Part shown: positions 1 through 64,000 of the stretch, piece by piece
How positions within the stretch are numbered: the first letter of the stretch is position 1
How the letters are laid out: every line of letters starts with the position of its first letter
NCBI GenBank assembly: GCA_030594645.1
Contig: JAUVEU010000001.1
Location: 81,405-145,404 of the forward strand
Length of the DNA: 64,000 nt
Reading direction: 5' to 3'
Source of the DNA: Candidatus Aegiribacteria sp.
GTDB taxonomy: Bacteria; Fermentibacterota; Fermentibacteria; Fermentibacterales; JCC-6
The notes under the pieces: generated by a model
Database searches by the model: none
What the model saw: the letters and a program-made list of their open reading frames with translations, nothing else
Told to the model about the DNA's origin: nothing
Position numbers and translations under genes: made by a program

Positions 1-12
1 CAATGCTTGCCA

Positions 13-798
13 TCAGGAATCCTCCGTTCCGAGGAGGCTGTCAGCCATGAGCTTTGCAAGTTCTTCAGGCTCTCCATGATGTATCTGTCCATCGGTGAAA
101 GTTTCAGGAGTTGCTATGCTCACTACTCTGGTTGGTGAACCATCAAGCCCAACCTCTTCCTCAGAGAGTTCAAGATCATTTTTCCCCCATACGGGAATCT
201 CTATTTTTCTTGCTCTCATTTTTCCTTTGAGTGATGGAAGCCTCGGAGTGTTTGCATCCTTGAGAATGGTAACGACAACGGGAAGCGATGACTTGATCAC
301 TTCACTGCCGCCCTCAACGTATCGTTCAGCTATGATGTGTTTCCCGGTAAGCTCTCTTACCTTCCCTACAAAGGTTATCTGAGGCCAGTCCAGTGATGCC
401 GCGATACTGGGGCCGGTCTGGGCGGTATCACCATCAATTGCCTGTTTGCCGGTCATTACTATATCGATATCACCCATCTTTTCCACAGCCTTTGCAAGCG
501 TATGACTGGTTGCCCAGGTATCAGCTCCTGCAAATGCTCTGTCTGAAAGAAGTATGGCTTCATCAGCTCCCATGGAAACCGCTTCTCGAAGCACCACTTC
601 CGCCTGTGGAGGCCCCATTGAAACGACGATTACGGTTCCGCCCAGCTCATCCTTCCATCTGAAGGCTTCTTCGAGAGCATATTCATCAAACGGGTTGAGT
701 ATGGATGGAACTCCCTCACGGATGAGAGTGCCGCGTTCTTCATCAATCCTTACTTCAGAGGTATCCGGAACCTGCTTTACAGCAACAACTATCCGCAT
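13..798 (-). CDS. etfB: Electron transfer flavoprotein beta subunit. An etfA start (ATGGCAAGC...) overlaps its stop at 11-13 and runs off the window.
   Basis: The 261 aa translation has typical EtfB motifs (MRIVVAVKQVPD, AMP-binding region). It sits downstream of the acyl-CoA dehydrogenase. The TGA stop overlaps an ATG on the minus strand at positions 13..11. Confidence 0.9.
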   Translation of the reverse strand: MRIVVAVKQVPDTSEVRIDEERGTLIREGVPSILNPFDEYALEEAFRWKDELGGTVIVVSMGPPQAEVVLREAVSMGADEAILLSDRAFAGADTWATSHTLAKAVEKMGDIDIVMTGKQAIDGDTAQTGPSIAASLDWPQITFVGKVRELTGKHIIAERYVEGGSEVIKSSLPVVVTILKDANTPRLPSLKGKMRARKIEIPVWGKNDLELSEEEVGLDGSPTRVVSIATPETFTDGQIHHGEPEELAKLMADSLLGTEDS

Positions 799-800
799 GA

Positions 801-1973
801 CTATTTCCCCCTGGCCGCCGTTTCCTTGATAAGCGCGGAAGCAATTACGCTTCGCTGAATCTGGTTCGTACCTTCATATATCTGAGTGATCTTCGCGTCG
901 CGCATCATCTTTTCAACAGGATATTCCTTCATATAACCGTATCCGCCAAGAATCTGCACAGCATCGGTAGTAACCTTCATCGCGACATCGCTGGCGAATA
1001 CTTTTGCCATTGCGGATTCCTTGTCATACTTCTTTTCTCCTGCATCGATCATTCTTGCGACACTGTACGTGAGTGCCCTTGCCGCTTCAATCTGTGTGTC
1101 CATATCGGCAAGCATGAACTGTATTCCCTGAAAAGAATCAATCCTCTGACCGAACTGCTTTCTCTCGGAAGCATATCTCGCGGCTTCATCAAGAGCTCCC
1201 TGAGCTATACCGATTGCCTGTGCAGCAACACCGGGGCGCGATCTGTTGAGAGTCTTCATGGCTACGATGAAACCGTAGCCCTCTCTTGAAATTAGATTCT
1301 CCTCCGGAATTCTGCAGTCTTCGAATATCAACTCCCGTGTTGCGGAAGCCCTGATACCCATCTTATCTTCCTTCTTGCCGTAGGAAAAGCCTGGTGTTCC
1401 ATCCTCTACGATAAAGGCAGAAAGCCCCCTTGCGCCTCTGGAAGAGTCTGTCAGGGCAATAACAGTATAAATCTGTGCCTCTCCGCCATTGGTAATCCAC
1501 TGTTTCGTTCCGTTGAGAACGTAATGATCACCATCTTTAATTGCCTTTGTCCTCACTCCGCCAGCGTCACTACCGGCATCCGGCTCAGTAAGAGCAAATG
1601 CTGCAAGTTTTGCACCCGATACCAGATCGGGAAGGTATTTTTTCTTCTGTTCTTCGGAACCGAAAATCATAATCGGCATCGCGCCAAGAGCATTAGCCGC
1701 AAAAGACAGGGCAATACCGCCACATGCTTTGCTGAGTTCCTCCGTAGCGATACATAACGCCATTGAACCGCCACCGAACATTTCAGCAGAACCACCGTAT
1801 TCTTCGGAGATGTAGATCCCGTGCAAACCGCCGTCAGACATAGCCTTCACTATCTCCCTTGGGAAGCGGTTCTCCTCATCAAGCAGGGCTCTGACCGGAA
1901 TGATATGCTTCTCAGCAATCCCGGCACAGATTTCTTTAATATCATTCAGTTCCTCAGAAAGGTAATAATTCAC
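801..1973 (-). CDS. Acyl-CoA dehydrogenase (butyryl-CoA dehydrogenase-like).
   Basis: ACAD family motifs are present (TEPDAGSD, GGYGY..EYPVEK, QIYEGTNQIQR). The longest ORF would run to 2075 but would overlap rnc. A GTG at 1973..1971 with a GAGAGGA Shine-Dalgarno site lies immediately after the rnc TGA stop, and the product then starts MNYYLSEEL, typical of ACADs. Confidence 0.85.
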   Translation of the reverse strand: MNYYLSEELNDIKEICAGIAEKHIIPVRALLDEENRFPREIVKAMSDGGLHGIYISEEYGGSAEMFGGGSMALCIATEELSKACGGIALSFAANALGAMPIMIFGSEEQKKKYLPDLVSGAKLAAFALTEPDAGSDAGGVRTKAIKDGDHYVLNGTKQWITNGGEAQIYTVIALTDSSRGARGLSAFIVEDGTPGFSYGKKEDKMGIRASATRELIFEDCRIPEENLISREGYGFIVAMKTLNRSRPGVAAQAIGIAQGALDEAARYASERKQFGQRIDSFQGIQFMLADMDTQIEAARALTYSVARMIDAGEKKYDKESAMAKVFASDVAMKVTTDAVQILGGYGYMKEYPVEKMMRDAKITQIYEGTNQIQRSVIASALIKETAARGK

Positions 1974-1974
1974 T

Positions 1975-2658
1975 TCAAACCATCCTCTCAATATTTTCAA
2001 TCGCTCTGGCAGCTGCCGCTTCGCGGGCTGCCTTGCGGGTTCGGCCGATACCCTGGCCAACCTCTGTTCCATCAATAATGACCGAAATAGCGAACACAGG
2101 ATTATGATCCGGTCCTGTGCTGGAAACCAGTCTGTATTCAGGGAGTGTCAGCCCTTTTGCCTGGCAATACTCCTGCAGAGCGCTCCTTGCGTCAGGCAAA
2201 GGATCGGTATCCGAATATTTCTGTAAAATCTCCCTATATAGAAATTCCTCTGCTGCCTTCAGACCTGAGTCCAGATAGATCGCCCCGATAACTGCCTCCA
2301 GAGCATCTGCTGCAATAGTATCGATTGCCCCTTCAGATGCGTCAAATCCGCTTCCAACCTGCACAAAATCGTTCAATCCGAGCCTTAGTCCGTGTCTGGC
2401 CAGATTCTGTTTCATGACAATTCTGATTTTCCTCCGGGTCAGGTGTCCTTCAGGCTCCTGAGGGTATTCAGCCATAAGGTACTCTCTGGTGACCAGTTCA
2501 AGTACCGCATCACCAAGAAACTCCAATCTTTCATAATTGTCTCCGGAGCTGATACCTTCAGTACAGGAACTGTGTGTAAGCGCTTTATCGAGAAGGTCCG
2601 GATTGCTGAACCTGTATCCCAGAGTTTTTTCCACCTCAGATACCGGATGCCCGGTCAT
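1975..2658 (-). CDS. rnc: Ribonuclease III.
   Basis: The RNase III signature ERLEFLGDAVL is present, with a dsRBD at the C-terminus. Length is 227 aa. Confidence 0.9.
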   Translation of the reverse strand: MTGHPVSEVEKTLGYRFSNPDLLDKALTHSSCTEGISSGDNYERLEFLGDAVLELVTREYLMAEYPQEPEGHLTRRKIRIVMKQNLARHGLRLGLNDFVQVGSGFDASEGAIDTIAADALEAVIGAIYLDSGLKAAEEFLYREILQKYSDTDPLPDARSALQEYCQAKGLTLPEYRLVSSTGPDHNPVFAISVIIDGTEVGQGIGRTRKAAREAAAARAIENIERMV

Positions 2659-2662
2659 TGGA

Positions 2663-3907
2663 TTATTCCCCCATGTACTTCTTCAGGGTAAGTGTAACGT
2701 TATGTCCACCGAAACCAAGCGAATTGGAAAGCGCATAGGTCAGTTCGGCTTTTCTGGCTTTACCCGGTACATAGTCCAGATCACATCCTTCATCAGGATT
2801 AATAAGAGTCGCGGTGGGAGGTACAATTCCATCCCTCAGAGCAAAAGACGTGAATATTGCCTCTATAGCACCGGCAGCACCAAGCATGTGTCCAGTAACT
2901 GATTTGGTCGAAGAAACCATTATTCTTTTTGCTATTTCCTCACCAAGAGCCGCTTTTATCGCCATTGTCTCGTTTATGTCGTTAAGCTTTGTGGATGTTC
3001 CATGGGCATTGATGTAATCAACCTGTTCAGGTACTATCCCGGCATCTTCCATGGCAAGTTTCATGGCTCTGGCTGAGCCCTCACCGCCCTCGGCGGGAGC
3101 TGTTATATGGTAAGCGTCACAGGTCATTCCCGATCCTGCAAGTTCAGCATAAATCTCAGCTCCTCTGTTCAGGGCATGCTCCAAATCTTCAAGGATCACA
3201 ACAGCACCACCCTCAGCAATGACAAATCCATCTCTATCCCGATCAAACGGTCTTGACGAGGTTTCAGGGTCATCATTGCGGGTTGACAGCGCTTTGAGAG
3301 CACAGAATCCACCGACTCCGGTAAGAGTCATCGGGGCTTCCGATCCTCCCGCAAGTATCGCGTCAGCCCTGCCGAGTCTGATCATATCTGCGGCGATAGC
3401 AATAGCGTGTCCACTTGAAGCGCAGGCGGTTACTGTGGCAAAATTCAAACCTTTGGCTCCAATATCAATGCCGACTCTTCCAGCCGCGATATTACTGATC
3501 ATCATCGGACAGAAGAATGGATTGATTCGTCTTACTCCCCGCTCCATAGCAACTTTATGCTCTCGTTCAAGTGTAGTGATTCCACCTATGCCCGAACCGA
3601 CAATTACACCAAGCCTTTCAGGGGAGATGTTTCCCTCAAGCCCTGAATCAGCGAATGCTTCTCTGGATGCGATCATGGCAAACTGGGTATATCTATCTGT
3701 TCTTTTTGCAAGTTTAGGGTCTAAATAATCAAGAGGATCGAAATTCTTTACTTCTCCAGCGATTTGACTGGGGAATTCTTCCGGATCAACAAGGGTCATT
3801 CTTCTAACCCCGCTGCGTCCGGCCAGGACGTTCTTCCAGCTTTCAGGAACTGCCAGACCAACAGGACTGATAGCGCCAACACCAGTAATCACAATACGTT
3901 TCCTCAT
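2663..3907 (-). CDS. fabF: Beta-ketoacyl-ACP synthase II.
   Basis: 414 aa. It shows the KAS II N-terminus (MRKRIVITGVGAISPVG) and an active-site Cys region (ATVTACASSGHAIA), with HGTSTKLND and GHMLGAAG motifs. Confidence 0.92.
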   Translation of the reverse strand: MRKRIVITGVGAISPVGLAVPESWKNVLAGRSGVRRMTLVDPEEFPSQIAGEVKNFDPLDYLDPKLAKRTDRYTQFAMIASREAFADSGLEGNISPERLGVIVGSGIGGITTLEREHKVAMERGVRRINPFFCPMMISNIAAGRVGIDIGAKGLNFATVTACASSGHAIAIAADMIRLGRADAILAGGSEAPMTLTGVGGFCALKALSTRNDDPETSSRPFDRDRDGFVIAEGGAVVILEDLEHALNRGAEIYAELAGSGMTCDAYHITAPAEGGEGSARAMKLAMEDAGIVPEQVDYINAHGTSTKLNDINETMAIKAALGEEIAKRIMVSSTKSVTGHMLGAAGAIEAIFTSFALRDGIVPPTATLINPDEGCDLDYVPGKARKAELTYALSNSLGFGGHNVTLTLKKYMGE

Positions 3908-3968
3908 AGAATTCGTCCCCTGTTCTTATACCGTTCTGAACAGAACCAGTCTATTTACAGTACCGCAC

Positions 3969-3997
3969 CGCAGTAAACATTTTCCTGCGGTGCGCAC
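3969..3997 (-). promoter_or_regulatory. Stem-loop between acpP and fabF (GCACCGCAG-loop-CTGCGGTGC), a possible partial terminator or attenuator.
   Basis: A 9 bp perfect inverted repeat with an 11 nt loop lies directly 3' of the acpP stop. No U-tract follows it. The position matches the acpP-fabF attenuator known in other bacteria. Confidence 0.3.
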
Positions 3998-4018
3998 CGT
4001 GCGAATAAAGCAGTTCCT

Positions 4019-4255
4019 TTAATCGAGACCCTTTTCCTTGAGATAATTCACTACCTTACCAACCGTAGTAAGCTTGGTCGCTTCATCTTCATCGATCCTG
4101 AGTCCGAAAGCATCTTCGAATCCCATTATAAGTTCGTACTGATCAATGGAATCCGCACCGAGGTCCGTATCAAACTGAGCTTCAGGTGTTACCTGCTCAG
4201 GTTTTACACCAAGCTTGTCAATTATGATTTCAGCCACACGGTTTTCAAGTGACAT
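4019..4255 (-). CDS. acpP: Acyl carrier protein.
   Basis: 78 aa. The phosphopantetheine attachment motif is present (LGADSID), and the protein is acidic. Confidence 0.92.
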   Translation of the reverse strand: MSLENRVAEIIIDKLGVKPEQVTPEAQFDTDLGADSIDQYELIMGFEDAFGLRIDEDEATKLTTVGKVVNYLKEKGLD

Positions 4256-4268
4256 ATTTTGTCCTTTC

Positions 4269-4991
4269 TCAGGTTGTCAATCCACCATCTACAGGAAGTA
4301 CTACCCCGGTAATATATGCGGAAACGTCATCAAGAAGAAAATGCACCGCATCCGCAACATTACCCGGCAATCCCATTCTCTTCATGGGAACTCTGCTGGA
4401 ATAGTCCTCCCGAACCCCATCCGAAAGCTCACTCGTCATTTCTGTCTCGATGAATCCTGGAACAATTGCGTTCACGCGGATATTCCGTGCCGCGAATTCG
4501 CGACATAAAGCTCTGGTCATGCCGATAAGTCCTGCTTTGGTAGATGCGTAATTCGCCTGTCCGGCAGCTCCCAGTAATGCCACAACAGATGAAATATTAA
4601 CAATCGATCCTGCCTTCTGACGCAGCATTCCACGGGAAAAAGCCCGGCACATCAAAAAAGCACCTGTGAGATTTACATTCAGAACAGTATCCCAGTCAGA
4701 TTTTTTCATTCGCATAATAAGACCATCACGGGTGATTCCTGCATTGTTCACCAGGCCGAATACAGGGCCGAGTTCTTTCTCGATCCTGCCTGCGGTATCA
4801 TTTACAGCATCTTCATCTGTAATATCGAGTACGCAGGGAGTGAATAAATCGCCAAGCCGTTCTGATGCCAGGTTCAGATTGTCCTCAAGAATATCACAGC
4901 CTGCCACTGACCATCCGGAGTTGACAAGCTTTTCTGAAATCGAGAAACCAATACCCCTGGCAGCACCTGTTACTACAACCAGTCTGTTCAC
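4269..4991 (-). CDS. fabG: 3-oxoacyl-ACP reductase (SDR family).
   Basis: 240 aa with a TGAARGIG Rossmann motif and a Y/K catalytic pattern (NYASTKAG). It lies in the fab cluster. Confidence 0.9.
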   Translation of the reverse strand: MNRLVVVTGAARGIGFSISEKLVNSGWSVAGCDILEDNLNLASERLGDLFTPCVLDITDEDAVNDTAGRIEKELGPVFGLVNNAGITRDGLIMRMKKSDWDTVLNVNLTGAFLMCRAFSRGMLRQKAGSIVNISSVVALLGAAGQANYASTKAGLIGMTRALCREFAARNIRVNAIVPGFIETEMTSELSDGVREDYSSRVPMKRMGLPGNVADAVHFLLDDVSAYITGVVLPVDGGLTT

Positions 4992-5001
4992 TGTACCCCC
5001 C

Positions 5002-5991
5002 TCATTCTTCCCAGTGCAGTATCATTCCACCCCAGGTCAGCCCCGCACCAAAAGCAGCAAGCACAACCGTGTTAGGAGTGCTGATTGTTCCATCTCTCAT
5101 AGCTTCATCGAGTGCCATAGGGATGGAAGCCGCGGATGTGTTGCCGTATTTCTGGATATTTATGTAAACCTGTTCGGGTCTGAGTTCAAGAGCCCTTGCT
5201 GTTGCGTCTATAATCCTGAGATTCGCCTGGTGCGAAATGAGAAGATCAACATCTTTCTTTTCTGTGCCATCTTTCTCGAGAGCTTTCATACACGAATCAC
5301 GCATTGCTCTTACTGCATGCTTGAATATTCTGGAACCATCCATGTGAATCGTGTGTTCGATAAGGTCAACCGTCTCGTGAGAAGCTGGTTTTCTGGCTCC
5401 ACCCCCCGGTTGAATGAGATGCTTCCCCAGTGAACCGTCACTGCCCCAGTGCCACCCACCCAGTCTTCCGCCTGGTCCTTCCGATGACACGGCTACCGCT
5501 CCGGCTCCGTCACCAAAGAGAATACAGCTGGTGCGGTCGCTCCAGTTTGTAATTTTTGTCAGACAATCGGCACCTACCACTATAATCCTGTCCAGTATTC
5601 CGGATTCGATAAATGCTTTCGCCTGAACAAGACCGTAGATAAACGCGGTGCATCCTGCTTCAAAATCGTAAGCCGGTACTGCACCGATACCAAGCCTGTC
5701 AGCCACAAGCGCAGCAGTTGACGGGAAGTAAAAATCCGGTGTTACTGTACCAACAATAATGCCCTGTACATCCTCGGGATTCCAGCCGGCATCCTTCATA
5801 GCTCTTTCAACGGCAACTGCTACAAGGTCCGATGTAGCAGTATCGTCATCTGTTTTCCTTCGTTCTTTAATTCCGGTCCTGGTCGTAATCCATTCATCTG
5901 TAGTGTCAACGATCTTCTCAAGATCGGCATTTGTCAGCACTCCATCAGGCACTTTATGACCAGTTCCAACGATATAGGCGTTCCTACTCAC
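5002..5991 (-). CDS. fabH: Beta-ketoacyl-ACP synthase III.
   Basis: FabH motifs are present (active Cys in DFEAGCTAF, HQANLRII, AAFGAGLTWG). The start is called at GTG 5991..5989 with a GGAGA Shine-Dalgarno site just after the plsX stop. The longer ORF to 6081 would overlap plsX. Confidence 0.88.
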   Translation of the reverse strand: MSRNAYIVGTGHKVPDGVLTNADLEKIVDTTDEWITTRTGIKERRKTDDDTATSDLVAVAVERAMKDAGWNPEDVQGIIVGTVTPDFYFPSTAALVADRLGIGAVPAYDFEAGCTAFIYGLVQAKAFIESGILDRIIVVGADCLTKITNWSDRTSCILFGDGAGAVAVSSEGPGGRLGGWHWGSDGSLGKHLIQPGGGARKPASHETVDLIEHTIHMDGSRIFKHAVRAMRDSCMKALEKDGTEKKDVDLLISHQANLRIIDATARALELRPEQVYINIQKYGNTSAASIPMALDEAMRDGTISTPNTVVLAAFGAGLTWGGMILHWEE

Positions 5992-6004
5992 TATTTCTCC
6001 AATC

Positions 6005-7030
6005 TCACGACATCGTATCTTGAATTTCCTTTTGAATCCGTTCTTTGACCCCGCTCCGACAAAAATCGCAGGAAGCAACAATGGCGTTCTTTATTGCCTT
6101 TGAACTGCTGCTTCCGTGAGCTACAATTGATACTCCATTAAGACCAAGGAGGGGAGCCCCGCCATATTCAGCGGAGTCCAGTCTCTCCCAGAGTTTTGAA
6201 AAGGAATGCCGCATAAGAAGGTAACCGGCTCTTGAGGCCCAGTGACGTTTCATTTCCAGGTAAAGAGATCCTCCAACAAGGTCTGCAATGGACTCAAAGG
6301 TTTTAAGGAGAACATTACCAACAAACCCGTCACATACTACAACGTCAGCTTCTCCTTTTAAAATTCCGTCGCCTTCTATATATCCCTGAAAATTCAACTT
6401 CGAAACAGCCAGCATTTCATGTACTTCCTGAATAATCGCAGGACCCTTTGATTTCTCCGTCCCGACATTCAGGAGAGTTATTCTGGGACTGTCAATTCCG
6501 AATACACATCTTGAATAGGCATCTCCCATAAGCGCAAATTGAAGAAGCTGCTCTGATTTGCACCCGATATTTGCCCCTACATCCAGTACGACTGTCGGAT
6601 TATTCTGGCTGGGGAGTGAAGCAGCAATTGCCGGACGGGGAACCCCCTTTATTCTTCCGAGAGCAAAAAGACTTGCAGCCATCATTGCGCCGGTATTACC
6701 CGCACTGACCATTGCCTGCACAAGCCCCTTTTTCTGGAGTCCAGCCATTACAAGCATTGAACTGTCCGGCTTATTCTTAAGGGATTCAGCCGGATGATCA
6801 TCCATTGTAATAACCTGAGAGGCATGCTGAATTGATATTGGAAGCCGAGCACCTCCCCTGCGGGAAAGCAACCTTGCAAGCAAATCTCTGTCTCCTACGA
6901 GAATCAGGGATACCTTCTCAGTAACCAGACGGTGGCATTCCCTGAAAAACAATACTGCTCCGTCAACTACTACAGAAGGTCCGTTGTCTCCCCCCATAGC
7001 ATCAATCGCGATGGTAAGTGCATCAGGCAC
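6005..7030 (-). CDS. plsX: Phosphate acyltransferase PlsX.
   Basis: 341 aa. The PlsX N-terminus (IAIDAMGGDNGP) is present, and the gene sits between rpmF and fabH as in the canonical cluster. Confidence 0.9.
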   Translation of the reverse strand: MPDALTIAIDAMGGDNGPSVVVDGAVLFFRECHRLVTEKVSLILVGDRDLLARLLSRRGGARLPISIQHASQVITMDDHPAESLKNKPDSSMLVMAGLQKKGLVQAMVSAGNTGAMMAASLFALGRIKGVPRPAIAASLPSQNNPTVVLDVGANIGCKSEQLLQFALMGDAYSRCVFGIDSPRITLLNVGTEKSKGPAIIQEVHEMLAVSKLNFQGYIEGDGILKGEADVVVCDGFVGNVLLKTFESIADLVGGSLYLEMKRHWASRAGYLLMRHSFSKLWERLDSAEYGGAPLLGLNGVSIVAHGSSSSKAIKNAIVASCDFCRSGVKERIQKEIQDTMS

Positions 7031-7069
7031 GGAGAAATTCCCGGGTTCCGGAAAAGATACTGCAGATGA

Positions 7070-7252
7070 TTACTTCTCCTCCGGCTCTATAACCTGTCTG
7101 CCATCATAGAATCCACAATGTTTACATACTCTGTGCGGAAGTCTTGGTTCACCGCATTGAGGACAATTGCTTGTTGATTTAGCTTTAAGAGCGTCGTTAG
7201 CCCTGCGTTTATCTCGTCTGGTTGATGAATGTCTTCTTTTAGGTACTGGCAT
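7070..7252 (-). CDS. rpmF: 50S ribosomal protein L32.
   Basis: 60 aa, starting MPVPKRRHS..., with a CxxC...CxxC zinc ribbon. Confidence 0.9.
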
Positions 7253-7329
7253 TGTTCCTTCTCTTTCACTGCATTAACAGGGTGTAACTGTCTTCATGTA
7301 CAAAAAATGTTCGACTTTACAAAGTATAC

Positions 7330-7758
7330 TTAAATATAACTAATTCCACGGCAGTCCGGTGTACAGAGCGGCTTCCCCGGAATTGATAAAAGTATGGCTT
7401 CTCTGACAGCATCAAGAATACTGAATCCTCCCCCCAGAATAACGGGTTCCGAGTCTAAATCATCAGAGATACTTTCGTCCCATGAATAGACTCTGTAAAT
7501 TTCCTCGGTAATCGGAAAACTCACTTCTTCAAGGCACCTCGCACAGGGCAAAACAAATACCGCATCCAGAATACCGCGACATATGATACCCCTATCCTCC
7601 AGATCAACTTCCAGATCAATGAATGCCTGACCATCCCCCGGTTTTACATTTTCTATGTCCCAGTCAATCTCCCTGAGTGAAAGTTCAAATATCCCCTTAT
7701 TGATCCCGTGAGATAGACTTTTCATGTTGATGGTCAGTGAAACCGTATCCATCTTCAT
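7330..7758 (-). CDS. yceD: YceD/DUF177 family protein (large-subunit rRNA accumulation protein).
   Basis: 142 aa. It lies immediately upstream of rpmF, which is the conserved yceD-rpmF-plsX arrangement. There is a C-terminal Cys pair (CARCLEEV...CTPDC). Confidence 0.8.
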   Translation of the reverse strand: MKMDTVSLTINMKSLSHGINKGIFELSLREIDWDIENVKPGDGQAFIDLEVDLEDRGIICRGILDAVFVLPCARCLEEVSFPITEEIYRVYSWDESISDDLDSEPVILGGGFSILDAVREAILLSIPGKPLCTPDCRGISYI

Positions 7759-9155
7759 TGAGTGTCGCTCTGTATATCTGTGTTCTCAATCACTGTGTTT
7801 AACAGCCTGTCTCTTTCAACCGGTGTATTAGCTTGAGCATATATTCTTGCAAGCGGCTCAGTTCCGCTTAATCTTAAAAGAACCCAGCTGTCGTTCTCAA
7901 GGAGAAATCTGACACCATCAGTATGGTCAACTGATAAGACGGAACTGCCCGCGATTTTTGAAGGAATCGATTCGAAGAAATTCTCAATCAGAAATTCTCT
8001 CAGCCGATCATCAAGCTGCAGATCAATTCTTGAAACGTGTACTCTGCCGTACCTGAGCCAGAGTTCCTCAAGCTGTGCGGCCAGCCCCTTTCCTCTGGCA
8101 CATACCATTTCAGCTGCCAGAAGGCAGGCCAGAACACCATCCTTCTCAGGGATATGACCTTTTATTGACAACCCGCCGCTTTCTTCTCCTGCTAGAATAA
8201 CATCAGTTTCAAGCATTCTGCCACCAAGATACTTGAATCCAACAGGAGTAACCTCAATCTCCAGGTTGTGAGCATGAGCGACTCTGTCAATAAGGCTTCC
8301 AGTTGTGACTGATCTAAGTACAAGACCCTTCATTTCCTTCTTCTCGATCAGATATTCCAGAAGTAACGGTAAGAAATCATGAGGGGAAACGAAGCATCCA
8401 TTTTCATCGATAAGTCCGAAGCGATCAGCATCACCATCCGTCGCAATTCCCAGAGACGCGCCACTCTTAATAACCTGTGAAGCAAGATCGACCGTTCCGG
8501 TTATCCCAGGCTCAGGGTGCTGCCGTCCGGCAAATAGCGGATCACGCTTCCCGTTAATGACTCTTACTGCTGCTCCAAGATCAACCAGTATTCGATCAAG
8601 AAGTCCGGAACCGGCTCCGGAAAAGGCATCGTAAACAACCCTCAGACCGCCCTGCCGAAAAACATCTTCATCAAGGTAGTCCAGAATCGTTCCCGTATAA
8701 GCTCGCAGTAAATCATCAGTCGATACCGACCCTGTTGCACTGGAGGGTCGGACTTCTGTCTCAATCAGCTCCTCGATCACACTGGTAGTCTTATCTCCTG
8801 CGGGTCCACCATGCGAGGGAGAAAATTTAATACCGTTATACAATGGTGGATTGTGGCTTGCAGTAAAGTTTATTACACCGCCATGTCCGCCAAGTCTGCA
8901 TTCGTGAGAGAGAACTGGAGTGGGTGTGGGACGATCGGCAAGCACTACATGAAAACCATATTCTGACATTCGCAAGGCTGTGGATTCTGCAAGTTCAGGT
9001 GAAAGAAAACGGCAGTCCCCACCTACAACAATACTTGTATGCCCCTCCCGCTGCAGAAGAACCGCTATTGCGTCAGCGACACGGTTTACTTTTTCCCATG
9101 TAAACTCCTTCGCAATAACTCCCCGCCACCCTGAAGTACCGAATTTTATCTTCAC
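7755..9155 (-). CDS. Phosphoglucomutase/phosphomannomutase (alpha-D-phosphohexomutase family).
   Basis: 466 aa. It carries the GTSGWRG N-terminus, the TASHNP active-site serine loop and a GDGDADR metal-binding loop. Confidence 0.85.
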   Translation of the reverse strand: MKIKFGTSGWRGVIAKEFTWEKVNRVADAIAVLLQREGHTSIVVGGDCRFLSPELAESTALRMSEYGFHVVLADRPTPTPVLSHECRLGGHGGVINFTASHNPPLYNGIKFSPSHGGPAGDKTTSVIEELIETEVRPSSATGSVSTDDLLRAYTGTILDYLDEDVFRQGGLRVVYDAFSGAGSGLLDRILVDLGAAVRVINGKRDPLFAGRQHPEPGITGTVDLASQVIKSGASLGIATDGDADRFGLIDENGCFVSPHDFLPLLLEYLIEKKEMKGLVLRSVTTGSLIDRVAHAHNLEIEVTPVGFKYLGGRMLETDVILAGEESGGLSIKGHIPEKDGVLACLLAAEMVCARGKGLAAQLEELWLRYGRVHVSRIDLQLDDRLREFLIENFFESIPSKIAGSSVLSVDHTDGVRFLLENDSWVLLRLSGTEPLARIYAQANTPVERDRLLNTVIENTDIQSDTQ

Positions 9156-10633
9156 TACTCACCTTCCCGAAATAACACCAGCGCTCTCTGAACCGTTTCA
9201 TCGTGAGGTGTCATGGCTACGTAGAAAGTCTTCCTGTCATAGATTCGAGCAGCAATTTCCGCGAATAGAGCCCTCTCGATATAAAACAGATTTTCTTCAA
9301 ATTCTCCGGATTCCCATTCCAGATCTTCTTCATCCAGGAATTGCTTGAACTCCGCCATACAAGTGCTATCAGGCCAGAAATCCTCTGGAATGTCATGGTC
9401 AAGAACGTAATCTGTCGCAAAGCTAAAGAACATCGATCCAATGATGAGTTCCGCCGGCAGAGATCCGATGATTTCAGGAGATTCGATGGTGATGTCCGGA
9501 AGAATTCCCCAGTCCGCAAGGCTGTCTTCCTCGGGGCTACTCATGAAATCGTCGGACAGGGTTCTGTCAATATTTCTTCCTTCAGGTGTAAAGTATCTCG
9601 CTGTAGTAAGTTTGACTCCGTAATGTCCAAGATTGTGAAAATCACCAAGATCTATCAATGTTTGAACGGATCCTTTTCCAAAAGTTCTGTTTCCGATAAG
9701 AGTACCTGCGCCATGATCCTGAATAGCTCCCGCCAGAATCTCAGACGAGCTTGCGCTCCCTCCATCAACTAGAATAATAAGTTCTCCGGTGAAAGTGGGT
9801 CCCTTCGAAGTGAAGTACTGGTGTTCTCCGACTGCATTACCTCTGGTAGAAACAACAAGTGTTCCAGCAGGGAGAAATAAGTCAGCAATATCAATCGCTG
9901 CTGAGAACAGGCCACCAGCATTTCCCCTTATATCAAGTATCAGATATTCAGTGCCCTGAGTAATAAGATCTTGAAGAACTGCTCTTACTTCCTTCGCAGA
10001 CTCTTCTCCAAATCTTGATAGCCGAATAAATCCGGTAGTATCATCAATCATGAATCCTGCAGTAACCGATGGAAGATCTATAACATCTCTCACGATCTCG
10101 AATTCAAGGGAATCTGGCGAGCCTGGCCGGACAACCGTGAGATTCACAGTGCTTCCTCTTGGCCCTCTTATCTGCATAACTGCATTATCCGTTGTGATTC
10201 CTTCTGTGGAGTTTTCGTCAATCTCAACGATTCTGTCTCCTGCTTTCATGCCAGCCTGAAAAGCAGGGGTACCTTCGAGCGGAGATATCACTGTAAGCCA
10301 TTCATCTCTGATTCCAATTGTAATCCCAACACCTTCAAAAGAACCTGTCAGTTGTATCCTGAGATTCTCATAGTCCTCCGGATCCAGAAGAACACTGTTC
10401 GGATCAAGAGATTCCAGCATGCCTCTGAGAGCAGCCTCGATCAATTCTACTGATTCAACTGGATCAACGTATGTTACTGAAGTTCTGGAGAATACTTCCA
10501 TAAACAGTTCAATGGAGGAACTCGTTGAAACCGAGTCATATGCGATCGCGGAGGGAAGAACCATCAGTCCACCGGCAAGCAGAAGACCACCAGCGAATAT
10601 GACTGTCACCCAGCCTGGCAGGAACTTTTTCAT
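9155..10633 (-). CDS. Carboxyl-terminal processing protease (peptidase S41, CtpA-like).
   Basis: There is an N-terminal transmembrane segment, a PDZ region (GDRIVEIDEN) and the S41 active-site serine motif (GGSASSSEILAG). An extra C-terminal domain of about 130 aa follows. Confidence 0.85.
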   Translation of the reverse strand: MKKFLPGWVTVIFAGGLLLAGGLMVLPSAIAYDSVSTSSSIELFMEVFSRTSVTYVDPVESVELIEAALRGMLESLDPNSVLLDPEDYENLRIQLTGSFEGVGITIGIRDEWLTVISPLEGTPAFQAGMKAGDRIVEIDENSTEGITTDNAVMQIRGPRGSTVNLTVVRPGSPDSLEFEIVRDVIDLPSVTAGFMIDDTTGFIRLSRFGEESAKEVRAVLQDLITQGTEYLILDIRGNAGGLFSAAIDIADLFLPAGTLVVSTRGNAVGEHQYFTSKGPTFTGELIILVDGGSASSSEILAGAIQDHGAGTLIGNRTFGKGSVQTLIDLGDFHNLGHYGVKLTTARYFTPEGRNIDRTLSDDFMSSPEEDSLADWGILPDITIESPEIIGSLPAELIIGSMFFSFATDYVLDHDIPEDFWPDSTCMAEFKQFLDEEDLEWESGEFEENLFYIERALFAEIAARIYDRKTFYVAMTPHDETVQRALVLFREGE

Positions 10634-11301
10634 CTATTTTTCTCCTCCGTTTTAATCGATCTTCTTGCGATAAGACTGATCACTCTACTTAAAATGATTT
10701 CGTCCTGTTGGACGGGGTTCAACATCGCATCCACTACGAAGTACCTGCTTTCCGATTTGGCCATATCAAGATACATCTGTCTGACACGTCTGTGAAAAGC
10801 AATATCCTCAAGTTCAATTCGATCGCGCTTCCGACCTTGCCTCATGAGCCGTCTGAAGCCTTCCTCAGGATCAATATCAAGCAGTACTGTCAAATCGGGG
10901 GTAAGACCTCCGGTAGCAAGCCTGTTCGACTCCTTCACCGGTTCTGATGGAAGTCCCCTTCCTCCGATCTGATAGGCATACGTTGCGTCTGAGTACCGCT
11001 CGCAGATAACATGCTGCCCCGATTCGAGCGCCGGTCTGACGATAAGTTCAACATTCGAGGCTCTGGAGGCCAGGTACAGCATCAGTTCAGTCAAAGGTGG
11101 TACTTTAAGATCGGGATCAAGCAGTATTGACCGTATTTTCTCAGATGCAAAAGGCCCCCCCGGTTCACGGGTATGAACAACATCAATACCACTCTTCTCA
11201 AGTGAATCGATAAGTGTCAGACACCTTGATGATTTACCCGCTCCCTCAACACCTTCAAAGGTGATGAAGCAGCCTGTAGAACCGTCGGAATCTCTATCCA
11301 A
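10630..11301 (-). CDS. tmk: Thymidylate kinase.
   Basis: A P-loop (FEGVEGAGKSS) and the DRY-like lid motif (ICERYSDAT) are present. Length is 223 aa. Confidence 0.88.
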   Translation of the reverse strand: MDRDSDGSTGCFITFEGVEGAGKSSRCLTLIDSLEKSGIDVVHTREPGGPFASEKIRSILLDPDLKVPPLTELMLYLASRASNVELIVRPALESGQHVICERYSDATYAYQIGGRGLPSEPVKESNRLATGGLTPDLTVLLDIDPEEGFRRLMRQGRKRDRIELEDIAFHRRVRQMYLDMAKSESRYFVVDAMLNPVQQDEIILSRVISLIARRSIKTEEKNR

Positions 11302-11309
11302 GATTTATT

Positions 11310-12431
11310 CTATTTCTTCGTCTTCTTCTCAGAAGCCGTCTTTTCCTGCTTTTTCTGTCCAAACTCCGTGATATACTCCTCGGTCATCCTTCTGCACTGA
11401 TCATCGTAATACTGAATGGGAGGAGTTTTAAAGAAGTAGGATGACGGAGCTTCGACTGCTCCGGAAAGTCCGTTATCCAGAGCGAGTTTTGCGCATCTTA
11501 CCGCATCTATGATAACTCCAGCCGAATTCGGGCTGTCCACAACTTCAAGTTTGGCTTCAATATTCAGTGAAACCTCACCGAAACTGGTACCTTCCATTCG
11601 GATATAACACCATTTTCTGTCATCGAGCCATGGTATGTAATCGCTGGGACCGATATGAACGTTCCTTGGTTCAAGTCCGCCGGGAAGCTGTGAAGTTACC
11701 GCGTTTGTCTTGGATATCTTCTTGCTTTCAAGTCTTTCACGCTCAAGCATATTCAGGAAATCGGTATTACCGCCGACATTCAACTGGTATGTGCGGTCAA
11801 GCCTTACACCCCTGTCTTCGTAAAGGCGGGTCATGACTCGGTGCAGGATCGTAGCTCCCACCTGACTCTTGATATCGTCACCGAAAACGGGAAGTCCCTT
11901 ATCACGGAACCTCTTCTGCCAGTATTCCTCGCTGGCGATAAATACGGGAATAGCATTCACAAACGCGCAGCCGGCTTCAAGTATCTGTTCAACGTACCAT
12001 TTTGTCGCTTCTTCGCTCCCTACCGGAAGATAACTTACAACAACATCTGTTTTTGTCTCTTTGAGAATACCAACAATGTCAGATGTGGGGCCGGGCGCTT
12101 TTACAATAACTTCCTTCAGATACTTTCCAAGACCGTCATGCGTCATTCCTCTTTGTACCTTAACACCAATTTCAGGAACATCGCATAGTTTCACCGTACA
12201 GTTGGGATCAGCGAATATCGCTTCGCTGATATCCTTGCCAACCTTGGTGACATTGATGTCAAACGCAGCAGAGAATTCAATATCATTAATGTGATATCCG
12301 CCGAGGTTGACGTGCATAAGCCCCGGGACCTTGTCATGATCAGAGGTTTTTCTATAGAACTCCACACCCTGAACAAGACTGCTTGCGCAGTTTCCGACTC
12401 CAATTATCGCTACTCTTACTTTCTTGGACAT
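11310..12431 (-). CDS. Myo-inositol-1-phosphate synthase (inositol-3-phosphate synthase).
   Basis: 373 aa. It has the bacterial/archaeal MIPS N-terminus ([18 protein letters not shown]) and a central NAD-binding and catalytic region ([21 protein letters not shown]). Confidence 0.85.
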
Positions 12432-12482
12432 TCATTGCCTCCCTGAAGGGATTGAAACGTAATTGTAGACGACTTTACGGGA

Positions 12483-13097
12483 TTATTCCTCATCAGTTGA
12501 AATCTCCCTGCCGTCCCTGAATACTTTTACCATTCTCTGACCGGCTGTGAACCATGTTCCTACAGCTAATATGGCCAGTGCAAGCACTATAGCTCTTGTG
12601 TCCCATAATCCCGAAACAACAAGACCCATTATAAGCAATATGAGCCTTTCTGTCCGAGTGACAAGCCCCACTGAGCATGAAAGATTCACTCCTTCAGCTC
12701 TGGCTCTGACATAGCTTACCATGAACGAGCCGCCGATCGCGGCCGGCACAAGGTAAATCAGCTCATGATGAGCGGCTCCCGCTTTTCCAGCAAGAATAGC
12801 CGCAAACATGAATAGCTCACCTATGCGATCACAGCTGGAATCAAAAACTGCTCCAGCTTTACTCTCTATACCCTGCCTGCGCGCAAGTTCCCCATCCATA
12901 GCATCAAGAATGCTACCTGTGATGAAAACCGCGACACCGGCAATATACTTTCCGTCCCAGACAAGCCACGAGGCAACTATTGTAAGAAGAAGACCAAGTG
13001 CCGTAACCGTAAACGGACTTACTCCTGCTAAAACCAGCAGTCTGATAATGGGAATCAGAAGATTTCTACCGGCATTTCTAATACTTTCCAGGTTCAA
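12483..13097 (-). CDS. CDP-alcohol phosphatidyltransferase, likely a phosphatidylinositol-phosphate synthase partner of MIPS.
   Basis: 204 aa membrane protein. It carries the CDP-OH-P transferase motif (DAMDGELARRQG...AVFDSSCDR) and lies immediately downstream of MIPS. Confidence 0.8.
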   Translation of the reverse strand: MNLESIRNAGRNLLIPIIRLLVLAGVSPFTVTALGLLLTIVASWLVWDGKYIAGVAVFITGSILDAMDGELARRQGIESKAGAVFDSSCDRIGELFMFAAILAGKAGAAHHELIYLVPAAIGGSFMVSYVRARAEGVNLSCSVGLVTRTERLILLIMGLVVSGLWDTRAIVLALAILAVGTWFTAGQRMVKVFRDGREISTDEE

Positions 13098-13157
13098 ATA
13101 ACCTCCTGGGAATCGTTCTGTAAAAGCAATGTAAAATAGGAACGGGAGCGGGAATCG

Positions 13158-13865
13158 TCAATCAAAGTAATCTTCACCGAGTTCCTTCCCGCCAACAACA
13201 AGTGTGATCTCTCCCCGCACCTTTCTGTCACCGAATCGCTTGATAACATCGGTAATATTCCCTCGAATATACTCCTCGTGTACTTTTGTTATTTCCCTTG
13301 CGATACAGACAGGTCGATTACCTAAAACCCCATGCATCTCTCCCAGATACTTCAGGAGATGATGAGGACCAATGAAATATACTATTGAACCACTATAAGA
13401 AGACATCTCTTCAATTTTTCTCTTTCTGGCTCCTATTTTTCTGGGAAGGAAACCCTCAAACGCAAATCTGTCCACTGGAAGACCGGATCCGACAAGTGCA
13501 GTGGTAACGGCTGTTGGACCTGGAATAACTTCAATCCGGTATCCTTCACGCAACGCAATTCTGACAGCTTTAAACGACGGATCTGAAATCCCGGGCATAC
13601 CTGCATCCGAGACAAGAGCGACTGTCAATCCATTTTCAAGGAATTCTTTTAACTGAGGAAGCCTTCCGGCAGCATTATGATCATGGTAACTGTACAGTCT
13701 CTTCGTTTCATTTACAAATTTTGCCGTTCTGCGAGTATCCTCGGCAAACACAGCTGATGCGTTCTCAATTGCCTCAACCGCACGGGGGGACATGTCCCCC
13801 AGATTGCCTATAGGAGTGGCAACCAGTACAAGCTTTCCAGCCTTTTTTGAGATGCCGGTTATCAC
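13158..13865 (-). CDS. rsmI: 16S rRNA (cytidine1402-2'-O)-methyltransferase.
   Basis: The tetrapyrrole-methylase fold N-terminus (LVLVATPIGNLGD) is present. 235 aa. Confidence 0.88.
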   Translation of the reverse strand: MITGISKKAGKLVLVATPIGNLGDMSPRAVEAIENASAVFAEDTRRTAKFVNETKRLYSYHDHNAAGRLPQLKEFLENGLTVALVSDAGMPGISDPSFKAVRIALREGYRIEVIPGPTAVTTALVGSGLPVDRFAFEGFLPRKIGARKRKIEEMSSYSGSIVYFIGPHHLLKYLGEMHGVLGNRPVCIAREITKVHEEYIRGNITDVIKRFGDRKVRGEITLVVGGKELGEDYFD

Positions 13866-14113
13866 GGGGCGCTCTTATTCCGCTCGCTGGTTCGATCAAG
13901 CAGTCTCTGCTGAAGGCTCTGTATGCTGTCGGCAAGCTTATCGGTCTCTTCGATGTTCTTCTCAATAATCACATTGAAAACATCACCCTCACGCGAATGG
14001 TCAGGAAGATAATCCGCAGGAAGAAGCCACATGTGTCCTTCTTTTGTAACAAGAACGGCAATCTCCTCTTCAATCCTGTCAAGCGAAACAAGAAGCTCTC
14101 TGTTTTCTGGCAT
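13862..14113 (-). CDS. DUF3006-like small protein.
   Basis: A DUF3006 pattern is present (IAVLVTKEG..LLP...LP...REGDVF). The start is called at ATG 14113 with a TTGGAGGAAT Shine-Dalgarno site. The longer ORF to 14212 lacks an RBS. Its stop overlaps the rsmI start (ATGA). Confidence 0.5.
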   Translation of the reverse strand: MPENRELLVSLDRIEEEIAVLVTKEGHMWLLPADYLPDHSREGDVFNVIIEKNIEETDKLADSIQSLQQRLLDRTSERNKSAP

Positions 14114-14298
14114 ATTCCTCCAATCGAACAAATATACAACCAATCGATAATTACGACGATTAACAGTTGAAGGAATGTCTACCGCTTCTCCAGACTCTAT
14201 TGGTACCGGCATCCCTCATTGGTGAGGTTATGGTTCTATTCAAAGTGCTTCAAAGAGTGCTTGAGAACCTTTTCATGTTTCAGCCGGACTGCCCACTG

Positions 14299-15627
14299 TT
14301 ATGCGAACGGAGCCAGGCAGAGTGCATTCTGTATCTTATCGCGTTGTATTGAGGCTACTCCCACTTCATCCGCATAGTCCCTCCAGCGCGATACAACCTC
14401 TCTCACTTCGCCAATTATTGTCTTAACCCGCTCGTGTTTCATTGAAGCAGCCCTGGCGCACATCCTGAAATCTTCCATCGTGAAGTTAGCTCGCTTTCCG
14501 TTCATAGTCATCTGGTGACTGGATGTCCATTTCCCTCCCGGCTGGAAACTGTACGCCATGTCGAAGGCGGGTGCAAGCGACCATTTCCCGGATCTGTTCA
14601 TCAGAAAAGCAATATTCTTGACATGGTCATCCTGGTTTCGGGCAACGATATTGAATACCATCCGTCGAAACTGCTCCTCTACCGCACTGTGAGGCAGTCC
14701 GAGCCGCCGAATAACCTGATATGCCTGCTCATAGCTGTATGCACCGGCCTTGTTAAGATCGAAATGAGCCATCGCAGCAAGGGATTGCATATGGAGCTTC
14801 CCACCGTCAGGCAGCCGGTCGAATCGGCGGGTCATGAAGTGCCGACGGCCACTTTCCTCGAAGAGTCTGCACTCGCTCATCGTGATACCAGAGTCTCTTG
14901 CCATCCTGTGATAAGCATACTCGATGGCCCCGTATCCCTGGGGATCTTCCAGATCCTTATCCTTGTTGCCGCTGACTCCGTCGAACTTGAGAATCCAGTA
15001 CTCGAAACCCTCTACTGCCTTGACCTGACCAGAGCACACTTCGTTGGACTCAGGATTCCAGGCAATCACGGCTTTCGCGCGAGCCCCACCTGCGGATGTT
15101 CCAACTCTAAGGATATCTCTCATTGTATCAGCTTTGCATTTATCTGCAAATGTACCTCGCAAGTTGTCCCGATTCCTGAGAATATCGGACGCCAATTTAA
15201 CCAGTCGATCCACGTGAAGACGGGTTCTCCTTCCGGGCTGTGGACCCATGATGGGAAAGAACTCCAGAGCACCCATTCCCCTCGTTCCAGTGTAGCACAG
15301 GCGTTCCACCGCATTGAACGACTCCGGTGTCCTTCCCTGCGTAGCCAGCCATGCATCAATCAGAGTATTGCCAAACTGGTCAGGTAACGAGTCCGCCAGA
15401 AGACCCGGCAGACCATGAAAGGTGATCAACGGAAGTGCTGAAAACGCATAGACCCGCTCGGACAGCGGCATCATAAGCGGCGCAATCTGAATATCGCTTC
15501 GGGAAAACGACGGTTCATACTGGAATGACGCCGTCTCAGCACTCTCCTCCAGCGCCACCGCACCGATGGTACTACCCCATAGTCTCACCTCGGCAACCGT
15601 GCTCATTCCTGATCTCCCCAGTGCCAT
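14299..15627 (-). CDS. hipA: Type II toxin-antitoxin HipA-family serine/threonine kinase toxin.
   Basis: 442 aa. HipA N-terminal and C-terminal domains are present, including the catalytic loop RNQDDHVKNIAF. Local GC is clearly above the window average. Confidence 0.88.
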   Translation of the reverse strand: MALGRSGMSTVAEVRLWGSTIGAVALEESAETASFQYEPSFSRSDIQIAPLMMPLSERVYAFSALPLITFHGLPGLLADSLPDQFGNTLIDAWLATQGRTPESFNAVERLCYTGTRGMGALEFFPIMGPQPGRRTRLHVDRLVKLASDILRNRDNLRGTFADKCKADTMRDILRVGTSAGGARAKAVIAWNPESNEVCSGQVKAVEGFEYWILKFDGVSGNKDKDLEDPQGYGAIEYAYHRMARDSGITMSECRLFEESGRRHFMTRRFDRLPDGGKLHMQSLAAMAHFDLNKAGAYSYEQAYQVIRRLGLPHSAVEEQFRRMVFNIVARNQDDHVKNIAFLMNRSGKWSLAPAFDMAYSFQPGGKWTSSHQMTMNGKRANFTMEDFRMCARAASMKHERVKTIIGEVREVVSRWRDYADEVGVASIQRDKIQNALCLAPFA

Positions 15628-15956
15628 TTTTCATCTGATTTTACTGCACGTTTGGAGGAAGCTCTCCTTCGATCCTTCCCTTTCAGCCTCAGCAGCTCCA
15701 TTGGTCTGAGGCCTGTTTCAGGAACCAGGCGGTCTACTCCATCTATAAGTTCCAGGACGCGCAGCAGACGAATAAGTGTAGACATCTGAATGTCTCTACC
15801 AGCCTCAATTCGTTCGACTGTTCGCTTGCCCAGCCCAGCCTGCTCGGCTGCATCCGCCTGGGTAATCCCCAGATCCAGACGCCTGCGCGCGATGCGACGG
15901 CCCAGTTCTTCCAGTACCGTTTCAGGCGTCATCTGTTTCTCGATTTTCATTACCAT
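15603..15956 (-). CDS. hipB: HipB-like XRE-family HTH antitoxin.
   Basis: 117 aa with an HTH (LGITQADAAEQAGLGKRTVERIE). It overlaps the hipA start by 25 nt. Confidence 0.8.
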   Translation of the reverse strand: MVMKIEKQMTPETVLEELGRRIARRRLDLGITQADAAEQAGLGKRTVERIEAGRDIQMSTLIRLLRVLELIDGVDRLVPETGLRPMELLRLKGKDRRRASSKRAVKSDEKWHWGDQE

Positions 15957-16198
15957 GACCTCCTGGAAGCAAATTAGTGAATGCTACCATCTCTTCTCGT
16001 AATATACGGCGAGTAATACGTCTGACAAGCTGTAACTCGCACTATGATGCGATATATCTATTCAATTTGTCGTCATATGTGAAGACAGTACTCTTGATTC
16101 ATTAATGAGTAATCGCCAGATATTACTAGTTGTCTGCGGCAATAGCGCTTACTCGACACTAACGACGACTTACGGAAAGAATGCACACTTAAAAACCA

Positions 16199-16262
16199 TC
16201 CGGGGACATCCACTCTATGGTGGGTGTCCCCAAAAAACATGACGCTCTGCTGCGTGTCCCCG
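16199..16262 (+). repeat. Left copy of a ~65 bp inverted element pair (GGGGACATCCAC-TCTAT-GGTGGGTGTCCCC hairpin, then A6CATGACGCTCTGCTGCGTGTCCCCG).
   Basis: This is a near-identical reverse-complement match to 20691..20758, with 2-3 mismatches over about 62 nt. It contains a 12 bp stem with a G.U wobble and three GGGGACA/GTGTCCCC units. It sits at the 5' end of the radical SAM gene. Confidence 0.75.
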
Positions 16263-16356
16263 CAACAAACGTACAATCAAAGTTTGCAAACAGCAATTGA
16301 GGAATGTATTTTCGGGGCGCGTGCTAAACCACGGGAAAGGAATATTTTGAAAACCG

Positions 16357-17765
16357 TACTTGTCTACCCAAGGTACAACTGGATCGAGTACAACGGCCTG
16401 GCTGAACCAATAGGGGTGCTTCACCTCGTCAGCGCGCTGCGACTGGCCGGACAGGATCCAGTATATGCAGATTACTCCTTTTGCAAGAACCTGGATGAAC
16501 TTGATGATCTCTTTGTGAACGCGGGCATGATTTGTATTGCTGTATCAGCAGCTGCAAAACTGGATCGAGCCAGAATCGTTACTGATCACCTGCGGAAAAT
16601 CAATCCTGATGCTTTCTTCGTAGCGGGAGGAGCATATCCAAGCATCTTCCCGGAAAAGTCAATCGAAGAAATGAATGTGGACTGTGTACTTGTCGGTGAA
16701 GCCGAGGAATCCATGGTCGAACTGGCGGAAATCATTGAAAAAGGCGGGGATTTCAGGGAAATCCGCAATCTTGTCTACCGAAATACAGATGGCGAATACG
16801 TAATCAATCAAAGGCGACCTGTGGTAGCTGACCTGGACACAATTCCTTTTCCCGCGAGGGATGTCGTTGATTACGATTCCTATTTCAAAGAAGGCATGGC
16901 CGAATACGGCATGGTTACTACAAGAGGATGCCCTTTCAAATGCATTTACTGCAAACCAAGCACAGACCTCATTTTCGGTGGAGGAATACGATACAGAAGC
17001 GCGGAGAATGTTGTAGAAGAGATTATCGAACTTGCCTCTTTGAGAAATGAGAATTGCCTGAGAATCTTCTTCAAGGATGATACCATCACAATGCATCCTA
17101 CTTCATGGTTTGAGGAATTCAGGGACGGTCTCCGGAATGCAGATATTTCACTTGAATGGCACTGCAACAGCAGAGTCGATACCGTAACCCGTGACAAGGT
17201 CAGGGTAATGGGAGAAAGCGGTTGCCACTGCATCTCGTTCGGTGTTGAGAGCGGAAGTCAGAGAATCCTTGATTTCTATAAGAAAGGTACTACTCCGGAT
17301 CAGGCAGTTGACGCCTTCGAGTGGTGCCATGAATTCGGTATAGAAGCCACCGCCAATCTGATGATAGGTCTGCCGCTTGAAACAGAAGATGATATTCAGG
17401 CAACGTACGACCTTCTTAAGAAACTCAAACCGGATGATATTATCGTCTACTTCTCCACAGCCATCCCGGGGCGATACATACACGAATGGGCAGTGGAAAA
17501 TGATTACCTCGCATGCGACACCAATCCCGAACTTCTTGATCCCGCAAGGAACAGAGCCCATGAAGTCATGAACATGCGTCTTCCTAACCTTTCCGTTGAT
17601 GACGTCATATCATGGAAACACAAGATGGAGCGATACAGAAGCTGGAGAAAAGTAACCAGTTTCAGCAACATACAGAGGTGGGTTGAGGAGCTTCTCGATG
17701 ACCCTGCGCCAGCATCAAAAAAAGCGGGGCGTGTACTGAGAGGATTCCTCGGCCAGGGCGATTAG
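16357..17765 (+). CDS. B12-binding domain radical SAM protein (class B radical SAM).
   Basis: It has an N-terminal cobalamin-binding Rossmann-like domain and a radical SAM CxxxCxxC motif (TTRGCPFKCIYC). The start is uncertain. TTG 16357 with a GGAAAGGAA RBS gives MKTVLVYP. In-frame ATG 16239 and GTG 16224 lie inside the repeat element and would add about 40 aa. Confidence 0.78.
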
Positions 17766-17774
17766 ACATAACGG

Positions 17775-18104
17775 TTGTTAGGGGGCAACAGCAGCATGAG
17801 CATACAATTCAGAAAGAATATCATAATCTTTTGCGGGGCGCTGGTTCTTCGGATAGTATTGGTAACAACTGAGGTATTCTTGAACTTCACAGGCTTCGCA
17901 CTGCATGCTGTTTATGCAATTCTGATACTGTCCATGTTTGTGTTGATCTGGCTTGTTAATTACCCTCTTGTCGCAGAACTCAAAAACAAAGTACTTCGGT
18001 TTTTATCGTGCAGTGGAATAGCTTTGCTACTCACCGGCATGTTCGTGTTGGCTATCGCAATTCAAGGCACTCTTTTCAAGCTCTTAATAAAAGGTTCTTT
18101 TTAA
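17775..18104 (+). CDS. Small hypothetical membrane protein (3-4 TM helices).
   Basis: 109 aa hydrophobic ORF lying between the radical SAM and beta-helix genes. It gives no homology signal. Confidence 0.4.
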   Translation: MLGGNSSMSIQFRKNIIIFCGALVLRIVLVTTEVFLNFTGFALHAVYAILILSMFVLIWLVNYPLVAELKNKVLRFLSCSGIALLLTGMFVLAIAIQGTLFKLLIKGSF

Positions 18105-18119
18105 CATTCCTGAACAATT

Positions 18120-18413
18120 ATGGATCTGTTACTAACAAAAGCTTTTAAGCACGCACCTCGATCCTGTCATTCATCAAGGAATTTGAAATTTAAAAGGCAG
18201 CAAGTTAAGGCTTATCACTCCCCACATATTGCCGGGAGTGAGCACAGCCACTCGAGGTCCGAATTGAAGAGGGCGTTTCATGAGGCGATGTCCCGGCTCC
18301 AGCAGACGGTCCCGAATTACATCAAAGGTCTACCATCGTTCCGGGAAGGGTCGAAACTCAAGCTTGAGGAAATATGTGATGCGGTCGAAAGCCTGGTTGA
18401 ATATCTTGCATAG
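18120..18413 (+). CDS. Hypothetical small basic protein.
   Basis: 97 aa ORF that is co-oriented inside the cassette. No recognisable domain. Confidence 0.3.
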   Translation: MDLLLTKAFKHAPRSCHSSRNLKFKRQQVKAYHSPHIAGSEHSHSRSELKRAFHEAMSRLQQTVPNYIKGLPSFREGSKLKLEEICDAVESLVEYLA

Positions 18414-18555
18414 GGATTTGGATAACCATATCCTGAAAGTATGCGTGTTGCAGTTAGCACTTTTCAGAAGTAGGTTGCAGTCAGTGAATTATCCTGGCTA
18501 ATTGGAATAATCAGCTGGATGAGAGACGCCGGAGTATTTTCAGAGGGGATAGTAT

Positions 18556-20175
18556 ATGCGAATACTACAAATTATCGTAAAAACAATTTTAATCATTTTA
18601 CTTATTCCCTGTTTAAGCTGGGCAGCAACCTACTATGTAGATCAGAATCATCCTGAATCCAGTGATACAAATCCAGGTACAGAATCATTACCGTGGCTAA
18701 CGATTCAGAAAGCTGCCAATACGATTATTGCAGGTGACACGGTGTACATCAAAGAAGGAATCTACAATGAGCAGGTTATACCACAGAATTCAGGAAGTTC
18801 CGGAAACCACATTACATATCTTGCTTATCCTGGCGACACCATCACAATTGATGGCACCGGTATACCATTGCCGGATTGGTATGGAGTGTTTGATATCACA
18901 GGCAAAAGCTATATCAAGGTTTCAGGGTTAAGAGTAATTAACTCCACAGATTCTGGAATTCTTGCATGGGAATCAGATCATATCACAATCGAGAATAACT
19001 ATACCTATAATACGGTTTCCTCAGGCATCGGCGTCTGGATTTGCTCCAATATAATTATTGATGGCAATGAGGTTGAGCTTGCCTGTAATGATGGTATGCA
19101 GGAATGTATTACAGTGGCTGTCACCGATACTTTTGAAGTCATGAATAATCATGTTCACCATGGAGGTCCCGGGACTAATGGAGGCGAGGGTATTGATGCA
19201 AAGGATGGAAGTTCAAACGGGATAGTTTATAAAAACTATGTGCACGATATGAATTCGAACAGATTGGGTATTTATGTAGATGCGTGGGACAAACACACCT
19301 ATAATATTGATGTCTATCAGAATACTGTACATAATTGTGCTCATGGTATTACCGTAGCTTCCGAGGCAGGCGGTCTTCTTGAAAACGTCAGAATTTATAA
19401 CAATATCGCTTACGATAATGAGGAAGTTGGAATCTGGATTGCTAACTGGTCGTTGGCACCACAGCAACCAATGAAGGATATTTTTGTGATAAACAACACC
19501 CTTTACAACAATGGGAATGAATGGGGTGGCGGAATAAATGTGATGAATTCGGATGCGGAGTATGTTGTCATAAGAAACAACATTTGTAGCCAAAACCTGT
19601 CATTTCAAATCGTAATAGAAGATGCCCCGCAAAATCTCTTTGTTGACCATAATTTAATCGATGGGTTTCGTGGATATCCGGGAGAGATTTTCGGCAGCGA
19701 CAGTGTAGTAGGAGATCCTTTGTTCGTGAATTCAGCGGAAGCCGACTTTCATCTGCAGATAAATTCACCTGCCATAGATAGAGGTTCATCTGTTGATGCA
19801 CCGAACTTCGATTTTGATGGAAATACACGACCTCAAGGTGCTGGATATGATATTGGCGCTTATGAATATCTATTGACCGGTGTTGATGAACAATCCAATG
19901 GAACACAATTGATGTTCAGGCTATATCCAAATAATCCAAATCCGTTCAATTCCGCAACTAGAATATCGTACTACATTCCAAGCTCATGTTATGTGACATT
20001 AACCATCTACGATCTTTCAGGCAGGGCAGTTCAAACTTTAGTGAATGAAAGCCAAACTACCGGCAGCCGTTCAGTCGATTTTGATGGCGGTAATCTTTCC
20101 AATGGCGTTTACTTCTACCAGTTGAAAGCAGGCAATGAGTTCGTTGAGACAAGGACTATGATATTGTTACGATAG
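18556..20175 (+). CDS. Secreted right-handed parallel beta-helix (pectate-lyase-fold) protein with a T9SS C-terminal sorting domain.
   Basis: There is a signal peptide and many Asn-ladder repeats (IYNNIAYDN, VINNTLYNNGNEWGGG, IRNNICSQN). The C-terminal Por/T9SS CTD reads LYPNNPNPFNSATRISYYIP...TIYDLSGRAV...NGVYFYQLKAGN. The gene is AT-rich relative to its surroundings. Confidence 0.8.
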   Translation: MRILQIIVKTILIILLIPCLSWAATYYVDQNHPESSDTNPGTESLPWLTIQKAANTIIAGDTVYIKEGIYNEQVIPQNSGSSGNHITYLAYPGDTITIDGTGIPLPDWYGVFDITGKSYIKVSGLRVINSTDSGILAWESDHITIENNYTYNTVSSGIGVWICSNIIIDGNEVELACNDGMQECITVAVTDTFEVMNNHVHHGGPGTNGGEGIDAKDGSSNGIVYKNYVHDMNSNRLGIYVDAWDKHTYNIDVYQNTVHNCAHGITVASEAGGLLENVRIYNNIAYDNEEVGIWIANWSLAPQQPMKDIFVINNTLYNNGNEWGGGINVMNSDAEYVVIRNNICSQNLSFQIVIEDAPQNLFVDHNLIDGFRGYPGEIFGSDSVVGDPLFVNSAEADFHLQINSPAIDRGSSVDAPNFDFDGNTRPQGAGYDIGAYEYLLTGVDEQSNGTQLMFRLYPNNPNPFNSATRISYYIPSSCYVTLTIYDLSGRAVQTLVNESQTTGSRSVDFDGGNLSNGVYFYQLKAGNEFVETRTMILLR

Positions 20176-20241
20176 AAAATGGCTCCGCATAACAATGCAA
20201 ATCAACCTGACAGCAAAGAATTAGGGATGTGGGTTTCACCA

Positions 20242-20664
20242 CTACTTGCCAGGATTCTTCATTCTCCCGAAGATCAGTATCGAAATCCCCGTTCCTGCAG
20301 TAAGCCCTGTTAGAGTACGAAGTATGTTGCTGCTTTCATACGCTGTTTCGCTCTGAACGACACCATCTATGATCAGAGGAATGAGAAACAGTACTCCGAT
20401 CCAGAACGGGATTCGAATGGTATTGGGATACATGAAGGAAATCCCGACAGCAAGGCCGAACCAGAAGGCGGTACACCTTGCGCAGAGTCCGCTCGTTCCC
20501 CATGGCATTTGTATGCATCTTTCAGGTAATCTGTGACAGGTAGCCGACAGAATCGGATCGAAGATCTCTCCGGTTTTTCCCAGGACAGGGAAAGCGACTG
20601 ACAGGAGGAAGAATATTGCGGCGGGGACACCGAGCAGGAGAGCAAGGGTTGTTCTACCCTTCAT
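20242..20664 (-). CDS. DUF2085 family membrane protein.
   Basis: 140 aa with a CHR...R...CARCT motif and 4 TM helices. Its ATG overlaps the stop of an 18-codon uORF inside the right repeat copy (ATGA). Confidence 0.7.
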   Translation of the reverse strand: MKGRTTLALLLGVPAAIFFLLSVAFPVLGKTGEIFDPILSATCHRLPERCIQMPWGTSGLCARCTAFWFGLAVGISFMYPNTIRIPFWIGVLFLIPLIIDGVVQSETAYESSNILRTLTGLTAGTGISILIFGRMKNPGK

Positions 20665-20690
20665 GATTGTCCTAACTTAAAGATTTTAGT

Positions 20691-20758
20691 ACACGGGGAC
20701 ACGCAGCAGAGCGACATGTTTTTTGGGGACACCCACCATACAGTGGATGTCCCTGTGT
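20691..20758 (-). repeat. Right copy of the inverted element pair; it is the reverse complement of 16199..16262.
   Basis: Its reverse complement reads AGGGACATCCACTGTATGGTGGGTGTCCCCAAAAAACATGTCGCTCTGCTGCGTGTCCCCG. It ends 27 nt upstream of the DUF2085 start codon. Confidence 0.75.
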
Positions 20759-20795
20759 TTCAAAATGTTTAAATGTTAGGCCCGGCCCCCAAATG

Positions 20796-22397
20796 TTAAG
20801 GCTCGTCAATCCAGATGATCCTGGTCTGGTTGTCAGGGATGATCTCACCAAGCAGAGAAATGTATCCCGTGACAGCGTCCATCAGAGTCACGCCGACAGG
20901 TACTGATTCATGCTCCAGCATGATATCGTAACCGATATTACCAATAGCAAGGTAACCGGTGGTAACGAACCTGTAAATCATTTCAGGATCGAATGGTTCG
21001 CCGCCTATCAGCATATCTCCTATCTTCTCTCCATCTGGCATCGCCTGATTTCTGATTGCTGTAAGACCGCCGATCTCCATATCACGACGACGTCCCTGCA
21101 TTCCCGTTTCAAGGATTTCCTTGAGTTCCGCTCCGCTCAGTTCGAAAACGAAGAGATCCTCCTCAAATGGAATCGCCTGATATACAATTCTGGGCGTGAT
21201 CAGCCCTCTGGGTATTGCGGCTCTGATACCACCCCGGTTCATCAGAGCAACATCCGTATCAGTGCTCCAGAGCATTGCGTCAGCTACAAGCCTGCCCATA
21301 GGATGCTCGGCATTTCCCCTTGGTATCTGCTCGTTGGCCTCACCGATTATTTCATCCATACCGGCTTCAGCAATGATTCTGAAATTCTCTATCAAATCCG
21401 CGATTTCCTGATCAGGCCAGAATTCATCATGGAGAAGGCTTATATATTCCTCTCCTTCAGGAAGATCGTAGCCAATGAGTGTACCTGATTCGGTATCGAT
21501 AGCCAGCCTGATTCTTCCAATACCTGTTCCATTGGCGTATCCCTGAACCACAATTGTATGGTTTACCGGGCTTACCCATGGTTCTGCAAAACCCAGATGA
21601 ATATGTCCTGAGACGATAAGGTCTATTCCTGAAACCAGACAAGTCAGTTCTACATGGTTCATGCAGAAGTCCTTGGTGTATTCCTCGCCGGCGTTCCATG
21701 CGTCGTACACCCTCTCCAGATACTTGTCAGTGTCTCTGGGCTGACCCAGATGCGAAACGAGAATAATCAGATCGGCTCCCTGCTCCTCTACTTCCCGTAT
21801 GTACCGCTCAGTAGTTTCCACTTCATTGAGAAAGATGTAACTCCCGAGAAGTTCAGGCGTAACCAGTCCATATGTATCAGTCGTATTAAGTCCTATGAAA
21901 GCGATTTTCACACCTTCATAATCCAGAATTTCATATGGCAGAACAGGAGCGGGTATTTCCCCTGTGGTAGAATCCACGAAGTTGGCGCAGATCACAGGGA
22001 AATCAGCCTGTTCGGAAAGATCTATGGCATTATCTGCTCCGTCATCAAAATCATGGTTGCCGAGGGTTATCATGTCATACCCGATTGCATTCATCCATTC
22101 GATGATAAGCTTTCCACTTTCATAATTTCCGGTAGGTGTTCCCTGGTAGATATCACCAGCATCGATCAGCAGGCAGTACTCCCCGTTTTCCAGGCACTCT
22201 TCACGGACTCCATCAACATAAGCGCTTATATATGCGCCTCCGCCTATCATTGGCGGAAAATCAGGATTGAGAAACGAGGCTTCTCTTGGAACGATTCCTC
22301 CGTGTATATCATTGGTATGCAATATATTGAGATATATTGTACCGGCACTTACAGGAAGAATGATTCCCAGTAGCAGTATTGGCAGCAGTCTTTTCAC
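20796..22397 (-). CDS. Secreted bifunctional metallophosphatase / 5'-nucleotidase (UshA-like).
   Basis: Calcineurin-like phosphoesterase motifs are present (ILHTNDIHGG, GNHDFD), followed by a 5'-nucleotidase C-terminal domain. The start is called at GTG 22397 with a GGCGGGAG Shine-Dalgarno site after the upstream TAG stop, giving the signal peptide MKRLLPILLLG. Confidence 0.85.
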   Translation of the reverse strand: MKRLLPILLLGIILPVSAGTIYLNILHTNDIHGGIVPREASFLNPDFPPMIGGGAYISAYVDGVREECLENGEYCLLIDAGDIYQGTPTGNYESGKLIIEWMNAIGYDMITLGNHDFDDGADNAIDLSEQADFPVICANFVDSTTGEIPAPVLPYEILDYEGVKIAFIGLNTTDTYGLVTPELLGSYIFLNEVETTERYIREVEEQGADLIILVSHLGQPRDTDKYLERVYDAWNAGEEYTKDFCMNHVELTCLVSGIDLIVSGHIHLGFAEPWVSPVNHTIVVQGYANGTGIGRIRLAIDTESGTLIGYDLPEGEEYISLLHDEFWPDQEIADLIENFRIIAEAGMDEIIGEANEQIPRGNAEHPMGRLVADAMLWSTDTDVALMNRGGIRAAIPRGLITPRIVYQAIPFEEDLFVFELSGAELKEILETGMQGRRRDMEIGGLTAIRNQAMPDGEKIGDMLIGGEPFDPEMIYRFVTTGYLAIGNIGYDIMLEHESVPVGVTLMDAVTGYISLLGEIIPDNQTRIIWIDEP

Positions 22398-22410
22398 AAT
22401 CTGCTCCCGC

Positions 22411-23643
22411 CTAGATATCAAACACACGGCTGATGGAGAACATGAGCCTTGTGTCTGTTTCCTCTATTGTCAGGCTGTCACCGGAGGTAAAGGAAGGTAA
22501 ACCGGTTATCTCTGTCTGTTTCCACCGGTCAGGCGAGAAACTGGCTCCCATGTCCAGGTTCCAATCACCTATGTGAAAGCCCATCCCTGCAGTAAAGCTC
22601 ATTCTATCCAGTGAGCTGCTCAAGGGAGAGCGGTCGTAGCCAAATCCAAACCTGGCAACAGGTCCGCCTGGAAGCGTGTTCTCAACACCGGCGTGTACTC
22701 CCCAGGAGTTGAAAAGACCGAGATTCTCGTCCTCATACTCCATTGAGCCGTCAGGACTCCAGTAGAATTCACCAGTAAATCTGGACTTCAGACTGTTTCC
22801 GGGAATGTAAATGGAACCAAACCTTACTGTCATGGGAATGTCCAGATCATAATCGGTATCTGAGAAAGTGTTCCAGGATACAGGATCACCTGTTTCTTCC
22901 GGAGAGAAAGAAAGCGGCATCGGATATTCAACCGCTGCGCTTATGAAAACTCTCCTGTCCGGTATGAATAGGATGGAACCCCTGGTCACAATACCTGAAA
23001 CGGTTTCCTCACGTTGGGAGAGGATTCCTTCCTGCGTGGGATCAACATGCATTACTTCCCATGTTACATCTCTTGACCCCGTGATGTATCCTCCTGCAAA
23101 CCCGAAAGCAAGAACCTCGGACGGTGAAAAAGCAACTGCCAGATCAAACTCGTTCCTGATGCCGGATATCTCGAGATTTTCCTCGCCTGTTTTAACATAG
23201 GAATCGTCCCGCACAGTTCTTCCATAACTGTAAGTGAAAGTGCCTGGAACCCTCCATCCGGCGGCAAACGATAAAGCCTCTGGAAGTCCCGCAATGTTCC
23301 GGAAAGCAACTGCGGCACCTCCTGGAACGAAAACAAGGTTCTTGTTGAAAGCATATTCGGATTCACCGATTGAACTGCCGAAAATGTCATAGATCCTTCT
23401 CGTTCTTTTCTCAACAGCGTAGTCCAGACCCGCCGCGATCTCCACCTGAAGACCTTCTTCGGCAATTGCCAGAAGCGCAGGGTTTTCAAGAACCCCGAGA
23501 GCGGATACATCAAGAAAACCGCAGTTCCCCATGCCAAGAGCACTGGCTGAACCGGGCGTTCCTGTTTCACCAAGCCACATAACTTCTGGGAGCCCTGCGG
23601 TAATCGCCATTAATGAAATTATTCCTGCTGCAATGATATTCAT
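22411..23643 (-). CDS. Outer-membrane beta-barrel protein (FadL/PorV-like), hypothetical.
   Basis: 410 aa with a signal peptide, alternating beta-strand patterning and an aromatic-rich C-terminal strand (RLMFSISRVFDI). Confidence 0.55.
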   Translation of the reverse strand: MNIIAAGIISLMAITAGLPEVMWLGETGTPGSASALGMGNCGFLDVSALGVLENPALLAIAEEGLQVEIAAGLDYAVEKRTRRIYDIFGSSIGESEYAFNKNLVFVPGGAAVAFRNIAGLPEALSFAAGWRVPGTFTYSYGRTVRDDSYVKTGEENLEISGIRNEFDLAVAFSPSEVLAFGFAGGYITGSRDVTWEVMHVDPTQEGILSQREETVSGIVTRGSILFIPDRRVFISAAVEYPMPLSFSPEETGDPVSWNTFSDTDYDLDIPMTVRFGSIYIPGNSLKSRFTGEFYWSPDGSMEYEDENLGLFNSWGVHAGVENTLPGGPVARFGFGYDRSPLSSSLDRMSFTAGMGFHIGDWNLDMGASFSPDRWKQTEITGLPSFTSGDSLTIEETDTRLMFSISRVFDI

Positions 23644-23655
23644 ATTTCCTCCACC

Positions 23656-26088
23656 CTACCAGCGGAAATCAAGCTGACATCGGATGCCATAATCTGTTAC
23701 ATGATCGTTGAAATCCCTCACCGGACTGTTCGGATCACCCTCGTAATAAAAGCTGTCATCGGGATCAGGCCTGTAAAGACCGGTGCGGGGATAGAAAGTG
23801 TCCTTTCTGAGTACCCTGAGCCTGAGCTGCAGGTTATCAGACAAAATATTCTTGATGGTTACATAGAATTTGGTTCCATCTCCATCAAGGAAATCTATTC
23901 CAGTATCCTCGAACTCCCACTGACTCATACCGTCCGTGGACCATAGAGTCGTTCCACCAAGAACAGACAGATTCTCACTGAAGTTGTGTTCCCATCTCGC
24001 GGAGATGTAGCCACCGGACAGAAGCCGGTCATCACCATATCTTGGATTTGGAGTAAGTTCAACCATTCCGTACCGGAGCCTGACGTCAAAGTAGTCATGT
24101 CCGGTGGGAAGGAAAAAGGTTCTGAAGGTGAATTCCTGCGTACGCGATGTGGTTGGAATCACGTCATGCATTTTGGTTTTCTCCTGGTATTTGCATTTCA
24201 ATCTGAACCTGACAGGAAAAACAGGGCGATACTCGATCTCCCCCTGAAATCTGTAATTATCAAATCCCCATGGCAGAGAACGCCATATATCAAGATACAC
24301 TTTCGGGAATGTTATCTGCCTGCTCAACTGGAAACGGCTTTCAATGTAGACACCCTCTTCGGGCTTTGGTGTCGGCCATTCCGCAAGCTGCGAAGTAAGC
24401 GGGTCGTTGAGGTAATATGGTTTCTCAAAAACGGTATCATCGTATCTGAGCTGTTCCGCAAATCCACGGTTGTATGGATTAGTAAAGCCGATATCGTAGT
24501 GTCTCCAAATACCGAGCAGATAGAAATAGTCATTCTGCCACCTGGCCCTTGCGAGCGTGGCAATCGACTCGTTATCCTGCCGGACGAATTCTCCCTCAAG
24601 GCTGAAATTATCCAGAATTGTCTGAGCTGAGAAAGCAAGATAAGAGGATGAATTCCCTGCTGCAAGAACATCGTATTCCGGACATTCCCATGGTTGCGCA
24701 TCACCTGGAATATCCATGGTTCCTGAATCCGGAATGAGAGAATCACTGTAGGAAATATTCATGCCGCCTATACCGATCGCGGTCCCGCAGGGAAGGATTC
24801 CTCCAAGGTCAAAGAAACCGTACCCTCCATAAGTTGTTTCCTTTATCACATCAGCATATGGAGAAGTACGTGCAGAAGACATTATCAGAATATTCGGTGT
24901 TCCATCAATGTCTCTTACAGCGTCTCTTGATGCCGATGAATAGAATCCGTATCCAAGGAAAGGTCCCTCATGCATTTCCACGGCTCCACCGATCAAGGCG
25001 AACTGACGTGTTGAGGTAAGATCCGGATATAGTCCCCATGTACCGTAAGTGGAGCGGTACCAGAGCTCATCTGAATTATTCACCATCAGTCCCTGACCAA
25101 GTGATAGATTGTAATTTCCAAGTACGACCTGGTTCACAATACCGATGTTCTCCATCGATACAAAAACTTTGGCGACATCAAACCTTTGATTAAGGTCACC
25201 GAGATCCATATCCGATATCAGATCGAATCCAGCTGTGGAATTTCTTCCCCTGGAGAACCTTGTTCCACCCCGGAACCTGTCTCCAAATCCGACACGTACC
25301 CTGTGCTCCCAGCCGGTAACGTTCTGTGCTCCGAGAAGCTCTTCGTACTCGCTGTCGATTCTTTCAGCCCAGGCCACGCTGTCAGAGTCGGTATATCCTC
25401 TTTCACCGGTTTCTATGTCGTACTTCGCGGATCGAAGGCTGTTGAGCATTTCATATAATCCATCCTCATCAGATGATCTCCCGTCACCGCCATCGACAAC
25501 AACCCTGTAACCGCCGAAGAAATCCATAGAACTCAGGTCAAGTTCGCGGGTTGAAACGTAATCCCGCATATTCCTGTAGCCATAGTAACTCAGGTAATCC
25601 GCGTTTCGGAGTGAGGTAACGCTCGAAACAGGGCCAAGAGTGTTCAGTCTTCGCTCGACAGCCACCGCATCAATCAGACTTACTCTGTCCAGACTTCGGA
25701 GCTGCCACGAAGTTGCTGAATTAATCGGCAGAGGATGCAGAAGGTAATGCTCCCAGAGGTCTACAGCAGCGTCACCAGGGCCGTCCTCTGTAGCAAGTCT
25801 TTCCATTATTTCCAGTATATCGCTGGAAATTCTCCCTTCAGAAGGAGGGACAACCACGCAGTTACCGCGAAGCCACTGCAGTTCCACAGTCGTAAAACCA
25901 GGAATTTCCATAATATCGTAAATATTGAGAAGACCCCCTGTTTCATAAATGAAATCATAGAGGTCAGAGGCCTGTTGAGAATTCAATCCCTCAAGCGCCT
26001 GCAATTCCTGAAGAGATGCGGTATTCAGATCAAATCCGTTCGGGACAGACAAGCCAATAGCAACCGCCAGTATTAAACTAGAAACCAT
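23656..26088 (-). CDS. Large outer-membrane protein with two N-terminal helix-hairpin-helix (ComEA-like) motifs and a C-terminal beta-barrel-like region.
   Basis: 810 aa with a signal peptide. The HhH motifs are DLNTASLQELQALEGLNSQQASDLYDFI and PINSATSWQLRSLDRVSLIDAVAVERR. A long Gly/Tyr/Asp-rich beta region follows, ending ...RCQLDFRW. Confidence 0.6.
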   Translation of the reverse strand: MVSSLILAVAIGLSVPNGFDLNTASLQELQALEGLNSQQASDLYDFIYETGGLLNIYDIMEIPGFTTVELQWLRGNCVVVPPSEGRISSDILEIMERLATEDGPGDAAVDLWEHYLLHPLPINSATSWQLRSLDRVSLIDAVAVERRLNTLGPVSSVTSLRNADYLSYYGYRNMRDYVSTRELDLSSMDFFGGYRVVVDGGDGRSSDEDGLYEMLNSLRSAKYDIETGERGYTDSDSVAWAERIDSEYEELLGAQNVTGWEHRVRVGFGDRFRGGTRFSRGRNSTAGFDLISDMDLGDLNQRFDVAKVFVSMENIGIVNQVVLGNYNLSLGQGLMVNNSDELWYRSTYGTWGLYPDLTSTRQFALIGGAVEMHEGPFLGYGFYSSASRDAVRDIDGTPNILIMSSARTSPYADVIKETTYGGYGFFDLGGILPCGTAIGIGGMNISYSDSLIPDSGTMDIPGDAQPWECPEYDVLAAGNSSSYLAFSAQTILDNFSLEGEFVRQDNESIATLARARWQNDYFYLLGIWRHYDIGFTNPYNRGFAEQLRYDDTVFEKPYYLNDPLTSQLAEWPTPKPEEGVYIESRFQLSRQITFPKVYLDIWRSLPWGFDNYRFQGEIEYRPVFPVRFRLKCKYQEKTKMHDVIPTTSRTQEFTFRTFFLPTGHDYFDVRLRYGMVELTPNPRYGDDRLLSGGYISARWEHNFSENLSVLGGTTLWSTDGMSQWEFEDTGIDFLDGDGTKFYVTIKNILSDNLQLRLRVLRKDTFYPRTGLYRPDPDDSFYYEGDPNSPVRDFNDHVTDYGIRCQLDFRW

Positions 26089-26908
26089 AAGTCACCCCGG
26101 CCTGGTGAGTCAGGTCGAGCTGAGGATGCGTTATTACAGCGTATTCCACTGTAATACCTCTGATTGTTGTATTCAACCCTCCGGATATTGAGACCGGATT
26201 ACTCTGAACCCCTGCCAGGATGTTCACAGAGCCAAGGGGAAGAGCCTGGCCTACATGTATGCGTAAACCATTGAAATCCCTGGAGAAAGTCAATGCCGAA
26301 ATCATTCCGGTGACCGGTTCGTACCTGAGACCTGCGTCTATTCTTCTTCGGAGATATTCTCCACTTTCACCCAGTCTTGCCTGGAAAGGGTTCCTGATGG
26401 AGGCAGCGAGCATCCACCTTCTGTACATTCTAACCTGAAATCCCGCATTGACCGCGAAAGTGCTCGCGCTTCCGTACTCGGAAACACCATCAGAAATAAC
26501 AGCTCTGCAGAAAACAGGCTGGAGACCGAAAGACATATCTTTGGTAAGCATTCCGGCAAAGGTTATCGCCGCCATCTGTTCATTGTAGAGATCACCGCCG
26601 AAATAGCGAATGCTTGCTCCGCAGACCCAGGATTCACTTATCGGAAAGGCTCCATCGATTCCGTATGTTCCGAAATCCATATTCGTAAAAGGGAGCCTGC
26701 CTGATATGGTTACAGATGAAGATGTGCTTCCCGCTATGGATGCGGGGTTGAAAAGAAGCGCTCCGGTTCCATACAGCACAACTCCCGTTCCGCCCATGCC
26801 CTGCGATGTGATCCCTATTTCCATTTCCTCAAATGCCGCCCACGACTGCCCTGCAATGATCAGAAGGGCAAACAGAACCGTAGTCGTTCTCAAATACATT
26901 ATTGCCAC
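26078..26908 (-). CDS. Outer-membrane beta-barrel protein, hypothetical (PorP/PorQ-like size).
   Basis: 276 aa with a signal peptide ending SWA-AFEE, beta-strand patterning and a C-terminal GVTYGF. Confidence 0.5.
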   Translation of the reverse strand: MAIMYLRTTTVLFALLIIAGQSWAAFEEMEIGITSQGMGGTGVVLYGTGALLFNPASIAGSTSSSVTISGRLPFTNMDFGTYGIDGAFPISESWVCGASIRYFGGDLYNEQMAAITFAGMLTKDMSFGLQPVFCRAVISDGVSEYGSASTFAVNAGFQVRMYRRWMLAASIRNPFQARLGESGEYLRRRIDAGLRYEPVTGMISALTFSRDFNGLRIHVGQALPLGSVNILAGVQSNPVSISGGLNTTIRGITVEYAVITHPQLDLTHQAGVTYGF

Positions 26909-26909
26909 C

Positions 26910-27944
26910 TCAATTCAGGGGAGTTGCTACGACGAGAGTTTCAGTCGTTGAAAAGTGCTTTCCATCAGAGTCCACGCCTTCAAGGAGAAGCACATAAGGT
27001 CCGAGTGGAAGAATTTTGTTGTAATCGTCTTTTCCATCCCACTGAACAACGTCACCGGCTGGACGGGATTCCGCGAGATGAGTCACGGCTCTTCCCGATC
27101 TGTCAAAAACAGTAAGAGTAAAACGCATTCCGGCAGGACCGCCGTATTCAAGATTAACGGTTTCGCCAAGTACCGGAGCGAATGGATTACCGGTAAGAAC
27201 TGTAAGGTGAAAACCATCATAAATCGATGGCTGGTATACTTCCAGATCAGTCTGATATCTTGGAAGTAACTGGTATCCGCTATTATAAGGAGGTTCTGAA
27301 TCGTATTGCCCGCCGATGCCAAGCATGAACAGACGGGTACCGGCAGCGATATTGGAAACACTGATTCCAGTAGACTCGTTTACACGAACTGCAACTGAAG
27401 TCTGTCCGTTCCAGACGTTGAAATTGTATCCGCCCCCCGCAGACTCAGGATCATTGGCTACTGTAACCCATTGGGATAGCGAACTGTTTCCCAGAGCGAG
27501 AAGCTGACCTTCGATGCTTTCTGAAACTCCCTGATTCAAAGCCAGCTGAAGCGGCTGAGGCTCACCGGGATGATCGATGTAAACAAAATCCGAAGGTGAA
27601 TCGGGGGATATCTCGGTAAGACCGTTGTACTGCATGATCTCTCCGGTTATCCTCCATTCGTCCCCGGCTTCGATGACTCCCGGACTCGCTGAGCTGTAAG
27701 CGTATACATTTATTCCAGCTGTTTCATCCTGAACATAGAAACTCAGCCCTGTTTCGGAGAACAGCGTTCCCTCACATGTCGCGACCCCTTCTATGGTGAG
27801 GATTTCTCCAAGGTGATCTGGAATTCCATCACCGTTGAGGTCTTCTCTGGCTTCAGCAATCGAAACCGTCTGAGCACCGGCTAATCCTGCAAACAGGATT
27901 AACATCAGAACCGGGAAACTTCTTATCATCGTCTCCCCTTTCAC
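26910..27944 (-). CDS. Secreted protein with an OB-fold-like N-terminal region and a C-terminal FlgD-Ig/T9SS-type sorting domain.
   Basis: There is a signal peptide. The OB-fold-like nucleic-acid-binding pattern is GEILTIEGVATCEGTLFSETGLSFYVQDETAGINVYAY...GDEWRITGEIMQYNGLTEI. The C-terminus reads RFTLTVFDRSGRAV...VLLLEGVDSDGKHFSTTETLVV. Confidence 0.5.
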   Translation of the reverse strand: MKGETMIRSFPVLMLILFAGLAGAQTVSIAEAREDLNGDGIPDHLGEILTIEGVATCEGTLFSETGLSFYVQDETAGINVYAYSSASPGVIEAGDEWRITGEIMQYNGLTEISPDSPSDFVYIDHPGEPQPLQLALNQGVSESIEGQLLALGNSSLSQWVTVANDPESAGGGYNFNVWNGQTSVAVRVNESTGISVSNIAAGTRLFMLGIGGQYDSEPPYNSGYQLLPRYQTDLEVYQPSIYDGFHLTVLTGNPFAPVLGETVNLEYGGPAGMRFTLTVFDRSGRAVTHLAESRPAGDVVQWDGKDDYNKILPLGPYVLLLEGVDSDGKHFSTTETLVVATPLN

Positions 27945-27958
27945 AAGTGAATTAACTG

Positions 27959-29308
27959 TCAGTCAAGTTCGGAACCAAGCTCGGCATCTGCAAGGATGGC
28001 AGCTCTGGATAGAGCTTCTTCGGCACTCATTCTTCCATAGAGAGCAATCTCCACCGCCTCCGAAAGAAAAAGCCTTCCATCATACCAGAATGTCTGCTGT
28101 GGTTCGAACTGCGCGTATTCAATCTGTAGCATTACGTCTTCAAGACCGGGATACTCCACAAAGCGTTCCTGTATTTCAGGTTCCTCGATAGAACTGCGTG
28201 TAGCGGGAATATATCCGGTGGCAGCGCTCCATCTGGCCTGCTGACGAGGCTCTGTGAACCATTTGATGAACTCCCAGCCTGCTTCTATTTCATCAGGATC
28301 CGATTTAAAGAGAATAACATTCGTTCCCGCTATTATTACAGCCTGCTCCAGGTAAGCCGGAAGAGGAGCTATCCCCAGTGTAAAAACATATTCTCCATTT
28401 TCCTCCCTGCGCTGAAAGGTCTTTTCCATAAATGCAAGCGAAACCGTAGATCCCTGCACAAGACCAACGAGACCCTCCGCAAAATCGTTCTGATGTGTAT
28501 AACCGGAAGAAATCCTTGCGGAACCATCGGTATGTATCAGATCTATCATGAATTGAAGAGCCTCTATACCAGCCTGCGACGCAAACGCGGTTCTTGACCC
28601 GTCTTCAGACAGCAGAGATCCGCCACCCTGAAGAAGAAGGTTTTCGAACATACCCACACTGGGAGTGAATGCCGTTCCCCATCGATCAACATCGTCAAGC
28701 AGATCACCATCATTGTTGCCATCAACGGTAAGAGCGATCAGCAGATTGCGGTATTCGTCTCTTGTTGCTGCTGGTTCAAGGTTCAGACTGTCCATAAGCT
28801 CAACATTGTAATAGACAGCCTGCGCGCTTTTGTTGAAAGGAAAACTGTAGATTCTTCCGTCAAACGTATTATTCAGTCTGAAAACAGGGAAAAAATCGTT
28901 ATACCATCTGTCTGTAACATCCGGTGTATCAAGCTCCATGAGAGAGTCCAGAGGTACAAGGGCATTCCCTCTTATCAGCTGAGATGTCCAGGTTTCGTAT
29001 GCCTGTGCAACAACCGGGGTATCACCGGCCATGACGCTTGCCAGTATTTTCTGACAAAGGGCTCTGTAATTCCCCATGCTGACAGGAATAACTTCGATAT
29101 CCGGATGGGTAGCATTGAATTCGGCTACAAGTGAATCCTCCATGAATTCACCCAGAGGTCCGCCCATCGCGTGCCAGAACAAAACCTGAACAACACTGTC
29201 ATCGGCCTGTTCATTATTACCGCAGGCGAGCAGAATCAGGAGAAAGAAAAGTAAAAGAAAATGGTGTTTGATAAGATCAACCCCCCGAAATATCAAATTG
29301 AAACTCAT
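27959..29308 (-). CDS. ABC transporter substrate-binding lipoprotein (solute-binding protein family 1).
   Basis: 449 aa with a lipobox (LLACGNN). The SBP_bac_1-like fold is indicated by regions such as VLFWHAMGGPLGEF and FPFNKSAQAVYYN. No permease or ATPase gene is adjacent. Confidence 0.78.
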   Translation of the reverse strand: MSFNLIFRGVDLIKHHFLLLFFLLILLACGNNEQADDSVVQVLFWHAMGGPLGEFMEDSLVAEFNATHPDIEVIPVSMGNYRALCQKILASVMAGDTPVVAQAYETWTSQLIRGNALVPLDSLMELDTPDVTDRWYNDFFPVFRLNNTFDGRIYSFPFNKSAQAVYYNVELMDSLNLEPAATRDEYRNLLIALTVDGNNDGDLLDDVDRWGTAFTPSVGMFENLLLQGGGSLLSEDGSRTAFASQAGIEALQFMIDLIHTDGSARISSGYTHQNDFAEGLVGLVQGSTVSLAFMEKTFQRREENGEYVFTLGIAPLPAYLEQAVIIAGTNVILFKSDPDEIEAGWEFIKWFTEPRQQARWSAATGYIPATRSSIEEPEIQERFVEYPGLEDVMLQIEYAQFEPQQTFWYDGRLFLSEAVEIALYGRMSAEEALSRAAILADAELGSELD

Positions 29309-29363
29309 GGGAGTATAATACCTGAATGATTCTCCTACCAGATATTATTCACAGCAGATAGCG

Positions 29364-29618
29364 TCAGTCTTCCTGGCAGCACTTCCCTGATGCACAACTG
29401 TCCGGTTTGCTGTCAGATCCGCAACAGCTCGATCTTGAATTAGCATAGTCAGTTGCGTGAAATCCCGCCCCTTTGAAGATAATACCTGAACCGGTTCCTA
29501 TCAGCCGCTCTACTTCGCAGCCGCATTCAGGGCATGTTTTAATTGAATCATCACTCATCTGATGGAACTCTTCAAATTTGTGACCGCACTTTTTACATTT
29601 GTACTCATACGTTGGCAT
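29364..29618 (-). CDS. FmdB-family zinc-ribbon protein.
   Basis: The protein starts MPTYEYKCKKCGHKFE and contains CPECG, a Cys-rich tail. Confidence 0.7.
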   Translation of the reverse strand: MPTYEYKCKKCGHKFEEFHQMSDDSIKTCPECGCEVERLIGTGSGIIFKGAGFHATDYANSRSSCCGSDSKPDSCASGKCCQED

Positions 29619-29914
29619 TATTCTGATTCCTTCTTGGTTCTCTTCACAATATTATCTATCATGCTTATCGCCCCTGCAGGACATGCTGCGGCGCATGCGC
29701 CACATCCAGCACACCCCTTCTTAACGGAGGCTGCTCGATTCCTTCCAACTCTGATTCTTCCATAGTAACAGACGGATTCACATTCACCGCATCCCTTACA
29801 AAGCTCCTGTTTTACTGCAGCCCTGCGCAAAGGATGAGGTTTCCTCCAGATTCCTTTTCCGGGATAACCTTCAGCCGTATCCCGCTTGAGAATGTCCAGA
29901 ACGCCCATCTTCAA
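29618..29914 (-). CDS. 4Fe-4S dicluster ferredoxin-like protein.
   Basis: Two CxxCxxCxxxC(P) motifs are present (CKGCGECESVC and CAGCGACAAACP). Confidence 0.7.
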   Translation of the reverse strand: MKMGVLDILKRDTAEGYPGKGIWRKPHPLRRAAVKQELCKGCGECESVCYYGRIRVGRNRAASVKKGCAGCGACAAACPAGAISMIDNIVKRTKKESE

Positions 29915-30267
29915 ATCCTTTCAGAACTTAGTACAGGCAAGAATCATTCCAGTTAATATGCACCTATTATTACCTTATTGTCAACAACTTACAATCCCAG
30001 TCATCAGATGGAAAGGAGAATGGCGCCAATTTGACATAACAGATGAATCCGATTTAAGTACAATATTGCAGATGGAAAGAGATCCATTTTTCTATCGGTC
30101 GATATCCCACTATTTATGATTTATCTACTACGATCCAACTTATTACTGGACGCCAGGATGATCTGACATTAGTTTTTATTATAATAACATTCTTTTAACT
30201 GGTGAGGTTTAGAACTCTCTCTTGTTTAATGAATTAATACTTATCATTTAATGAAAGAAGAAATCGA

Positions 30268-31149
30268 ATGAAAAATTTTATCTTCATTGCTTTTATTGCT
30301 TTATCGATTTTGTCATCAGCAGGTGCCGTATCTTTATCCCCCTCTACTGAAGGTTTATCTCCGGATGATAGATCTGATGGGTCAAAAGGCGGCTCATTGA
30401 TAGCTGAGATCGCGGGACCATCCAATTGGGCACAAGTTTGGGGAGTTGCTTATCACGACGACCATAACATGCTTTATGTCAGCAGTAAACTCGATGACGA
30501 GGTAGCATACGGGGCTTACTCAGGCGGGAGGATAGTAACATGGACAGTGTTCGACAATGTTGAAGCTGTTTGCGGCCTGGGATGCTATCAGGATGATCTG
30601 CTCTTCGCATTGACCTGGAGTAATCCCCTGCATCCGGTACCATATTACCTGTATACCTGGAATCTCGATGCTTCCGGAGTACCGCTGCTTCCTGCAGATG
30701 TGTATGAACTTGGCACCCCTTTCACAGGCTCCCTGGGTGGATGTGAATGGGATGGAGAATATCTTTGGATTGTAGACAACTATACAAATTGTGATATATA
30801 CAAGTATGATGTGAGTACGCATTCAGTGATGAGTAATTGGACATACAGTGAACCGGGGGGCATTGGTATCGCATGTGTCTGGATTACGGGTGACATCAGA
30901 ATCTGGATAAGTGACTGGTACGGCGGCTACAAACTCTCGGAACATTCAGAAACCGGAGTTCTGACCGGGTTGAGTTACAGCATTATCACTAGCCCTCTCG
31001 ATATCGCGTACAAATACGATATGAATTTTGACGGTCCGGGATTTTTCGTTGGAAATTGGTTTGCAAGCACGGTAGATTTTTATGACCATTACCCGATGAC
31101 ACTGGATAGTTCTACGTGGGGCTGCATAAAAGCTGGTTTTGTTGACTAA
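30268..31149 (+). CDS. Hypothetical secreted protein.
   Basis: 293 aa with a signal peptide, rich in W/Y/G. It lies in an AT-rich island that switches to the plus strand. Confidence 0.5.
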   Translation: MKNFIFIAFIALSILSSAGAVSLSPSTEGLSPDDRSDGSKGGSLIAEIAGPSNWAQVWGVAYHDDHNMLYVSSKLDDEVAYGAYSGGRIVTWTVFDNVEAVCGLGCYQDDLLFALTWSNPLHPVPYYLYTWNLDASGVPLLPADVYELGTPFTGSLGGCEWDGEYLWIVDNYTNCDIYKYDVSTHSVMSNWTYSEPGGIGIACVWITGDIRIWISDWYGGYKLSEHSETGVLTGLSYSIITSPLDIAYKYDMNFDGPGFFVGNWFASTVDFYDHYPMTLDSSTWGCIKAGFVD

Positions 31150-31245
31150 ATGATGCTAAGGATTACCATCAGAAAAAGCCTTTGATCATGATAGCAACTG
31201 ATTTATATTCAGTTAGTCTACAAATACAATTGTGATTGGTTTACT

Positions 31246-31788
31246 ATGTTATCAGGGATTACTATTGCTATTCTTTCGCTTCTGAATATCACAGCCTGTT
31301 CTGATATTCAACATTCAGATTTGCAGCCCGGTTCAATAATTGCATTCGAAGAAAACGAATTAGAACCCACATCAGCACCCATCAATGTTGCGGATATACT
31401 TCAGGGAGTATGGCTGGTTTCATACCTCGATGATGATTTGAATCCTGTAAGGCTTGGAATTCTACTTATGGACAGCACTGAATATCAATTCATCCATTAT
31501 CCATCTGTTACGATTCCACCCTGGTACAGTTCAAGATTCAGTTTTGTCAGGAACCTGCATGGATCAGTCGAATTCGGGTATTTGCCTGAGACCGGTCAAA
31601 CAGGCTCAAATGTCTCAGCCAGACCTGATGACATACTGAGCGGGTTTAATAACCATGCTACTCTTGTTACGTGCCGGTTCGATGATGGCGAAGAATTCTA
31701 TATTATTCTGGATCTTGACGGAATGGAATTGTATTTCCATGGAATGCTGTCTGAGATTCAGCTTTATCATATTTATAAGAACATCTGA
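31246..31788 (+). CDS. Hypothetical lipoprotein.
   Basis: 180 aa with a lipobox (LLNITAC). Confidence 0.45.
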   Translation: MLSGITIAILSLLNITACSDIQHSDLQPGSIIAFEENELEPTSAPINVADILQGVWLVSYLDDDLNPVRLGILLMDSTEYQFIHYPSVTIPPWYSSRFSFVRNLHGSVEFGYLPETGQTGSNVSARPDDILSGFNNHATLVTCRFDDGEEFYIILDLDGMELYFHGMLSEIQLYHIYKNI

Positions 31789-31857
31789 GATCAGTCAGAT
31801 GATCTGAAATGACTGTTTCAGAACCGGGAACGATGTAATAACCGAGGAGGTAAAGTT

Positions 31858-32100
31858 ATGACAATGGTAGAAGTCCGTGAGATGCTGTTCTGGTGCTCGA
31901 TCATAAATATGGGGCTTCTGGTACTGATGTTCCTTGCGTTTCTTACAGCTGGAAAATGGATCTGCAGGATCCACGGAAAGATGTGGGGTCTCCCTGAGGA
32001 GCAGGTTCGTCTTTCAATTTACAGGGCAATGGCCACTTACAAGATGCTGGTCTTCATCCTCAGCGTCGTCCCATACGTAGCGCTCCGGATAATCGGGTGA
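31858..32100 (+). CDS. Small hypothetical membrane protein.
   Basis: 80 aa with 2 TM helices. A strong GAGGAGG Shine-Dalgarno site lies 7 nt upstream. Confidence 0.4.
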   Translation: MTMVEVREMLFWCSIINMGLLVLMFLAFLTAGKWICRIHGKMWGLPEEQVRLSIYRAMATYKMLVFILSVVPYVALRIIG

Positions 32101-32142
32101 ATCTGCCTTAACTCTGCATATACCGGAAATAGCTGATACGGA

Positions 32143-32173
32143 ATAAGAATTCCTATTCTTATGCTTTTGTATT
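32143..32173 (+). terminator. Putative intrinsic terminator (ATAAGAAT-tcct-ATTCTTAT followed by GCTTTTGTATT).
   Basis: An 8 bp perfect A/T-rich stem is followed by a T-rich tract on the plus strand. It sits between the convergent genes ending at 32100 and starting at 32215. Confidence 0.35.
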
Positions 32174-32214
32174 AATTATTTTTAAATACCTTGCAACAGT
32201 GATGAGCATGATGA

Positions 32215-33297
32215 TTACAGGTTTTCGGAAACGCGTCTGATAGAAACTGGTGACCCTTCTTTGACTCTGAACTGGCCTTCGACAATCACAGAATCAGTTA
32301 TTTCAATCCCGGATAGTATCTGTGCCATTCCACCACTTCTTATACCTATCTCTACAGACCTTATCGATGTAATCCCATTCTCCACAACAGCAACATAAAA
32401 ACCGGAGCCTGTTCTTCTTAAAATATTTTCGGGAACCAGTAGAACATCTTCAACGATCTCGGTTATGATACATACTCTTCCGCTCATTCCCGATCTCAGT
32501 CTGCCATCCGGGTTGTGAAATGTAATTCTCGTTGGAACTTTCCCGCTTACTGGATCCACAGAACTTGATACAGCAGTAACAATTCCAGGAAAGGATTCAC
32601 CGTAGAGCACCTGAACTGTCACATAGGCAGGAAGCCCAACGGAAAGGTCGAAAAGGTAGATTTCAGGGAGCATTATCTGAGCGGATATTTCAGATGTATT
32701 TGAAATACTGAGTAATGGCTCTCCTGAAACAGTATTGCCTGTTCGAGCCCAGATCCTTCCAACTTTTCCTGAAAAAGCCGCCGTTACATAAGCACTGGAT
32801 TGGCTGCTTCTGGTAAGAGCGTAGACTGCATACGCCTGATTAAGATTTTCCCTGGTGATCGATGCTGCTGCCCTGGCATCTTCCATTTGCTGCTCACTTA
32901 CAGCACCTGCCTGGTAAAGTCCAGATAATCTGTCGAAGGTTGTCTGTGCGTTGTCAGCATATGCTTTTGCAACACTGACAGAGGCGTTTGCAGCAATGGT
33001 TTCAGCATTAACTCCCTGATCGGAATCAAGCTTCACAAGATGCTGCCCGGCAGTCACCGAGTCACCTTCCACGACAAGAACCTCTTCGATCCGCCCCGGC
33101 ACCGTTGCATAGACAAGAGTCTCTTCTATTCCTTCGAGCCTTGTGTCCACATATATGGCTGCGGATATGGAGGAAATCTCCGGAGATGCAACAGAGACAT
33201 TTATTACAGGCAAATCCAGTTCTTCCTCTGATCCACATGCTGCTATCATGAGAATAAGAATTAAGACTGATCTCAAACGGAAACTGGTTCGTTTCAT
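32215..33297 (-). CDS. Efflux RND transporter periplasmic adaptor subunit (MFP).
   Basis: 360 aa lipoprotein (MIAACGSEE). Biotinyl/lipoyl-like and beta-barrel MFP domains are present. Confidence 0.85.
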   Translation of the reverse strand: MKRTSFRLRSVLILILMIAACGSEEELDLPVINVSVASPEISSISAAIYVDTRLEGIEETLVYATVPGRIEEVLVVEGDSVTAGQHLVKLDSDQGVNAETIAANASVSVAKAYADNAQTTFDRLSGLYQAGAVSEQQMEDARAAASITRENLNQAYAVYALTRSSQSSAYVTAAFSGKVGRIWARTGNTVSGEPLLSISNTSEISAQIMLPEIYLFDLSVGLPAYVTVQVLYGESFPGIVTAVSSSVDPVSGKVPTRITFHNPDGRLRSGMSGRVCIITEIVEDVLLVPENILRRTGSGFYVAVVENGITSIRSVEIGIRSGGMAQILSGIEITDSVIVEGQFRVKEGSPVSIRRVSENL

Positions 33298-34622
33298 ATA
33301 TTCTCCTCCGGTTCTGTGTTGAACTGGAGATCCGGGTCCAGTATACCCATAGCCCTTGCAACATGTCCTTCGGCAATTCTCAGTTTGTAAAGAGCTGAAG
33401 CTAAGTTTGTTCTTGCAGATGTAAATGCCAGAAAAGCCTGATCCATATCGAGTCTTGTGATTGTCCCGGCTTCGTATGAAACTATCGCTATCTCCGTGGA
33501 TTCCTGTGCCTGTCTCAGAGTGTATGATGTGGCATCTACACTCTCTTTTGCCTCTATCAGACTGTTCCAGGCCTGCAACAGAAACAATGAGGTCGCCTGC
33601 CTGAGAGATCCTGCATTAGCTTGATAAGCCAGCCGATCTGCCCTGGCGGAATTGTATCCGGCAATATCATTCAATCCATTGAAGAGAGGTATCTGGATCA
33701 TCACAGAGGCGCACAGGTTTCTCTCATAATCATCTGAAGTAAAATGCCAGTCATCACGCATTGCATGGTAGTTAAAATCGGTTTGAAGGATAAGAGAAGG
33801 ATAGAAAGCAGCTGAAGCCATTGACACCTGCGCGTTCCCTATTTCTTCCATTATTGCTGCGGTTACCAGGTCAGGATTGCTATTCAACATTATTTCACAG
33901 GCTTCTTCATACGTTTCAGGCAGAATGAAAAACGGAACGGTTTCCAGACTACCATCCGGTTTCACAGACACATCATCGGATAGACCAAGCGCTACTGCAA
34001 AACTGGCTATTGCATGATGTAATCCGCTTCGAGCCGCGATTTCATCAGGTTTCCTGTTTTCCCAGGCTACTTCACTTTGAAGTAATTCAAACCGTGAGAT
34101 AATGCCTGCTTCAAAACGGGCCTGTGCTACTTCAAAACCCTCCTCAGCAATAGTCAAGGCTTCTTCTGATACCATAACCATTTCCTGTGCGAGAAGAACT
34201 CCATAAAATGCTTCTATTACGTCAAGAACAACATCCTGTTCTACAGAAGTTAATTGACTGACAAAGAGGTTTTCAGTCTCAACCGACAACCTGTAACCGG
34301 CAGGACCCTGAGGAATGAAAAGGGGGATATCCACGCTTATCCCTGCGTATGAGACATATTCAGAACCCATGGGAATCGAACCCATCCCGGCAACCTCAAT
34401 CACCTGAACATCATAGTCGCGTATGAAACTAAGATTCGCATTAACAGAAGGGAGGAACCAGAGTTCAGCATTGCGTCTGTCCCAGGTAGAACTCTCCAGA
34501 GTACTCCTTGCTGCCATCAGGTCATTACGTTTCTCAAGTGCAGCTCTGATTGATTCCTCCAGCGTAAGAGAATGTGCCGTTCCGCATATAAGCAGGAATG
34601 TCAATATATCGGATGATTTCAC
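33294..34622 (-). CDS. TolC-family outer-membrane efflux protein.
   Basis: TolC repeats are present. The start is called at GTG 34622..34620 with a GAAGAAGG Shine-Dalgarno site, sharing one base with the RND TAG stop (TAGTG) and giving the signal peptide MKSSDILTFLLICGTAHS. The longer ORF to 34736 overlaps the RND gene. Confidence 0.85.
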   Translation of the reverse strand: MKSSDILTFLLICGTAHSLTLEESIRAALEKRNDLMAARSTLESSTWDRRNAELWFLPSVNANLSFIRDYDVQVIEVAGMGSIPMGSEYVSYAGISVDIPLFIPQGPAGYRLSVETENLFVSQLTSVEQDVVLDVIEAFYGVLLAQEMVMVSEEALTIAEEGFEVAQARFEAGIISRFELLQSEVAWENRKPDEIAARSGLHHAIASFAVALGLSDDVSVKPDGSLETVPFFILPETYEEACEIMLNSNPDLVTAAIMEEIGNAQVSMASAAFYPSLILQTDFNYHAMRDDWHFTSDDYERNLCASVMIQIPLFNGLNDIAGYNSARADRLAYQANAGSLRQATSLFLLQAWNSLIEAKESVDATSYTLRQAQESTEIAIVSYEAGTITRLDMDQAFLAFTSARTNLASALYKLRIAEGHVARAMGILDPDLQFNTEPEENI

Positions 34623-37600
34623 TACCGTACCTTCTTCCATCGACCAAGTAATGAGTATAGAACTGGAAGAACGACAAGAGACAGAACAGTTGAGACAATA
34701 AGGCCACCTGAAACAACCCTGGCCATTGGAGCCCACATTCCACCGCTTTCACCGGTTCCGAGAGAAAGCGGCAACATGGCAAATATTGTTGTCATGGCAG
34801 TCATCAATATCGGGCGTATTCTTGCCTTTGCCGCGAGAATGACTGCTTCTGTTGCATCAATTCCATTTTTCCTCTGTCTGTTGGCAAAGTCCACAAGTAC
34901 TATTCCATTGTTAACCACGATTCCTATCAGCATCAGAACACCGATCAATGCAGTAACTGTTAGAGTTGTTCCTGTGATTAGAAGAGCCCAGATAACACCA
35001 ATGAAGGCAAATGGAACAAGAAATATGATAATGAACGGCTCCAGGAAGGATTCGAACTGGCTTGCCATAATCATATAAACCAGGATGCCGGCAACAAGAA
35101 TAGCGATAATCATTCCTTTGAATGATTCTCTCTGTTCAGCCGTCTCACCACCCAGTACTACTCTGTGATCGCCCAGATCGAGGGTGTCGAGCATTTCCTC
35201 TACATCAGACACAACAGAGCCCAGAGAGCGGTCTTGAATGCCGCATCTGACGGTCGCCAGCCTGCTTTGATTCTCATGTTCTATTGCCCTGGGTATTAAC
35301 CTGCTCTCAAAACTTCCCCAGACATCCAGGGGTGAGCCCAGAATTGTCAACCCGAGTATTTCTTCTCTGCTCATTACGAAACTGCTGTCAATCTGAAGAT
35401 GAATATCAATTTCCCTGCCGGCTTCGTAGAGTACCGAGGGATTTGACCCAAGCAGACCCAGTTGGAGTTCCACTGCAAGATCCGCACTTGATAAATTCTG
35501 AAGTCTGAGAGTTACATCATTCGGTACGAAAGCAATCTGAACAATTTCCTTTTCCAGCGTTGAGTGCAAATCAACAACACCTTTGATATCTTCCATTTCC
35601 CTCATTACAATTCCTGCTGTTTCTCTGAGATCATCAAGATCGTTTCCGAAAATATCTATTTCAATCGGCCAACCCCCTCCAAGGGGATCTCCTGCATTGA
35701 ACTCAACATTGATACCGGGAATTTCTTCAAGAGCTTCCCTCAGTAAATGCTCATACTCCGCCATCACTCTGGATCTGCTTTCACTGTTTGAAAAAAAAGG
35801 CCTTACCTCTATTTCGTTCGTGGCACTTGTTCCTCCAAAAAGCGCAGCATTGCCTGTATTCCTGCCAAGGGTTGTGTAAATGTGTTCCAGGTCAGCAGGC
35901 TCAATTGCAGATATGAGTACTTCCTCGATTATTCTTGCAGTACTGTCGCTTGATTCAAGCGTTGTACCGGTTGCCCTGCTGATGAGAATTTCCATTCTTC
36001 CTTGATCAGCAGTCGGCATGAACTCTGTGGGGATAAATCCCAACATGAACAGCGACGCGATAAATACTGCAACTGTTGTTAAGAGTACGGATAGACGGTG
36101 TCCGGTTGCCCACTCAACTAGAAGTGAATAGCGCTTCTCTAAAGATTCAAATGCGCTGTCCAGGATATTCCCTGCCCCGGTTTTCCTGTACGATTGCAGT
36201 TTCCTCATCCTCGACGAGAAGAGGGGGATGAGGGTAAGAGCCACAAACAGCGATACTGCAAGACTGAAACTTACAGTAAGGCTCATATCTCTGAAAAGTA
36301 AACCAACGATACCGGGCAGTAAAAGAATTGGGATAAATACGGCTATTGTTGTCAGTGTCGAAGCTGTTATTGCCATTCCGACCTCACTTGCTCCCTGGAT
36401 CGAGGACTCAACAAGATTCAGGTTCCGTTCGCGGAGTCTGTGAATATTTTCAAGCACTACTATCGAGTTATCCACAACCATCCCGATTGAAAGACCAAGA
36501 CCTGCAAGAGATATGAAATTAAGATTCACACCGACGAAATACATCGCAGCAAATGTGGCGGCTATCGACAAGGGCATAGAGAGTGAAATAATTATTGACG
36601 CACCCCAGGATCGCAAAAACATGAAAAGTATGAGAGCAGCCGCAACAATCGACAGTATGCCGATCGTAAAAAGATTACGCATGGATCGTCTGATGAAATC
36701 CCCGAAACTGCTGACTATCTGTATTTCGATCTGACCGCCATACGAAGAATCGATATTTTCAAGAGTTCTTTCAACATTATCGCAAACTTCTGTTGTATTG
36801 GAACCTGGTCCTTTTCTGATAACGCAGAAAATGGTCGGTTGTCCGTCAAGCCGCGTATGGGTTTCTCTTTCTTCGTGACCGTCATAAACATGGGCTATGT
36901 CTCCGAGCAGTATGTTTTCTCCTCCGGCACACTGTCCTACAAGAGTATTTCTGATCTGATCCACACTATGGAAACCTGACTCGATTGAAAGCGTCAGCGT
37001 CAAACCTCCGGTTTCCAGATCTCCTGCGGGAGTATCTGTTCCAAAAGCGCTGAGTAACCGCTCCACATGGGTCATCGTAAGACCATATGACGAAAGCAGT
37101 ACAGGATTCACATCAACACGTACCTGTCGAACAAAACCGCCTTGAGTTGAGATATGACCAACCCCCTGAGTTCTGCCGATTATCGGCACTATCTCTTCTT
37201 CGACTGTCCAGCGGAGATCTGTCATACTCATACAGTCGCTGGAAAAGGAAAGCTCCAGAATTGGAGCATTGTCAGAAGCCAGAGCGAAGATGTAAGGATC
37301 AAGGGCCTCTGACGGCAGCTGAGATTTTACTTCATCAAGGACTTCTCGAATCCTGTCTTCCGACTCTTTCATATCGGCAGTTGAGCTGAACTCAATTGTC
37401 ACCATGCTTGTTCCGCTGGAGGAAACCGAGTTAATGCTTTCTACATCCTCAACCGTGGAAACAGCACTTTCAATCACTTCCGAGATCAGAGTTTCTATTT
37501 CTTCCGGACCCGCGCCTCTCATTGACGTTATAACCATAACAGTGGGAAGCTGTATTTCCGGGTAAAAGTCAACGCCAAGATTGAGAACGCCAAACACCCC

Positions 37601-37672
37601 TATGCCAAGCATGGCAAAAAATATCATGAGAAACGTGACTTTTCGCCTGACTGCAAGCTGCGGAAGATTCAT
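34622..37672 (-). CDS. Efflux RND transporter permease (HAE1/AcrB family).
   Basis: 1016 aa with 12 TM helices and two large periplasmic loops. AcrB-family conservation is evident. Confidence 0.92.
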   Translation of the reverse strand: MNLPQLAVRRKVTFLMIFFAMLGIGVFGVLNLGVDFYPEIQLPTVMVITSMRGAGPEEIETLISEVIESAVSTVEDVESINSVSSSGTSMVTIEFSSTADMKESEDRIREVLDEVKSQLPSEALDPYIFALASDNAPILELSFSSDCMSMTDLRWTVEEEIVPIIGRTQGVGHISTQGGFVRQVRVDVNPVLLSSYGLTMTHVERLLSAFGTDTPAGDLETGGLTLTLSIESGFHSVDQIRNTLVGQCAGGENILLGDIAHVYDGHEERETHTRLDGQPTIFCVIRKGPGSNTTEVCDNVERTLENIDSSYGGQIEIQIVSSFGDFIRRSMRNLFTIGILSIVAAALILFMFLRSWGASIIISLSMPLSIAATFAAMYFVGVNLNFISLAGLGLSIGMVVDNSIVVLENIHRLRERNLNLVESSIQGASEVGMAITASTLTTIAVFIPILLLPGIVGLLFRDMSLTVSFSLAVSLFVALTLIPLFSSRMRKLQSYRKTGAGNILDSAFESLEKRYSLLVEWATGHRLSVLLTTVAVFIASLFMLGFIPTEFMPTADQGRMEILISRATGTTLESSDSTARIIEEVLISAIEPADLEHIYTTLGRNTGNAALFGGTSATNEIEVRPFFSNSESRSRVMAEYEHLLREALEEIPGINVEFNAGDPLGGGWPIEIDIFGNDLDDLRETAGIVMREMEDIKGVVDLHSTLEKEIVQIAFVPNDVTLRLQNLSSADLAVELQLGLLGSNPSVLYEAGREIDIHLQIDSSFVMSREEILGLTILGSPLDVWGSFESRLIPRAIEHENQSRLATVRCGIQDRSLGSVVSDVEEMLDTLDLGDHRVVLGGETAEQRESFKGMIIAILVAGILVYMIMASQFESFLEPFIIIFLVPFAFIGVIWALLITGTTLTVTALIGVLMLIGIVVNNGIVLVDFANRQRKNGIDATEAVILAAKARIRPILMTAMTTIFAMLPLSLGTGESGGMWAPMARVVSGGLIVSTVLSLVVLPVLYSLLGRWKKVR

Positions 37673-38763
37673 GGTTTTCCCACCACAATTACGCTGTCAC
37701 CATCTGCAACAATGTCATGCCCGAGCACAATTATGCTGTCACCCGGTCGCAGCCCCGACAGTATCTCATACATTCCATTGTTTGAGATTCCGGTTTCTAC
37801 GGTACGAACAGATGCAAATCCGTTACGAACAACAGATATTTCCCATCCATCGTTAATCATTCTCAATACTGATTCTCTAACCACCAGAGTACTGTCTCTT
37901 TCTTCAAGTACTATGGATATTGTTCCCGTCATCCCTGTTCGCAGTATTGCGTCCTGATTGGGAATTCTTACTCCTGCAGATAGAAGCCCTGAAGTCTGAT
38001 CAATCATTGATGCTGTTGAATACACAACACCCTCGAAGACACTATCCGGTAGTATTGTAGGTTGAAAATACGCGGTAAGCCCCGGTTTTATGAACTGAAG
38101 GTGTTCTTCTGATAGAAAGACTTCCGCAGTTACTGATTCTGAATTCGATATGCTTAGAAGTGGACCTGTAGCCATATCACCCTTGCAGGCCCAGATCCTT
38201 ACAATCGATCCGTCAAAAGGCGCAGTTATACATCTATTTTCTTCTTCACTGACTGCTCTCATATATTCCGCCTGCGCAATTTCAACTTCGGCGTCAGCTG
38301 CATCCACTGAAGTTATCGCATCATCCAGCTCCTGTCGTGCTATTCCTCCTTCTTCAAAAATACTCACTGCTCTGTTGTAGTTATTCATGGCAATTTCGTG
38401 GCTTACCTGTGCTGCAATCAGAGCAGCTCCTCTGTTTTGAACAAAGGCTTTATTTACTTCATCTGTTTTAAGAGTTATGAGCAAAGTTCCTTCGCTTACA
38501 GTATCACCTTCTGATACATATATCTCTTCAATTTCAGAATTTGCAATCGCTGTTAATGTCGCGTCTTCCACTCCTTCCAGTCTTGCTGAAGCGTAAACCA
38601 GCCTTCTGATCTGTTCGTTTCTTACAACTTCTATCGTCACTGGAATTGCATTCTTCTCTTCAATTTCATCTTTACCGCAGGCTACTGTAATCAGGATAAG
38701 AAAAGTCAGCATAGAGGAAACAGCCTTACTGAACGATTTTGTTCGTACGTTCGTTCTATTCAT
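37669..38763 (-). CDS. Efflux RND transporter periplasmic adaptor subunit (MFP).
   Basis: 364 aa with MFP domain architecture. It overlaps the RND start by 4 nt. Confidence 0.85.
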   Translation of the reverse strand: MNRTNVRTKSFSKAVSSMLTFLILITVACGKDEIEEKNAIPVTIEVVRNEQIRRLVYASARLEGVEDATLTAIANSEIEEIYVSEGDTVSEGTLLITLKTDEVNKAFVQNRGAALIAAQVSHEIAMNNYNRAVSIFEEGGIARQELDDAITSVDAADAEVEIAQAEYMRAVSEEENRCITAPFDGSIVRIWACKGDMATGPLLSISNSESVTAEVFLSEEHLQFIKPGLTAYFQPTILPDSVFEGVVYSTASMIDQTSGLLSAGVRIPNQDAILRTGMTGTISIVLEERDSTLVVRESVLRMINDGWEISVVRNGFASVRTVETGISNNGMYEILSGLRPGDSIIVLGHDIVADGDSVIVVGKP

Positions 38764-38880
38764 AACGATGTGTTCTGCACAAATCTGTTCATTTGAAGCC
38801 CCCTGTCAGATGAAACTTATTCAGACTGCATCAGGTTTCGAGCTTTATTACGTTGATAAACCACTTCCGGAAGTCACCGC

Positions 38881-39357
38881 TCAGTATCCCATATCCATAG
38901 GCAGCATCAATTCTTCGTCTTCAAGTATGAAACTTGCATCATCAAATCCCGGCGCCCCGGACAATATGCTCCCTCTTACACCGTTTGATATACAGTACCC
39001 CTCCTTAGGCCCGAAGAGATTCATGTTCATTTCTCCATCTTCGTTCTCATCATGAAGTGCCGATACTGCATACTCTCCGAAGGTAAGATCATCGAATACG
39101 AACTGAACGGATTCCCCTTCAATAACCGACATAACTCTCCTGAAGGCTTTTTCCTGATCCCTGGGAAAACCATCCTCCGATGCCCAAAGCTCCACTCTAA
39201 CGTATCCATCACAGTTACGCAGAGCTTCAATCGAAACTACGATAGTTCCTGTCTGTTCCTCCGCACCGGATTCTGGTTCCCCTTCTTCGCCAAGAGCTAT
39301 CACAGGCGCAAGAAGAAGAATCAGTAGCATTCCTTTAATCACAATTCTCACTTTCAA
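38881..39357 (-). CDS. DUF2141 family secreted protein.
   Basis: 158 aa with a signal peptide. The DUF2141-like motif is HDENEDGEMNMNLFGPKEGYCISNG. Confidence 0.55.
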   Translation of the reverse strand: MKVRIVIKGMLLILLLAPVIALGEEGEPESGAEEQTGTIVVSIEALRNCDGYVRVELWASEDGFPRDQEKAFRRVMSVIEGESVQFVFDDLTFGEYAVSALHDENEDGEMNMNLFGPKEGYCISNGVRGSILSGAPGFDDASFILEDEELMLPMDMGY

Positions 39358-39422
39358 AGCATTACTCTTTTCCGTTTGATGTTTATGTATTCACTTGCTG
39401 CAATTCTATGAAGAGATAGTTC

Positions 39423-39434
39423 GAACGATCGTTC
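39423..39434. promoter_or_regulatory. Perfect 12 bp palindrome GAACGATCGTTC, a candidate TetR operator.
   Basis: It lies in the 199 bp AT-rich gap between the tetR stop and the start of the DUF2141/efflux operon. Confidence 0.3.
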
Positions 39435-39556
39435 TATACATATTTCATGAATTTGTTCCTGTCAAGATGTATTATCCGATAAAAACTTTTATGACAGGAA
39501 TGTCATTTCGAATCACTTTTACTTGCAGAATTGTCTGAACGCGTTGATATGACCTG

Positions 39557-40204
39557 TTACCGGTCTTTGTCCCATCCGGGAACAAGGCATCCTTCAAGAA
39601 GAATCTTCCAGGCACTGTCTATATATTCCATATCTATTTCAGGAGATTTATCATCTTCACTATTAAAGAAATCAAACCTTTTCTTTGAAAGAAACCAGAA
39701 TTCACAGAAAGCTGCATACATTGTAAGAATAAACCTTGGTTTAACATCGCTCCTGACAATACCAGATTCCTGCAATTTAATAATACCATTAATAAATAGC
39801 TCTGCCTTACTCTCCATTTGATCAGGGCATTCAACATGCATATTTTGTTCAGCATAAATCCATGCGATCATCTGCATATATCCCGGTTTTTTCATAAGAA
39901 TATCAAAGTAGCTGCCGGAACCAATCGCCATTTCGCGTACTTTTTCAATGGTCAAGCTAGAATCAATAATAGAATGCATTTTTTGCATCATCTCGTCTTT
40001 TTGAAAACCATGCAGCAGAGACTCATGCCATAGTTTTTCTTTCGATTTAAAATAGTAGTAAATCAAGCTTATTGTGACGTTTGCCCTGCTTGCTATGGAT
40101 CTTATGGATGTGCCTGAAAACCCGTTCTTTGCGAACAATTCACCTGCTGTTTCCAGGATCGCATTTCGTCTATCGATATTCAATCTACTGCCCTGTTCAG
40201 ACAC
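39557..40204 (-). CDS. TetR/AcrR family transcriptional regulator.
   Basis: The N-terminal HTH reads LFAKNGFSGTSIRSIASRANVTISLIYYYFKSKEKL. 215 aa. Confidence 0.85.
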   Translation of the reverse strand: MSEQGSRLNIDRRNAILETAGELFAKNGFSGTSIRSIASRANVTISLIYYYFKSKEKLWHESLLHGFQKDEMMQKMHSIIDSSLTIEKVREMAIGSGSYFDILMKKPGYMQMIAWIYAEQNMHVECPDQMESKAELFINGIIKLQESGIVRSDVKPRFILTMYAAFCEFWFLSKKRFDFFNSEDDKSPEIDMEYIDSAWKILLEGCLVPGWDKDR

Positions 40205-40363
40205 CCGTCACCCCTCTGCTGGTTTGTAGCCGGTATCACAAATATCATAATAATCATATTGTCAGATCGAGCTAATGTCAGGGCAGTGTAAACCCAGGGG
40301 AAGTAGCCGGCATCAAGTCCACAAACTACCTTCCTCAACTCGGGAGAAACAGCAGAGAAAACG

Positions 40364-41380
40364 CTATTGTATCTCCGGTGGTTCTTTATCGGCAAGCTCG
40401 CTGACCTGGGATGTTGTTACGCCCTCACGAATGGCTGCTATCAGCCCGACAAGAATTATCGGTACGAACTGCGTAGTATGGAAGAGTAATGCAAATATTC
40501 TGGTGTCTTCCACTGTTATTCCCACAAGACCAGGCAGTACAAGCACAAGGGCACCATGTACTGTTCCGGTTCCCGCAGGGGTGGGGATAAGCATTCCGAG
40601 GCCGGCCAGAATCAGAACAAGCAGAGGATAATACCAGAGCACTTCGAGGTGCATTGCGCTGAATACCGGCAGAACCGAAAGGGCCAGGGTTCCCCAGACA
40701 CAGAGTGAGTAGAATGCCACCTGAATGATCTCTCTCAAGTTTTTCAATACTTCAAGACCGTGAGAGAAGGAAACAAGCAACCGCTTAATTTTCTCTGAAA
40801 ATGAGTTTAGTCCGACCCATCTGAAAGGGGCGGAGATCGCTGCCGCTGCCTGTTCCTTCCACCTCCGGAGAGAAAGAAGCATCAGGAGAACAACGAAGTA
40901 GAGTAACGCGGCTCCAATCAACCCAAGCCTGATAGCAGTATCAAGTTCCGTCCACAGAACAGCCAGAACGATAAGAGTCATGGTGGCCAGAGTAAGCCCA
41001 TCGAATATCCGTGCAAGCACCACGGTGGCAAATGAGGATACTCTGGGTACTGAAGTCCGCCTTGAAAGGAGAAGTGCTCTGAGGATTTCACCAACTCGTC
41101 CGGGAAGCAGAGCATTAACCATGAAACCTGTAAGAAGAGGCCCTGACGCGTCTTTCATTGAGACCTCTGCCAGTGGAGATAGAAGGAGACGCCATCTTAA
41201 TATTCTGAAGAAATAGCTCAATGCGAGCGGAGGAAGAACTAGAAGCAGTACGGGCCAGGACATCTCCCCGAGAGAAGACATAAGCTGAACCATGTCCATT
41301 TTCCGGTAAGTGAGGAACAGGGCGATTCCTGCTACTATTATTCCCGGGATCAGGTGTTTCCAGATAGCGTGCTTTTTCAA
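40364..41380 (-). CDS. Lysylphosphatidylglycerol-synthase-TM-like / UPF0104 flippase-like membrane protein.
   Basis: It has 8 TM helices and a TIGR00374-like pattern (LRWRLLL..., LLPGRVGE). The start is called at TTG 41380 with a GGGACGGA Shine-Dalgarno site, 1 nt after the gmhA stop. The longer ORF to 41440 overlaps gmhA. Confidence 0.65.
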   Translation of the reverse strand: MKKHAIWKHLIPGIIVAGIALFLTYRKMDMVQLMSSLGEMSWPVLLLVLPPLALSYFFRILRWRLLLSPLAEVSMKDASGPLLTGFMVNALLPGRVGEILRALLLSRRTSVPRVSSFATVVLARIFDGLTLATMTLIVLAVLWTELDTAIRLGLIGAALLYFVVLLMLLSLRRWKEQAAAAISAPFRWVGLNSFSEKIKRLLVSFSHGLEVLKNLREIIQVAFYSLCVWGTLALSVLPVFSAMHLEVLWYYPLLVLILAGLGMLIPTPAGTGTVHGALVLVLPGLVGITVEDTRIFALLFHTTQFVPIILVGLIAAIREGVTTSQVSELADKEPPEIQ

Positions 41381-41381
41381 A

Positions 41382-41957
41382 TCAGCGATCCGTCCCGGAT
41401 GTACCTGTACATGCCTTTTCAACTGCCGAGCATATGGCATGTCCTGCTATAAGAAGCTCTTCCTGTATGTGACTGGTCTCGGTTGAGGTTGCTTTTACGG
41501 CAACATCGGCTTTTTGCGCGATGGCTCCCCCGTCACTGCCGGTGAACCCTACGATCTTCATGGATTTTCTTCGAGCTTCCACAACAGCTTTAATTACGTT
41601 TCGCGAATGTCCGCTTGTCGATATGGCAATCAGAACGTCTCCGGGTTTTCCCAGTGCCTGAAGCTGCCTGGCAAATATCTCTGAAAAATCGTAATCATTT
41701 GCTATGGCAGTAACAATAGCAGTATTGGCCGTAATCGCTATGGCTGGAATAGCATCCCGTTCAAGCCGGAATCGGCCGATCAATTCACCTGCCAGGTGCT
41801 GAGCATCTACAGCACTCCCGCCGTTCCCACAGAGGAAAATCGTTCCGCCGGAAAGAACAGATTCCACACATATATCGGACGCTTTTTCAATCATCTCACA
41901 GTTAAGCGAAGCAATCGAAGCCTTAGCGGTTTTTATGTATTTCTCTATTTCAGTCAT
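41382..41957 (-). CDS. gmhA: D-sedoheptulose-7-phosphate isomerase (SIS domain).
   Basis: SIS-domain motifs are present (LCGNGGSA.DAQH and ISTSGHSRN). 191 aa. Confidence 0.85.
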   Translation of the reverse strand: MTEIEKYIKTAKASIASLNCEMIEKASDICVESVLSGGTIFLCGNGGSAVDAQHLAGELIGRFRLERDAIPAIAITANTAIVTAIANDYDFSEIFARQLQALGKPGDVLIAISTSGHSRNVIKAVVEARRKSMKIVGFTGSDGGAIAQKADVAVKATSTETSHIQEELLIAGHAICSAVEKACTGTSGTDR

Positions 41958-42760
41958 TTACTTATCCTCCATTTTTCAACCGCGTCCCATACTTGTTGTA
42001 ATTCCATACCTCTTGATGTGGCCAGTACTGAATAGGCAGGTCTTGGTGCATCAAGATCAAGCTGTGCCCAGGTTGTTTCCTGAATTGTGCCGTTTACATA
42101 TTCCGCAAGCATAGTGGCGAGTTCGAATGGAGTCACCCCGGGATTGCTGGCAAGATGAAAAAGGCCGAACCTGCCACTGATAATAATCTTCATAACCGCT
42201 TCGGCAAGATCAGGCGCGTAGGTCAGGCAGGCAATCTGATCGGTAACAGCTGTAATCAGAGCATTTTCCGACAGCATTCTCCAGAAATACGGAACCATTC
42301 CCATCGATTCTGAAAACAGCCAGGAAGTTCTTATAACAATATTATCGGCAAACCCGCTAAGAGCTTCGGATTCTCCCTGAAGTTTGCTTTCTCCGTAAAT
42401 GTTGGCAGGTGATGGAGTATCATCCTCAAGAAATGGCTGAACACGGTCATACCTGCCATTGAAGACATGATCGGTTGAGAAGGTCACAAGTTTCCTGCCG
42501 GTGCGGGCAAGATTTCCGACTCCGTCTCTGTGTACTCTATAGGCCAGTTCCGGTCTTCTCTGACAAAGGTCGACATCTGTAACAGCTGAACAGTTTATGA
42601 TCCACTCTGGATCGGTTCTGTCAACTGCTCTCTGAACTGATTCCAGTTCGGTGATATCCACATCAGGAAGATCAACACCTTCCGCTTCATTTTCCAGCAG
42701 ATTCATAAACATGGAGCCCAGCTGCCCATTTGCACCGGTTATCAGAAATTTCTTCTTCAC
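41954..42760 (-). CDS. rfbD: dTDP-4-dehydrorhamnose reductase.
   Basis: An RmlD substrate-binding fold is indicated by GANGQLG and YGESK. It overlaps the gmhA start with ATGA. Confidence 0.85.
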   Translation of the reverse strand: MKKKFLITGANGQLGSMFMNLLENEAEGVDLPDVDITELESVQRAVDRTDPEWIINCSAVTDVDLCQRRPELAYRVHRDGVGNLARTGRKLVTFSTDHVFNGRYDRVQPFLEDDTPSPANIYGESKLQGESEALSGFADNIVIRTSWLFSESMGMVPYFWRMLSENALITAVTDQIACLTYAPDLAEAVMKIIISGRFGLFHLASNPGVTPFELATMLAEYVNGTIQETTWAQLDLDAPRPAYSVLATSRGMELQQVWDAVEKWRISK

Positions 42761-42778
42761 TTTTCCTCTTTATTCAAA

Positions 42779-43603
42779 TCATGTCATCAGCGGAAGCTGC
42801 GGTAATTCACAGTTGTTAAGAACTGTTTCAGGCATTTTTCCCGTAAGCAGATTGTAAGCGCCTGGAGCCACTCTGTCTACCTTATGTTTTAGTTCTTCTG
42901 AAAGCAGATTGTCACCGGGGTGATGTGCATCCGAAGAAAGAACGTGAACCATACCGGATTCAATAAGCCTCCAGGCTGTTTCAGCTGTCACTCCTGTTCC
43001 GGAAAGGCTTTTGGCGCAAACCTGAATACCCGCTCCCATCTCTGAAAGCCTGCTTATCCTTTCCGGACGAGTCCGGCACCATGAGTATCTCTCCGGATGG
43101 GCAAGCAGCGGTCTGAATCCCTGTCTTAAAACGGCTCTGATTCTAAATAGCGCAAATATCCATGGCATGTTGAATGAATGTTCAACCAGTACCCATGATG
43201 TTCCCGGAAGGCACAGAACATCAAGAGCATTCGCTGATGGTTTCCACCTGTCAAGCATTACTTCTCTTGCGGCAAGAACAGAGAATTCATCCTCTATTCT
43301 CGATCTGTTGGCAAAGGAAAGAAATTCAAGTATTCTTTTTGATTGAGAACTGAACACTCTTCCGCTGGTCGAAAGACGAAAATGAGGGGTTGCTACTAAA
43401 ACAGCGGGACGGGTCATCTGTTCTTTCATCTGACTGAAAAGTTGAGTGGATTCTTCCCAGGTTGCAGGGCCATCATCAACACCAGGAACAATATGACAGT
43501 GAAGGTCTATTAACTGTTGAATGGATGCCTCCTGACCGGGTAGATGACTGAATACTGTGGAGGGGAATATAGCCACGGCGATGAGTATTGTAATATCTGT
43601 CAT
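42779..43603 (-). CDS. CpsB/YwqE-type PHP-domain protein-tyrosine phosphatase.
   Basis: Motifs LIDLHCHIVPGVDDGP and SSDAHHPGDN are present. The start is called at ATG 43603, giving a signal/TM segment followed by the PHP domain. The upstream 50 codons of the longer ORF are Ser/Pro-rich and low-complexity. Confidence 0.75.
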   Translation of the reverse strand: MTDITILIAVAIFPSTVFSHLPGQEASIQQLIDLHCHIVPGVDDGPATWEESTQLFSQMKEQMTRPAVLVATPHFRLSTSGRVFSSQSKRILEFLSFANRSRIEDEFSVLAAREVMLDRWKPSANALDVLCLPGTSWVLVEHSFNMPWIFALFRIRAVLRQGFRPLLAHPERYSWCRTRPERISRLSEMGAGIQVCAKSLSGTGVTAETAWRLIESGMVHVLSSDAHHPGDNLLSEELKHKVDRVAPGAYNLLTGKMPETVLNNCELPQLPLMT

Positions 43604-44030
43604 TCTTGCTATACTGATTTTAGTTCCCGCAGCGCATGCGAACGAGGAAAGAGCTCTTGAACGCCTGATGGATGTTGTGTCAGGTCTTGAGGAACTTGGG
43701 GATGAGATGATCGGTGAACCTGTTACGGGAAACCTGACCCTCGGAAACACGATCTCCCGCGAATTGGTATTCGCCAGGGAATTTATGTACTTCCTCTACA
43801 TCTGGTCAGATTCATATTTCCATACCATCGAGTTCTGGCTGGAGAATTCTTCAGGTGATGTACACAGCATGGCGTATGGGGGTAATGCAACCCTGGCCGT
43901 TTTCCCGGACACAACGGGAAAATGGACACTCAAAATACTTCTCCATGAAGGAGCATTTTCGGATTCCGCGTCATATGCAGCTGTCATTTTCAGAGCACCG
44001 CGATATATCAAGTACTTTGATTCTGAGTAG
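43581..44030 (+). CDS. Hypothetical small secreted protein (opposite strand).
   Basis: It has a signal peptide (MSIVISVILAILILVPAAHA-NEE). It fills a 400 bp gap between two minus-strand genes. Its 5' end would overlap the CpsB start by about 23 bp. Confidence 0.35.
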   Translation: MSIVISVILAILILVPAAHANEERALERLMDVVSGLEELGDEMIGEPVTGNLTLGNTISRELVFAREFMYFLYIWSDSYFHTIEFWLENSSGDVHSMAYGGNATLAVFPDTTGKWTLKILLHEGAFSDSASYAAVIFRAPRYIKYFDSE

Positions 44031-44652
44031 TTTTCCTGATCAATTGCTCTGATTCCATCTGGGGGAAAATCTTAAGAACAGCGGATGAATCTTTCCGCCC
44101 GTGCAGAATAATGTGACCTGCCGGTTTTCCTGCAGAACCCACCGGTTGAAGTATTTCCGGAGTAATTCCTGCTGACTGACACCCAAGGATCATTCTCGGC
44201 AGAAGAGCGGGTCTGTTGATCATGATGAACACACCCCCTGAAATCAGCAGGTGTGCGGAGGCTCTGATAAAATAGTAGAGGAGCATATCTGAACCTGACC
44301 TTGAAATTCGTCGAGTTTTTTCAGGGCTGCTCCTGCCGGATGTGTTCCGTCCGAATGGAGGATTCATAATTACCGCATCAGCGATTGCACCGGTAAGCAC
44401 ACATGGAACTGCTTCAACATCGCAGCATATGCCTGACAGGTCAAGCTGTTTTCTCCGGAGTTCATCAGAACCGGTCATCATTTGAAGCAATTCTATCTGA
44501 AGTTCAATTCCGATCCATCTGCAATCCGCGTTCAGTGTAGAGGAAGCCAGAATTGCGCCGCCGGTTCCACAACCGAGTTCGATCACGACTGAACCGGGAG
44601 AAACATCAAGAGAACATGCGAGAAGCAGTGTATCCGTTGTCACAGATGTCAT
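44008..44652 (-). CDS. Class I SAM-dependent methyltransferase with an NPPF motif (N6-adenine / HemK-TrmN6-like).
   Basis: SAM-binding (VIELGCGTGG) and catalytic (DAVIMNPPFG) motifs are present. Confidence 0.75.
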   Translation of the reverse strand: MTSVTTDTLLLACSLDVSPGSVVIELGCGTGGAILASSTLNADCRWIGIELQIELLQMMTGSDELRRKQLDLSGICCDVEAVPCVLTGAIADAVIMNPPFGRNTSGRSSPEKTRRISRSGSDMLLYYFIRASAHLLISGGVFIMINRPALLPRMILGCQSAGITPEILQPVGSAGKPAGHIILHGRKDSSAVLKIFPQMESEQLIRKTTQNQST

Positions 44653-44701
44653 TTATTCATGATACGTTCTAATATCGGCGGGATTGGCAACTGATTCGCT
44701 G

Positions 44702-45316
44702 CTACCTGTAAGTAGCCTTTGCTACACCCCATGTGAATTGTCCTTCGGTATAATCTTCCGGCCTGTAATCAAACCATCTTTTTATCGACCATAATCCGTA
44801 ATTGTCCTCAATCATGAGAAATATCACCCGTCCTCTGGCCGGGTTGTCCCATCCGCAATGCTCACTGCCGGCGGCTACAATTTCATAGTCCCGATATATC
44901 TCGGCTGAATCGGATGGAGCCGTAGGATCTTGATGCTCGGCAACAGTGTTCATGATGAAGGACGCCTTGGTGGAATCCGGGAATCCCGAGCCTTCAATCG
45001 CGGCAAAAATATTAAGTACTGTGTTCTGCTCAACTTCATAGTCCCAGTTACTGAAATCCCATGAGCCTCCCCACTCCTCTATATCAGCATCATCCGCCAG
45101 AAACATGTAGGAGGAATCACAGCATGCCATGAACATCGAGATGGATCTGCCTTCAAAGGAATTCGAAAGGTTCAGTATCACTGTGGAAGGGGCATATGGC
45201 TGATACCAGGGAATGTCATCATCGGTTGGATATTCAGGGTCTCTTGGACCGAAAAATGAACATGAGCCGGCAAGAAGCAGGGCTGAAACGCTTGACAGAA
45301 TGAGCAGAGTTTTCAT
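44702..45316 (-). CDS. Hypothetical lipoprotein.
   Basis: 204 aa with a lipobox (LLAGSCS). It is acidic and Trp/Tyr-rich. Confidence 0.5.
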   Translation of the reverse strand: MKTLLILSSVSALLLAGSCSFFGPRDPEYPTDDDIPWYQPYAPSTVILNLSNSFEGRSISMFMACCDSSYMFLADDADIEEWGGSWDFSNWDYEVEQNTVLNIFAAIEGSGFPDSTKASFIMNTVAEHQDPTAPSDSAEIYRDYEIVAAGSEHCGWDNPARGRVIFLMIEDNYGLWSIKRWFDYRPEDYTEGQFTWGVAKATYR

Positions 45317-45331
45317 TTGTTCACCTTCAGT

Positions 45332-47158
45332 TTAGAACTGGTAATTAAGTCCGACAGCAGCCCTCCAGTAACTTTGTCTGTCATCCCTGGAATAGAAAGT
45401 CCTGGTTACGCGGAGGGACAGAATCCCATTATTCAGATTCATTCTCGTCCGAAGCCCGACATGGTGCATGTGCTCGATCAGCGAAGAATTACCGGAGGCT
45501 ATATAGTTCCTCCGAGAGTACTCCCATGCATAACTGGGAGTGAGCCCTATTTTTCCGCCGACATGAAAACCCATATTGAAGGTAATGGTATTGTTAATTA
45601 CCTCCTCGGATCTGCTGAAAACCGAGTTGTCAAAACTTCCCTGATCCTGGAATCTGAATGTGTTGGAAACACCCAGAGTAGTGCTGTCTTCTGCCACTCT
45701 CTGGAACGATGTTGTTGAAACAAGTCTTCTGAACAGCAGGTCTGATCCTGAAGTACCAATCTCCGGGAAAAGAAATGTTGTGTAATCAGCGCTGATCTTG
45801 ATTGATTCCTGCAGTGTCCAGTTACCCCCCGGAAAATACCTGAATCCGGGGTTGAAACTGTATGTGGATGAAATCTTGCTGTTCGCGGATTGCTCCGCCA
45901 TCAGATAAACAGTTTTTCTGCTCTGTCCCTGGATACTCGCATCCAAAGTTACTTTACTGCTGAGCGGGATTTCCGCGGAAAGTGAGAGAACTTCCCTCAA
46001 TTCATCGCGATCGTTGTTATCCCTGTATATATTCCCAAAGGTATCAGTCCATTCTCCGAATGTATCAAACCTGTTGAGCTGAATCAACCGCTCAAATGTA
46101 ATCCGGCTGTCCCCAGGAGTGTATTGAAGGTTGGAGGAAAAGACTCTGTCATCACTGATATCGTATATATCGTAAAGTATTGTATCCGGGGGAGCTGTAC
46201 GCTTTCTATCTTTGTGACTGATCGAACGCGAGAGAGACATGGTCAGTTGAAGATCATCAATTATCTGATATCGCAGGGAGGAGGAAATATTACGCCTTCG
46301 CTCCAGTCTGTCACGTACATCACCCTCTGAACTGGTGGAGTCAGGGTCATCCTCTTCCCAGAAACGATCCATGTAATCCCATCCGGTAGTAATCTCCATA
46401 CTCAGATACTCAAATGGCATTGGTACTACAAAAGAAAGATCACTGTACCAGTCATTCTGCCAGAGACTCTGGGCCGAATCATGATATGCGGTGGACTGCC
46501 TTGATGCTCCAGCCTGAGCGGTAAGATTGCCGCCGTTGAAAACGCTCGGAAATCCGTAACTCAGCCTGGCGGTAAGCTTATCCCTTCCCGTATCCGTCTG
46601 ATGCCCGCGTGTTCTTTGTTCTCCGAATGTAAGATTCCCGTTAAGAGTACTGAAAATGTTCTTGCTAAGGGAGATGTCGACACCGCTCACTCCTCCCTGA
46701 TCATGACCCGATATTGTGCTGTCTCCGGATGGATTTATGTAATCCACGAAATGGGCTCCAAGTTTCATATCAATCGACAGCCATGATGCCGGAGAATAAC
46801 GTATCTGACCGGAAGTAGTATTATTCAGTTGATCCCGAATCATTGTGCCATATCTCTCTTCAGTGCTGATGTTTCTGGAGAGATTTATTCCGAACTCCAA
46901 TCCGGGTCTGGGCTGAAAGGTAACACTCGCGGATCCGACGCGACCTTCTAGAAATCTATGGAGGTCCAGATTCTTCTGAGCTGAAAATGAAGCGCTGGCA
47001 TTCATTGTGATCCTGGATGTGAGCTGATGCACCAGTGATATTGAATTAATAAGTTTACTGCTTTCTTTGAATTGCTCAAGCTCGATGTCATATCCCACTG
47101 AAACAGCGTTGAGTACTGAAACAAACAGAATAAGCAGTAATACGACTGATTTCTTCAT
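45332..47158 (-). CDS. Large outer-membrane beta-barrel protein, hypothetical.
   Basis: 608 aa with a signal peptide, amphipathic beta-strands and a C-terminal GLNYQF. Confidence 0.55.
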   Translation of the reverse strand: MKKSVVLLLILFVSVLNAVSVGYDIELEQFKESSKLINSISLVHQLTSRITMNASASFSAQKNLDLHRFLEGRVGSASVTFQPRPGLEFGINLSRNISTEERYGTMIRDQLNNTTSGQIRYSPASWLSIDMKLGAHFVDYINPSGDSTISGHDQGGVSGVDISLSKNIFSTLNGNLTFGEQRTRGHQTDTGRDKLTARLSYGFPSVFNGGNLTAQAGASRQSTAYHDSAQSLWQNDWYSDLSFVVPMPFEYLSMEITTGWDYMDRFWEEDDPDSTSSEGDVRDRLERRRNISSSLRYQIIDDLQLTMSLSRSISHKDRKRTAPPDTILYDIYDISDDRVFSSNLQYTPGDSRITFERLIQLNRFDTFGEWTDTFGNIYRDNNDRDELREVLSLSAEIPLSSKVTLDASIQGQSRKTVYLMAEQSANSKISSTYSFNPGFRYFPGGNWTLQESIKISADYTTFLFPEIGTSGSDLLFRRLVSTTSFQRVAEDSTTLGVSNTFRFQDQGSFDNSVFSRSEEVINNTITFNMGFHVGGKIGLTPSYAWEYSRRNYIASGNSSLIEHMHHVGLRTRMNLNNGILSLRVTRTFYSRDDRQSYWRAAVGLNYQF

Positions 47159-47970
47159 TGCAGATTCTCCGCGAGTCTGATAAACATCTCGGGTTTTAGC
47201 TGCTCTGCCCTCAGGCCTGGATCGATTCCTGTTCTGGTCAGAATCTCCAATGACTGATCACGGCCTAAAACCGGCGTCAGATTGTTGAGAATGGTTTTCC
47301 TCCTGGAAGAAAAAGATATATTTACAATTCTTCTGAATTCACTGAACAGCTCGCGAGAAACCATCGGCTCGGATCGTTTCTCAAGAACCACAACCCTTGA
47401 ATAAACCGCAGGAGTCGGATAAAAATCCTCCGGGTCAGCATCAAGAAGTGTGCGTACAGTATAATACGGCCATATCTTCAAAGCCAGTTTTCCGTACTGC
47501 TTTCCCCCGTCTAACGTAGACAGCCTTATGGCAACTTCCCTTTGAAGCATCAGGACTGCTTTCTGTACCTGATCAAAGCCCTCTTCAAGCATTCTGAACA
47601 GTATTGGAGAAGATATCGAATAAGGAAGATTACCCGCAACTGTATGAAACGGAAATCCAGGCAAAGCTTCGGGATTCACAGTGAGAATATCACCTCTTGT
47701 CACTGAAAGGGCTTCATCTTTGAACCTTTTTCGGAGAACATCAACCATTTCAGGAGAAATTTCTACTGCGGAAAGAGATCCGCAGCGACCAAGCAGTTTT
47801 TCAGTAAGAGCACCTAAACCGGGACCGATTTCAAGAACGCTTCCGGCCGTTGAGACTTCCTCAGCGATCCTTGCAGCAATATAACCGTTAACAAGAAAGC
47901 TCTGCCCGAGTTTTCGATTCGGGGTAACTCCTGCTTTCTTCAGAAATTGACGCAACTCTGTGATAAACAT
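47155..47970 (-). CDS. rsmA: 16S rRNA (adenine1518/1519-N6)-dimethyltransferase.
   Basis: The KsgA motif LGQSFLV and the SAM-binding site VLEIGPGLGALT are present. The start is called at ATG 47970, which overlaps the upstream TAA (TAATG). The longer ORF to 48114 overlaps the upstream gene. Confidence 0.88.
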   Translation of the reverse strand: MFITELRQFLKKAGVTPNRKLGQSFLVNGYIAARIAEEVSTAGSVLEIGPGLGALTEKLLGRCGSLSAVEISPEMVDVLRKRFKDEALSVTRGDILTVNPEALPGFPFHTVAGNLPYSISSPILFRMLEEGFDQVQKAVLMLQREVAIRLSTLDGGKQYGKLALKIWPYYTVRTLLDADPEDFYPTPAVYSRVVVLEKRSEPMVSRELFSEFRRIVNISFSSRRKTILNNLTPVLGRDQSLEILTRTGIDPGLRAEQLKPEMFIRLAENLQ

Positions 47971-49217
47971 TATCCTCTGATCCTCAGTGGAAGGTTTATC
48001 TTCAAAGCGTAAGCAGCAACTGATTTCATATCTGCTCCGGGATAGCGAACAGCTGTAAGCCTGGTTCTGCATACTTTCCTTGAAAGCTGAATGAATTTCT
48101 GCAGATTGTCCCACGCTGAATCATTTTCCGGGACGCATACAGCATTGTATTCTTCCATATCAGAAGCGTTGAGACTTATACTGACATCATCGAAAGGTTC
48201 GAGAAGCCCGAGGGTTTCTTCAGGAGACAATCTCTCCAGACATAGACCGTTTGTATTGAGCCGAACAGAGAAACCTTTTTCCGCAACTGTTTTCGCGAGA
48301 GCTTGCAGAAGCTCCGGCCTCATGGTTGGCTCACCGTATCCGCAGAAAACGATTTCTTCAGCCCATTCCGGCTGAAGCGCACCGACAATGTCCTTGAGTG
48401 CCTTGAAAGAAGGCTCTTCGTGGTGCTTCAGATAATACCCGCCTATACCGTCGGTCCTGTCTTTAACACAGAAAAGGCAATGATTAGTGCATCTGCCTGT
48501 AATATTCATGTATATCCTGTTATAGAGCATGTATACAAGATCCGTTCTGGCCACAGGCGCGAGTTGAAAAGCACGAAGCGAATTATCAAGAAGTATCTTC
48601 GAAGCAGAAAGCATATCCATATTCCACAAATCTGCAAGGACACCGGCCGTGTGTATAACATAGGAAGGTTCATTTCTTTTTCCACGAACTGGCTCAGGTG
48701 TCAGGTAAGGGGCATCTGTTTCAACAAGAACCTGTTCTTTCGGCAACAAACCTGCCAATTTCCTGAGTCTGTCATTCCGCCTGTATGTGAGCGGCCCTGC
48801 GAACCCTATGAAGAACCCTCTATCAGCTGCCTCCTGAGCAACCTTATCAGGTCCGGTATAGCAATGCATAATTACCGGTACTTCGGGATTCTCGCCCAGA
48901 ACATCCAGGACAGTTTCTTCTGCATCTCTTGAATGCACTATCAGTGTCAATCCGAAAATCTCCGCCAGATGAATATGTTTCTCGAAAAGCTCAATCTGGA
49001 GCGAAGCGGAAACCCTCTTATGAAAAAAGTCCAGTCCTGTTTCTCCCACAGCGATAACTCCGGGGTATAGTACTGTCCTTGCGATGTCAGTGAGCATATC
49101 AGCAGAGTTGATATCTGCTTCATTCGGATGGATTCCGGCAGCTGCGAATACCCCCTGATACTTCCCGGATAATTGTGCAGCCTTCCGACTGCTTTCCGGT
49201 GTTATTCCCGGAACCAT
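47970..49217 (-). CDS. TatD-family hydrolase fused to a TatD-associated radical SAM domain. The true start lies upstream of the first ATG, and the coding region likely extends to about 49313-49328.
   Basis: The N-terminal part has the TatD fold (GIHPNEAD, ETGLDF, HSRDA, MHCYTG). The C-terminal part has a radical SAM motif (CTNHCLFC) resembling the tatD-linked rSAM family. The in-frame upstream sequence encodes the TatD N-terminal motif GFFDTHCHL with no ATG, GTG or TTG start. Confidence 0.75.
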   Translation of the reverse strand: MVPGITPESSRKAAQLSGKYQGVFAAAGIHPNEADINSADMLTDIARTVLYPGVIAVGETGLDFFHKRVSASLQIELFEKHIHLAEIFGLTLIVHSRDAEETVLDVLGENPEVPVIMHCYTGPDKVAQEAADRGFFIGFAGPLTYRRNDRLRKLAGLLPKEQVLVETDAPYLTPEPVRGKRNEPSYVIHTAGVLADLWNMDMLSASKILLDNSLRAFQLAPVARTDLVYMLYNRIYMNITGRCTNHCLFCVKDRTDGIGGYYLKHHEEPSFKALKDIVGALQPEWAEEIVFCGYGEPTMRPELLQALAKTVAEKGFSVRLNTNGLCLERLSPEETLGLLEPFDDVSISLNASDMEEYNAVCVPENDSAWDNLQKFIQLSRKVCRTRLTAVRYPGADMKSVAAYALKINLPLRIRG

Positions 49218-49315
49218 TATCCTGGTAACGTTGAACTTGTCCGCATTTGAAAGAACACGCTCAAGATCATCATCATATCGCTCATCACAGAGATGACAGT
49301 GTGTATCGAAAAAAC

Positions 49316-50590
49316 CTACATTCTCCAGATCAGATCCTCCCTGGCAGGTCCTGTGGAAATTGCTTTGATGGGTACTCCGATAAGCTTCTCAATGAACAGT
49401 ACATACTGTTTCGCATTTTCAGGCAGAGTTTCCCAGTCCCGTTCTCCGGAAATGTTTTCTTCCCAGCCGGGCAGAGTCTCGTATACAGGGGTATGATTCC
49501 CCAGTCTTGCCCCTGTTTCGAACAGTGTGAGATCTGTTTCAGGGTCAAGTACGTACTTCTTGCAGACTTTCAGTTCCGGTATACCGCTCAGCACATCCAG
49601 AAGCGTTAGAGCAGTCCAGGTGCATCCATTTATCCTGGCCGTGTAATTCGTCAGAACGGCATCAAACCACCCGCATCTTCTGGGTCTTCCTGTAGTTGCG
49701 CCATATTCGTTTCCCTGCTCTCTGATTTGTTCGCCGAGCGCGCAGGTAAGCTCAGTGGGAAACGGTCCGTTCCCTACCCTGGTGGAATAGGCTTTCATGA
49801 CTCCGACAACTTCATCAATCCTTACCGGTCCTATCCCGAGACTGGTGCATGCCGCTCCCGCTACACACGAACCGCATGTAACAAAGGGATATGTGCCATG
49901 ATCAGGATCAAGAAGAGTTCCCTGTGCTCCTTCAGCGATAACGGAACCATCATTGTCCAGTATTCTTGCCAGAAGAAGAGATACATCCTCAGCATATTCA
50001 ACAAGTTTCAGAGATATACTGTTGAAAATTTCCACTTCACTGTTGAGAGATCTTATCTCATCTTCAGATAGATCAAGTGTTTTCAGGCAATCTTCGGTTA
50101 TCAGCGCGGATTTCTCCAGGAATATGTCCGGCATCGCAGCATCCTCCAGCCGGATACCTTTCCGCATGAATTTCCGGACATATGTCGGGCCGATTCCTCT
50201 ATATGTAGTTCCTATTGCTGAAACGCCTCTTTCACCTTCATTTTTTTTCTCGAAGTACTTGCCAGCAGGATGTACAAGATGCACTTTTCCGGAAATAGAA
50301 AACCTGTCCGAGATCGAGATTCCGTTTGTTTCCAGTGTCTTGATTTCATCCATCAGGGCTGCAGGGTCCAACACACATCCGGCGCCAATGATTCCAAGGG
50401 GATCAGGGTGAATCAGTCCGCTCGGAAGCTGGTGGAGAGCAATCCTGCGCCCTCCTGTTTCAACGGTATGCCCCGCGTTCGCACCCCCTGAAAACCTCGC
50501 CACTGCATCAGCGGTTCCAGAAAGGTGATCAACCATTTTTCCCTTGCCTTCATCTCCCCATTGCAACCCTGTTAATATGGTCGCCGGCAT
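49316..50590 (-). CDS. purA: Adenylosuccinate synthetase.
   Basis: The protein starts QWGDEGKGK and has the GGANAGHTV P-loop. 424 aa. Confidence 0.92.
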   Translation of the reverse strand: MPATILTGLQWGDEGKGKMVDHLSGTADAVARFSGGANAGHTVETGGRRIALHQLPSGLIHPDPLGIIGAGCVLDPAALMDEIKTLETNGISISDRFSISGKVHLVHPAGKYFEKKNEGERGVSAIGTTYRGIGPTYVRKFMRKGIRLEDAAMPDIFLEKSALITEDCLKTLDLSEDEIRSLNSEVEIFNSISLKLVEYAEDVSLLLARILDNDGSVIAEGAQGTLLDPDHGTYPFVTCGSCVAGAACTSLGIGPVRIDEVVGVMKAYSTRVGNGPFPTELTCALGEQIREQGNEYGATTGRPRRCGWFDAVLTNYTARINGCTWTALTLLDVLSGIPELKVCKKYVLDPETDLTLFETGARLGNHTPVYETLPGWEENISGERDWETLPENAKQYVLFIEKLIGVPIKAISTGPAREDLIWRM

Positions 50591-50600
50591 GATAATCCTT

Positions 50601-51170
50601 TCATTTTGAGACAGCCTGGAAAAGCCATTTTTTCAATTCCTTTATCCCTGATCCCGTAATTGATGACACTGGAATTACAGGCCCCATATCCTGAGCTTTT
50701 CTGACCGCTGAAGCAAGTTTCCCCTTTTTCAGTTTATCCGATTTAGTAAGCGCAATTACATATGGTCTCCCCCGGTTCTTCAGGAACTCAACCATTTCCA
50801 TATCAATAGGGAGACACGGATGTCTTGCGTCAACCAGCAGCACAACTCCCCGTAGAGGCAATCTTTCCATCAGATAGGTCATGATCCAGCCGGCCCACTC
50901 TGCGCGATTCTTTGATGGTGCCCGAGCATATCCGTATCCGGGAAGATCTACAATGTAGTAACTGCCGGAAACCGAGTAAAGATTGAGAAACTGTGTGCAG
51001 CCCGGTCTGGAACTTGTCCGGGCTACGGCTGTGCCCCCGTTCAATCTGTTAAGAAGTGATGATTTACCCACATTGGATCGACCGGCAAAAGATACTTCAG
51101 GCAGCCCGTCTTGGGGTAGACTCCCGGAACCGGGACAACTTCGAAGAAATTTAACATTCATTAAAGACAT
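50601..51170 (-). CDS. engB: Ribosome biogenesis GTPase YsxC/EngB.
   Basis: The G1 motif GRSNVGKSS and a DLPGYG motif are present. 189 aa. Confidence 0.85.
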   Translation of the reverse strand: MSLMNVKFLRSCPGSGSLPQDGLPEVSFAGRSNVGKSSLLNRLNGGTAVARTSSRPGCTQFLNLYSVSGSYYIVDLPGYGYARAPSKNRAEWAGWIMTYLMERLPLRGVVLLVDARHPCLPIDMEMVEFLKNRGRPYVIALTKSDKLKKGKLASAVRKAQDMGPVIPVSSITGSGIKELKKWLFQAVSK

Positions 51171-51187
51171 TACTTAATAAAGTCGTT

Positions 51188-52450
51188 TCAGCCGGCTTTT
51201 CCGGTTTCCTTCTTTTTCCGGGATCTGACAATCCTCGGTTCTGATTCCCCTCTGATCACAGCAGGAGAAACCACGAGTTTGCTCACATCATCAAGATCAG
51301 GCAGATAGTACATCGGTTCCAGAAGTACATTCTCGATTACGGAACGTAATCCCCTGGCTCCGGTGCCAATCTTTTTCGCTGTCTGCGCAACTTCTTTGAG
51401 GGCACTTTTTGTAAACTCAAGTTTTACATTCTCGAGTTCAAAAAGGTATTCGTACTGCCGTACAAGGGCATTCCTGGGCTTTGTAAGAACGTTGACAAGA
51501 TCATCAATATCCAGATCATCAAGTGCCACATGAACGGGCAGTCTGCCGACAAGTTCGGGAACCAGGCCATATCTGACCAGATCATGCGGTTGAACGTTAG
51601 TCATAATATTGGTGTCACTGTCAACAACTGTGTTGATAGATGCACTGAATCCCATTGAGCTTTTTTTAAGACGTTTCTCTATGATCTTTTCCAGATCATT
51701 GAATGCGCCACCACAGATGAAGAGGATATCGCTGGTATCTACGAGAATATTATCCTGATAAGGGTGTTTCCTGCCACCCTGAGGAGGTACGCTTGCAACA
51801 GTTCCTTCAATGATCTTCAGAAGAGCCTGCTGTACTCCCTCACCGGACACATCCCTTGTAATAGATGGATTCTCAGACTTTCTCGAAATTTTATCAAGTT
51901 CGTCTATATAGATGATACCCTGTTGCGCGGCAAGAACATCCATGTCAGTAACCTGAAGCAGTCTGAGCAGGATGTTCTCGACATCCTCTCCGACATACCC
52001 CGCTTCTGTAAGTGTGGTAGCATCCGCTATTGCAAAAGGAACATCCAGTATTCGAGCCAGAGTCTGCGCCAGAAGCGTCTTTCCGACGCCTGTGGGCCCC
52101 ATCAGGAGAATATTGCTTTTCTCGAGTTCAACATCCCCGGAATTGTTTCTGGATCGCAATCTTTTGTAATGGTTGTAAACGGCAACCGAAAGAACCTTTT
52201 TGGCCTGCTCCTGACCGACCACATATTCATCCAGCTGCGCCTTTATCTCGGAAGGAACAGGCAGGATCTCCTTTACGAGTTCCGGAACCTCGGGCTTGAT
52301 GTCCTTTTCAATCTCAACCAGTTCGTTGCAGTACCTTATACACTCATCGCAGATATGAACACCGGGGCCCTGTATCAGCTGCTTGACCTCAGCAATTGAT
52401 CTTCCACAGAATGAACACTTTTTTTCCTTACCCATAATATTTCCCATCAA
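51188..52450 (-). CDS. clpX: ATP-dependent Clp protease ATP-binding subunit ClpX.
   Basis: It has an N-terminal C4 zinc finger (CSFCGR...CDEC), Walker A (GPTGVGKT) and AAA+ motifs. Confidence 0.92.
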
Positions 52451-53034
52451 GTCCTGGATAAAAGCATGTTGTCGACTATACCGTAATCAACCGCTTCCTG
52501 TGCGCCCATCCAGAAGTTCCTGTCAGTATCCGTGGTTATTCTTTCGAGCGACTGCCCTGTATGCTCAGCAAGAATAACATTCAGTGTTTCCTTCAGTTTA
52601 GTAATCTCCCTCGCCTGTATCTCTATATCTGTGGCCTGCCCCTGGGCTCCCCCCATTGGCTGATGAATCATCACTCTGGCATGAGGAAGAATGTTCCGTT
52701 TGCCCTTCGCGCCTGCAGCCAGAAGGACTGCTGCCATACTTGCGGCAGTACCCATACAGAATGTAGCTATCGGTGGTTTAATGAACTGCATTGTATCGTA
52801 AATAGCAAGCCCTGATGAAACCATGCCTCCAGGGCTGCTGATATACATGTTGATGTCCTTTTTGGAATCCTCTCCTTCAAGAAACAACAACTGGGCAACA
52901 ATCAGGCTTGCGGTCTGACCGGTCATGGTATCACCTACAAATATGATCCGCTCCTTCAGAAGGCGTGAATAAATGTCGTAGGATCTTTCCCTGTTTCCTT
53001 CTCGCTCTACAACAAACGGTATGATAGATGGCAT
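52447..53034 (-). CDS. clpP: ATP-dependent Clp protease proteolytic subunit.
   Basis: The catalytic Ser region GTAASMAA, the His region HQPMGG and the ClpP fold are present. Confidence 0.92.
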
Positions 53035-54311
53035 CAGGATTGCTCCTCTTCCTTGGATATTTCCTTATCCGGTTCTGCTCCGTTATCCTCAACACCTATC
53101 CAGTGCCAGGATGACTCCGGTTCCTCCACGGAAGTATCCTTGTCTTTTCCCTTTCGGGGGTCTTTTTCGATGATATCTGCACGATCAAGGATAAGTTCCA
53201 CAGCTTTTCTGTTTCTGAGTCTGTCCAGAACGGATGCAGCCGATTCCTCAGGATTCTTTTCAGTATCAATATCCTCTTCAGTGATTTCGATATTTTCCTT
53301 CAAAGCAACGGCTCTGAGTACAAGGAATTCCCGAACCTTCTTCAGAGCAAGTTCTTTTGTCGCTTCTCTGGTTTCCTGGCCGGGTTCTTCTTCCCCAAGC
53401 CTTTCAAGGTAGTCCTGTGTCAGATTATCTACCATATACACAGGCGGGTCGAACGGGTTGCTTTCCAGAAGACTGTCGATGGCTTCTCTTTCTTTAAGAA
53501 ATATTATTTCCTGATCGTAGCGATTTCTGACGCTTTCCTCAACTTTTTTTCGGAGATCTTCCAAACTGTCAACGTCGGCTGCTTTCTTTGCAAATTCATC
53601 GTTAAGCTCGGGAAGAACAGGGTGTCTGATGTCCGTTATCCTGAACTTATGAACAGGATGAAGGTTATCCCCTGTATCATTATCCATCCTGGCCAGGAAC
53701 TGTGTACCGACTGCAGTTCCCAGAACCAGTTCATCAAAACCGGTACCAATCTGCGACTCTCCGATTCTTACACTGAACTTCTGCGGTTCTCCCGAATCCC
53801 CGTCCGGTACAGCTTCAAGCAGCACAAGGTCACCTTCTTCAGATGGTCTGTCAACTGTTTCAAAGCTGACCATTTTATCACGGAATGAATCTATCGTATT
53901 TTCTACTGCGGTTTCAATATCAAGTGAAGGCAGCTCTATTTTAACACCATCGATGCCTGAGGGTTCAGGGGTTTCATAGAGTGAAAAGGTCATTTCGAAA
54001 GAGTACGCTTTCTCCTCCGAAGGAAGCTCAATCTTTCCATCAGGATCGTTATCATCAAGTATCCAGTCTTCTTTTTCAAGCATTTCCGAAGTGAGTTCCC
54101 GCCTGACGATATCAGCGACTTCCGCCTTTATTATATTTCCATACTGCTTTTCAATAATAGACCGTGGAATCTTACCTGGTCTGAACCCCGGTATTTCAAG
54201 ATTTTTTGTAATCTGCTTGCGAATATCACGGAAATGAGATGATATTCTGTCTGATGATTCCGTAAAACATACGATTCTTCTGTTCTCTTCTGACTTCACA
54301 ATGTCATACAT
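53034..54311 (-). CDS. tig: Trigger factor.
   Basis: A ribosome-binding N-domain (GFRPGKIP), a PPIase region and a C-domain are present. The start is called at ATG 54311 with an AAGGAAAG Shine-Dalgarno site. The longer ORF to 54362 overlaps tRNA-Leu. Confidence 0.88.
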
Positions 54312-54332
54312 CAGTTGTTCTTTCCTTTGAAG

Positions 54333-54419
54333 TGGTGCGAGAGGGGGGACTTGAACCCCCACAAGCCCAGCTTACCAGATCCTAAATCTGGCGCGTCTGC
54401 CAATTCCGCCACTCTCGCA
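54333..54419 (-). tRNA. tRNA-Leu (anticodon TAG), encoded CCA, long variable arm.
   Basis: The reverse complement folds as GCGAGAG acceptor / GGCGG..AGACGCGCC D-arm / CCAGA-UUUAGGA-UCUGG anticodon arm (UAG) / long variable arm / GGGGG-UUCAAGU-CCCCC T-arm / CUCUCGC-A-CCA. Confidence 0.85.
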
Positions 54420-54547
54420 ATCAATGATCAGTAAATGTGCAACCGCCAAATATGCACGGATAAAACATTTCCGTCAAAGATCATAATCCCGGAAGCAGGA
54501 ATCGTCTTTATCGCGATCCTGGAGGGGAACATACAATCAGTTTATCG

Positions 54548-55234
54548 TTAATCCTGTTCAGGGCGGTACTGCTCCCTTACAAGAGCAGCCTCATCACTCT
54601 CAGGATATCTGTTGAGCAGAAGATCAAAGAGACGGTCTCTCTCGAAAGGAGCGCTGTGAGAACCGTAGATATCAGCTGCCCTGAATATTGCTCCTGCAGC
54701 CCATTCGGAACCTGGATACATGTAATACAGGGCTACCAGATCCTCTATGGCACGATGCGATTGTCCTGTTGACTCCCAGCAGATAGCCATGTAATACAAA
54801 GCGTCATCAGCAAGAGAAGAGGTCGGGTATTTCTCATGAAGTTCCATGAATCCACGTGCTGATATCTCGAAACTCCCCTGTTGGAACTGCCTGTAAGCCT
54901 CTTCGTAGAGAAGTCTGGCGTCGGGTCCGGAGACAGGATCCAGTTCAGTGATTCCACCCGTACTGCCAAGCCTGGTCAATGCAAGAGCAAGTTCGTCAGC
55001 AATAGCGGTAAGCCTCTCGATCTCAGAGGAAGTCCGGGAGCCTGACTGAGCCTGAAGCCCTCTCAGAAGATTCTCATTCTCTTTCATGGCCTGGGTCAGA
55101 GAATCGATTTCAACCCGCATCTCCGACTGCCCGGTTTCAATGTCAACGATTTCCTCCGGAGTATGAACCCAGAAACCAAGACATCCGGTGAATGTAAGTG
55201 ACAGAAAAACCGCAGTAATAATTCCTCGAATCAT
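54548..55234 (-). CDS. ybgF: Tol-Pal system protein YbgF/CpoB-like (coiled coil plus TPR).
   Basis: It has a signal/lipobox N-terminus, a coiled coil and TPR-like repeats. It lies directly downstream of pal. Confidence 0.6.
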   Translation of the reverse strand: MIRGIITAVFLSLTFTGCLGFWVHTPEEIVDIETGQSEMRVEIDSLTQAMKENENLLRGLQAQSGSRTSSEIERLTAIADELALALTRLGSTGGITELDPVSGPDARLLYEEAYRQFQQGSFEISARGFMELHEKYPTSSLADDALYYMAICWESTGQSHRAIEDLVALYYMYPGSEWAAGAIFRAADIYGSHSAPFERDRLFDLLLNRYPESDEAALVREQYRPEQD

Positions 55235-55235
55235 A

Positions 55236-55778
55236 TCAGTTTCCTGGAAGAACTCTGAAGTGAGCTCTCCTGTTCAAAGCCCAGGCCTGTTCGGTATGAG
55301 CTGGATCAAAGGGGCGTTCCTTGCCGTAACTGACAAACTGAAGTCGGGTGGAAGCTACGCCGTAGTTAACAAGATAGTTATAAACAGAAAGAGCTCTGTT
55401 CTCTCCAAGAGCAAGGTTGTAATCAATAGTGCCTCTTTCGTCACAGTGACCCTCGATAAGGATTCTGAATCCTGGTGTTTCCAGCATATAGGACGAGTTC
55501 TGCATCAGTATGTCAAGAACTTCAGGTGACAATTCGTCACTGTCGTAGCTGAAAAATACATCGTTCAGATTTTCCTGGTGAACGAGAAGCAGTTCCATAC
55601 CGGACAGCAGCGTATCTGTTTCCCATACTCCCGTAAGAGTATCCGCGAATTCTTCTATAAAAACAGTGGTTGTATCATCTCCGTCCGGAATAGTGTCATC
55701 CGGTCTGCAGCCCGAGATGGACATTGCAAGCACAAGCATAAAGGATACGGCAAGCGCCGTTGTCAATCGAACTCTCAT
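55236..55778 (-). CDS. pal: Peptidoglycan-associated lipoprotein (OmpA-family C-domain).
   Basis: The OmpA-like domain reads EGHCDERGTIDYNLALGENRA, with a lipobox (AMSISGC). The start is called at ATG 55778 with an AAGGAAGGA Shine-Dalgarno site after the tolB stop. Confidence 0.85.
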   Translation of the reverse strand: MRVRLTTALAVSFMLVLAMSISGCRPDDTIPDGDDTTTVFIEEFADTLTGVWETDTLLSGMELLLVHQENLNDVFFSYDSDELSPEVLDILMQNSSYMLETPGFRILIEGHCDERGTIDYNLALGENRALSVYNYLVNYGVASTRLQFVSYGKERPFDPAHTEQAWALNRRAHFRVLPGN

Positions 55779-55815
55779 TATAATCATCCTTCCTTTCATG
55801 GGAGTAATGATCGAA

Positions 55816-57021
55816 TTATTTGAATCCAAGCGGTGACCATGTCGGACAGTAACTCTCACCGCTCAAGGAAAGCTTTCTCACTGTGAGCCTGTTAAGTTCC
55901 AGCACGAAAACACCACGTTGTCCATCCATATCGCTGCTGAAGGCAATATGCCTTCCGGTAGGGCCCCATACAGGATCTTCATTTAGAGATCCTTCGAATG
56001 TAACCTGGCGGATGTTGGAGCCGTCAGCGTCCATGACGAATATGTGAAAATTTCTCCCGACCCGGGCGGTATATGCTATTCTGTCCCCATCGGGCGACCA
56101 TGACGGACTGTCACAGTACGAATGGGATCGAGTTGCTCTCATGGCTGTTCCGCCTGAACTGTCCATAATATAGAGCTGTGGATATCCAATTCTGTCACTG
56201 GTAAAGACAATCTGGCTTCCGTTGGGGGAAAAACTTGCTGAGGTTTCAATGGATCCTCTGAGCGTAAGACGATTGGTCTCACCGGACGCGGGGTCAAGCA
56301 CGTAGATATCCACATTACCGCCCCTGGAAAGTGTCAGTGCAATCGACTCGCCATCAGAACTCCAGGCGGGTGAGGAGTTGAGCCCCGGACTTGATAGAAT
56401 ATTCCTTGCTGAAGCATCCGAAAACCTGTAGCACCATAGATCACCATTACCGGACTGAAAGGATGTAAACGCTATTCTGTCACCATCGGGCGACCATGCC
56501 GGAGTTGTAATAACTTCATCATCCGTCATGACATGTCTTTCTGATCTGGGATCCATTGATTTGACCGCCAGAGCGTAGCTGGAACCGGTTCTGGTTATAT
56601 AGGAAATCCAGGTGGAAGCAATTCCGTTTTCTCCGGTAAGGTCATATACAAGATCATCAGCAAATGCATGTACAAGCGAGTAGACTGTACTCCCCGAGTA
56701 GTTCCTGGCCAGAAGCGCTTCCCCGCCCGAAAAAACTTCTGCCCTGAGCTCGATTCCATCGGTTGTACTCCTGACCTCAACCGTTACTTCGGCGTAACCA
56801 TCATCCTTAGTTATAAGGAGACCGGAAAAATCGATATCCTCCCGCAGCTGTTCTCTCGTTATGTCTGCAATACCTCTGTCACCGCTTACATTGATGGAAA
56901 CGGGAATGCATTCAGCGCCTACAGGTGTCATGGGAATAAAATCATCTGCCAGTACAGTTCCAATGCAGATCAATAAGAACATTAGCATGCCCGAAATCCT
57001 CATCTGTTCACTCCGGTCCAA
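55816..57021 (-). CDS. tolB: Tol-Pal system beta-propeller protein TolB.
   Basis: It has a TolB N-domain and WD-like beta-propeller repeats (SPDGDRIAF, SPNGSQIVF). 401 aa. Confidence 0.88.
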   Translation of the reverse strand: MDRSEQMRISGMLMFLLICIGTVLADDFIPMTPVGAECIPVSINVSGDRGIADITREQLREDIDFSGLLITKDDGYAEVTVEVRSTTDGIELRAEVFSGGEALLARNYSGSTVYSLVHAFADDLVYDLTGENGIASTWISYITRTGSSYALAVKSMDPRSERHVMTDDEVITTPAWSPDGDRIAFTSFQSGNGDLWCYRFSDASARNILSSPGLNSSPAWSSDGESIALTLSRGGNVDIYVLDPASGETNRLTLRGSIETSASFSPNGSQIVFTSDRIGYPQLYIMDSSGGTAMRATRSHSYCDSPSWSPDGDRIAYTARVGRNFHIFVMDADGSNIRQVTFEGSLNEDPVWGPTGRHIAFSSDMDGQRGVFVLELNRLTVRKLSLSGESYCPTWSPLGFK

Positions 57022-57721
57022 GAAATTCTATATTAATGATTGCCGGGATATTTCTTCCCGGCGGCATCGGGGGAATCTGCGCTCTTGACAATGCGCTTTC
57101 CACAGCTCTGTCAAACGCTGATGTCCCACTTTTCCTGACAACCTCAATCTCAGATGTACCATCCGGATTGACTATTAGAATTACCCTGTATGACCTTTCC
57201 GGTTCCACAGATGTTCTGTACCCTCTTCTTACTGCATTGAAAACTCTTGACTCGTATGTTCCGGGGCCTGGAGCTCCTGAGCCGGCTGCCCCTTCCCCAC
57301 TGACAGATACAAACTCTGATGCTTCAACGGGATCCTGAACCTCTGATTCCTCGTGGGCCTCATCCAGTGGCTGTTCTTCAGGAACATCTTCCACAGGATC
57401 AGGAATCTGCTCTTCTGTCTCCTGCGGATCAATTATCTGTTCTTCTGTAACTTCGGGTACCGAAACCTCAATCGCAACTTCAGCCGGGTTTTCAGCAGGA
57501 TGCACTATATCCGGAGGTGAAGATGTCATTTCATTCGAAGTTAATGTGACCATGTTTACCATAATGGCATCACCACCGCCGGGAGGCACTATTATGCTGC
57601 TCGAAGAAGTAATCAGTCCAACCACTAAAATAAGCACGTGTCCTGCTATGACAAAAATGACATCTCTACGGCTGAGGAAGTAACTTTTCCTTTCGAAAGG
57701 TCTGGAATCAGTGAATTTCAT
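57008..57721 (-). CDS. tolA: TolA/TonB-family energy transducer (C-terminal TonB-like domain).
   Basis: It has a TM anchor, an acidic Pro/Glu-rich spacer and a TonB_C-like C-terminus. The start is called at the internal ATG (MKFTDS...) just overlapping tolR. Confidence 0.65.
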   Translation of the reverse strand: MKFTDSRPFERKSYFLSRRDVIFVIAGHVLILVVGLITSSSSIIVPPGGGDAIMVNMVTLTSNEMTSSPPDIVHPAENPAEVAIEVSVPEVTEEQIIDPQETEEQIPDPVEDVPEEQPLDEAHEESEVQDPVEASEFVSVSGEGAAGSGAPGPGTYESRVFNAVRRGYRTSVEPERSYRVILIVNPDGTSEIEVVRKSGTSAFDRAVESALSRAQIPPMPPGRNIPAIINIEFLGPE

Positions 57722-58130
57722 CCGTTTCCAATCTCGATTCCTGTATAAGCCCCACATTGAGATAACCACCGCTGCCAAGTTCGGTCAGGGCGTTCGCAAC
57801 CACCTCATATCTTACATCCCTGTCTGCCCTGACAAAGGCTTCGGAACGGCCGGAATTATGAGCTGCTTCAGCAATATCCGAAAGATCCTCCAGCAGAACC
57901 TGCTCACCGGAAATGGCCAGATTGCCATAGGCGTCGATCTCGAGAACCAGTGACTCGTCGGGATCAAGGCTGCTCAGAATCCTTCCCTCATGAGAAGACG
58001 GAGGAGTAATATCCGCACTTCGCTGCATCACCGGAGATGTCAGCATGAAAATCACCAGCAAAACAATGGTGACATCCACCAGATTCGTTACATTGATTTG
58101 GGAGAACTGCTTATACCTGGTTCGTATCAT
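57708..58130 (-). CDS. tolR: Biopolymer transport protein ExbD/TolR.
   Basis: The ExbD/TolR N-terminal TM pattern NVTNLVDVTIVLLVIF is present. 140 aa. Confidence 0.85.
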   Translation of the reverse strand: MIRTRYKQFSQINVTNLVDVTIVLLVIFMLTSPVMQRSADITPPSSHEGRILSSLDPDESLVLEIDAYGNLAISGEQVLLEDLSDIAEAAHNSGRSEAFVRADRDVRYEVVANALTELGSGGYLNVGLIQESRLETDEIH

Positions 58131-58795
58131 TCAAGACTGCCTCTTCTACAGACGTCCACCAGTTCAGAAAGGAACCGATCCATATCTCCTGCAAGTGAAT
58201 TTATCCTTCCAACAACGAAGTTATGGAAAATATTTGCGGGTATCGCAGCCAGCAATCCTGCTACAGTTGTTGTCAGCGCTGCTGCAATACCAGCTCCCAC
58301 TGCGCTGAGATCAGCAACTCCAAGTTCCCTCATTCCTATAAAACTCGACAAAACCCCCCATACGGTACCAAGCAATCCAAGAAGAGGAGCTACACTTGTT
58401 ACAGTTGCAAGCAGTCCTATATTCCGCTCACGCTGGGCAAGATCCTCTCCTGCCTCCCGCTCAAGGGCGCTGGACAGGCTGGATGCTTCCTCGATAGAAA
58501 GGGGTTCTGTAATCCCTCTATCGGTTCTTCTCTGAAGAAAACGGCCCGCCTCAGCGTACATTCGCGCAAGCGGCCCTATCTCATTGTTCCTGCTCCAGAA
58601 TTCCCCACCAGGCGGTCTGCCTGTTGTCCTCAGTGCATCCATAAAGATTTTCGATGAACTGAGAATCGCTCTGAATTCCCGGATTTTCGCTATTGCAACG
58701 GCCCATGAACCAACCGAAAGGACAGCAATAATCACAAGAATGAGTTGGGTGACAATATCAGCCTGACCGACTATCTCAATAACTTTCCCTATCAA
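58127..58795 (-). CDS. tolQ: MotA/TolQ/ExbB proton channel.
   Basis: It has 3 TM helices and the conserved C-terminal region GLLGTVWG. Confidence 0.88.
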   Translation of the reverse strand: MIGKVIEIVGQADIVTQLILVIIAVLSVGSWAVAIAKIREFRAILSSSKIFMDALRTTGRPPGGEFWSRNNEIGPLARMYAEAGRFLQRRTDRGITEPLSIEEASSLSSALEREAGEDLAQRERNIGLLATVTSVAPLLGLLGTVWGVLSSFIGMRELGVADLSAVGAGIAAALTTTVAGLLAAIPANIFHNFVVGRINSLAGDMDRFLSELVDVCRRGSLE

Positions 58796-59076
58796 TACTG
58801 TTCCTCCTTCAGTGCTGCAATGGCTTCAATTTCAACAAGAGCGCCCAACGGCAGCTTCGAAACCGCGACAGCAGACCTCGCGGGAAAGGGTACCATAAAT
58901 CTCCTGGAATATATATCATTCACAATTGCTGAATCAGATATGTCTTCAAGATACAGGTTAATCTTCACAACGCTGTCCATGTTTGAACGGTCTTTCGCGT
59001 CATTCAGGCTCCTCTTTGAAATGAACATATACAGTATATACATACAAAGATACTTATCTGTTCCAATATATTTCAA
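58792..59076 (-). pseudogene. RidA (YjgF/L-PSP) family remnant; only the C-terminal ~60 aa of the domain is present.
   Basis: The C-terminal RidA signature is present (VVKINLYLEDISD..VNDIY...FPARSAVAVSKLPLGALVEIEAIA), but the N-terminal ~60% of the fold is absent. The encoded N-terminal 30 aa are unrelated, and the adjacent DNA is very AT-rich. Confidence 0.55.
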
Positions 59077-59117
59077 ATTCCTTTTCCGGTATCATCACGA
59101 TCTACAAATACTCATTG

Positions 59118-60236
59118 TTATTTTCTACTACACTTTGTACACTTCATTTGTGAATCCAGCAGTGAACCACAAATTTCGCAGACGGGCCTGCCCAGATTGT
59201 TTGCTACTGGCCGAGATACTGGAACAGCTACCCCTTGAAACAGGATTGAAAATCTGATGATAATCACTCCTAGTAAGATATATCCTATACATACATGTAA
59301 TGATAGAACAATATGACTTAGAATACTTGTGGGGTTTGCATGAATATCCCCAAAACCAAGAGTAGTCATTGTAACAATAGAAAAATAAATACTCCTTACG
59401 AATCGAAGTAAAGAACTACTCTCAATACCTCCTGAGTCCTTTATAAGCCAAGGATACAAGTAATATATTACTCCAAATATCACTGTATTTGCACAGAATG
59501 ATATTATTATCCTGATTGTAGACTGCCCATAATCACTCATGAGCCAGAATATCCTAGCTGGCCAAGATAGATATGGATGCATTTTATACCAATCCTGCCA
59601 GTGACCACGCCTTATATTTCCCTCTAATTTCATTCGGAGCCTTGGTTCAATTCGCATTGAACCTAATGCAACACCAGTAAAATCAGTGAGTCTATCGCAA
59701 TGTTTCGTCCATAGCTGTGTTTCACTATCTACTATCGCAGACTCAAAGGTAGCTCCTTCTATTCTTGATCCATTCAAATCTGCGCTTTTAATATTTGCGT
59801 CACCAAAATCTGTATCTCTTATATCGGCATAATCGAGACATACTCCTACCATCTCTGCATCAATAAATACTGCCCTCCGGAAACAAGTATTTTTAAGAAA
59901 TGCGTTATCAAGATGAGCACCAGTAAAATTTGCATCACTGAAATCACCACTATCGAGGTTACTCCATTCCATTTCGGAATACCCAAGATCTACTCCAGAT
60001 AATGTAAATCCACTTAAATCCGCAGCCTCAAGAAGAATGGAAAGAGATGATCCATTAACAGAATCGATAATTGCAGATTGTCTCCATTCATTCCATTCTG
60101 ATACATTATGCTGCACAGAACAATTTTTTAGCATTTCATACTGCTCAGGGCTAAAAAGCCTTGCAGTTCCGCAAATAGGACATACTAAGGTTTGCGCCTC
60201 AATCTCTTTAAAACAGTTCCTGCACGGAGCCCTCAA
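59118..60236 (-). CDS. Pentapeptide-repeat protein fused to a K+-channel-like pore domain, with N- and C-terminal zinc ribbons.
   Basis: The N-terminus has CxxC...CxxC. There are about 8 pentapeptide repeats (A(D/N)LSG / ANFTGAHLDNAFLKN). A TM helix, a pore helix with a selectivity-filter-like TTLGFGD and a second TM helix follow. The C-terminus has CEICG...CTKCSRK. Confidence 0.7.
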   Translation of the reverse strand: MRAPCRNCFKEIEAQTLVCPICGTARLFSPEQYEMLKNCSVQHNVSEWNEWRQSAIIDSVNGSSLSILLEAADLSGFTLSGVDLGYSEMEWSNLDSGDFSDANFTGAHLDNAFLKNTCFRRAVFIDAEMVGVCLDYADIRDTDFGDANIKSADLNGSRIEGATFESAIVDSETQLWTKHCDRLTDFTGVALGSMRIEPRLRMKLEGNIRRGHWQDWYKMHPYLSWPARIFWLMSDYGQSTIRIIISFCANTVIFGVIYYLYPWLIKDSGGIESSSLLRFVRSIYFSIVTMTTLGFGDIHANPTSILSHIVLSLHVCIGYILLGVIIIRFSILFQGVAVPVSRPVANNLGRPVCEICGSLLDSQMKCTKCSRK

Positions 60237-60525
60237 TATTCCCTCTATGATAATTTCCTCCCCAGTGTACAGTGTACATCTCAGTCAGAATATATACATT
60301 TTGCTAACAGGTGACTTTATAAAAGGAATCTTGATTTCAAAGTGTTCCGGGTATTTTCCCGAAACACCATATTCGTCCCAATAATACCTCCGATTCCTGC
60401 CTGAAACTGAGCATACTGCCCGAAACAACTACCTGTCAACAAAGCCAGCAGCAGATAATATTTCGGACCCCCACATAAGGACACACCTGCCTCCTGAAGC
60501 TGGTCACAGAGATTTCAACCGACTT

Positions 60526-60960
60526 CTATCTTCGGCATATCATCCTGCCATGGAACTGATATTCGCGAATGGAAGGGCTCGCAGACCAGCTCCAGCGGCT
60601 CTGGCGGGGGTACCTGTGATGCAGGAAATGCAGCCTGAGCATCTTCGGAACACTCCATACCCAGTGCCTGTGTGGAACAGGTCTGAAGAGTTCTTCCTCA
60701 AGGAAGATTGAAAGGTCCAACGACTTCCTCTTCGAACAGAATGGGCAGAACCCATTGCACTTGCAGGAAAAGGCCCTCAGATACTCAGCACCGCAGTCTT
60801 TGTAGCGAATCCTCTCAAAGCCGTAGTGATTATCTCCGCATTTCAGGTACTTTTCTATTACTTCATCTGTGATAGGGAGCTTCCCCTGAAACCTGTTTCC
60901 TGAGGGAGAGAAATCGTTTCATCTTCATGGAAGCTGACTGCAGTTGTCCGGGTATGGCTC
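60526..60960 (-). mobile_element. IS91-family (HUH Y2 rolling-circle) transposase remnant: an N-terminal zinc-binding region only, frameshifted and truncated.
   Basis: The translation ...HYGFERIRYKDCGAEYLRAFSCKCNGFCPFCSKRK...PHRHWVWSVPKMLR matches the IS91 transposase Zn-binding N-domain. The likely N-terminus MKMKRFLSLRKQ lies in another frame. The HUH/Y2 catalytic core is absent. Confidence 0.5.
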
Positions 60961-61144
60961 TTTGCATCTGACATATGCTGTGATAACGAGAAACAGGGCT
61001 TTCATTGAAGGCTATAAGGCCTACAGGAAGTGGAGACAAAACCGGTGAAAAGGGTGCGTACATTATATCTCTGTGAATTCATAAAGGTCGTTCAGTCACA
61101 GCGACCAGCAGGATTTCCGGCACGGCCAGGTTGTTGAGCGTGTT

Positions 61145-62539
61145 TTACCTCATCAACAGGGTGGTGAATAAACGTATCTCCGGGCGCCGGACACTTACAT
61201 CCGGGTAATCCTCGTAAATACGATCGGCCAACATGAGCTGGTATTCGGCGCCAATACTCCAGTTCTTGTTCAGGGGAACGGCCAGCCGTGCCGTGGATAT
61301 CGATATATGATGGTCGGACCGGTTTCCATTTACCGTGTGAATGAAGTTCTGCTCGTGGCTGACGGAAAGCAAATGGTGGCCGTTGCTGATGAACTCCGCG
61401 GTGAAATAGGCGGTGACACCGGGACCGTAATCGTAGTCGCGCCCGCTGAGATTCGGATAATTGCTGGTGGAAGCCCCCAGTATAATGGCGCTCAGATCCA
61501 GACAGGTGCGCAGTTCCAGTCCGGATTCGGTCTCGAAGCGTGAGAGCAGGCCCCCACCCAGGCTCTGGGAGCCGAAGTCAAATTGATTACTGTTGAAATA
61601 GTCAAAGTGATGCCAGACGGCCAGGATGTGGGAGGCGTTGTCAGTTTCACTGATGAAGGTACCGGCCAGCAGACCATTGCTCTGGACCCGACCGATCAAA
61701 CTTTTGTCGCCAAAATTCAGCTGCAGATCCAGATCGAAGTGGTCGTAGGGGCTGTTCATATCACCGAAGAAAGGATCGCCGTAGTCGAACTGAAAGTGCG
61801 TGTAGACCCGGGTGGTGTCGTAATCCCACACCATGTGTTCGCCTGTTTGACGCACGCCGATATCCATTTGTGAGCGGTAATTCAGGGCGAATCGTTCGAC
61901 GCTGTTGGGGTAGCGGCGGGAAGCGTCACCGTCGATCAAACGGTTAAAGCCGCCAACGGGATTGATGGCAAATCCGGCGATCTCCCGCCAGGTGCGCTCG
62001 CTGCCGCTGGCGCGGTTGTCCAGTACCATTTTACTGAAGCGGTGCAGTATTTCACCCATACCGGTGCCACCCATACTGGTGGCGATCCAGTCGTTCATGC
62101 TTGGATGATGGGTTTCTCCGAAATACTCCCACAGAAAGCTGCCGGCAAATGTGAAGGGAACAGACTCCCAGAACGAATAGCCGTTGCTGCGGGCAGCGTT
62201 GAAATATAGGCTGCCGTGGTACGGATGGGCGTACTGGTTTGTATCGAAGTTGTTGTCGTCCCATTCGAAACCGTTGGTCAGGTTTTCCTTCCAGCTGTTG
62301 AAACCAATGCGGAAGCCCTCCCCCCCGCCCTCTCGAATGTAGCGATTAAGGGACCAGACCAACGTGTTAATGCCTATCACTTCAACAGTCGTCCGAAGGA
62401 AGTTTTTGTCCATGAGTAAGGTATCTTCCAGGGCCGAGGGTGTGTTCCGGTTCGGGTCAATGGGCTCGGCGGCCGCTGAACCTGACGAAAACCGGCCCAG
62501 CAGGCTGACGGTGATGAGCAGTGTCGTGATTTTCTTCAT
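61145..62539 (-). CDS. Hypothetical secreted protein (DUF3943-like).
   Basis: 464 aa with a signal peptide, rich in W/Y/F/D/N. GC is markedly higher than in the rest of the window. Confidence 0.5.
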   Translation of the reverse strand: MKKITTLLITVSLLGRFSSGSAAAEPIDPNRNTPSALEDTLLMDKNFLRTTVEVIGINTLVWSLNRYIREGGGEGFRIGFNSWKENLTNGFEWDDNNFDTNQYAHPYHGSLYFNAARSNGYSFWESVPFTFAGSFLWEYFGETHHPSMNDWIATSMGGTGMGEILHRFSKMVLDNRASGSERTWREIAGFAINPVGGFNRLIDGDASRRYPNSVERFALNYRSQMDIGVRQTGEHMVWDYDTTRVYTHFQFDYGDPFFGDMNSPYDHFDLDLQLNFGDKSLIGRVQSNGLLAGTFISETDNASHILAVWHHFDYFNSNQFDFGSQSLGGGLLSRFETESGLELRTCLDLSAIILGASTSNYPNLSGRDYDYGPGVTAYFTAEFISNGHHLLSVSHEQNFIHTVNGNRSDHHISISTARLAVPLNKNWSIGAEYQLMLADRIYEDYPDVSVRRPEIRLFTTLLMR

Positions 62540-63738
62540 GAGTTAAACAGTGAGATCCCACCGAAAACATGGCCTTCGGTAGTGGATCGGGTATGGGGTG
62601 CGTACTCGAGAAAGACGGTGCTGAAACCGATACCGCCAATCAGGGAAAAACTGTTTGTAAGCCGATAATCGGCAAAAAGACGCATTTGCAGGGCATAATG
62701 CAGCTCGTCGTTAATCAGGGAATCGTCGTAGTCACCGGGGATGACATGCAGATATCCGGCATCTGCGGTGAGCCCCAGTTCAGGGCTGATCGGGAACAGG
62801 CGTCCGAAGTGCCACCCAAGGAAAGCGGAGTTCACTGCGTCGGAAGCCTGATCGGAAAACCCAAGGGAAATCACCGAGGACCAGTTGTTGACAATGGTTC
62901 GCAGTCCGATGTTGTACAGGGACAGATTGCTGGCGTACACCACACAGTTGACCCGCCCGTCATCTGTCAGGTTTACCAGACCCACGGGTACTCCGGCAAT
63001 TCGTCGGGAGATGTTGACAGCTCCAAATTGTACGCCGGACATGTCTTCGGTAATATTGAGCAGACCGATTTGAACACCTTTCAGCCGGTCTGCATAGTTC
63101 AGCATCGCTGTCTGCAGGCCGAAAGTCTCGGACCCGGCAAAATTCATGATGCCCGCCAGCTGCATTCCGCCAAAAGTCCTGACATTGACGTTAGCTATCG
63201 AACTGATCTGAAGAACTCCGCCCGAGCAATCGTTGAGATTCATCAGGCCGCTGAACTGGACACCGCGGAAACCCTTGCTGGTGTAATTCAAAATTCCTGA
63301 AAACTGGACACCGGTAAAAAAGTCCTGGTGGAAATTGACAAGGCCGGAAAACTGGATTCCGGCAGCCGGGCCCTGGTGGACCTGGACCCCGTTGTTGATG
63401 GAAATACCGGTGAAAGAGCCTCCTATCTGGCTGTAGAGCCCGGTCAGCTGTACTCCGGAAAAACGTCCTTCGGTGATGGAAACCACACCGCAGGCATCGA
63501 AACCGGTAATGTTGCCGGAGCGCCCGAAAATCAAGCCCAATCGAACACTGGTGTCAGTTTCAGGGTTGGGACTGGTGGCCAGGGGGTGAAATATTTGCAG
63601 ACTGATTGGATGGTAACCCGCGCCCAGGCAAGCCTTTGGAGCCGACATCGCGGTAAAGGCGATTACAGTGAAAAGAAAAACAGAAGCTATATTCTGTCTG
63701 AACCATCGGCACCTGTGATTTGACCTATTTTTAAGCAT
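62536..63738 (-). CDS. Secreted tandem-repeat protein of about 12 repeats of ~19 aa (consensus G-V/M-Q-F/L-S/A-G-L/I-x-N).
   Basis: Repeats include GVQLTGLYSQ, GIQFSGLVNF, GVQFSGILNY, GVQFSGLMNL, GMQLAGIMNF, GVQIGLLNIT, GVQFGAVNIS and GVPVGLVNLT. The C-terminal ~130 aa region is non-repetitive. High GC. Confidence 0.5.
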   Translation of the reverse strand: MLKNRSNHRCRWFRQNIASVFLFTVIAFTAMSAPKACLGAGYHPISLQIFHPLATSPNPETDTSVRLGLIFGRSGNITGFDACGVVSITEGRFSGVQLTGLYSQIGGSFTGISINNGVQVHQGPAAGIQFSGLVNFHQDFFTGVQFSGILNYTSKGFRGVQFSGLMNLNDCSGGVLQISSIANVNVRTFGGMQLAGIMNFAGSETFGLQTAMLNYADRLKGVQIGLLNITEDMSGVQFGAVNISRRIAGVPVGLVNLTDDGRVNCVVYASNLSLYNIGLRTIVNNWSSVISLGFSDQASDAVNSAFLGWHFGRLFPISPELGLTADAGYLHVIPGDYDDSLINDELHYALQMRLFADYRLTNSFSLIGGIGFSTVFLEYAPHTRSTTEGHVFGGISLFNS

Positions 63739-63799
63739 AGGAATATACTACTTGACAAAGAATGTTGCCGCCATTGTATCTTTCTGTTAGAATGATTAA

Positions 63800-64000
63800 A
63801 TGCACATATTTACCAAACATTGTTACGTGCGGTGGCTGTTCCCGGTGGGCCTGGTTTCTGCCCTTCTGTGTCCCGGGACCCTGGCCGATGATCATAACCG
63901 TAACGGCTGGTTCGTCGGAGTGGGCTACGGTTATGGCCGCAGCATCATCAAGGCCGGCAATGCCCAGGAGTATTCCTATCAAGACGGGGCTACTCCGCAA
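63800..64000 (+). CDS. Outer-membrane beta-barrel protein (OmpA-N / porin-like), 5' partial, running off the window.
   Basis: ATG 63800 gives MHIFTKHCYVRWLFPVGLVSALLCPGTLA-DDHNRNGWFVGVGYGYGRS, a signal peptide followed by a typical first beta-strand of small OMP barrels. The opposite-strand ORF 63731..64000 has no such features. Confidence 0.45.
   Translation, partial: MHIFTKHCYVRWLFPVGLVSALLCPGTLADDHNRNGWFVGVGYGYGRSIIKAGNAQEYSYQDGATPQ

Follow-up and report, generated by a model that had tools for sequence, protein, structure and literature searches.

A probable CTG start codon inside the end of purA for a TatD-radical SAM fusion gene in a clade of Fermentibacteria

Solved structures of TatD hydrolases, such as those from S. 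aureus (PDB 6l25 and 2gzx), T. maritima (1j6o) and E. coli (YcfH, 1yix), are of single-domain proteins lacking a radical SAM module, in which an N-terminal strand of the form xDTHxHL occupies residues 3-9. The TatD domain also occurs joined to a radical SAM domain in fusions matched by TIGR00010 and TIGR04038, or by PF01026 and PF04055, which carry both the HxH, E, H, H and D residues of the hydrolase and a CxxxCxxC motif; among the matches listed, this architecture was found in Nitrospirota, Geobacter, Ignavibacteria, Aquificota, Elusimicrobia, Zixibacteria and others. The original prediction regarded the radical SAM module as normally encoded by a separate gene, a view not upheld by the best 150 representatives of 50%-identity clusters for this domain, of which 79 have the size of a fusion (at least 420 aa) and 56 that of a stand-alone protein. 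NCBIfam types TIGR04038 as a 'subfamily_domain', which fits a module that is also found inside larger proteins. A literature search on TatD and radical SAM fusions returned only generic annotation papers and no study of the family, and searches on TIGR04038 and on start codons in Fermentibacteria found nothing.

Conserved non-canonical start codons are known from E. coli infC, where AUU is involved in the autoregulation of IF3, and from pcnB, which likewise starts with AUU. Translationally coupled genes can overlap as ATGA, as TAATG or over longer stretches, trpB-trpA being one example, and the lysis gene of phage MS2 is translated through a restart.

A window of 64 kb from a Candidatus Aegiribacteria sp. 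contig (JAUVEU010000001.1) contains a TatD-radical SAM fusion gene, hereafter tatD-rSAM, that is the same as the known fusions at the protein level, the sole difference being a non-canonical start embedded in purA in this clade of Fermentibacteria. As in infC and pcnB, a weak near-cognate start with a good Shine-Dalgarno site ahead of it seems to have been kept when a single point change could make it strong, and by analogy the expected outcome would be low or regulated expression; here the codon is CUG rather than AUU and lies inside the coding sequence of the upstream gene. As in coupled genes, the putative start and its Shine-Dalgarno site lie within the upstream ORF, only a few nucleotides separate the stop of that ORF from this start, and tatD-rSAM is in turn coupled to rsmA by TAATG. 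By contrast with coupling of the trpB-trpA or MS2 type, the restart would be at a CTG, in an overlap of 13 nt instead of 1 or 4.

Domain architecture and predicted fold

With the CTG codon numbered as residue 1, the hydrolase half matched TIGR00010 over profile positions 1-252 of 253 (242.9 bits against a curated cut-off of 206), with position 1 aligned to residue 6, the first Phe of FFDTHCH, and PF01026 over positions 1-253 of 253 (residues 7-255; 244.9 bits against 27, E = 1e-72). These full-length matches hold only if the ORF is read from upstream of its first ATG. The C-terminal half matched TIGR04038 above its curated cut-off (153.7 against 129.7 bits; profile positions 2-189 of 192) as well as PF04055 (E = 2e-14), and the proposal that a TatD hydrolase and a tatD-linked radical SAM module share one polypeptide was borne out by all four profiles. 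E96, H132 and H155, along with D205, are invariant in a 60-sequence alignment, as are C280, C284 and C287 of the cluster motif; within FCGYGEP, the SAM-binding glycine-rich motif, F328, C329, G330, G332, E333 and P334 are also invariant. By homology to solved TatD structures, H10, H12, E96, H132, H155 and D205 are assigned as the TatD metal-ligand set. As judged from its sequence, tatD-rSAM is intact and belongs to the known family of TatD-hydrolase/TIGR04038 radical SAM fusions.

An AlphaFold2 model of the 452-residue protein (pLDDT 96.1, pTM 0.92) gives the TatD half a TIM-barrel fold, with residues 6-40 forming strand 1, helix 1 and strand 2 of the barrel. Strand 2 spans residues 34-40, and Met38, encoded by the first ATG, is therefore internal to it. 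In Foldseek comparisons the barrel aligned to 6l25 and 1j6o with a target-normalised TM-score of 0.93 and an rmsd of 1.5 Å, and across the four solved structures named above E-values were 1e-37 to 1e-44 and target-normalised TM-scores 0.87-0.94 over the whole barrel. Both TIGR00010 and these structures begin at the motif, 2-3 residues from their N-termini, which together with the model shows that the codons upstream of the first ATG are needed structurally. For the radical SAM half, the fold search recovered only generic relatives with a minimal core, namely TYW1, PFL-activating enzyme, viperin, MoaA and RlmN. A nuclease-type TIM barrel joined to a minimal radical SAM domain, together with the gene neighbourhood, may point to a nucleic-acid substrate, possibly rRNA or tRNA.

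Table 1. Features of the tatD-rSAM locus (positions within the 64-kb window)
Feature	Position	Strand	Basis or remark
purA, adenylosuccinate synthetase, upstream of tatD-rSAM	49316..50590	-	PF00709, E = 7e-149
Shine-Dalgarno site GGGAGGA	49335..49341	-	6 nt upstream of CTG, spacer TCTGAT; within purA Arg-Glu-Asp codons
Proposed start codon CTG	49326..49328	-	C of purA Ile ATC + TG of purA Trp TGG
purA/tatD-rSAM overlap, 13 nt	49316..49328	-	purA …TGG AGA ATG TAG; tatD CTG GAG AAT GTA G
tatD-rSAM, full coding sequence as proposed	47970..49328	-	452 codons from CTG + TAA stop; open frame
TatD/YcfH-type TIM-barrel hydrolase domain, residues 6-255	48564..49313	-	TIGR00010, PF01026, Foldseek
His-Cys-His codons, residues 10-12, HxH metal-binding motif of TatD/amidohydrolase fold	49293..49301	-	aligns to IDTHVHL, residues 3-9 of PDB 2gzx
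tatD-rSAM first ATG (Met38)	49215..49217	-	start in public gene calls; internal to barrel strand 2
TatD-associated radical SAM domain, residues 264-451	47976..48539	-	TIGR04038
CTNHCLFC, CxxxCxxC [4Fe-4S] cluster motif, residues 280-287	48468..48491	-	sequence and alignment
tatD-rSAM stop TAA	47972-47970	-	read from sequence
rsmA/ksgA, 16S rRNA adenine dimethyltransferase	47155..47970	-	PF00398, E = 1e-48

The purA junction and its conservation

The gene is flanked on one side by purA and a gene for a YsxC-type GTPase and on the other by rsmA, the ATG of which (47970-47968) overlaps the tatD-rSAM stop as TAATG on the minus strand, a stop/start overlap or close abutment that is kept in all relatives. 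Upstream, the tatD frame is open as far as a TGA at 49391-49389 and reads ...SDLENVGFFDTHCHLCDERYDDDLERVL...; between this TGA and 49217 it contains no in-frame ATG, GTG, TTG, ATT, ATC or ATA, and from the Shine-Dalgarno site to the HxH motif a single near-cognate codon is in frame, the CTG at 49328-49326. The final eight purA codons contain both this CTG and the Shine-Dalgarno site. The last codons of purA are ATG and the stop TAG (49318-49316), the first base of which is 7 nt past the CTG, such that the proposed start overlaps purA by 13 nt and the purA stop sits inside the first four tatD codons. This agrees with the original prediction in that the motif region abuts and overlaps the purA stop, that no ATG, GTG or TTG precedes it and that only a CTG, 6 nt downstream of a GGGAGGA inside purA, is available; the T6 homopolymer it described is present, but at 49314-49309 rather than 49313-49308.

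Other genes in the window have GGAGG-type motifs at comparable spacing, and no other long ORF in the 64 kb has a convincing unexplained 5' part without a start. The ORFs at 32215-33615 and 45332-47257 have long start-less leaders that end at ATGs, preceded in the former by a GGAGG motif and opening in the latter a signal-peptide-like N-terminus; unusual initiation throughout the genome was rejected, there being no second convincing start-less gene in the window. The local mRNA around the tatD-rSAM start has no special structure (z = 0.45), leaving only the Shine-Dalgarno site and the stop codon to mark the start site, and Rfam and tRNA scans found no element near the locus.

The arrangement is shared by all 13 clade loci (WIN, which is the window, L081, L082, L084, L085, L091, L092, L093, L095, L096, L097, L098 and L101), which come from independent assemblies, have 47-100% protein identity and include one high-GC genome. 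In each, purA reads ...ATC TGG AGR with the CTG in frame with tatD and not a single stop between them, and the spacer from the CTG to the Phe takes four lengths (6, 10, 13 and 19 codons) that are always a multiple of three. No ATG, GTG or TTG precedes the motif in ten of the loci. In the remaining lineages the CTG is followed by a canonical codon ahead of the motif (GTG at -4 in L091, TTG at -1 in L098 and TTG at -13 in L101), and there the CTG need not be the start used. Overlap geometry of the 13-nt type recurs in relatives; the more distant lineage represented by L099 and L100 also lacks a canonical start, and there a different CTG overlaps the purA stop as CTGA, while in the sister lineages L001 and L086 tatD occupies different frames with respect to purA and starts in each at a TTG of its own. 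By contrast, all of approximately 80 TatD or TatD-rSAM loci examined outside the clade, drawn mostly from distant phyla among the matches listed, have a canonical ATG, GTG or TTG, located 1-24 and mostly 2-10 codons before DxHxH.

At synonymous sites, the last codons of purA hardly vary (ATC in 13/13, GAG in 12/12 and CTG in 12/12), and the Arg codon in the Shine-Dalgarno region is AGG or AGA, never CGN, among relatives, whereas the synonymous sites of conserved purA residues just upstream vary freely. Isoleucine codons are used in similar proportions in the window (ATT 0.37, ATC 0.33, ATA 0.30), and a synonymous change of the ATC to ATA or ATT would yield an ATG or TTG start, neither of which occurs in the clade loci. 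This conservation is partly confounded, as these bases are also under constraint from the conserved purA C-terminus R-E-D-L-I-W-R, with its single-codon Trp, and the loci have a common ancestry. Downstream of the junction, comparison of close pairs over the 35 codons from FDTHCH to VPG gives a dN of 0.05 and a dS of 0.50 (dN/dS about 0.1); the codon comparisons indicate that the stretch upstream of the first ATG is under purifying selection and hence translated.

Alternatives to initiation at the CTG

Translation from the first ATG would give a 415-residue protein beginning MVPGITPESSR, a truncated and non-hydrolytic TatD remnant attached to the radical SAM domain, with the upstream FDTHCH a decaying relic; ENVGFFDTHCHLCDER belongs to the CTG-started product. 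This ATG is the first canonical start codon of the gene and is the start picked by gene callers in dozens of relatives, but such a start is very improbable given the selection on the upstream codons, which are in frame and free of stops in all relatives. As originally pointed out, it would remove the N-terminal metal-binding motif, and with the HxH ligands would go strand 1, helix 1 and most of strand 2 of the barrel. Furthermore, no good Shine-Dalgarno motif precedes it (AGTTCAACGTTACCAGGATAATG), and comparison of orthologues, in which the CTG layout is common to the clade, found Leu, Ile or Met at the position of Met38, callers having merely taken TTG in the many relatives with Leu or Ile. 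The suggestion that the gene is N-terminally defective fails on the same selection and on the model, in which the 35 codons form the first strand, helix and second strand at a pLDDT of 96. There is next to no chance that the missing start reflects mis-assembly, an indel in the T6 or a recent pseudogene: homopolymers are error-prone and the window derives from a metagenome-type assembly, but the identical junction, T6 and frame included, is present in independent assemblies of other samples (L081, L082 and L083). The layout shared by independent assemblies at 47-89% protein identity, free of stops and in most cases without an ATG, GTG or TTG, rules out both sequencing error and pseudogene formation. 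In addition, one T added or removed creates no start when worked through by hand, distant relatives without the T run share the start-less layout and keep the frame relation, and the whole ORF is intact with invariant catalytic residues. Transcriptional slippage on the T run was also rejected, since the run is located beyond the purA stop and relatives such as L084 and L093 lack it.

A shift of purA ribosomes into the -1 frame near the end of the gene, producing a PurA-TatD-radical SAM polyprotein, would leave tatD with no need for a start codon of its own. Relative to purA, tatD does lie in the -1 frame, and in the window this frame runs without a stop through the 20 codons that precede the CTG; internal Shine-Dalgarno-like sequences can stimulate frameshifting, as in dnaX and prfB. 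Such a fusion is nevertheless hardly credible and was rejected: the overlap contains no X XXY YYZ slippery heptamer, in L101 and L102 an in-frame stop precedes the CTG by only two codons, so that just the non-slippery ATC ATC TGG AGG TAA remains for a shift, and the other frames and separate TTG starts of L001 and L086 also count against it. It is also unlikely, if less clearly so, that initiation occurs within 49328-49311 without standard decoding of the CTG, through re-initiation independent of a start codon or at another unconventional codon, with the downstream GTG or TTG being the real starts where present. The location of the purA stop within the first four tatD codons and the three lineages with canonical codons downstream of the CTG are consistent with this, as is the weakness of CUG in E. 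coli reporters, where it supports 1-2% (range 0.02-3%) of AUG initiation (Hecht et al.) and was undetectable in another reporter. Against it, the segment GAG AAT GTA GGT TTT holds no other near-cognate codon, and only a role for the CTG triplet itself would account for the invariant C of the ATC. Weak reporter activity also counts against initiation at the CTG, which is supported by the comparison of relatives; translation most likely starts at this codon, inside the end of purA, as the original prediction had allowed in proposing CTG initiation or coupling to purA.

Expression, annotation and the family's role

Initiation at the CTG would involve its being read as fMet by the initiator tRNA, giving a 452-residue protein beginning (M)ENVGFFDTHCHL. 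The strong Shine-Dalgarno site GGGAGGA would position the 30S subunit at the codon, and ribosomes terminating at the purA TAG probably re-initiate there too, such that coupling to purA termination may contribute. Because CUG is a weak initiator, the enzyme would be made at a low level linked to that of purA, an outcome that may itself have been selected, and this linkage could extend through the TAATG junction to contribute to rsmA translation. By analogy with the AUU of infC, the weak CUG could further be imagined as a sensor of initiation fidelity that places tatD-rSAM and the coupled rsmA (KsgA) under negative feedback: low RsmA would lead to under-methylated or immature 30S subunits and more CUG initiation, and the additional translation through tatD-rSAM into rsmA would restore RsmA. 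Initiation at CUG, AUA and AGG reporters rises in E. coli without KsgA (PMC6868393), as a preprint also states. This feedback is a decidedly long shot; if true, it would tie the TatD-radical SAM enzyme to 30S maturation or quality control.

As gene finders ignore CTG starts, the TatD domain of the whole clade looks defective in public annotation. The public call for the window gene (P0001, 415 aa) starts at Met38, an exact look-up of this protein returned no match, and in roughly 40% of the best 120 database homologues the called protein lacks the HxH catalytic motif, a few of these being cut by contig ends. Functional or metabolic inference from these N-terminally cut records would be wrong. 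The fused enzyme itself has already been catalogued, and the commonness of the fusion makes the novelty modest; these findings change no major concept, and what is new is the clade-wide non-canonical start and the systematic mis-annotation. A natural CUG start that is kept over long evolution, although one synonymous purA change gives ATG or TTG, would give work on start-codon selection, and on better gene callers, a useful example, and the fixed place of tatD-rSAM between purA and rsmA, with coupling to both, may help in guessing the role of the family.

Structure of the tatD-rSAM 5' end and its product

The minus-strand tatD-rSAM gene, in which a TatD hydrolase is fused to a radical SAM module, has no in-frame ATG, GTG, TTG, ATT, ATC or ATA between the TGA bounding its open frame and Met38, the first ATG and the start used by public gene calls (see table). 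Across this segment the frame reads ...QGGSDLENVGFFDTHCHLCDERYDDDLERVLSNADKFNVTRIM(38)VPG..., and after the ribosome-binding site a CTG is the sole near-cognate codon in the tatD frame before Met38; a start there would overlap purA by 13 nt. The absence of a canonical start ahead of the HxH motif, the core of the original prediction, was confirmed as a whole, and the positions first assigned to this region were correct save for the T6 run, which lies at 49314-49309.

Coordinates of the features discussed, as window positions
Feature	Position	Strand	Remarks
tatD-rSAM stop TAA	47972-47970	-
First canonical start ATG (Met38)	49217-49215	-	415 aa if used
In-frame TGA bounding open frame upstream	49391-49389	-
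CTG, proposed start	49328-49326	-
GGGAGGA Shine-Dalgarno (SD)	49341-49335	-	6 nt upstream of CTG
purA stop TAG	49318-49316	-	purA 3' end ...GAG GAT CTG ATC TGG AGA ATG TAG
rsmA/ksgA	47155-47970	-	ATG 47970-47968 overlaps tatD-rSAM stop as TAATG
608-aa ORF	45332-47158	-	overlaps rsmA end by 4 nt; signal-peptide-like N-terminus MKKSVVLLLILFVSVLNA
tRNA-Leu (anticodon TAG)	54333-54418	-	no other RNA gene detected in the 64 kb

GGAGG-type SD motifs at comparable spacing are also found upstream of other genes in the 64-kb window, where no other long ORF has an unexplained start-less leader, and the local mRNA at the tatD-rSAM start has no unusual structure. Read from stop to stop, the minus-strand ORF at 32215-33615 comprises 106 start-less codons followed by an ATG preceded by GGAGGAG; its leader, probably a chance open frame, is likely to overlap the upstream gene (33294-34748) at the latter's 3' end.

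Read from the CTG, the product has 452 residues. It scores 242.9 bits with TIGR00010 (YcfH/TatD; cut-off 206), whose profile position 1 falls on residue 6, and matches PF04055 and the full length of PF01026. Residues 264-451 score 153.7 bits with TIGR04038, 'TatD family nuclease-associated radical SAM protein' (cut-off 129.7), and include the CxxxCxxC cluster motif as CTNHCLFC (residues 280-287). In alignments with solved TatD structures, residue 7 corresponds to their residue 3, as in the IDTHVHL of 2gzx. An AlphaFold2 model built from a 60-sequence alignment was very confident (pLDDT 96.1, pTM 0.92); in it, residues 6-8 form barrel strand 1, 22-31 helix 1 and 34-40 strand 2. Foldseek gave target-normalised TM-scores of 0.93 to the S. 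aureus and T. maritima TatD proteins, and for the C-terminal half returned generic minimal radical SAM cores only (TYW1, PFL-activating enzyme, viperin, MoaA and RlmN). A product started at Met38 would hence be missing the HxH ligands along with strand 1, helix 1 and the greater part of strand 2.

The fusion itself is common and already catalogued. Both Pfam domains are present in all but one of the best 120 homologues, and the fused form was seen in Nitrospirota, Geobacter, Ignavibacteria, Aquificota, Elusimicrobia, Zixibacteria, Planctomycetota and Clostridia. When the radical SAM half alone was searched against 1.8 billion cluster representatives, 454 reached an E-value of 1e-10 or lower; of the 150 best-matching ones, 79 had the size of a fusion (at least 420 aa) and 56 that of a stand-alone protein. 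As TIGR04038 is moreover typed by NCBIfam as a 'subfamily_domain', the earlier description of this module as normally a separate gene is incorrect.

Conservation of the start-less layout and alternative readings

The nearest homologues bear the names Candidatus Fermentibacteraceae, Aegiribacteria or Fermentibacteria. DNA was compared at 13 loci of this clade, from independent assemblies and with 47-100% protein identity. In all 13, purA ends ATC TGG AGR, zero or one codon and a stop, such that the C of ATC and the TG of TGG form a CTG in the tatD frame, which is then stop-free to FDTHCH; the spacer from CTG to Phe is 6, 10, 13 or 19 codons, always whole codons. A canonical start is absent altogether from ten loci, the remaining three having a GTG at -4 (L091), a TTG at -1, encoding the Leu of ELFDTHCH (L098), and a TTG at -13 (L101). 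This conservation of the codon and its frame supports the original suggestion of CTG initiation or coupling to purA.

In a more distant Fermentibacteria lineage (L099/L100, 43% identity) the clade CTG has been lost and the purA C-terminus differs (...GTG AGG CTG GAC TGA). No ATG, GTG or TTG precedes ADTHCH in these loci, and another CTG, 5 nt downstream of GAGG, shares bases with the purA stop (CTGA); judged on sequence, this would be the only plausible start, seemingly a second CTG start that is positioned independently of the first. Two other Fermentibacteria lineages (L001 and L086, 48% identity) still have purA upstream, with tatD in a different frame and a TTG start of its own in each. 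Every one of approximately 80 control loci in other phyla, encoding TatD or TatD-rSAM, had an ATG, GTG or TTG ahead of DxHxH, at a distance of 1-24 (mostly 2-10) codons.

That translation instead starts at Met38 is very improbable, as this residue is itself not conserved, the modelled structure argues against it and the codons upstream are under purifying selection: over the 35 codons from FDTHCH to VPG, dN is 0.05 and dS 0.50 between the window and close relatives, a ratio of about 0.1, with a median dN/dS of 0.22 over informative pairs. A -1 frameshift yielding a PurA-TatD fusion is extremely improbable, given that a slippery heptamer is absent, that in L101 a stop precedes the CTG by two codons and that tatD lies in other frames in sister lineages. 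A sequencing error or pseudogene has negligible probability: both are excluded by the independent assemblies, and a homopolymer error by the recurrence of the T6 run in L081 and L082/L083. An N-terminally defective gene, also entertained initially, is rejected. An unconventional restart within the same segment, without decoding of the CTG, is unlikely.

Apparent maintenance of the CTG and proposed initiation

Conserved residues further upstream in purA are free at synonymous sites (Gly as GGA, GGC, GGT or GGG, Pro as all four codons, Ile as ATT, ATA or ATC). The last codons, AGG GAG GAT CTG ATC TGG AGA, are near-frozen, with ATC in 13/13, GAG in 12/12 and CTG in 12/12, and Arg never encoded by CGN among the clade loci; background usage in the window is 0.37 ATT, 0.33 ATC and 0.30 ATA, and 0.37 for GAG. 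Changing ATC to ATA or ATT would be silent in purA and give tatD an ATG or TTG start, and is seen in none of the 13 loci, which suggests that selection maintains the weak CTG itself; this is an argument rather than proof, because the clade loci share ancestry and the same bases are also constrained by purA itself.

Under CTG initiation, the likeliest reading, the SD would direct ribosomes to the CUG, giving a product beginning fMet-Glu-Asn-Val-Gly-Phe-Phe-Asp-Thr-His-Cys-His and a predicted N-terminal tryptic peptide (f)MENVGFFDTHCHLCDER or ENVGFFDTHCHLCDER. Re-initiation by ribosomes that have just finished purA at its TAG, the first base of which lies 7 nt past the CTG, probably helps. CUG initiation in E. 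coli reaches only 1-2% (range 0.02-3%) of the AUG level (Hecht et al., bioRxiv 10.1101/063800) and was undetectable in another reporter, hence low expression of tatD-rSAM would be expected.

Gene calls and operon context

Roughly 40% of the best 120 homologues are called without the HxH motif, a few being contig-end cuts; typical shortened calls are 415-439 aa and start MVPGIS.... Within the clade, NCBI, ENA, JGI and Logan calls among these proteins (P0001-P0120) are shortened to 393-439 aa, because gene callers disallow a CTG start, and some are labelled merely 'radical SAM protein'. The called 'M' of L098 is the TTG Leu codon of ELFDTHCH, and L084 is called from the TTG that encodes the Leu of FLIPG.

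The gene order clpX, a YsxC-type GTPase gene, purA, tatD-rSAM, rsmA and a conserved ORF of ~608 aa recurs in those clade relatives of which the contigs were examined. The last of these, which has no Pfam match, has counterparts of 602-608 aa at the same position wherever contigs reach that far, and may encode an uncharacterised protein of the outer membrane, translated together with the rest of the operon. A longer, GTG-started rsmA ORF from 48114 is spurious, the real start being the ATG. An SD-like AGAGGA, made up of the tatD-rSAM codons for the C-terminal Arg-Gly (AGA GGA), lies 2 nt before this ATG. Stop-start overlap or close abutment of tatD-rSAM and rsmA (TAATG, ATGA, TGATG or a 3-nt gap) is kept in all relatives, phylum-wide, and tatD-rSAM would be coupled onward to rsmA through its TAATG.

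Loss of KsgA/RsmA in E. coli increases initiation at CUG, AUA and AGG reporters (PMC6868393), and therefore a CUG-started gene coupled to rsmA could form a negative feedback loop. Such a loop, proposed by analogy with infC and its AUU start, is decidedly unlikely. What is new here is limited to a probable CUG start that lies within purA and is conserved throughout the clade, and to the systematic mis-annotation that results from it.

Follow-up and report, generated by a model that had tools for sequence, protein, structure and literature searches.

Separate insertion and deletion events at a strain-variable junction upstream of the ridA-tolQRAB-pal operon in Candidatus Aegiribacteria

Elements of the IS91 family move neighbouring DNA by one-ended transposition, read-through at terIS mobilises the DNA on the terIS side, and the target tetranucleotide, GTTC or CTTG, abuts oriIS (PMC13181058). 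In the case of ISCR1, variable and often foreign genes are found just past the 3' end of the element, in the same orientation (PMC6218425). Fusions of the Pentapeptide and Ion_trans_2 domains are found in Planctomycetota, Latescibacter and others, where they are annotated as "pentapeptide repeat-containing protein" or "ion channel"; our literature search returned nothing relevant on pentapeptide-K+ channel fusions and no experimentally characterised member. Here we analyse a locus in which a relative of each lies close to a damaged gene of the Rid family (RidA/YjgF/YER057c) of enamine/imine deaminases.

The locus, a junction that varies between strains, lies in a 64,000-nucleotide stretch of the genome of Candidatus Aegiribacteria sp. 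(Fermentibacterota), hereafter the window, immediately ahead of the ridA-tolQRAB-pal operon. Downstream of the ridA remnant, tolQ, tolR, a tolA-like gene, tolB, pal (OmpA) and then the gene of a TPR protein follow one another, and profile searches identify the tol-pal domains in the order MotA_ExbB, ExbD, TonB_C-type, PD40 beta-propeller and OmpA. The tolQ gene (58127-58795, minus strand; 222 aa; Pfam MotA_ExbB, E=5.8e-29) encodes a protein with 95-96% amino acid identity to TolQ from Aegiribacteria/Fermentibacteria MAGs; the gene starts at a TTG that overlaps the stop codon of ridA (TTGA), and its Shine-Dalgarno sequence, AAGGAGGA, sits within the 3' end of ridA. In blastn comparisons the window is collinear with its relatives, at ~90% nucleotide identity, from ~48.1-49.0 kb, which corresponds to the end of the longer related loci (L004, L007 and L031), to position 58988. 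The first-pass annotation had reported a ridA fragment, a channel gene and an IS91-type transposase fragment at this spot, and all three are indeed found on the minus strand where it had placed them; it had also combined them into one old insertion that disrupted ridA. The comparison of empty-site, filled-site and intermediate haplotypes splits this plausible single-event reading into ordered, independent events, and we consider it probable (roughly 85%) that the foreign channel gene and the IS91-type remnant were inserted first and that ridA was broken later, by a small deletion.

The 1.58-kb insert, made up of the low-GC channel gene together with the 3' part of an IS91-family element, stands in place of 11 bp just upstream of the ridA leader. 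The N-terminal transposase fragment recognized previously is present (60612-60876, minus strand; residues ~49-136) and passes the suggested profile check: the frame 60876-60600 matches the Zn-binding domain Zn_Tnp_IS91 (PF14319) over positions 18-89 of 90, with E=1.8e-13 and 50.7 bits against a cutoff of 26.3, and the fragment exhibits 80% identity to residues 49-124 of P0123. The remnant is nonetheless larger than this fragment, as it also includes the last 31 transposase codons with the stop codon (PPPEPLELVCEPFHSRISVPWQDDMPKIEVG*; 60515-60611, minus strand; detected by tblastn with P0136), read in a different frame and identical to the C-termini of the intact 452-aa transposases in the loci L068 and L069, and the 3' non-coding end of the element (60318-60514, minus strand). 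The latter was delimited by comparison of six copies, which reside in different contexts, all end with ...ATTCCTATTG and then diverge at once; the pattern of the conserved terminus is GAAATCMARATTCCTATTG. In the window the terminus reads GAAATCAAGATTCCTTTTA at 60318-60336, which is the oriIS side by position, and its last bases are ...ATTCCTTTTA (60318-60327); the full-length element of L069 has the same end. It seems to resemble the TTCCTAT motif of the canonical oriIS. Inspection of the region near 60237-61144 for the ends of the element revealed its 3' terminus but nothing that matches the ~165-bp region common to the 5' (terIS-side) ends of L068, L069 and L037, and the window contains neither a second IS91 copy nor a full-length transposase.

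Intact copies of the 452-aa transposase exist elsewhere in the phylum; these relatives comprise both Zn_Tnp_IS91 and Y2_Tnp (PF04986; 57.7 bits in L069) and reach 123 bits with the IS91 model of NCBIfam. Judging by its sequence, the Fermentibacterota element is a previously undescribed member of the IS91 family, ~1.72 kb long, with a 452-aa transposase and the 3' end ...ATTCCTATTG. With the IS91/ISCR rolling-circle elements it shares the Zn_Tnp_IS91 domain and a conserved 3' terminus without inverted repeats. On the other hand, the window copy differs from the family in lacking the Y2 catalytic domain (HUH-Y2, PF04986; absent from the window in all frames), the first 48 codons of the transposase and the 5' end, and therefore cannot move alone. 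No GTTC or CTTG target is seen beside the 3' terminus in the six copies, which are flanked by TTTC, TTAA, TTCA, CTAA, ATTA and TAAA, with no consistent tetranucleotide. As a general observation, IS repeats are classic places for metagenome mis-joins.

Past the terminus of the element lies the gene (59118-60236, minus strand) of a 372-aa protein in which a pentapeptide-repeat domain (PF00805; E=8e-15, 54.5 bits against the gathering threshold of 20.2) is joined to a K+ channel pore with two helices (Ion_trans_2, PF07885; E=5.6e-9, 36.2 bits against 22.5), in agreement with the earlier description of a low-GC pentapeptide/ion-channel gene. The selectivity filter, TMTTLGFGD, fits the T-x-G-[YF]-G-D signature, CxxC zinc-ribbon motifs are present at both ends of the protein, and in comparisons with the PDB the pore region aligns to KirBac structures and the pentapeptide part matches pentapeptide-repeat structures (E=3.5e-18). 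The domain order and the filter are those of other Pentapeptide + Ion_trans_2 fusions, which also often possess an N-terminal CxxC...CxxC ribbon; the window copy differs from them in being at most 43% identical (the value for its best non-self homologue) and in having lost its original start. The start lost in the window is the ATG used in the filled-site scaffold L067 (60277-60279): a 7-bp tandem duplication, GTACACT|GTACACT (copies at 60271-60277 and 60264-60270; together with the ATG, 60264-60279, minus strand), puts it out of frame, and the open frame now restarts at the TTG at 60236, while the homologues carry 10-40 residues ahead of the first CxxC. Analysis of GC content and codon usage, which had been advised for 59118-60236, yielded 38.6% GC versus 47.0% for the window and a GC3 of 0.282, the lowest among the 48 genes of the window (z=-2.5). 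The gene is absent from 30 related tolQ loci, and its pN/pS ratio between the window and L067 is 0.32. The composition marks the channel gene as foreign, and the empty and filled sites described below support its arrival in physical linkage with the IS91-family fragment. Homology to a zinc-ribbon protein encoded past another copy of the element, in L035, was considered and rejected, as the similarity is limited to the CxxC level (E=0.012).

The boundaries of the insert are defined by comparison with relatives in which the site is empty (L004, L006, L007 and L031). In the first three of them it reads ...AAT-ATTACRCTCTT-TTGGAACAG, with CTCAAT preceding the lost 11 bp in L004, and in L031 only the right-hand part is in common. 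In the window the right boundary (59067/59066) abuts TTGGAACAG, where homology to the empty-site relatives stops; to the left of it lies the AT-rich 3' tail of the insert, which follows the channel stop codon (59067-59117, minus strand) and is common to L067. The AT-rich DNA noted before the ridA reading frame is part of this tail (36.6% GC in the spacer 59077-59117). The filled site occurs in the window and in L067, an independent metagenome scaffold 96% identical to it, in which a left flank of the L006 type leads into the IS91 3' fragment and the channel gene, followed by the ridA leader and a ridA start without the deletion. The insert is not bordered by target duplications, and no consistent GTTC or CTTG is found beside the end of the IS. 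A second, partial oriIS-like end at 59067-59117 (TACCGGAA...TTTGAAAT) was rejected, as its local alignment score of 17 compares with 15.1±2.3 for shuffled sequences, 20% of which reach 17.

The left side of the insert differs between the two filled sites; in L067 the neighbour of the insert is an RCC1/Por_Secre_tail gene. Homology to L067 begins in the transposase tail segment (60515-60611), and the Zn-domain fragment beyond it is followed in the window by a spacer (60877-61144) without similarity to other IS copies by blastn or tblastn, to Pfam in three frames or to Rfam, and then, on the minus strand (61145-63738), by the DUF3943 gene (61145-62539; Pfam DUF3943) and orf400 (62536-63738; LA_2272-type repeats, NCBIfam). 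The orf400-DUF3943 pair exhibits the highest GC3 in the window (0.697, z=+3.8, and 0.606, z=+2.4). It is a conserved pair, adjacent in 19 of 28 metagenome loci at no more than 74% identity, and forms a non-syntenic left flank, absent from all tolQ loci compared; likewise, in a metagenome scan with the DUF3943 protein none of the relatives (at most 74% identical) was found beside tolQ, ridA, the channel or IS91. Among the PADLOC defence models there is no match to the channel, the DUF3943 protein or orf400.

It is conceivable, if rather improbable, that this part of the contig is an assembly artefact, i.e. a mis-join through the repeated IS91 3' region, in which case the true left flank of the channel would be of the L067 type and the DUF3943-orf400-mini-IS segment would in reality belong to another part of the genome. 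The IS family has multiple copies, mostly on short contigs, several contigs of relatives break just upstream of ridA, and the left flank not only differs in L067 but has the opposite compositional bias (GC3 0.70 versus 0.28). Moreover, for the left junction at 60611/60612, beyond which lies DUF3943, this contig is the only source: L001, an independent Logan contig, ends near 60415, and no independent assembly spans 60416-61144. However, the window and L067 are ~4% apart, so a real rearrangement between them is plausible, and a mis-join would leave unaffected the ridA deletion, the right boundary of the insert and the channel gene, all of which are backed by independent assemblies. Among the Logan assemblies, two (L002 and L003) contain the ridA fragment beside the 3' end of the channel gene, and L001 contains the whole channel gene and the first 13 codons of the 94-aa reading frame described below.

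The truncation of ridA upstream of tolQ, as first annotated, is evident from both family models. The open reading frame 58792-59076 encodes 94 aa, of which Pfam Ribonuc_L-PSP (PF01042) matches only profile positions 60-120 of 121 (E=3.2e-14), and TIGR00004 covers positions 67-124 of 125 with 62.1 bits, below its cutoff of 106.25; the RidA orthologue from L007 exceeds this cutoff (134.3 bits, positions 2-124). The remnant (58792-58988, minus strand) retains codons 67-130 and the stop codon, from FPARSAV to VEIEAIA, and is 90.6% identical at the amino acid level to residues 67-130 of L007 RidA. The examination of relatives suggested in the first-pass annotation identified a fragment rather than a conserved mini-protein: in the five closest relatives a full-length, 130-aa ridA occupies the same position directly upstream of tolQ, with its stop overlapping the tolQ start. 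In comparisons with all five, two blastn segments overlap by 9 bp with an offset of 181 bp, and in alignment A1 the deletion is a clean 181-bp gap between two copies of GTTCA[G/A]ACA, of which the window keeps one, GTTCAAACA (58980-58988), at the junction; in L067 the 5' copy already reads GTTCAAACA. The same 181 bp are missing relative to every relative and correspond to codons 6-66, i.e. 61 of 130 codons, so that the truncation was correctly recognized but the estimate of 60% was slightly high. Further upstream, alignment A1 reveals that ATGACGCGAAAGACC and the ridA leader are intact: the segment 58989-59066 (minus strand) comprises the conserved leader or promoter region at 59004-59066, a Shine-Dalgarno sequence (AGAGGAG, ~59010-59016), the native ATG (59001-59003) and the first five codons, and the leader is 87-97% identical to the region upstream of ridA in L004, L005, L006, L007 and L031. 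The N-terminal residues of the short frame, previously considered unrelated to RidA, are this leader read in another frame (residues 1-32 of 94).

As 61 codons are lost and the native frame, shifted by the deletion, now stops after 12 codons, ridA in the window is a pseudogene, and the 94-aa frame is accidental: it extends the frame of the surviving 3' half into the leader. The remnant still resembles the Rid family in that its C-terminal 64 residues align, including the arginine of the PARS active-site motif (FPARSAVAV) and the (I/V)E(I/V)EAIA end; it differs from the family (PF01042, TIGR00004) in that residues 6-66 are gone, the frame is shifted and the full-length cutoff is not reached. 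The motif arginine presumably corresponds to R105 of E. coli RidA. That the short frame (94 aa, or 62 aa from an internal ATG at 58981) is a functional mini-RidA under selection seems very unlikely, even though it is open, keeps the catalytic-site motif and the C-terminal VEIEAIA, and has accumulated mostly synonymous private substitutions (9 versus 2 non-synonymous, with no stops). The frame lacks Pfam positions 1-59, the N-terminal half of the domain, and with it the residues that complete the trimer-interface site; the TIGR00004 score is under the cutoff; the native ATG is out of frame, and the TTG listed as the start, located upstream of the conserved leader, lacks a ribosome-binding site; the short form occurs in no relative, ridA being there either full-length or reduced by other deletions to far smaller remnants that are themselves decaying; and a recent deletion explains the synonymous excess equally well. 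The PADLOC hit to the ridA fragment, PD-T4-2_B, spans the RidA-like C-terminus only, and no second ridA paralogue was found within the window. The ridA of the window has no unusual feature among pseudogenes made by deletions between short repeats in bacteria: the DNA between the 9-bp direct repeats was lost precisely and one copy was kept, which is consistent with replication slippage or microhomology-mediated deletion. The repeat contains GTTC, the IS91-family target/cleavage tetranucleotide, with nothing to suggest more than a coincidence.

The order of the two events is provided by L067, which reads from GTTCAAAC into the sequence lost in the window (GCTGACTCTCCC) and not into the deletion junction, within the 36 bp of ridA that it covers, the rest of its ridA being beyond its end. 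L067 thus has the insert without the deletion junction; the insertion came first and left ridA undisrupted. This leaves almost no room for a single old IS91-mediated insertion that split ridA, took away its 5' part and brought in the channel gene. Such an event would account for the foreign gene lying close to both an IS91 fragment and a truncated ridA, and one-ended transposition of neighbouring DNA would offer a known mechanism (PMC13181058). It is contradicted, however, by alignments A1 and A4, by the insert without the deletion junction in L067, by the conserved ridA leader, Shine-Dalgarno sequence, ATG and five codons that separate the insert from the deletion, and by the internal position of that deletion between copies of the 9-bp repeat; in addition, the channel lies on the 3' (oriIS) side, whereas read-through at terIS mobilises the opposite one (PMC13181058). 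What survives of the earlier proposal is that an insertion brought the channel gene, given its foreign character, its linkage to IS91 and the empty and filled sites; the damage to ridA is not its work, as the insert ends at 59067, upstream of the intact leader and ATG. Nor do the events look old, as had been assumed, considering how few private changes the ridA remnant has acquired, without stops, and how strongly foreign the composition of the channel gene still is.

In the sequence of separate events that we favour, a 1.58-kb foreign segment, which in L067 is made up of the final ~45 codons of an IS91-family element with its 3' end, the channel gene and a 50-bp tail, first took the place of 11 bp lying between the ridA leader and the gene upstream of it, and left ridA intact. 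In the lineage of the window, the Zn-domain fragment is now fused to the C-terminal tail of the transposase and preceded by the high-GC orf400-DUF3943 pair, which may be due to a deletion, to recombination between IS copies, or to an assembly join. Later, 181 bp of ridA between the two GTTCAAACA repeats were lost, with removal of codons 6-66 and a shift of the frame. The 7-bp tandem duplication shifted the frame of the original ATG of the channel.

No part of the region works as a system; it represents ordinary genome decay at a variable spot, and its value is modest and leaves current understanding unchanged. Two parts are probably still functional, namely the ridA leader, as a promoter, and the bases at the very end of ridA; since the latter hold the Shine-Dalgarno sequence of tolQ and the overlapping stop and start codons, expression of tol-pal should be maintained. 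Conservation of the leader suggests that it may act as the promoter. Between 58700 and 61300 a scan detected no terminators, and sigma-70 consensus sites are not above chance (7 versus 6.0 expected); a sigma-54 or Bacteroidetes-type promoter in the conserved leader was dismissed on inspection, as the spacings do not fit. In other relatives (L008, L012-L018/L029) the ridA ahead of tolQ is reduced to its leader, ~9 initial codons and the terminal 25-60 bp. Thus, ridA upstream of tolQ is dispensable in Aegiribacteria and has been eroded repeatedly and independently, always with the leader and the last 25-60 bp, which contain the ribosome-binding site of tolQ, being spared, presumably for the sake of the latter.

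The locus also points to an uncharacterised family of pentapeptide-repeat K+ channels and to the surroundings of the IS terminus. In five of six IS contexts a gene on the same strand starts 80-300 bp past the conserved terminus, encoding the K+ channel, a double-zinc-ribbon protein, an FGE-sulfatase-like protein, a 331-aa beta-propeller-like protein and a 149-aa protein, respectively, and three of the five genes are strongly AT-rich relative to the host. The similarity to ISCR1, where variable, often foreign genes lie in the same orientation just past the 3' end (PMC6218425), invites the speculation, doubtful at present, that Fermentibacterota harbour an ISCR-like IS91 lineage whose oriIS-side ends travel with, and perhaps drive, foreign cargo genes. 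If so, an uncultured environmental phylum would be the scene of rolling-circle gene capture with cargo other than resistance genes. The 3' region of the element carries a conserved outward-facing motif, TTGAC-N18-TATGNT, which in the window reads TTGACA-N18-TATGCT (60410-60439; a consensus match only), and in L035 two units, each composed of an IS 3' end and AT-rich cargo, are arranged in tandem.

All genes discussed here lie on the minus strand, in the order orf400 (62536-63738), the DUF3943 gene (61145-62539), 900 bp of non-coding DNA in which transposase-like frames can be read, a 372-aa ORF encoding the channel (59118-60236), a 94-aa ORF with the ridA fragment (58792-59076), tolQ, tolR, a tolA-like gene, tolB, pal and a TPR gene. 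The truncated RidA, the low-GC channel gene and the IS91 fragment, which the first-pass annotation had interpreted as the scar of a single old IS91-mediated insertion, are all present according to domain matches and GC and GC3 values. With the TolQ protein as a query, 29 loci were retrieved from Candidatus Aegiribacteria/Fermentibacteria MAGs, the longest related ones extending back to ~48.1-49.0 kb of the window. In the five closest relatives (L004, L005, L006, L007 and L031) TolQ is 95-96% identical to that of the window, and the DNA is collinear with it up to 58988, at ~87-90% nucleotide identity. The intact ridA that the first-pass annotation had proposed to look for is found in all five, as a 130-aa gene directly upstream of tolQ, its stop overlapping the TTG start of tolQ (TTGA).

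The RidA match of the 94-aa ORF covers profile positions 60-120/121 only (E=3.2e-14), and its TIGR00004 score is 62 bits compared to 134 bits for RidA of the relatives (curated cutoff 106). In alignment A1 all five relatives carry exactly 181 bp that are missing from the window; this gap is bordered by GTTCA[G/A]ACA on the left and by GTTCAAACA on the right; one copy of the repeat remains (58980-58988), hence the 9-bp overlap of the two blastn segments. In L067, an independent metagenome scaffold, the left repeat already reads GTTCAAACA, which makes the 9-bp repeat perfect in the window's likely ancestor. Upstream of the gap the conserved leader (59004-59066) and the Shine-Dalgarno sequence are undamaged, and the native ridA ATG (59001-59003) survives with the first five codons (ATG ACG CGA AAG ACC). 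Since 181 cannot be divided by three, the native frame stops after 12 codons. The 94-aa ORF begins with a TTG upstream of the leader, and its residues 1-32, previously regarded as unrelated to ridA, come from translating the leader in the same frame as the remaining 3' half; tblastn recovers them upstream of ridA in the relatives. We conclude that ridA is a pseudogene that arose when the DNA between two short direct repeats inside the gene was deleted; no second ridA was found within the window. The private codon changes of the remnant (9 synonymous, 2 conservative non-synonymous and no stop codons) indicate that most of its divergence predates the loss of selection and that the deletion is recent. 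The fragment also aligns with the last 60 positions of the PADLOC model PD-T4-2_B (E=1.5e-9), which suggests that this defence protein contains a RidA-like domain and is no evidence for a defence function at this locus.

Beyond 59066/59067, at TTGGAACAG, the window is no longer homologous to the five relatives, which also differ among themselves upstream of that point; the channel gene, the IS91 fragment, the DUF3943 gene and orf400 are absent from all 30 related loci. L067, an ENA scaffold reached via P0280 (a protein from the same 90% cluster as the channel), is 95.8% identical to 60611-58980 of the window. It exhibits, from left to right, a flank that matches L006 (the end of an RCC1/Por_Secre_tail gene and intergenic DNA) as far as ...CTCAAT, the final ~45 codons of a transposase gene of the IS91 family (...ILKHLDLWEDPRPPPEPLELV...IEVG and the stop), the 3' non-coding end of the element, the channel gene with a 50-bp tail, and the ridA leader followed by ATGACGCGAAAGACCGTTCAAACAGCTGACTCTCCC, i.e. 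ridA without the deletion. The empty site in L004, L006 and L007 reads ...AAT-ATTACRCTCTT-TTGGAACAG, while L031 has only its right-hand part in common. Comparison of the empty and filled sites defines an insert of 1.58 kb in place of 11 bp, wholly upstream of the ridA leader. Since L067 combines the insert with an undeleted ridA start, the insertion is older than the ridA deletion. In our reading, a mobile-element-linked insertion first brought the channel gene, leaving ridA untouched, and a later, independent microhomology deletion inactivated ridA. The mobile-element insertion of the first-pass annotation is thereby retained as far as the delivery of the channel gene, linked to the IS91 fragment, is concerned; the loss of ridA is separate and later, with the leader and ATG intact, and a single old event is replaced by separate ones, of which the deletion is recent. 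The insertion junctions reveal neither a target duplication nor the GTTC/CTTG signature, so the insert may have arrived by either illegitimate recombination or IS-associated transfer. The history of insert and deletion is one of ordinary processes at a hypervariable junction. Other mobile elements are also clustered at sites of these kinds, as in L069 (below) and in L004, where an IS630-type DDE_3 transposase is located upstream of ridA (447-1583).

The assignment of the transposase frame (60876-60600) is borne out by its match to the HMM of the IS91 zinc-binding domain (E=1.8e-13). Many short fragments, 77-90% identical, came up in unrelated contexts of Aegiribacteria and Sabulitectum when word-based and full HMMER searches were run, which also returned intact 450-452-aa transposases with Zn_Tnp_IS91 and Y2_Tnp domains. 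The locus L069 has a complete element of ~1.72 kb, beside which several DDE transposases and a DruA-domain gene are found (3258-7266). P0137, a 496-aa relative, scores 123 bits on the NCBIfam IS91 model (cutoff 125). Six copies have the 3' terminus GAAATCMARATTCCTATTG in common and diverge right after it. This IS91-family lineage in Fermentibacterota is a new member of a known family. The remnant in the window comprises transposase residues ~49-136 (60876-60612), followed after an out-of-frame join by the final 31 codons (60611-60515) and the non-coding 3' end (60514-60318); the initial 48 codons, the 5' end and the entire catalytic domain are missing. The join (60611/60612) is also where homology to L067 starts, and no independent assemblies covering 60416-61144 were found. 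The left side may reflect an internal deletion in a copy that was originally complete, recombination with a different, internally deleted copy beside DUF3943, or an assembly mis-join through the IS repeat.

The channel protein has an Ion_trans_2 pore (filter TTLGFGD) fused to pentapeptide repeats, with a CxxC ribbon at either end; it is one more representative of a known kind, from a large, uncharacterised family of pentapeptide-repeat K+ channels, whose nearest non-self member is 43% identical. Its foreign composition was confirmed: GC is 38.6% compared to 47.0% for the window, and GC3 (0.282) is the lowest among 48 genes. The window and L067 copies differ by 12 synonymous and 14 non-synonymous changes (pN/pS 0.32). 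A 7-bp tandem duplication (GTACACT GTACACT, 60264-60277; site 60264-60279) just after the L067-type ATG puts it out of frame, so that the window ORF starts only at TTG 60236, 12 codons later. Since homologues have residues upstream of the first CxxC, the window copy may be impaired, and the duplication may be an early step of gene loss.

The channel gene sits past the 3' (oriIS-side) end of the remnant, whereas classical one-ended transposition moves DNA beyond terIS (PMC13181058). The position resembles that in ISCR1, where variable foreign genes are typically found on the oriIS side, driven from outward promoters (PMC6218425); a conserved TTGACA-N18-TATGCT motif is oriented towards the channel. 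In another IS91 context (L035, 4540-7535), two tandem units, each with a strongly AT-rich gene behind an IS91-family 3' end, are reminiscent of ISCR arrays; the genes encode a 291-aa multi-zinc-ribbon protein (GC 27%) and an FGE-sulfatase-like protein (GC 34%; locus GC 46%). By analogy, IS 3' ends may be linked to foreign cargo in the manner of ISCR elements; this reading, drawn from six contexts only, seems to us rather improbable.

In L008, L012-L018 and L029, relatives without ridA, different deletions have left in the ~200 bp ahead of tolQ (e.g. L012:1975-2178) only the leader, some nine codons of the N-terminus (MFETVETDS) and the last 25-60 bp of the gene. In some the fused leftovers form a mini-ORF of ~18 codons, with a stop that overlaps the start of tolQ; others have decayed further and have already lost the start codon or the frame. 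Judging from these sequences, ridA has been lost repeatedly at this position, and at least two of the deletions that began the process were independent. The leader is spared in these relatives, as are the final bases of ridA with the tolQ Shine-Dalgarno sequence AAGGAGGA; both therefore probably remain functional. The leader motif TGGAACAGA...TGTATATA is conserved upstream of ridA/tolQ across the genus-level clade (window 59004-59066; L004-L031; L008-L029), persists where ridA is gone, and could be an operon promoter or a regulator site. None of the spacings tried fits a sigma-70, sigma-54 or Bacteroidetes-type promoter.

Farther upstream, orf400, whose product has surface repeats of the LA_2272 type, shares 4 bp with the DUF3943 gene. 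The two have the highest GC3 of the window (0.61 and 0.70), are adjacent in 19 of 28 metagenome loci, and are kept together in other lineages at identities of up to 74%. The pair is a conserved two-gene module, probably associated with the envelope. The opposite GC3 extremes of this pair and the channel gene make the region a compositional mosaic. Three more genes (18556-20175, 31246-31788 and 39557-40204) have GC of 0.38-0.41, compared to the window mean of 0.47, and are possible additional foreign genes. A single tRNA gene (54336-54418, minus strand; Rfam, 58.6 bits) is located just downstream of the tol-pal cluster.
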